A DNA stretch of 32,000 nucleotides from Candidatus Methanoperedens sp. (lineage in GTDB: Archaea > Halobacteriota > Methanosarcinia > Methanosarcinales > Methanoperedenaceae), in contig JAPZAR010000024.1 in the NCBI GenBank assembly GCA_027460535.1, positions 30,001 to 62,000 of the forward strand, written 5' to 3'. Shown here piece by piece: positions 1 through 32,000 of this stretch. Under the pieces are notes generated by a model. The model saw only the letters and a list, made by a program, of their open reading frames with translations, was not told the DNA's origin and did not search any database. Numbering within the stretch: the stretch's first letter is position 1; each line of letters opens with the position of its first letter. The position numbers and the translations under genes were made by a program.

Positions 1-9656: not shown

Positions 9657-9690
9657 TGCCTGTACTTGAATTGCATTCTATTTATAATCA

Positions 9691-9776
9691 TTGCTGATGC
9701 TTCGGGCCCAGTGCTGCTGCTGCCGATGAAAAGGGTTAAGGAAGGGACGAGGGTTGGGTGATTTTTTACGACTTTG
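9691..9776. repeat. Direct repeat copy B: diverged duplicate of the metG 3' end
   Basis: It keeps the frame and the stop: ADASGPVLLLPMKRVKEGTRVG* versus met[24 protein letters not shown]. It also keeps the T-tract (six T). The offset from copy A is 716 nt. Confidence 0.8.
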
Positions 9777-9780
9777 CCAA

Positions 9781-9840
9781 TTGTCTCAAAAATACTTTCA
9801 TTTTTCGTTTCATATTGTGACTAAAATTCCATTGAGACAA
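9781..9840. repeat. 9-bp perfect inverted repeat (TTGTCTCAA ... TTGAGACAA) around a 42-nt AT-rich spacer
   Basis: The arms are at 9781-9789 and 9832-9840, starting 4 nt after repeat copy B. The flanking CC...GG residues extend the symmetry imperfectly. Confidence 0.5.
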
Positions 9841-9914
9841 CGGTTAACGAAGCGGTTTAAATGAAAAAACAGATAAATATATAAATATTTGTTACCATTT
9901 AGAATAAATATTAA

Positions 9915-10472
9915 TTTGCATATATAAACAATGGAAAAGAAAAAGATAGACCGTGGTATAAAGATATTTCATTAGTTATAGCCGTTATTTCATTAGTTAT
10001 ATCCGATATTCTTGCAGTAAATGAATTAAAACCCTTTGAACTCAATGTTTATGCTAACGGGGTATATGTTACTCCTAATTCTAAGGGTGAAACAGATATT
10101 TTAAATTTGATTGTCCCAATCGAATTCGTAAATAGAGGAAGTAAAGCCGGAGTTATTGATGAAGTATATCTAATTGTGAATTATCAAAACATGAATATAA
10201 AATATGAACCTCTGGTGGAATTAGATTTATCTGATTTACTAAAATATCGACAGTAAAATGTGAATTATGTTGCAACGACGCCATACTTACCTTTTTTATT
10301 AGAAGGTAATACAGAAAAGAGCAAAACCATTTTATTTTTTTCAGAGTCTGGCGTATCAACTATGAAAATTCTCCCTGGCAACTACACTATAAACATTTAT
10401 ATTAAGACTCAAAATGATAACAAAGCAATCAATATGGGAACAATTAGTATTTTTATAGATACGATACCATAA
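9915..10472 (+). pseudogene. Decayed gene for a small TM-anchored beta-rich protein (start out of frame, in-frame TAA)
   Basis: One frame is open from 9915 to 10472 except for a TAA at 10254-10256. It reads ...PWYKDISLVIAVISLVISDILAVNELKPFELNVYANGVY...LLKYRQ*NVNYVATTPYLPFLLEGNTEKSK...ISIFIDTIP. The only plausible ATG (9931, MEKKKIDRGIKIFH*) is in another frame. There is also an in-frame 21-nt duplication (16-nt cores at 9965-9980 and 9986-10001). Confidence 0.45.
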
Positions 10473-10701
10473 TTAAACATCAAAAACAATATATTACTTA
10501 TATTTTAAATAATAATCGTTGGATTTTTAACATGGCACCTCCAAACACAAGTTAATTTTTGACTAATCGCCATGTTTTTCTCTATCATCCCTATCTATTA
10601 TTTTATTCAAGATTTTAATCCGTCCGGCGACTTATGCAAATTTTTCTATATTTTCTTGCCTCATTTTGCCGACAAAGCCAAACAACGAATAAACGATAGA
10701 G

Positions 10702-10851
10702 CCCCTCACACACCCCCGTGCCAATGCCCCACCGATTCAGAGCTGAGCGACAATTAATCCAAAACAAACCTCTTCGCTCACAAATAGGGGATAGAACAAT
10801 CCTATCATCTCCTCGGATAGCAAAAGGGGGCAATCAGAAACATCGGAGGGG
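10702..10851. ncRNA. Candidate structured RNA or element of unknown class (GC-rich island in AT-rich spacer)
   Basis: Nested complementarity: CCCCTC 10702-10707 with GAGGGG 10846-10851; CCCCC 10713-10717 with GGGGG 10826-10830; TGAGCGA 10744-10750 with TCGCTCA 10774-10780; CTATC 10802-10806 can pair with either GATAG 10790-10794 or GATAG 10816-10820. The overlapping ORFs on both strands have non-protein-like composition. The strand is undetermined. Confidence 0.25.
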
Positions 10852-10969
10852 ATGGATGCGATGCCGAATGCCCCAACGATAATATAATTGTCTTTGCTTA
10901 TAAATATTTTCTACATTGTCATGATCTCTTTTGCATACTTATAAATTATTTCACATTATAGGGATTTGT

Positions 10970-11593
10970 ATGCAGGTTATTAAACTAAACAATTCTCCCT
11001 ACGATGCGAACGCGTACCTGGTGGATGGAACAATACTTATTGATGCGGGCATGGATTCCGGATCGATAATCGCCCAGCTTGGAAAATATATTGGACCTGA
11101 AGAACTTGAGACTATTATTCTCACACACTGCCATTATGACCATTCCGCTGGAGCAAAAGGTGTCGCCGAAGCAACAGGCGCGAAAATTGCCATCCACAGG
11201 GACGATGCCCCGCTCCTTAACAGCCCACGTTCCAGCGCTTCAGACCTCTTTGGTATGAGACCCCCGGAAATTACCCCCGATATCCTTCTGGAGGGAGGCG
11301 AGGTCTTTGGAGAACTTGAGGTGCTCCATACTCCCGGGCACACCCCGGGTGGCATATGCCTCTACAGCGCCGTCTCAAAAATACTTTTTTCAGGAGACAC
11401 CGTATTCCAGGACGGGGGCTTCGGACGCACCGACCTGCACGGTGGAAATACACAACAGTTGATCGAATCAATAAGAAAGCTTACCCACCTTGATGTCAGC
11501 ATTATGTATCCCGGGCATGGTGATACTGTGATGAAAGATGCTAATGAACAGATAGGATTGTCTTTGATCATGGCCGAACAGTACTCAGATTAG
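10970..11593 (+). CDS. Metallo-beta-lactamase-fold hydrolase (glyoxalase II-like)
   Basis: ATG 10970 gives MQVIKLNNSPYDANAYLV. Metal-binding motifs are present: LTHCHYDHSAGA (HxHxDH), HTPGHTPG and GDTVF...GR.D. The length is about 207 aa. Confidence 0.8.
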   Translation: MQVIKLNNSPYDANAYLVDGTILIDAGMDSGSIIAQLGKYIGPEELETIILTHCHYDHSAGAKGVAEATGAKIAIHRDDAPLLNSPRSSASDLFGMRPPEITPDILLEGGEVFGELEVLHTPGHTPGGICLYSAVSKILFSGDTVFQDGGFGRTDLHGGNTQQLIESIRKLTHLDVSIMYPGHGDTVMKDANEQIGLSLIMAEQYSD

Positions 11594-11632
11594 GACAGAT
11601 TTCATCCTGGCCGCAGGATAAAACCAATATGC

Positions 11633-12658
<1,026 letters not shown>

Positions 12659-14026
12659 GTGCAAATGCACAGTGATATTCCCGCAGAAGGTCCTCCTGTG
12701 TCCAGGGGGATCCTTAAATCTGACCAGACCCAGGTGCTGACAAGACTGGGAGATATGCATGCCCCAAATGTGGGGCTTCCGAAAATCGCAGACGTGAGGG
12801 AATACAACTATTGCTGTTCCTGCGGCACATGTGAGGCCATATGCCCTGTGAATGCACCTGTGGTCCGTAGGGAACCTTTGGATGCCACAAAGGATAAGAA
12901 CAATTATAGAAAAGTGGAGTTGAAGACAGAAGTCCTTTTCCAGGGAAACAGTCCTTTCAAGAACGAAGCGAATCCCTGTGTTCAGTGCTATGCATGCGAA
13001 AGGGTGTGCCCGCTGCTCGATGGTTTTCCGGTAGACGAGTTCAACAACATTAGAACTATGAAAGCCGGGAAGAGCAAGACCCTTCATGGCCAGGACGGTG
13101 CTGTTGTATCGCAGATATTGAAATCGCTGCTGGAGCAGGGGGAGATTGATTGTGCTATCGGCGTGGTCAGAAATGACAAATGGTCCACAAAGATAGTTAC
13201 ATTCACAAGCCCCGAAGATGTTGCCCGGGCGAGCGGCACAAAATACACTTATCAACCGGTCGTGGCCACGATGCGGGATATCCATCGGGCATACATAGAT
13301 TCCGCGGAATCACCCCTCATTTCACATGATGGCTCCATGCAGGAAGCACACAGGACTTTCATCGAACCCATCAAGAATGCCCTGAAGAAATATAAGAAAG
13401 TGGCTCTGGTGGGAGTACCATGCCAGGTGCATGGGGCGCATCTCTTCAGGGAGAATTTCAACAGGATAGAATTGATAATAGGTCTCATCTGCATGGAAAG
13501 CTTTTCAGAAGAGATCATGTTCTCCGAGGTTATACCGAAGATCATGGGCGTTGATGTCAGGGATGTCGTGAAGATGAATTTCCATAAAGGGAATTTCATT
13601 GTCGAGACTACCAAAGAGACAAAGGAAGTGCCAATTAAAGTCGTTGCCCCAATGGCGCGACATGGATGCCACTTCTGCCAGGATTATACATCGTATTATG
13701 CAGATATATCCGTGGGCTCAGTTGGCTCAGATGACGGATGGAGCACCATATTCACAAGGACGGAGAAAGGGGAGAAGTACCTCAACAAGGTTACTGATAT
13801 AGAGTATTCAGATAAACCTATAGTTCTCGACATCGTCAAGAAGCTTGCTGCCATGAAGCACAAAAACAATAAATGGGATTGGCGAGCCTTCCTGAAAGAG
13901 ATATGGAGCCGCGATGATCCTATCAGACCATGGGGTGCGGAAAAGATCGCAAAAATACCGCCTCCCCCGCCGCCACCTCCACCAAAACCGGCGGCAGAAC
14001 AGCCAGCGGTAAAGAAAGAAGAATAA
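12659..14026 (+). CDS. FrhB/FdhB-family F420-binding iron-sulfur flavoprotein, FpoF/FqoF-like, with a polyproline tail
   Basis: GTG 12659 lies 6 nt after GGAGGA; the alternative is ATG 12665. Two ferredoxin-type cluster motifs are present (CCSCGTCEAICPVN; CVQCYACERVCPLL), followed by FrhB/FdhB N and C blocks (LHGQDGAVVSQILKSLLEQGEIDCAIGV; VALVGVPCQVHGAHL; CHFCQDYTSYYADISVGSVG). The tail is IPPPPPPPPPKPAAEQPAVKKEE. Confidence 0.65.
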   Translation: MQMHSDIPAEGPPVSRGILKSDQTQVLTRLGDMHAPNVGLPKIADVREYNYCCSCGTCEAICPVNAPVVRREPLDATKDKNNYRKVELKTEVLFQGNSPFKNEANPCVQCYACERVCPLLDGFPVDEFNNIRTMKAGKSKTLHGQDGAVVSQILKSLLEQGEIDCAIGVVRNDKWSTKIVTFTSPEDVARASGTKYTYQPVVATMRDIHRAYIDSAESPLISHDGSMQEAHRTFIEPIKNALKKYKKVALVGVPCQVHGAHLFRENFNRIELIIGLICMESFSEEIMFSEVIPKIMGVDVRDVVKMNFHKGNFIVETTKETKEVPIKVVAPMARHGCHFCQDYTSYYADISVGSVGSDDGWSTIFTRTEKGEKYLNKVTDIEYSDKPIVLDIVKKLAAMKHKNNKWDWRAFLKEIWSRDDPIRPWGAEKIAKIPPPPPPPPPKPAAEQPAVKKEE

Positions 14027-14027
14027 T

Positions 14028-14540
14028 ATGCGACGAGGACTCTACCTGGGAAGATTCCAGCCCTATCACCTGGGGCACCATGCGGTCTTAAAGCAGATAG
14101 CTCAGGAAGTGGACGAGATCATTGTCGGGATAGGAAGCGCTCAGAAAAGCCATGAGAAAGAGAACCCATTCACAGCGGGCGAGAGGGTGCTCATGGTCTC
14201 AAGGGCGCTTGAAGAATTCGATATAAAACATTATGTCATACCCATAGAGGATATTCAGCGAAACTCGCTGTGGGTATCCCATGTGAAGTCCATGGTACCT
14301 ACGTTCGAAATAGCCTATACCAACAATCCGCTCGTAATAGAATTGCTGAGCGAAGCCGGTATCGAAGTCAAGCAGTCTCCTCTTTTTCACAGGAATAACT
14401 ACTCAGGAACCGAGATAAGGCGAAGGATGCTTGAAGGGGATAAATGGGAGCATTTTGTCCCCAGGAAGGTGGTTGAGATCATCCGGGGAATTGACGGGGA
14501 AAAAAGGCTGAGAACAATAGTCCAATCAGACCAGGATTGA
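14028..14540 (+). CDS. nadM: Nicotinamide-nucleotide adenylyltransferase (archaeal type)
   Basis: 170 aa. MRRGLYLGRFQPYHLGHHAVLKQI carries the (H/T)xGH nucleotidyltransferase motif, and ...SGTEIRRRM is the ISSTxxR-type motif. The start is 1 nt after the preceding stop. Confidence 0.9.
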   Translation: MRRGLYLGRFQPYHLGHHAVLKQIAQEVDEIIVGIGSAQKSHEKENPFTAGERVLMVSRALEEFDIKHYVIPIEDIQRNSLWVSHVKSMVPTFEIAYTNNPLVIELLSEAGIEVKQSPLFHRNNYSGTEIRRRMLEGDKWEHFVPRKVVEIIRGIDGEKRLRTIVQSDQD

Positions 14541-14545
14541 GATAA

Positions 14546-15268
14546 TCAACTCTCTTCCATTTCCAGAGCTTCGCGCAATGTAAAATTCCCTACATACAGG
14601 GCAGCGCCAACCACAACGCCTTTTGCCCCGGTTCCTTTTATAGCTGCAATATCCGAAAGAGTAGTAATGCCACCAGATGCTATTACAGGTATGTTCAGCG
14701 CCTTTGCAAGTTCTCTGGTCGGTGCGGGGTTTACTCCTTTCAGAAGCCCTTCAGTATTGATATCCGTAAAAAGAATGCTCCCGGCCCCGAGTTCCTCGAA
14801 CCTTTTGCCGAGCTCAACCGCCGTATAAGCTACACTCTTTGCCCAGCCGTGAGTAGTTACCTTCCCGTTTTTGGAATCAAGGGCTACCATGACCCGCTTT
14901 CCGCCGAATTCGTGTGCGAGGTCTTCCACAATAGAAGGATTGTTTACAGCAGCAGTGCCCAGGATAACCCTGTCCACGCCAATATTAAGGAATCCTGCAG
15001 CATCCTCTTTTGACCTTATTCCCCCGCCTACCTGTGTTTCAACGCTGTAATTACCTACTATGGATCGGATTATTGGGCTGTTCAAACGTTTTCCCTCTAT
15101 GGCGCCGTCAAGGTCGATGAGATGAAGCACGCCTGCCCCCTCGGTTACCCATTTTGAGGCCACAGCAAGAGGATCGTCAAGAGAAACGCGCTCGGTGCCC
15201 GGGATACCCTGGACTAATGAGACACATTTTTTATTTTTCAGGTCGATGGCAGGGATCACTTTGAACAT
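14546..15268 (-). CDS. hisA: ProFAR isomerase HisA
   Basis: ORF 14546..15316 starts at a GTG. I chose ATG 15268, which gives MFKVIPAIDLKNKKCVSLVQG, the canonical HisA N-terminus. Later blocks are QVGGGIRS, DRVILGTAAV and IASGGI. Upstream alternatives are ATG 15277 and ATG 15307. Confidence 0.88.
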   Translation of the reverse strand: MFKVIPAIDLKNKKCVSLVQGIPGTERVSLDDPLAVASKWVTEGAGVLHLIDLDGAIEGKRLNSPIIRSIVGNYSVETQVGGGIRSKEDAAGFLNIGVDRVILGTAAVNNPSIVEDLAHEFGGKRVMVALDSKNGKVTTHGWAKSVAYTAVELGKRFEELGAGSILFTDINTEGLLKGVNPAPTRELAKALNIPVIASGGITTLSDIAAIKGTGAKGVVVGAALYVGNFTLREALEMEES

Positions 15269-15477
15269 TGCGGTCATCGACCCTATGGCGCTGCATGAAA
15301 TAAGCATTTCTCCCACTCATAATGCGCAGGAATATACTCTTGCATAGGTTGATTTCACCATGCTGAGGCAGATTTACAGAAGGTTAATAAATTCAATAGA
15401 TTTTTATACTTTGTAAGTAATGACATACTGTTATGGAACTGCCAGAAAATATTGCGGAGTTCCATGGAGGTCGAAGT

Positions 15478-16086
15478 ATGGCAATAAAGGCATTTAGAAA
15501 AAGGTATGCCCTTAATGCGATATTTTTAATCTTAATTTTTGCTGCTAGTATCCTGATAAGTGGATGCCTTCAATATAAACAGGCTATTGAAGCGCAGGAT
15601 AAACCACAAACCCAGAACAAAGAATTGATCCAAATAGCGCCTATAGAAAAAATATCCGATGAGCTCAATCTACTTCAATCGAAAGAGTGGGGCAGACTCG
15701 CTGCAAAACTTGGTCATCCGAGGGCTACCACATTGCTGTGGTATCACCTGAGAACAACCTATAGTATTGACACAAAAGTGATTTTTGGTTATCCCAATAA
15801 GGTCAACAATGCAAACCTTGCAATTATGGTAATAACAGGAGGGAACAGCTCCTTTCCAAACATCAATATAAAAGGAGTGAATTATTATATCATCGATCCC
15901 ATGACCCCTGCAATCATCAATGATTTCAAGGATTTCAAGTACGGCGACATATTCGATGACCCCAGGAACAACTATCTTTCAAGCTATTTCGGGCTATACC
16001 AGGAAGATGCAAGCATTATAGAACAATGGAACAAGGAAACCGGGGTAGGCATCAAATACACAGATTTCCCGGCAACGGTGAAGTAA
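15478..16086 (+). CDS. Hypothetical secreted or lipid-anchored protein
   Basis: ATG 15478 lies 7 nt after GGAGGT. The N-terminal hydrophobic segment ends in a lipobox-like ILISGC. No family was recognised in the mature part. Confidence 0.5.
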   Translation: MAIKAFRKRYALNAIFLILIFAASILISGCLQYKQAIEAQDKPQTQNKELIQIAPIEKISDELNLLQSKEWGRLAAKLGHPRATTLLWYHLRTTYSIDTKVIFGYPNKVNNANLAIMVITGGNSSFPNINIKGVNYYIIDPMTPAIINDFKDFKYGDIFDDPRNNYLSSYFGLYQEDASIIEQWNKETGVGIKYTDFPATVK

Positions 16087-16155
16087 CCGCTATCTTCATT
16101 TTTTTCATTAGTTGAAAGTATTAATTGGAGGGGTGCAGAATAAAGGTTATAATCC

Positions 16156-16701
16156 ATGCAGGCAATTCAGCCTGTCATGCAGCAAAGACGTGTTGTTAAT
16201 CTGAAACAGGACCTGAAGCTCTCCGGGAACGTATGGAAATTCGGAAATGACATTGATACAGACGCAATTATACCTGGCAAGTACCTGACGATAAACAAAC
16301 CCGATGAACTTGCTAAACATGCCTTTGAAGGGGTTCGGCCTGAATTCTCACGCAGCGTGAAAGAAGGAGATATCATTGTTGCAGGTTTTAATTTTGGTTG
16401 CGGCTCATCGCGCGAACATGCCCCCCTTGCCCTGAAAGGCGTTAAGATCAAATGCATCATAGCAAAATCTTTCGCTCGCATTTTTTTCAGGAACGCTATC
16501 AACATCGGTCTCCCGCTTCTTGAGTGCCCCGATACCGACAATATTGAAGAAGAAGATCATATAGAGGTTGATTTTAGATCAGGTCTCATCAAGAATGAAA
16601 CAAAAGAAGAGACCTATCAGGCCACGCCGCTGCCTGAGTTCGTCAGGGGCATAGTTGATGCGGGCGGCCTAATAGGTTTCGCTAAAAAAATCGTTCAATA
16701 A
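16156..16701 (+). CDS. Aconitase-family dehydratase small subunit (3-isopropylmalate / homoaconitate type, LeuD/HacB)
   Basis: Family blocks are GNVWKFGNDIDTDAIIPGKYL, GFNFGCGSSREHAPLALKG and IIAKSFARIFFRNAINIGLPLLEC. The start could instead be ATG 16177. No large subunit lies in the window. Confidence 0.8.
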   Translation: MQAIQPVMQQRRVVNLKQDLKLSGNVWKFGNDIDTDAIIPGKYLTINKPDELAKHAFEGVRPEFSRSVKEGDIIVAGFNFGCGSSREHAPLALKGVKIKCIIAKSFARIFFRNAINIGLPLLECPDTDNIEEEDHIEVDFRSGLIKNETKEETYQATPLPEFVRGIVDAGGLIGFAKKIVQ

Positions 16702-16738
16702 AAAAGTTTAAAAAAATCAGTAATATGCTCCAGGCATA

Positions 16739-17086
16739 TTACTGGCTTGTTTCGTATCTTTTCAGGATGCTAATGACCTGATTCAGCAAATTCTTTGACT
16801 CTGTGAGGTGCTTTGCACCAATATCTGCTGCCTTGTCCAGATTGGCATCCAGCAGAAGCAGATTTTCCTGGAGCAGATATATCAGGTACATCATTATACA
16901 CCAGTATACCGCAAGGGCCAGGAATGATAATGTCCCTATAATGACTAATTCATTGTAGATGAGTGCTGTAGACTGTCCAAGCGGCTGCAATATATTAATC
17001 GCAGACATAAAATTATAAAGAATTATGACTCCAAATATGATCGGTACAATCGTTGCAATAATCAGACTTTGTTTACTAAGCTTCAT
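16739..17086 (-). CDS. Hypothetical small membrane protein
   Basis: 115-aa ORF with two or three hydrophobic segments (LIIATIVPIIFGVIILY; IIGTLSFLALAVYWCIMMYLIYLL). No family was recognised. Confidence 0.4.
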   Translation of the reverse strand: MKLSKQSLIIATIVPIIFGVIILYNFMSAINILQPLGQSTALIYNELVIIGTLSFLALAVYWCIMMYLIYLLQENLLLLDANLDKAADIGAKHLTESKNLLNQVISILKRYETSQ

Positions 17087-17261
17087 TCAGTATCCTCCCG
17101 GAGTTTCCTCCTGGCTCCATTTTATGTTATCTATCTATTTAAGTATATCTAAATTTAAAATTCCCTCGGGATACCCGGTATTTTCCCTTGACCATGAATC
17201 CACAGCAAGCATTATATCAAGTTGAATTGATTTAACACAATTTAATTTGAGTTGATATGTG

Positions 17262-17786
17262 ATGTTATTTCCGAGCGGAACTCCCACGCAACCTGAAGTA
17301 ATTGCCGTTGCCTTATCCAAACTATGTCTTGAACCCACAGATATATTTGCAGATATTGGATGCGGGAGCGGGTCGGTCTCTATGAGCGCTTCTCGAAGAG
17401 TGAAGCATGTGTACGCCATCGATAACAGGGATGAGGCTATTCGCGCGTCGGTTGAGAACATCAAAGAATGTGGAGCGACGAACATCACATTTCTAAATGG
17501 TGAGGCTTCATTTCTTCTTTCCGGCCTGGATATCGACTGCGCATTCCTGGGAGGCAGCAAAAATATTGAACACGTGCTTGAAGTTTTAATGAAAAGAGTC
17601 CCAAGGTTCGTGGTGAGCGCGGCGAGGATCGAGACTGCTGCTCTGGCGCTTGGAATTCTAAAAGACAACAATAAATTCAGGGAATTATTGCAGCTACAAA
17701 TATCTAGAGGAAGTGAACTCGCAGGAGGCACCATGCTGAGAACCGAAAACCCTGTTTTTCTGATCGTGGGGTGCGGATCATGTTGA
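17262..17786 (+). CDS. cbiT: Cobalt-precorrin-6B C15-methyltransferase (decarboxylating) CbiT
   Basis: ATG 17262. It has the SAM-binding motif FADIGCGSGSVSM and a GTPTQPEVIAV N-terminus typical of CbiT. It is the first gene of the cbi run. Confidence 0.8.
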   Translation: MLFPSGTPTQPEVIAVALSKLCLEPTDIFADIGCGSGSVSMSASRRVKHVYAIDNRDEAIRASVENIKECGATNITFLNGEASFLLSGLDIDCAFLGGSKNIEHVLEVLMKRVPRFVVSAARIETAALALGILKDNNKFRELLQLQISRGSELAGGTMLRTENPVFLIVGCGSC

Positions 17787-19096
17787 TAGGCGTGGGTCTC
17801 GGGCCGGGAAATCCTGACCTTCTTACACTTGCGGCCATAAAGGCGCTCAAGGCAAGCAGGAAAGTTTTTGTGCCGGGAAAACTCGCCGAGGAACTCGTTG
17901 AACCCTATTCAAAAGCAGAGATCCTTGATTTTCCCATGATCCAGGATAAGGCAGAATTATCAAAATTGTGGGAACGTAACGCAGCGATAGTGGCTGAGGA
18001 GGCACGAAAGGGCATCGTCTCTTTTGCGGTAATTGGGGATCCCAACTTTTTTTCCACCTTTTCGCACCTTAGGAGGAAAATCGAGGAGAAATACCCTGAA
18101 ATCGAAATATCCACGATCCCTGGCGTTAGCGCGATAACAGCCCAGGCCGCAAAGACAAACACGAGCATTGACGGGTCCTTTGTTGTAAGCGACGGCTCAC
18201 CTGTAAGGACGAAAATTATCCTGAAAGCAAAAGATCCTGAAAAAATAAAAAATGAACTGGTGGAAGAAGGATTTATTGATATCGTCTATGCGCAGCGCCT
18301 TTTCATGGAAAATGAAAAAGTGACCAGAGATTTCCCGCAAAAAGGTGATTATTTCAGCCTTCTTGTGGCAAAGCGAGACAATGGTTCCAAAAAGCCTGTA
18401 TATTTTGTGGGTGCTGGCCCGGGCAATCCCAAATATATCACCGTGAAAGGGCGCGAACTTCTCGAATCTGCGGACCTGGTAATGTATACGGGCTCGCTCG
18501 TGAACCCTGACGTCCTGAATTATTCGCAAGGCGAAGTGCTGGACAGTCACGGCATGAAGCTTGAAGAGATCATTAATGTCCTTGCGAAAGGCGTCGAGGC
18601 AGGCAAGACCGTTGTAAGACTGCACAGCGGCGACCCTTCATTGTACGGAGCGATAATCGAACAGATCTATGGGCTGAGAAAACGAGGGATAGACATAGAA
18701 ATCATCCCGGGGGTTACCTCTCTTTTCGCTTCTGCCGCTGCCCTCAAGACGCAGCTTACGCTCAATGGAATAACGGAAACGCTGATCATCACCAGACCCG
18801 CAGGAGCGACGCTTGAGAGAGACTCGATAAGGGAACTATCCCGCCATAATGCAACATTGGCGATTTACCTTGGAACGGATAAACTGAGGAAGATCACGGA
18901 AGAAGTCGTATATCCAAAGGAAACGCCGGCTGCAGTGGTTTATCATGCCTCATGGGAAGATGAAAAGGTGGTTCTGGGCACTGTGGGAGATATTGCAGAT
19001 AAGGTCGAAGCCCTGGGGATCGATAAATCCGCAATGATTATCATAGGCAATGTGCTTTCTCCCGCGAACTACAGGAGGTCGCATCTTTATGGGTGA
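17780..19096 (+). CDS. Fusion of CbiL-like (C20) and CbiF-like (C11) tetrapyrrole methyltransferases
   Basis: ATG 17780 overlaps the cbiT stop (ATGTTGA). The N-terminal half reads [23 protein letters not shown]...[14 protein letters not shown]...[12 protein letters not shown] (CbiL/CobI type). The C-terminal half reads [35 protein letters not shown]...[18 protein letters not shown]...[15 protein letters not shown] (CbiF/CobM type). Confidence 0.75.
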
Positions 19097-19955
19097 AGTG
19101 GCAATCATCACATTCCCGCGTAATCTTGCGGCAGCAGAAAAGATAAAGGAATCCATTGGCGGGGAGATCATCATATACTCAAGGGACGCGTTCGAAAAAG
19201 CTTTCGAGTATGATTCGATCATAGCCATAATGGCAGCAGGTATAGCTGTTCGGGGTATAGCTCCGCTATTGCATGATAAATGGGATGACCCCGCAGTTGT
19301 GGTCGTGGATTCAGGATTGAATTTTGCCATTCCAGTACTTGGAGGTCACCATGGAGGGAACGACCTGGCAAAAAAGCTTGCAGGTTTGGGAATAATCCCT
19401 GTTATAACCACCGCAACTGAAATAAATGGAAAAGAATCGGTCGAGCATATCGCGGAAAAACTCGGATGTCGGATATTAAACAGGGAATCCACAAAAGGTT
19501 TGAATATGGCTTTACTTGAGAAAGATGTTGAATTCTTAAGAATTAAAGGTCCAAAGATCGTACTTCTGGACGATAATGTCACTGTCTTGAAAAGATACGG
19601 GCTGGTGGTGGGGATCGGCTCAAATCGCGGTGTAAGCAAGAACGAGGTAATGGAGGCAATAACAAAAGCGCTTTCAGAGATAGATGCAAGTTTTGAGGAT
19701 GTGAAATATCTGGCCTCAGCTAGGATCAAGGAAAATGAACATGGTATCATTGATGCTGCTTCTGAAATTGGAAAAGAGATAAAGTTCGTATCTCATGACC
19801 TTATCAATTCAGAAAAAGTACCCACAATTTCAAAGGCAAAAGCCCTCGGACTGAACGGAGTTTGCGAGCCCGCAGCCCTTGCACTCTCGGAAGAAAAAAA
19901 ACTACTTCTGAAAAAAAGGATATACGGAAATGTCACCATCGCGATCGCACGGTAA
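19089..19955 (+). CDS. cbiG: Cobalt-precorrin-5A hydrolase CbiG
   Basis: ATG 19089 overlaps the upstream stop (ATGGGTGA). Family blocks are AIMAAGIAVRGIAPLLHDKWDDPAVVVVD and FAIPVLGGHHGGNDLAKKLA, with a C-terminal CobE-like block GIGSNRGVSKNEV...GVCEPAAL. Confidence 0.85.
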   Translation: MGEVAIITFPRNLAAAEKIKESIGGEIIIYSRDAFEKAFEYDSIIAIMAAGIAVRGIAPLLHDKWDDPAVVVVDSGLNFAIPVLGGHHGGNDLAKKLAGLGIIPVITTATEINGKESVEHIAEKLGCRILNRESTKGLNMALLEKDVEFLRIKGPKIVLLDDNVTVLKRYGLVVGIGSNRGVSKNEVMEAITKALSEIDASFEDVKYLASARIKENEHGIIDAASEIGKEIKFVSHDLINSEKVPTISKAKALGLNGVCEPAALALSEEKKLLLKKRIYGNVTIAIAR

Positions 19956-20691
19956 ATTATACATTGTTGGCATCGGTCCCGGTTCGACCGAACATCTTAC
20001 GAAAAAAGCGGAAATGGCACTGCTTGAATCCGAGTACGTCGTCGGTAATGGAACGTACTTAGACCAGATAGCTGAGGTCATAAAAGATTCAAAGATAATA
20101 AGAAGCGGAATGGGTGGAGAGGTTGAGCGCGCGAAAGAGGCAGTTGGACTCTCGAAAGAACATATCGTTTCAATAATCAGCGGAGGTGATGCCAATGTGT
20201 ATGGAATGGCGGGGCTGGTCATGGAAGTGGCGGAGAAAGAGCGAAATATAGAGATCGAGGTCGTCCCTGGCGTGACAGCGCTCAGCGCTGCAGCTTCGCT
20301 TCTCGGGGCACCAGTGGTTTCAGACTTCGCGGTGATCAGCCTGAGCGATCTCCTGACACCAATGGAATTGATAGAGCGGCGCCTTAATAGCGCCGCAGAA
20401 GCAGATTTCGTGATAGCTATTTATAATCCGAAAAGCAGGAATCGCAGGCAGAACTTTGGAAGAGCCATGGAAATCATTAAAAAATTCAGGAATGATGAAA
20501 CACCTGTTGGAATCGTTAAAAACGCAGCACGGAAAGGAGAGGCCGTTATCGCCACAACGCTTGGAAGAATTATGGAATACGATGATGCTATCGATATGAG
20601 CACGATTGTGCTTGTGGGGAACAGCGAATCAAGGTTGTGGGATAACAGGATAATAACGCCCAGGGGGTATCAGAGGAAATATGAGTACTGA
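19930..20691 (+). CDS. cbiH: Cobalt-factor III / precorrin-3B C17-methyltransferase CbiH
   Basis: KLYIVGIGPGSTEHLTKKAEMALLESEYVVG, SGGDANVYGMAGLV and VPGVTALSAAASLLGAP. It overlaps the end of cbiG by 26 nt. Confidence 0.85.
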   Translation: MSPSRSHGKLYIVGIGPGSTEHLTKKAEMALLESEYVVGNGTYLDQIAEVIKDSKIIRSGMGGEVERAKEAVGLSKEHIVSIISGGDANVYGMAGLVMEVAEKERNIEIEVVPGVTALSAAASLLGAPVVSDFAVISLSDLLTPMELIERRLNSAAEADFVIAIYNPKSRNRRQNFGRAMEIIKKFRNDETPVGIVKNAARKGEAVIATTLGRIMEYDDAIDMSTIVLVGNSESRLWDNRIITPRGYQRKYEY

Positions 20692-21295
20692 TTTTGGGGC
20701 GCGCACAAAGGAAGCACGGGAGATCAGTGAAAAGAGTAGGGCGATAGTTCGCAGCATCGTGAAAGGTGATATGCCGGAGGACAGGATAAGGCAGCGCTGT
20801 GTGATGGCTACGGGTGACCCTGCGTTTGCTGACCTGATGAGATTCAATAATACGCCTGTGGAAGCCGGAATCAAAGCCGTCAGGAAAGGCGCAACGATAT
20901 TCACGGATATAAAAATGGCTCAGGTAGGGATAACGAAAAGGGGACACAAATGCGATGTGAGATGCGTGCTCGAGGCAGGGGAGGAGATAGCCGGGAAAAC
21001 TGGCGTTACAAGGACATCGGCAGGGTTCATGGCGCTTGAAAAAGAGCTTGAAGGTGCCATAATCGTAATCGGTAATGCACCATCGGCTGCACTCACAGTG
21101 TGCGGGATGATAGAACGCGGGCTCCGACCGGCGCTGCTTGTGGCCACGCCAGTGGGATTCGTGAATGCTGCCGAGTCAAAGGAGCGCGTGAGGGAGCTTG
21201 ATGTGCCTTCCATCACCTGCGTGGGTACACGCGGCGGGACGCCTGTGGCGGTTGCTGTGGTCAATGAGCTGGTGGAGATGGCTGAGCACCATTAA
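20681..21295 (+). CDS. cbiC: Cobalt-precorrin-8 methylmutase CbiC
   Basis: 204 aa with the blocks ATGDPAFADL, IVIGNAPSAAL, ATPVGFVNAAESKE and GTRGGTPVAVAVVNEL. It overlaps the end of cbiH by 11 nt. Confidence 0.85.
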   Translation: MSTDFGARTKEAREISEKSRAIVRSIVKGDMPEDRIRQRCVMATGDPAFADLMRFNNTPVEAGIKAVRKGATIFTDIKMAQVGITKRGHKCDVRCVLEAGEEIAGKTGVTRTSAGFMALEKELEGAIIVIGNAPSAALTVCGMIERGLRPALLVATPVGFVNAAESKERVRELDVPSITCVGTRGGTPVAVAVVNELVEMAEHH

Positions 21296-21372
21296 TGCAT
21301 TGAAATCTTATTAAGATAAGAAGACTTATATACAAACAAAGCTTGGATAATAATCCTTGGGTTAAAAGAGGG

Positions 21373-23061
21373 ATGCTAATGAATTTTTGTCCAAACTGCG
21401 GTGGAAAAATAGAAATAGAAAACGCAAAATTCTGCCCTAATTGCGGGTTTAATTTTCAAGAAAAAAAGACAAGTGAAGAATCCAAAATTCAAATAGAACC
21501 TGAAAATACTAACAAAGAGCAGAAGCTTTCACCTCCACAAGTGGTAAATGAAGAGGAAACTGAAGAGTCTGAGTATACTGCTAAAAATGCATATGCTTTA
21601 GGATTTAAATTTGAGGATACTGTTGAGGAAATTTTAAAGGCTAAAGGATACTTTACGCAACGAAGGCTTAGATTAGAAGGTCAAAAGGGAAAGTCTGAAA
21701 TCGATATTCTTGCCGTTAAAAAGTATAAGGGAATAGAGAAGAAGATCGCAGTTGAATGCAAGAACTACACAAATTCGGTTCCTGTCAAGGACGTTAGAGA
21801 CTTTGTTTCAAAATTGGAAGACCTTCGGATTCGAAACGGTCTTTTTGTAGCATACAGCGATTTTTCGAGCGAGGCTGAGTCGTGGGGTGAAAATGCATGT
21901 TTGGAATTATGGGATGGCGATACAGTATATGAGAAATTTTATGAACTCAGCGTCGGAAGGCTCAATGTGGGAGATAAAGTAGACTTCAAATATTACTTAC
22001 CAGTCAAAATTGACTATAATTATGCAGCAAATCTTGATTTTGAGAATAAGAACAAAGTTGAAATTTCCAGCGCCAAGTTAATATGGAGACCTTTTTATAA
22101 AGTTTATTATGAACTCAACTCCGTTCAGACAGACCCGATTAAGAGAAAACATAGACTGACAGATTCAGGATTCTTTATTGAGGATGCTTTGATAAAAAGC
22201 CCCCAAAAACCTAAAGACATGGTAACTAATGCTGTGAAATCGGTAACTCTCGGTTTTCTCGGCAAATCTGCTGAGGAAAAGAAAGAAGAAAAAGAAACAG
22301 GTGTTCTTAAAAAAGAACTCGGCCAGAATCCAGAAAGAGATCTATCTATAACTCAGCCAGACAATTATAAAGTAATCAAGCTCTCTCCACAGATAACCGA
22401 AGTTGTTGCCAGAGGAGAAACAATCGACTATGTTGTGCAAGAAAATACGAAAACTGTAGAGTATGAAGTTCCCACAAAAAAGAAAAAACGAAAGGATGAG
22501 GACGAGATAGACTTTGAGATGCCTGATATAAGGGAATGTTCTCTAAAACCTTCGCGGAAAGACGTCACCATTAACGACATTCAGCTTATTCATGTGCCAA
22601 AATGGGAAGTAGAATTTGAAAGCGGGGATTACACTTATACAAGGGTCATTTCTGCCAATGGTGGAACAGTTATTGCAGACAATATAACAAATTGTAATAA
22701 ACACTTACTCAAGGACTTTATAAAAAAGAAAAATGTGGCCGTCTGTGATGTATGTGGGAAAGCTCTCTGTAAAGATCACGTCTTCAAATGTCCGACTTGC
22801 GGCTCCTGGTTCTGTGAAAACCATAGTATTCAATGCATCGGATGCAAAATTAGATTTTGCACAGAACATATTAAGAACAAATGTGTAGAATGCGGAGAAG
22901 CTATTTGTGATAGCTGTTTGCTGAAATGTCCTTTATGTGGAGAAAATCATTGCAATAAGCATATGACAAAATGCGACAAATGTGGTAAAGTCGTCTGCAC
23001 ATCCTGTACACGAAAAGAAGGTAGTTTAATTTTTAAGAAAACCATATGTAAAAACTGCTAG
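21373..23061 (+). CDS. Multidomain protein: N-terminal double zinc ribbon, Mrr-like PD-(D/E)xK nuclease domain, unassigned middle region of about 270 aa, C-terminal array of six zinc knuckles
   Basis: The track ORF 21343 starts at a TTG. ATG 21373 follows a TATA-like CTTATATAC at about 21325-21333. The zinc ribbon is FCPNCGGKIEIENAKFCPNCG. The Mrr_cat-like core is FEDTVEEILKAKGYFTQ...GKSEIDILAV...KIAVECKNYTNSVPVKDVRDFVSKL. The tail (nt 22744-23058, 105 aa, 22 Cys) has units with a 15-16 residue period: CDVCGKALCKDH / CPTCGSWFCENH / CIGCKIRFCTEH / CVECGEAICDSC / CPLCGENHCNKH / CDKCGKVVCTSC. Confidence 0.7.
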   Translation: MLMNFCPNCGGKIEIENAKFCPNCGFNFQEKKTSEESKIQIEPENTNKEQKLSPPQVVNEEETEESEYTAKNAYALGFKFEDTVEEILKAKGYFTQRRLRLEGQKGKSEIDILAVKKYKGIEKKIAVECKNYTNSVPVKDVRDFVSKLEDLRIRNGLFVAYSDFSSEAESWGENACLELWDGDTVYEKFYELSVGRLNVGDKVDFKYYLPVKIDYNYAANLDFENKNKVEISSAKLIWRPFYKVYYELNSVQTDPIKRKHRLTDSGFFIEDALIKSPQKPKDMVTNAVKSVTLGFLGKSAEEKKEEKETGVLKKELGQNPERDLSITQPDNYKVIKLSPQITEVVARGETIDYVVQENTKTVEYEVPTKKKKRKDEDEIDFEMPDIRECSLKPSRKDVTINDIQLIHVPKWEVEFESGDYTYTRVISANGGTVIADNITNCNKHLLKDFIKKKNVAVCDVCGKALCKDHVFKCPTCGSWFCENHSIQCIGCKIRFCTEHIKNKCVECGEAICDSCLLKCPLCGENHCNKHMTKCDKCGKVVCTSCTRKEGSLIFKKTICKNC

Positions 23062-23080
23062 TTAAATTAAGGTAATTCAA

Positions 23081-23521
23081 ATGAAAACCGAACTCATCCC
23101 GGAACTAACAGCCGTACTTAAACAAAAGTTTAGCCAAGATCTCATTTCAATTGTTTTATTTGGTTCCATAGTCAAGGGCACCTTTACAAGTACTTCTGAT
23201 ATAGATGTTCTCGTCGTTTGCGAAGCTCCCATCAAAGATTGGAGAGCTCGTGATAAAATGATTCTGGAACTCACAGAAGAAATCGAATTAAAATATGCTA
23301 CTCCAATTCATATGACTCTTATGGGCAGAGATGAGATATCACGGGCAATCGATTCGGTTTATCCATTAATGCTTGAAATTTATGACGCCAATGAAATTGT
23401 TTATGATGAAAATAACTTCTTTGGACGATTACTGAAATATTTTGAAGAAAATATTCAACGCTTGCATGCAAAAAAAATCGAAGAAGGTGTCTGGAAAATC
23501 CCTGGTTTGGCGGTGATATAA
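23081..23521 (+). CDS. Minimal nucleotidyltransferase (MNT, pol-beta superfamily), putative antitoxin of module 1
   Basis: 146 aa. IVLFGSIVKGTFTSTSDIDVLVV is the GS...DxD NTase signature. It is immediately followed, after a 1-nt gap, by the HEPN ORF. Confidence 0.8.
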   Translation: MKTELIPELTAVLKQKFSQDLISIVLFGSIVKGTFTSTSDIDVLVVCEAPIKDWRARDKMILELTEEIELKYATPIHMTLMGRDEISRAIDSVYPLMLEIYDANEIVYDENNFFGRLLKYFEENIQRLHAKKIEEGVWKIPGLAVI

Positions 23522-23522
23522 A

Positions 23523-23816
23523 GTGGTTGATGTGAAACAAATTTTTGATGCATTGATGATTGAAGCCCAATCCGACATAAGGTCTGCAAAATTGCTGCTG
23601 GATGGAACCGAATTCAGCAGGTCGATCTATCATTCGCAACAAGCGGTTGAAAAAGCTATGAAAGCCTGCCTTGTTTTAACCGGGATTGTAATAACCGATG
23701 ATCATTGGATTTCTGATAGATTTATTCAAGCCTTTCCTGCGATGCCTGATATACGAAATTTAATACGCGATACAAAATATTTAGTTCGTGGTATCAAGAA
23801 CCCCACCGCCTTTTAA
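23523..23816 (+). pseudogene. HEPN-domain gene, 5' part, interrupted by the IS200-type element
   Basis: GTG 23523. SRSIYHSQQAVEKAMKACLVLTG...DDHWISDRF is the N-terminal two-thirds of a HEPN fold. The frame runs into the IS left-end hairpin and stops at 23814-23816 before any R-Y-P motif. Confidence 0.7.
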
Positions 23817-23823
23817 GGCGGGG
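23801..23823 (+). other. IS left-end imperfect hairpin
   Basis: CCCCACCGCC TTTTAA GGCGGGG. CCGCC pairs with GGCGG, and 2 further G-C pairs form across a bulged A. It lies about 120 nt upstream of the tnpA start. Confidence 0.55.
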
Positions 23824-23946
23824 ATGAATTGGTACCATCGTTTTTTCAATAGTACTCCGTAATTAGGATACGAGAGGATATGCAACTGTCCTCCCGCAAA
23901 CAAATTTTCGGGTAGCGTGAAGCTTCTCGAATACTGGAGGTATTCA

Positions 23947-24456
23947 ATGGAATTCGATAGGTATAGCCATAGCCTTGGCGAGAGTAACTACCATTTCCAG
24001 TTCACGCCGAAATACCGACGTGATGTATTTAGGGATGTTATCCTTAAAAAGGCTTGTGAGGAATCTTTCCTCAGAATCGCCGTGAAATACAAAATAATCG
24101 TTCGTGCTCTGGAATTCGGCCCAGATCACGTTCATCTTTTTGTTGGCAATTGTAAGAAATATAGTGTTCCGCAGATTGCCCAATATTTCAAGGGAGCAAG
24201 CTCAAGGGAGCTTCGTGAACAATATTGGGAGCATGTTAGAATAAAAGAATATGGTGACTCTTTCTGGAGCGATGGTTATTTTTACGAATCAGTTGGCAGG
24301 GTAACAAGTGAATCTGTGGAGTACTATATAAATCGACAGCAAGGGAAACACTGGGCAAACATAGACTATGAGGTATACAGGAAATTTCCGTCGCAGAAAA
24401 CAATAAACGACTTTTTCATAGGAACCCCAGACAACCATAAACGCTCAGGGCTTTAG
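23947..24456 (+). CDS. tnpA: IS200-like Y1 (HUH) transposase TnpA
   Basis: ATG 23947 lies 6 nt after GGAGGT. MEFDRYSHSLGESNYHFQFTPKYRR, the HUH motif in GPDHVHLFV, and the catalytic-Tyr region SVEYYINRQQ are present. Confidence 0.85.
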   Translation: MEFDRYSHSLGESNYHFQFTPKYRRDVFRDVILKKACEESFLRIAVKYKIIVRALEFGPDHVHLFVGNCKKYSVPQIAQYFKGASSRELREQYWEHVRIKEYGDSFWSDGYFYESVGRVTSESVEYYINRQQGKHWANIDYEVYRKFPSQKTINDFFIGTPDNHKRSGL

Positions 24457-24463
24457 CCCTGAG
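24444..24463 (+). other. IS right-end perfect hairpin
   Basis: CTCAGGGC TTTA GCCCTGAG: an 8-bp stem with a 4-nt loop, overlapping the tnpA stop codon. Confidence 0.65.
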
Positions 24464-24485
24464 TAGTTTACAGAGACAGGCAACA

Positions 24486-24653
24486 AAATCAAGGTACCCG
24501 TTGTTTTCCAGTGCAGAGAGACCGATATGGATTCCTTCACGAGAATATTCTAAGCAGGATGCAGATGATGCTTACAGGAAAGCGGACAATATTTTGGAAT
24601 CTATAAGAAAATTTTTAAAAGAGAAATATAGCATTGGTATGGATTACTTATGA
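24486..24653 (+). pseudogene. HEPN-domain gene, 3' part (downstream of the IS)
   Basis: The frame reads KSRYPLFSSAERPIWIPSREYSKQDADDAYRKADNILESIRKFLKEKYSIGMDYL*. The (E)SRYP motif and C-terminal helix are typical of HEPN. It has no start of its own, and its stop overlaps the next ATG (ATGA). Confidence 0.65.
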
Positions 24654-24967
24654 ATCAAACCCCACCGGCGCAGATTTATGAAAAAAGCCTGGAGCAGGTA
24701 AAAGTAGCAGTGCTTGATGCCTTCGAAAGAGAAGATGTCACAATTCTTCTCTTTGGCTCAAGAGTAAGGGGAGACTCGGAAAGGTGCTCGGACATAGACA
24801 TAGGAATATTGCCAAAGAATAAATATGACCGGAAAAAATTGATCCTCTTAAAAGAAAAACTTGAGGATATGAACATTCCTTATAAAGTCGATGTGATAGA
24901 TATATCTAAAGTTTCACAAGCATTCAGGGAAAAAGTGATGATAGAGGGGAAGATATGGAAAAACTGA
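24650..24967 (+). CDS. Minimal nucleotidyltransferase (MNT), module 2
   Basis: 105 aa. ILLFGSRVRGDSERCSDIDIGILP is the GS...DxD signature. Confidence 0.8.
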   Translation: MNQTPPAQIYEKSLEQVKVAVLDAFEREDVTILLFGSRVRGDSERCSDIDIGILPKNKYDRKKLILLKEKLEDMNIPYKVDVIDISKVSQAFREKVMIEGKIWKN

Positions 24968-25038
24968 CTTTGATACGAGATGATACCGAAAAAGTAAGGA
25001 TCATTATGAACTTATGGACAAGGTATATCGGGCTCTAA
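24955..25038 (+). pseudogene. Possible truncated remnant of a DUF86/HEPN partner of MNT module 2
   Basis: A 27-codon ORF (MEKLTLIRDDTEKVRIIMNLWTRYIGL*) starts 13 nt inside the end of the MNT gene, where a cognate HEPN gene would normally begin. Its resemblance to DUF86 N-termini is weak. Confidence 0.25.
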
Positions 25039-25084
25039 TGAATGCTTGAAACTATCGGCCCCTAAATCTTTCATTACCGATATT

Positions 25085-26182
25085 TCAGTACCGCTCCAAA
25101 ATATTGTACAGCGTATCCCTCTTGGCAACCGGCCGCCCCAGCTTCTTAGCCACATGCACGAATTCCTCAATGCTCTTGCTGTGAAAAGGCACACCGGCCG
25201 CCCTCACTACATTTTCCTCGATCATTGTCCCGCCAAGGTCGTTTGCGCCGTAGTTCAATGCCACCTGCGCCACTGAAAGTCCCTGCGTGACCCATGAAGC
25301 CTGGATATTCTTGATATACCCGTTAAGGAGGATGCGCGAAACCGCGACCATCTTCAGGTAATCGATGCCTGTCGAGCTCCCGGTCAACTGCGTGTTCTCC
25401 GATTGAAAACTCCAGGGTATGAAAGCCGAGAAACCATTATATTTCTCCTGCATCTCGCGAATCCTGATAATGTGCTTTATCCTTTCCTCCAGGGTTTCGG
25501 CATGCCCGAACACCATCGTTGCCGTGCTCGGAATCCCGAGTGAATGGGCAGCAAGCATCACTTCCTGCCATTTCTTCCATCCGATCTTATTGGGCGAAAC
25601 AAAGCCCCGCACCCTGTCATCGAGTATCTCGGCACCTCCTCCCGGTATTGAATCAAGCCCGGCATCGCGAAGCCTTGAGATCGTTTCCGGAATGCCTGCC
25701 CCGTAAAGCTTTGAGATGTGCACTATCTCAGGCGGCGAAAATGCATGCATCTGGATATTGAACCTGCCTTTGACCCGACGCAGCATTTCTTCATAATATT
25801 CGATAGAAAGAGACGGGTTCAATCCCCCCTGGAGCAGGATCTGGGTCGCGCCGAGCCGAACTGCCTCACCCACCTTTGAAAGTATCTCCTCGATCGTCAG
25901 GACGTAGGCATCATTTGCCAAAGGTTCCCTATAGAACGCACAGAATTTGCATTTAGAAGAGCATACATTGGTATAGTTTATGTTCCTGTCCACCACAAAG
26001 GTGACCAGATCCCCGTTGCTCTTTTTACGCAATTCATCCGCTGCTGCGCCGATCAGGTTAAGGGCTCTTGATTCGAGCAATTCCACCCCCTCTTTCAGTC
26101 CCCCGCCATCCAGTGCGCTCTTCAGTATCTCAGAAGAATTATCATCATCCGCAAATTTTCTTATCATATCAAAATTTGTCAT
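25085..26182 (-). CDS. Radical SAM enzyme of the CofH/MqnC/MqnE family (MqnC-like by motif)
   Basis: 365 aa. VDRNINYTNVCSSKCKFCAFY is the CxxxCxxC cluster motif. Other blocks are LLQGGLNP, SIPGGGAEILDDRVR, TATMVFGHAETLEERIKHI and the C-terminal NGFSAFIPWSFQSENTQL. From memory, IPW.FQ..NT favours MqnC over CofH or MqnE; I could not verify this. Confidence 0.7.
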   Translation of the reverse strand: MTNFDMIRKFADDDNSSEILKSALDGGGLKEGVELLESRALNLIGAAADELRKKSNGDLVTFVVDRNINYTNVCSSKCKFCAFYREPLANDAYVLTIEEILSKVGEAVRLGATQILLQGGLNPSLSIEYYEEMLRRVKGRFNIQMHAFSPPEIVHISKLYGAGIPETISRLRDAGLDSIPGGGAEILDDRVRGFVSPNKIGWKKWQEVMLAAHSLGIPSTATMVFGHAETLEERIKHIIRIREMQEKYNGFSAFIPWSFQSENTQLTGSSTGIDYLKMVAVSRILLNGYIKNIQASWVTQGLSVAQVALNYGANDLGGTMIEENVVRAAGVPFHSKSIEEFVHVAKKLGRPVAKRDTLYNILERY

Positions 26183-27647
26183 CCTGGGAATAGCTCCTTT
26201 TGAATTTCAGGGCAAGTTCGGCTTTCATTAGCTCTCTTCCCAGATAACCTGCGTGGTCAAGGAGGGAAACGAGACCGAGCCTGGTTATGGTGTCCAGGAC
26301 ATCTCTGGCCGTTGCACCTGTGATGGATTTATTTTTATTTCTAGCTACTATTTTTCCAGGATAAATCTTGCCATCCCTTATCTCTTCACCCGTTATCTCA
26401 ATTTTAAAGCAGCCGGCGGGGTCAAGATGCCATTCTTCACCGCCAATGGCCTCTACGGGATGGGAAGGCATCGTGCCGAATTCCCGCCTTCTTTTCTCCT
26501 TGGCGATCAGAAGGTCAAATCCGAGGTCCTTGGGAGCGCTGCCGCGATCCCGTGCAAGCATCATCATCATAGATGCTGTTTTTAATTCCGAGACGCTGCC
26601 ATGTGATTTATCGCTGAATTCAGGCGTGAACAGGATGCCGGCATCAAGTTCCATTGCAAGACCGCAAAGCATGGCATTGATCCCGGGTGAATCGGCATCT
26701 ATGAGTTCCGTCACATTCCCCGCGCCGAAAAATAATGGCGTTGTCGTATCGCGCTTCCTGAACTCGTAATACCTTTCAATAGATTCCACAAGCCCGTGAC
26801 CCGGAGGATCAAGCACGGGATCGGCAATAATGTTCTTTATTCCGAAGTTCTTAACCGATTCGATATTATTGAACAGGCTTTCCAGTTCACATGAACAATC
26901 GGGGATAATTACAGCAACTGCAGAGTTCCTGACAATGTTCTCCTTTACCTCGCTGATGTTTTCAGAATTCAGGCTCAACACGATATCTATTCCTGCATCC
27001 AGGCCAGCATTTATCAGATCCGGTTCGAGAGTATCGATACTGATAGGCAGAGACGTAACCGAGCTGGCTGTTTCCACCGCCTTCCTTGCTTCTTCCAGTG
27101 TGGTATCCAGTGAAATGCCAAGGTCGATGATATCTGCTCCCTGTGCTGCAAAATATGAAATCCTATTGGTCAGATCATGTTGCGATAAATGGCCTGCATC
27201 CACTATCTCGGCCATCACTTTCATACGCGAATTCCCACCCAGCTTTACTCCTTTCAAAATCAAAGAGAAATTAGCACTATCCTCAAGCTCAACGATCTTT
27301 TCAAGAGCGCTGCCGCGTCTTTTTTCTATCAGCAGTTCACAGGCAGGGACTCTGGTAGAGAAAGTCGTATCTTCTGCAAATGAAAGAATAAAACCGAGAT
27401 CGAATGCATGTTTAGGGCCAAGGCGGATAGGTGCCCCTATCTCATTTTCCAGCCGAGAATAATCGCCCGATGCCAGACCCGGAATAAGTATCAGATCATA
27501 TTTCTTTGCGGGCAGAGCCCTTCTAAGCAGGGCAGGGGTTGTGAACGCAGCCACGTCTATATCCAGAACAAGCACGTCCGCTTCACCCTTTACCGATTTC
27601 TTTACGGTACTCTCCGCCAGCCGTCCTGTTACGACAAGGATGTTCAT
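26169..27647 (-). CDS. Dihydropteroate-synthase-like pterin-binding protein (archaeal three-domain type, probable methanopterin biosynthesis)
   Basis: 492 aa. The central DHPS blocks are GADIIDLGIS, LPISIDTLEP and IIADPVLDPPGHG. The C-terminal block is LDPAGCFKIE...LLDHAGYLGRELMKAELAL. Its end overlaps the start of the downstream radical SAM gene by 14 nt. Confidence 0.7.
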   Translation of the reverse strand: MNILVVTGRLAESTVKKSVKGEADVLVLDIDVAAFTTPALLRRALPAKKYDLILIPGLASGDYSRLENEIGAPIRLGPKHAFDLGFILSFAEDTTFSTRVPACELLIEKRRGSALEKIVELEDSANFSLILKGVKLGGNSRMKVMAEIVDAGHLSQHDLTNRISYFAAQGADIIDLGISLDTTLEEARKAVETASSVTSLPISIDTLEPDLINAGLDAGIDIVLSLNSENISEVKENIVRNSAVAVIIPDCSCELESLFNNIESVKNFGIKNIIADPVLDPPGHGLVESIERYYEFRKRDTTTPLFFGAGNVTELIDADSPGINAMLCGLAMELDAGILFTPEFSDKSHGSVSELKTASMMMMLARDRGSAPKDLGFDLLIAKEKRRREFGTMPSHPVEAIGGEEWHLDPAGCFKIEITGEEIRDGKIYPGKIVARNKNKSITGATARDVLDTITRLGLVSLLDHAGYLGRELMKAELALKFKRSYSQDDKF

Positions 27648-28310
27648 TTATTTCAGTCCAAAGAGCCCTCTTATTCCATCAGAAATAAAGCCGACCGCGA
27701 TCGCCCCCAGGAATAGGCCCATCAGTCGAGTCATTACCATCATACCCGTCATTCCAACCACTCTTGTAAAATAATCGGAGAACCTGAAAATCAAAAAGGT
27801 AATAAAAAAAGTAATGAGTATTGCTACTATTACCATTAATTTTGTCAACCCCATGTCTATCCCGAACTCCTGGGCTTTGGTAGAGGTATACAGAATTATC
27901 ATGGTAATCGCCCCCGGCCCCGTCAACATGGGCATCGCCATCGGGAAGACTGAGATGTTTTCCCTGTGCTCTGCATACGATAATTCTTCCGTAGTGATGC
28001 TCTCGCGTGTTGGTCTTGCGAATATCATGTCTATTGCAACCAGGAAAAGCAAAACACCTCCTGCCACTCTCAGGGAATCCACAGTGATCGCAAATAGGTC
28101 AAGGATAAAAACACCTAATACAGCGAAGATGATGGCAATAATGCAGGCGATCACCACAGAACGCCTGGCAACATAGATCCTGTCATCTTTACTCATGCGC
28201 GAAGTGATTGAAATAAAGGCCATTACGCCGCTTACCGGATTGATTATCGAAAATATGGCTAAAAAAGCCTGGATAAAAAAGGTAATTTCTGAAGAGAGGT
28301 TCACGGGCAT
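27648..28310 (-). CDS. MarC-family (UPF0056) integral membrane protein
   Basis: 220 aa with six hydrophobic segments. The N-terminal motif is FSIINPVSGVMAFISIT. Its stop directly abuts the ATG of the DHPS-like gene. Confidence 0.75.
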   Translation of the reverse strand: MPVNLSSEITFFIQAFLAIFSIINPVSGVMAFISITSRMSKDDRIYVARRSVVIACIIAIIFAVLGVFILDLFAITVDSLRVAGGVLLFLVAIDMIFARPTRESITTEELSYAEHRENISVFPMAMPMLTGPGAITMIILYTSTKAQEFGIDMGLTKLMVIVAILITFFITFLIFRFSDYFTRVVGMTGMMVMTRLMGLFLGAIAVGFISDGIRGLFGLK

Positions 28311-28333
28311 TAATGATATACTTCCTTTAAATG

Positions 28334-28846
28334 CTATTGAATGTTTTGTTTGGCCCGCCCCATGAATTCTCGCCCGAATGCGTACAGGTCTCGGGGATTC
28401 CTTGAAGTGACAAGGTTTCGGTCAACTACCACCTCTTTGTCCTCATAAAGCGCACCAGCCGATCTCAGGTCATCCCTGATACCGATATAGCATGTTGCTT
28501 TTCTTCCCTTCAGAAGCCCGGCTGATATCAACGTCTGCGCTCCATGGCATATCGCACCCACCGGTTTATTCTCCCTGAAAAAATACCGCGCGATCTCAAG
28601 CGCCCTCTCCTCAAGCCTGACCTTCTCAGGCGCCTTTCCTCCTGGAAGGATGAGCATATCGAACTCCTCCGGCTTCACCTCGCCAAAAGATATATCGACA
28701 TCAACCGAATAACCATGCTCACCCGTGATAATCCCTTTTTTCATGGAAGCTACCTTTACTGTGATCCCTTCTTCCTTCAATCTGTTGAGTGGATAGAAGA
28801 GTTCCATATCTTCAAAATTATCCGCGCTTAGAACGAGTGCTTTCAT
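28334..28846 (-). CDS. DJ-1/PfpI-family protease or deglycase
   Basis: The track ORF extends to 28945. ATG 28846 lies 6 nt after GGAGGT and gives MKALVLSADNFEDMELFYPLNRLKEEG, about 170 aa. The nucleophile elbow is GAICHGAQTLISAGLLKGRKAT. Confidence 0.85.
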   Translation of the reverse strand: MKALVLSADNFEDMELFYPLNRLKEEGITVKVASMKKGIITGEHGYSVDVDISFGEVKPEEFDMLILPGGKAPEKVRLEERALEIARYFFRENKPVGAICHGAQTLISAGLLKGRKATCYIGIRDDLRSAGALYEDKEVVVDRNLVTSRNPRDLYAFGREFMGRAKQNIQ

Positions 28847-29079
28847 TACCTGACCTCCCTTGATACAGTCTATGTCGATGGTTCTATTAATCTCTTTTGT
28901 GTCCCGAAAAAACCTATGTGCAAATTGAATGGGGGACATAAGCATTATCGTGCACCGTGCTCGGATAGATATCCAAAATTATCCATGAAAACCAGGAAAT
29001 CGACCGATTAGTTTCACCCCGTTTACATCAAATATATCTGCAGAAAATACTTTTTCTATACCTAAGGAGCGTGAGATTT

Positions 29080-29304
29080 ATGGAATTAATCATCAAAAGT
29101 GCAGGAATCGAAAGGAATGGTATATACATGCAGGATGTTCAAGGGCAATTCTTCATAAGAGAGTCAGGGGGAATAGATTACAGCTCTGCTATCGTGCTGC
29201 TGCGAAACCTTGGAGAAAGGAAGGAAATCACGTCAATGGAAAGGGATGCTTTGTCTGTGGCTCTCCGATCTCTCCAGCGCGCTGCCACAAAATCAACATC
29301 ATAA
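29080..29304 (+). CDS. Hypothetical small protein
   Basis: ATG 29080 lies 10 nt after AAGGAG. The 74-aa product (MELIIKSAGIERNGIYMQDVQGQFFIRESGG...) matches no family I recognise. Confidence 0.4.
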   Translation: MELIIKSAGIERNGIYMQDVQGQFFIRESGGIDYSSAIVLLRNLGERKEITSMERDALSVALRSLQRAATKSTS

Positions 29305-29754
29305 CTGCCATCGCTTTTAGACGCATTGATCATGAAATGAAGAGTGCAAAGAAATTAAAAGTTTGGATTATTGAAATCCCTGGAGTTGCACACTTTCGAA
29401 GAAATGGTGTGGAGAGTGCCATGTAAAAGCGCTGTGTGCAGGCCTCGTACATGGTATAGGGTTTGTGACTGCAGGCGATGGGTGTTTCGTGCTTCCGTTA
29501 TACATATTGAACATGAATAACAATTGTGGCGCCAAAATTAGGGCACAAATAGAATTATAATAATGGGGAAATAGAGGCTGGTCATTCTATATAAAATGAA
29601 TTTATAGCCTCTAATACCCTTAGTGGGTTTAATCACTATGTCAATCGATCCTGCATAGAGCATGAACTCCAAATAAGAGTATGAAAAAATTTAATACTGG
29701 TGAAACTTATTTATATAATAATGATTATATGATACGTGTGAGACGGATTCGAAA

Positions 29755-29941
29755 ATGAGAAAATTGTTCAAAATATTTGGAGCTCGACATGGGAATCTCT
29801 AAGAAATACGATGGGACTGGCCTTGTGATTTCAAAGTATCTGGTTAAGATTTACGTATGTAGAATCACTACAGAGAGCAAGTTTGGTGAAGGCAGTACCT
29901 TTACGTTTTTATTGCCGTTAAAGCAAAGAAGGGGGATTTAG
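29755..29941 (+). pseudogene. Decayed C-terminal remnant of a histidine kinase (HATPase_c G2 box region)
   Basis: The frame ending at TAG 29939-29941 reads KKYDGTGLVISKYLVKIYVCRITTESKFGEGSTFTFLLPLKQRRGI*. Compare the canonical GTGLGLaISk.lve.mgG.I.veSe.G.GStF.f.lP; here the second GL and the GG are lost. The upstream part (MRKLFKIFGARHGNL*) is in another frame, and no sensor or DHp region is present. Confidence 0.6.
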
Positions 29942-29944
29942 GTT

Positions 29945-31006
29945 ATGAAAGTGCTCGTGGTTGAGTATAACCCAGACAATATGAAACTGGCGCTTGAAAT
30001 ACTGAATGCGCAGGGCTATACAGCTCACGGAGTTGTAGATGGAGAGGCGGCAATCAAGGCGGCAGAAATAGAAGTTTATGATTTGATACTGATGGATATA
30101 GCGCTGCCTGGTATTGATGGCTTTGATGCTACAAAAATAATCAAAAGCAAGCCTCAGTACAAAGATGTAGCAGTGATAGCATTAACGGCATATCCTCTCA
30201 AAGAGAATAAAAAAAGGTTACTCGAAGCAGGTTTTGTTGATTATTTATCAAAACCAATTGATGTAGTTGCGTTCATGAAAATGATGGGGAAATACAGAAT
30301 AAAATGGTATGAAAAAATACGACCATCTATAAAAATGAAAGAATGGATTAAGCCCACGGGTTTAAACGTGCTGGATAATATGATGGATGGGGGGCTTTTT
30401 TCAGGTTCCCTGGTGTATATACTGTCTGACCCGCAGATCGATTCAGAGATTTTTTTATTTCACTTTACTCAACCCAGAAAGTGCTTTTACATCGTCACTG
30501 AGAGAGAATCCAAGTACGTCATTCAAGAAATAGAAAAACTCGGTTTTGATATCTCAAATATTGAGTTTATAGATATTTTCAGCGTTCATCATTCTTATTT
30601 GGTAAACGAAACTGACCACAAGTCACTGGAATTTGTGAAAAGCAAGTTGCAGGGTATAAAAGAAAAAGATTTAACAATAATTATAGACACTTTTAATTTT
30701 TTCCCACTCTTGAATGAAGGAAGGGACAGTATAAAGGAATTTGTGAATTTTCTTTATAACTTTGCCAAAAATAATGATGCCATAATTTACCTGCTTTCAT
30801 TGAGGAATACGATTGATAGCAAGATCGAGAATGAAATCATGTGGCAATGTGATGTTATTTTTGATATAAGTTGTGTGAGGGATCCGGATAAAATAATAAA
30901 TGAACTTAGGATAACTAAAGCTAAGAATATCAACGCGGCAACCGATACCATCAAGTTTTTCATCAAGGGAAAAGTACTAATAGATTCTTCGAAGGAGATT
31001 GTTTAG
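29945..31006 (+). CDS. Response-regulator receiver domain fused to a KaiC/RecA-like domain that lacks the Walker A P-loop
   Basis: The REC domain covers aa 1-118 (VLVVEYNPDN, DLILMDIALPGIDG with Asp51, VIALTAY, LSKP). The C-terminal region TGLNVLDNMMDGGLFSGSLVYILSDPQIDSEIFLFHF...LTIIIDTFN...ELRITKAKN follows the KaiC-like template (GI.gLD..lgGGlp.Gs..li.G.pGtGKT...vviDS...l.i.K.R). SDPQIDSE stands where GxxGxGKT is expected. Confidence 0.7.
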   Translation: MKVLVVEYNPDNMKLALEILNAQGYTAHGVVDGEAAIKAAEIEVYDLILMDIALPGIDGFDATKIIKSKPQYKDVAVIALTAYPLKENKKRLLEAGFVDYLSKPIDVVAFMKMMGKYRIKWYEKIRPSIKMKEWIKPTGLNVLDNMMDGGLFSGSLVYILSDPQIDSEIFLFHFTQPRKCFYIVTERESKYVIQEIEKLGFDISNIEFIDIFSVHHSYLVNETDHKSLEFVKSKLQGIKEKDLTIIIDTFNFFPLLNEGRDSIKEFVNFLYNFAKNNDAIIYLLSLRNTIDSKIENEIMWQCDVIFDISCVRDPDKIINELRITKAKNINAATDTIKFFIKGKVLIDSSKEIV

Positions 31007-31281
31007 AAACTGAAAATCAGCGCACCTGAAAATTTTGAATCATTTCTATAAATCGAATTGTTTCATCCAATTTTTTTAAACATTTTCTTTCAGCATGCGA
31101 AAATAAATCAAGAATTGCTGCACTCGATCATTCCACCAAAATCCACGCTAATAATAAAATATCCATTTTCCCATTTTTTCAGGATAATCTTAAATATAAA
31201 AACTAAGGTAATATGAGGCTCTGTTGTTCTTAAAAAGCTGGTAATAATCCATGTTTTCATTTAAAATGTGAAGGTATTCTG

Positions 31282-32000
31282 ATGGTGGTTCATACCTATT
31301 TGTTCTTTGGACTTGTAATCTTTTATCTGATCGGGGCTGTACTATCTGTTATATTAAACAGGAAGGACCGACTGGTCACGTATGCTTCATTCTTGAGCGC
31401 AGCCCTGGCATCGCTGCTGGGAATAGGTTTTTCATTCTTCGTTCTCTTCGGTGAGACCTTTACTTTCGCTTTGCCTGGCCCGACTTTCTTGAATTTCAGC
31501 GTTTTTGTGGATAAGCTGTCTGCATTTTTCATACTCGTAATTTCGATCGTGGCTTTTGCAGTCTCAATATACTCTCTGGGGTACGTTCGCGAATATTTCG
31601 GGAGAAAGAATATCGGCTACCTTTGTTTCCTGTATAACATATTCATCCTTTCAATGATCCTGGTGGTCTCCTCCAGCAACACACTGATGTTCCTGATCGT
31701 CTGGGAATTGATGTCACTTGTTTCGTATTTCCTGGTGATATACGAGCATGAAGAAGCCGAGATAAGAAAAGCAGGCTTCATCTATATCGTGATGACGCAT
31801 ATCGGGACGGGATTCATCCTCATATCGCTTCTTATCCTGGCAAGCTCAAGCGGCAGTCTCGATTTCGGGACATTCCGTGGCCTGACAATGTCACCTTTTC
31901 TCAAGGATATAGCATTCCTGTTCGCCCTGATAGGCTTCGGGACAAAGGCGGGGATCGTCCCGCTGCATATATGGCTGCCTTATGCCCATCCTGCCGCGCC
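31282..32000 (+). CDS. HyfB-like proton-pumping membrane subunit (complex I NuoL/M/N - Mrp antiporter family), N-terminal part; continues beyond the window
   Basis: Missing from the ORF track because it has no stop in the window. ATG 31282 gives MVVHTYLFFGLVIFYLIGAVLSV... The blocks VDKLSAFFILVISIVAFAVSIYSLGYVREY, SSGSLDFGTFR and GIVPLHIWLPYAHPAA closely parallel E. coli HyfB as I recall it (MDSLSAFMVLVISLL...SLYSLTYMREY, ESGSLDFASFR, PLHSWLPRAHPAA). Confidence 0.8.
   Translation, partial: MVVHTYLFFGLVIFYLIGAVLSVILNRKDRLVTYASFLSAALASLLGIGFSFFVLFGETFTFALPGPTFLNFSVFVDKLSAFFILVISIVAFAVSIYSLGYVREYFGRKNIGYLCFLYNIFILSMILVVSSSNTLMFLIVWELMSLVSYFLVIYEHEEAEIRKAGFIYIVMTHIGTGFILISLLILASSSGSLDFGTFRGLTMSPFLKDIAFLFALIGFGTKAGIVPLHIWLPYAHPAA

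Follow-up and report, generated by a model that had tools for sequence, protein, structure and literature searches.

The locus described here raises the question of what is done by an archaeal protein in which a recognisable nuclease domain is joined to a long C-terminal part that matches no known family. Archaeal antiviral immunity is far less charted than bacterial immunity, and Methanoperedens is of special interest because it takes part in methane oxidation and carries large extrachromosomal elements. The gene lies within 32,000 nucleotides of DNA from Candidatus Methanoperedens sp., a stretch referred to below as the window, and all positions are given in its numbering.

Gene boundaries and the nuclease half

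As indicated by the list of open reading frames, by the protein entry P0001 and by a homologue alignment that begins at MNFCP, the whole gene covers 21379..23061 (+) and encodes 560 aa followed by a stop codon. The open frame itself extends over 21343..23061 (+) and would yield 572 aa if the TTG at 21343 were used; the ATG at 21373, which the sequence-only reading had taken as the start, would yield 562 aa. Both of these alternative starts lie upstream of the ATG at 21379. P0001, an identical 560-aa protein present on 6 contigs, begins with MNF, and the homologue N-termini align as M-x-F-C-P-x-C-G. A Shine-Dalgarno-like GAGGG can also be read at 21368..21372 (+), 6 nt 5' of ATG 21379. Because of these N-termini and this spacing, ATG 21379 is most likely the true start, 6 bases inside the one chosen earlier. 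Further upstream, at about 45 nt 5' of the start codon, TTATATA was noticed by eye (21328..21334, +); from the archaeal TATA consensus, it may be a TATA-box-like promoter element. Over the gene, the ORF list contains no competing opposite-strand frame of more than 54 aa. Judged by its sequence, this is a real gene of a methane-oxidising archaeon, with an intact Mrr-type nuclease domain and a conserved C-terminal module.

The architecture first read from the letters, namely a CxxC ribbon, an acidic linker, a Mrr-like nuclease, a core without a Pfam family and a Cys-rich tail, was confirmed. The zinc ribbon at aa 1-27 (21379..21459, +) contains C4-x2-C7 ... C19-x2-C22, and its Cys residues are conserved at 90% or more in the homologue alignment. 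Zn_Ribbon_1 matched this segment weakly (E 0.0015, below the Pfam cut-off), and was found at E <= 1e-3 in 28 of 93 relatives. It is followed by an acidic and disordered linker at aa 28-66 (21460..21576, +), recognised from pLDDT, pI and alignment: its pI is 4.4, pLDDT is below 50 over aa 29-69 of the AF2 model, and both length and sequence vary among the aligned homologues.

Residues 67-190 (21577..21948, +) are assigned to a Mrr_cat PD-(D/E)xK nuclease domain by Pfam, Foldseek, profile alignment and conservation. The match to Mrr_cat (PF04471) covers aa 76-183 at E 6.4e-19 and 68.6 bits (cut-off 21), and spans positions 7-111 of the 115 in the profile. The domain was modelled by AF2 with a pLDDT of ~90, and its top Foldseek match is AF1548 (PDB 1y88; E 2.3e-6, probability 1.00), which was also retrieved when the family profile was compared with PDB sequences. 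Further Foldseek matches include MspJI (E 5e-4), AspBHI (3e-3), Cdn1, Can2 and EcoT38I, together with the nuclease domains of Avs4 and Cap4. The matches of the full-length model to PDB are confined to the nuclease domain. A sequence search of nuclease and tail against PDB returned compositional Cys/His proteins or designed repeat proteins and was uninformative. In PADLOC, PDC-S02 was the best match (1e-10), and mREase_IV matched at 3e-7; both concern the nuclease part only, with query aa 46-190 or 79-207 aligned to a nuclease segment at the C-terminal side of the profiles and the other 370 residues unmatched.

Across 34 homologues, E79, E107-I-D109 and E126-C-K128 either do not vary or show a conservation of 90% or more. 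In a profile alignment with AF1548 (E 3.5e-7), the EID and ECK motifs are in register with those of this protein. E79, E107, D109, E126 and K128 are therefore proposed as the catalytic residues, forming the expected D ... (E/Q)-x-K pattern with an upstream acidic residue. The Mrr-like core thus keeps its aligned catalytic residues, a point on which the sequence-only reading had made its nuclease assignment depend.

The C-terminal module and its zinc knuckles

For aa ~191-438, no Pfam match was found, even at E <= 10. The first half of this region, aa 191-274 (21949..22200, +), comprises a strand, a short helix and a very long beta-hairpin. It is basic (pI 9.1), is modelled with pLDDT >90, and carries the conserved residues R194, L207-P208, N223, P238, D252, D262 and G264. 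A Lys/Glu-rich loop at aa 275-304 (22201..22290, +), which is disordered (pLDDT <50) and varies in length in the alignment, separates it from the second half. In the models, this second half, aa 305-438 (22291..22692, +), displays helices, strands, a Lys-rich loop at 364-383 and a long hairpin; its conserved residues are N356, Y362, P391, P407-x-W409, Y420 and D434. Comparison of the two halves by hhalign gave E 0.034 with a consistent register of motifs, which is suggestive of an internal duplication. A PepSY-like alpha+beta unit is not claimed for the halves, as Pfam gave no PepSY match.

When aa 192-560 were modelled separately, a confident fold was obtained (pLDDT 87.6, pTM 0.76). Comparison of this model with PDB folds gave nothing better than E 0.09, and comparison of the module profile with PDB sequences gave nothing below E 0.3. 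In BFVD, the same model matched nothing but uncharacterised viral proteins rich in Cys, at low TM. By Pfam, PDB fold and PDB profile, the module shows no similarity to modified-DNA readers such as SRA, PUA/EVE/ASCH, YTH and winged helix.

The zinc region occupies aa 439-560 (22693..23058, +), as delimited by ligand counts, conservation and a pLDDT of ~95. The earlier description of the tail proved exact: C456-C560 is a stretch of 105 residues with 22 Cys, made up of six C-x2-C-x4-C-x2-[HC] units with a period of 15-16 (starting at 456, 471, 486, 502, 517 and 532), and it ends in C557-K-N-C560. Only 8 Cys occur in the remaining 455 residues, so the array is not a product of chance. C439 and H442 join this set to give 28 ligand positions, sufficient for 7 predicted Zn sites, and all 28 positions are conserved in 28 long-tail homologues. 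The tail is basic (pI 8.8), and no tandem repeat was found in it at the DNA level. Its Pfam scores are all below the respective cut-offs (DUF2180, 18.9 bits against 22.2; zf-AN1, 17.3 against 27.9; FYVE, 15.5 against 27.8), and its best fold match, the Pirh2 CHY zinc finger 2dkt, is not significant (E 0.09, probability 0.28).

Among the relatives, the number of knuckles ranges from 0 to ~13, and the core ligands C439, H442, C456, C459, C464, H467, C494 and H497 are near-universal. As read from these alignments, the core and the first zinc ligands form a single conserved module, which one subfamily has expanded into the long knuckle array. Of the ~270 residues that had been set apart as unassigned, about 250 are indeed without a Pfam or PDB match, but they do not constitute a part separate from the zinc ligands.

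Family, distribution and genomic setting

The module profile retrieved 360 representatives at E <= 1e-3, of which 88 fall below 1e-30. Scanning of 93 relatives showed that the domain upstream of the module is Mrr_cat in 64, NERD in 9, PLDc_2 in 2 and HNH in 1. Single-case fusions to Peptidase_C14 (caspase-like) and to a HerA ATPase were also found in this set, and some members have a zinc ribbon alone upstream of the module. In P0025 and P0188, which are 40-43% identical to the protein, HNH stands in place of Mrr_cat. An AA_permease fusion (P0114) was left out of account, since it is likely to be a fragment or an artefact of gene calling. It can be seen that the effectors joined to the module are mostly DNA-acting enzymes. 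Since it recurs on other kinds of nuclease as well as on a caspase-like protease and an ATPase, the module probably represents a new targeting or sensor element of anti-virus enzymes that act alone.

A genome-collection scan with a narrow alignment yielded 13 loci, all 13 of them archaeal, and the closest homologue belongs to Ca. Methanoperedens nitroreducens. Close homologues are few (35 clusters in 5.8 billion). The spread of the family is patchy, covering Methanoperedens, Syntrophoarchaeum, Bathyarchaeia, Thermoplasmatota, Methanomassiliicoccales, Methanocellales and Nitrososphaerales. One metagenome contig that carries the module looks bacterial. The IMG/VR viral contigs yielded no homologue, the matches there being to the nuclease domain at most, and this absence is neutral for a defence reading. 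The view that the combination belongs to no described family held up: NCBIfam has no match to the protein, Pfam and PADLOC recognise the nuclease part only, and no description of the family was found in the literature searched. Public names of the homologues are 'restriction endonuclease' or 'hypothetical protein', and an annotation of the module would cover several hundred protein clusters so named.

In the window, GC content drops from 0.48-0.50 to 0.36-0.42 over 21.5-25 kb, and the low-GC islet contains MNT/HEPN pairs and an IS200-type Y1 transposase. The AT-rich island with toxin-antitoxin-type genes and an insertion sequence, proposed at the outset, was therefore recovered. At 20 nt after the stop codon of the gene lies an MNT-type nucleotidyltransferase (23081..23521, +; Pfam NTP_transf_2, Polbeta). 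It is followed by the N-terminal part of a HEPN gene (23523..23816, +; Pfam HEPN), which was cut by insertion of the IS and corresponds to residues 1-89 of an intact 147-aa homologue. Further downstream, the IS200-type Y1 transposase and a second nucleotidyltransferase were recognised by Pfam. The order of gene and MNT is kept in one related species only (loci L022-L024, not L009, L025 or L026), and no tRNA gene marking an integration site was found in the window.

Nucleotide homology to Ca. Methanoperedens nitroreducens and to two other loci extends from 21378 to 23057-23062, and the flanks are unrelated. The gene alone is therefore common to differently organised Methanoperedens loci, which represents gene-only mobility. 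Neither a conserved neighbour nor an adjacent methyltransferase is present in the window or at the homologue loci.

The 13 genome loci have 135 neighbouring ORFs, the majority of which belong to ordinary metabolism or translation, and defence-type matches among them are few (PIN, AbiEi, HamB-like). PADLOC matches to DndA/SspA and pVip were discarded: the same ORFs fall in the class-V aminotransferase and radical-SAM families of Pfam and are read as probable cysteine-desulfurase and generic radical-SAM homologues, and thus not as evidence of defence. Other neighbours of homologues include SLFN_AlbA_2 with a second Mrr_cat at one locus, and an OLD/GajA-like ATPase, a caspase and a patatin; an AriA/NsnB-like ATPase was found elsewhere. 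For module-only proteins, the neighbour evidence comes from three independent contexts. Nuclease-less module proteins are encoded 16 nt 3' of a 1711-aa helicase-nuclease that matches PDC-S37 at 2e-180 and Hhe at 5e-88, with a Type I R-M system alongside, and others lie directly 3' of SLFN_AlbA_2 proteins. In total, defence-like neighbourhoods were observed in the window and at L006, L007, L023 and L027-L031, while the 13 genome loci are mostly housekeeping. Enrichment in defence islands is thus mixed or modest for the full-length form, and not strong. The defence setting assumed by the sequence-only reading stands in one respect, since the flanks differ from locus to locus and are not a conserved housekeeping context, but many full-length homologues do lie among metabolic genes.

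Proposed function and comparison with known systems

The reading placed first, to which an even chance is given, is that of a stand-alone, horizontally mobile archaeal defence nuclease which would act independently of a methyltransferase in a Type IV-like manner, with the module recognising invading nucleic acid. The N-terminal ribbon and the flexible acidic linker would lead to a Mrr-type PD-(D/E)xK DNase that is predicted to be catalytically competent. The C-terminal 370 residues would then be a targeting or sensor module, previously undescribed, in which a two-zinc knot caps a pair of alpha/beta half-domains that are probably related to each other; in this subfamily the knot appears to be lengthened to a rigid basic rod of ~7 zinc sites. 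Such a module would most likely detect a feature of the invading nucleic acid, probably modified or structurally unusual DNA, and the detection would position or license the otherwise non-specific nuclease. Self-association before cleavage is probable, because a single PD-(D/E)xK site cuts one strand only. Circumstantial backing for a defence role comes from the exchange of effectors, from the mobility of the single gene and from the position of nuclease-less versions in defence islands.

A wider proposal is offered tentatively, as somewhat less probable than an even chance. The tandem alpha/beta module of 250 residues and its two-zinc knot may together represent a new fold-level immune recognition domain centred on Archaea. 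This domain would work in cis with nucleases from four superfamilies as well as with a caspase-like protease and a HerA ATPase, and perhaps in trans with helicase-nucleases of the Hhe type and with Schlafen-AlbA2 proteins, and the rod of 0 to ~13 units would be an adjustable recognition or spacing element.

The strongest competing explanation, by analogy with Avs/STAND logic lacking the NTPase, is an abortive-infection sensor-effector, in which the module would be a switch that senses a viral protein or infection cue and unleashes its effector on host and viral DNA. The caspase-like fusion is hard to square with a module that does nothing but target DNA and speaks for a role as sensor or switch, and chemically unrelated effectors on the same module, such as this protease and the HerA ATPase, are typical of swappable-effector sensors. 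Module-only proteins behind other effector-bearing defence proteins are compatible with sensing in trans, and the variable knuckle number is as expected of a diversifying recognition surface. However, a nuclease is present in 76/93 relatives, fusion to the protease and to the ATPase was seen in one case each, and the protein has neither an NTPase nor an oligomerisation switch domain. This explanation is considered unlikely, although it retains appreciable weight.

A housekeeping repair or recombination nuclease, whose zinc-rich C-terminus would recognise DNA structures in the manner of a Holliday-junction or flap-type resolvase, is improbable. Housekeeping genes do flank many homologues, an Exo5-family gene adjoins one of them, and another was named 'Holliday junction resolvase-like predicted endonuclease' by JGI; this name, however, mirrors only the Mrr_cat/PD-(D/E)xK domain. 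The patchy phyletic spread and the small number of close clusters argue against such a role, as do the location that varies even among Methanoperedens species with homology restricted to the gene, the lack of a conserved operon across the homologue loci, the swap of the nuclease for HNH, PLD or NERD, and the caspase fusion.

Homology to other Methanoperedens loci that is bounded within 1-2 bases of the coding sequence, with unrelated flanks, would also suit a selfish homing-type or addiction endonuclease, free-standing and carried as a single-gene cassette without benefit to the host, and the insertions lie beside highly conserved operons (cbi; RNA polymerase with S7/S12). Mrr_cat, NERD and PLD effectors and the module-only versions in defence islands fit immunity better, and exchange of a nuclease for a caspase or HerA is not normal in homing endonucleases, so that this origin is regarded as quite improbable. 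It is very improbable that the nuclease has lost its activity, as in NA-iREase1, and that the protein serves to bind DNA as a regulator or scaffold: NA-iREase1 is a secondary Pfam match (E 1.1e-5), and PF22722 is listed in the precomputed annotations of many homologues, but its 25.8 bits are under the cut-off of 27 and far under the score of Mrr_cat, and the five proposed catalytic residues are retained in alignment with the active-site motifs of AF1548.

Under the preferred reading of a Type IV-like defence nuclease, the family is a compact single-gene system in which a well-understood nuclease is placed under a confidently folded domain absent from Pfam and PDB, and this domain recurs with no fewer than six types of effector. 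Finding the target of the module would extend the catalogue of immune modules by a new domain for sensing or targeting. The variable-copy zinc-knuckle array is an unusual structural element that could serve as a ruler, a DNA track or a recognition surface.

Among known systems, PDC-S02 is likewise a single-gene candidate with a Mrr-like nuclease, but its nuclease is C-terminal (query aa 46-190 correspond to profile positions 175-319 of 346), and it has neither the module nor a zinc array. Consecutive packed Cys/His zinc sites in short beta-hairpin knuckles are shared with the CHY/CTCHY domains of Pirh2/RCHY1 (2dkt) and with AN1, B-box and FYVE; these lack a regular unit of 15-16 residues repeated six times and a variable copy number, and the matches to them are sub-significant. 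Avs/STAND proteins, CBASS Cap4, Can2 and Cdn1 follow the same logic of a conserved sensing part with alternative effectors, whereas here no STAND NTPase, SAVED or CARF domain is present, no signal-producing cyclase is found nearby, and the sensing part is a different fold without a Pfam or PDB match. AF1548, a Mrr-like protein of the COG1787 type, is also archaeal and resembles the nuclease domain most closely in both structure and sequence; its 199 aa comprise the nuclease and a small extra domain, without the 250-residue module or a zinc array. In the Type IV enzymes Mrr, MspJI and AspBHI, the domain order is opposite to the N-terminal nuclease seen here, and a winged helix (Mrr) or an SRA-like domain (MspJI, AspBHI) stands where this protein has the unmatched module and the zinc-knuckle rod. 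These enzymes are likewise single polypeptides without a cognate methyltransferase, in which a non-specific Mrr_cat/PD-(D/E)xK nuclease is joined to a separate recognition domain, and their nuclease folds match that of the protein described here.

The nuclease gene and its domain layout

The query gene corresponds to a single long ORF at 21343..23061 on the plus strand, and no ORF longer than 54 aa was found on the opposite strand across this interval. Three in-frame starts are available, TTG 21343, ATG 21373 and ATG 21379. An identical 560-aa product beginning with MNF (P0001) is present on 6 contigs of public assemblies, the alignment places an M-x-F-C-P-x-C-G ribbon at the N-terminus of all homologues, and a GAGGG motif lies 6 nt 5' of ATG 21379. 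Because these observations agree, residues are numbered from 21379, which is preferred to the start at 21373 chosen in the sequence-only reading.

The four-part layout proposed in that reading was recovered in full from Pfam, the structural model and the cysteine counts. The N-terminal ribbon (C4-x2-C7 ... C19-x2-C22) is followed by an acidic linker (aa 28-66; pI 4.4) that is disordered in the model, a Mrr_cat domain (aa 76-183; Pfam E 6.4e-19), a core at aa ~191-438 without a Pfam match in searches to E <= 10, and a Cys-rich tail from C456 to C560. As had been described, this tail of 105 residues contains 22 Cys, arranged as six C-x2-C-x4-C-x2-(H/C) units that begin at 456, 471, 486, 502, 517 and 532 and a closing C557-K-N-C560. 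No repetition of the units was seen at the DNA level. When C439 and H442 are included, 28 ligand positions are available, sufficient for seven zinc sites.

AlphaFold2 modelled the full-length protein with confidence (pLDDT 81.9, pTM 0.72), and the significant PDB matches of this model are confined to the nuclease domain: AF1548 (1y88, E 2.3e-6), MspJI, AspBHI, Cdn1, Can2, and the nuclease domains of R2 and Avs4. The family profile also matches AF1548 (E 3.5e-7) with the EID and ECK motifs in register, and across 34 homologues E79, E107, D109, E126 and K128 show either no variation or at least 90% conservation. The Mrr-like PD-(D/E)xK core claimed earlier therefore retains its catalytic residues; the query belongs to the Mrr_cat superfamily, whose three defining features were all found, and its motifs point to a catalytically competent nuclease. 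A secondary match to NA-iREase1, the 'inactive' family, falls under the family cut-off.

A conserved C-terminal module with exchangeable heads

Modelled separately, aa 192-560 gave a pLDDT of 87.6 and a pTM of 0.76. In half 1 (aa 191-274), a strand and a short helix are joined by a very long beta-hairpin; after a disordered Lys/Glu-rich loop, half 2 (aa 305-438) forms another helix-strand unit, which likewise has a long hairpin, and a succession of short hairpins then bears the Cys/His ligands. Foldseek found no significant PDB match for this model, the best being the Pirh2 CHY zinc finger (2dkt, E 0.09), which covers the tail alone. The BFVD fold search of the module returned only low-TM matches, all uncharacterised Cys-rich viral proteins, and the module sequence profile found no relative in the PDB. 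The two halves align weakly in hhalign (E 0.034), pairing LIWRPFYKVYYEL with LIHVPKWEVEFES and DSGFFIEDAL with ANGGTVIADNI; from this weak alignment, an ancient internal duplication is plausible.

A module profile (aa 186-480) run against 1.84 billion representatives detected 360 proteins at E <= 1e-3, of which 88 had E values under 1e-30. N223, L234, P238, P407, C439, C456 and C459 are near-invariant across 93 of these 360 relatives. Because short relatives stop after an eight-ligand minimum (the equivalents of C439, H442, C456, C459, C464, H467 and C494/H497), the family core comprises the two half-domains and a two-zinc knot, with the six-unit array as an expansion. Counted with a permissive pattern in 124 family members, knuckle units range from 0 to 13 per protein with peaks at 0-1 and 6-7; the array is an expandable appendage on the two-zinc core. 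Two extreme members are P0175 (574 aa), whose 174-residue tail holds 30 Cys in ~13 units, and P0144 (1070 aa), with roughly 630 unassigned residues N-terminal to Mrr_cat and the module.

Pfam scans of 93 module relatives placed Mrr_cat upstream of the module in 64, NERD in 9, PLDc_2 in 2, and HNH, Peptidase_C14 (caspase-like) and HerA ATPase in 1 each; the remainder, proteins of roughly 300 aa, have a zinc ribbon alone or nothing recognisable there. A nuclease head is thus present in 76/93. Two HNH versions (P0025 and P0188) are 40-43% identical to the query over the module. A constant C-terminal part with exchangeable enzymatic heads is the architecture expected for a targeting or sensor module, but not for a part accessory to a single enzyme. 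The core earlier called unassignable matches no known domain or fold; it is a module, both conserved and widespread, that is combined with exchangeable effectors.

Distribution, mobility and defence context

In the window, the gene lies 3' of a cobalamin-biosynthesis operon (two TP_methylase genes, cbiG, cbiC). It opens the AT-rich island noted earlier, in which GC falls from ~0.49 to 0.36-0.42 and which contains an MNT/HEPN pair, an IS200-type Y1 transposase and a second nucleotidyltransferase; next comes an oppositely oriented radical-SAM CofH/MqnC-like gene. The HEPN of the pair (23523-24653) is interrupted by the IS200-type element (tnpA, 23917-24456). Relative to an intact 147-aa HEPN on Methanoperedens contig L023, a 97-aa ORF represents residues 1-89, a 50-aa ORF at 24501-24653 represents residues 98-143, and 23781-24471, the approximate insertion, has no counterpart. 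Being split, the presumed toxin is probably inactivated in the window. The second nucleotidyltransferase (Polbeta/NTP_transf_2, 105 aa, 24650-24967) is followed by no intact HEPN partner, and an S-layer domain gene occupies its position in related contigs. Two further low-GC stretches, 9000-11000 (0.32-0.38) and 29000-31500 (0.34-0.39), against ~0.45-0.50 elsewhere, may represent additional islets that are foreign or non-coding.

The closest genomic relative is found in Candidatus Methanoperedens nitroreducens (79% protein identity), so that a Methanoperedens species is very probably the source of the window. Homologues in species-representative genomes are all archaeal (13/13), the carriers being Methanoperedens, Syntrophoarchaeum, Bathyarchaeia, Thermoplasmatota, Methanomassiliicoccales and Methanocellales; thaumarchaeal matches were found as well. 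IMG/VR viral contigs yielded no module homologue. P0019, on a 107-kb contig (L004, JGI 3300047202), carries extra N-terminal double zinc ribbons; among its neighbours there are genes for an NAD-dependent DNA ligase, a GerE-type response regulator and a HisKA_3 kinase. These look bacterial and hint that the family may have been transferred between domains.

At the nucleotide level, the window resembles the Ca. M. nitroreducens locus and two other contigs from 21378 to 23057-23062. The gene alone is common to the window and these three loci; the flanks are unrelated, one lying beside an RNA-polymerase/S7/S12 operon. Among the loci compared, the family has no conserved neighbour gene and no adjacent methyltransferase. 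By the boundaries of the shared stretch, the gene moves alone between genomes. A second Methanoperedens lineage keeps the order cbiC-gene-MNT-HEPN, differing from the window in an extra DUF2283 pair 5' of the gene and in lacking the IS. The cbiC-to-nuclease interval is variable (window 21279-21378 versus 7319-7836 in L022 and 5406-5923 in L024), and in the related lineage it holds the extra pair, a 104-aa protein and DUF2283; this suggests that a small hotspot for integration lies 3' of the cbi operon.

The defence association of the family is mixed. The full-length form occurs with toxin-antitoxin modules and an IS in the window, and near homologues with SLFN_AlbA_2 and a second Mrr_cat, with an OLD/GajA-like ATPase, caspase and patatin, and with an AriA/NsnB-like ATPase. 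Against these positive cases, the 135 ORFs that flank the homologues at the 13 genome loci are for the most part ordinary genes. The association is clearest for module proteins that lack a nuclease, which are located in bona fide defence islands. In two independent contigs, a module-only gene begins 16 nt 3' of a 1711-aa DUF4011-helicase-REase-SLFN_AlbA_2 gene whose product matches PADLOC PDC-S37 (2e-180) and Hhe (5e-88), and which a Type I R-M system and an ASCH gene adjoin. A third module-only protein adjoins a DUF4011 helicase and HsdM, and a fourth type is encoded immediately 3' of genes for small SLFN_AlbA_2 proteins. Adjacency of the module, with or without nuclease, to SLFN_AlbA_2 proteins or Hhe/PDC-S37-type DUF4011 helicase-nucleases recurs at L027/L028 1850-7885, L029 2415-5930, L030 3364-4839, L031 2239-3618 and L006 5364-8159. 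The module-only protein may partner the upstream protein in a two-gene system.

Proposed function and relation to known systems

The reading preferred here, to which about an even chance is given and which agrees with the defence hypothesis of the sequence-only reading, is a stand-alone Type IV-like defence nuclease whose Mrr-type domain would cleave DNA non-specifically and whose module would recognise foreign nucleic acid or license cleavage. DNA is favoured as the ligand because 76 of the 93 relatives have a nuclease head and because module-only proteins adjoin helicase-nucleases and R-M systems. Candidate nucleic-acid contacts are the basic zinc rod (pI 8.8) and basic half 1 (pI 9.1); a putative ligand pocket between the half-domains would involve the conserved polar or aromatic positions R194, N223, D252, D262, N356, Y362, W409, Y420 and D434. 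Double-strand cutting would require self-association, since a PD-(D/E)xK domain has a single active site, as follows from what is established for MspJI- and Mrr-type enzymes.

The main rival, considered unlikely, is a switch of the abortive-infection kind that would respond to a viral protein; it is favoured by the caspase-like and HerA fusions and by the varying knuckle number. Three further readings, a nuclease for housekeeping repair, a selfish cassette of the homing type and a dead-nuclease regulator, are much less likely, the last opposed by the sub-threshold NA-iREase1 match and the conserved catalytic motif residues.

As a stand-alone defence nuclease, the query would work like Mrr/MspJI-class Type IV enzymes and modular sensor-effector immune proteins, and no recognised modified-DNA reader domain is present in it. 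PADLOC PDC-S02 and mREase_IV match its nuclease part only, and its tail falls below the thresholds of all AN1, DUF2180, FYVE, B-box and CHY zinc fingers. No description of the family was found in the library of literature searched, and, as the sequence-only reading had held, the combination fits no described full-length family. The new element of the proposed stand-alone defence nuclease would be its recognition module.
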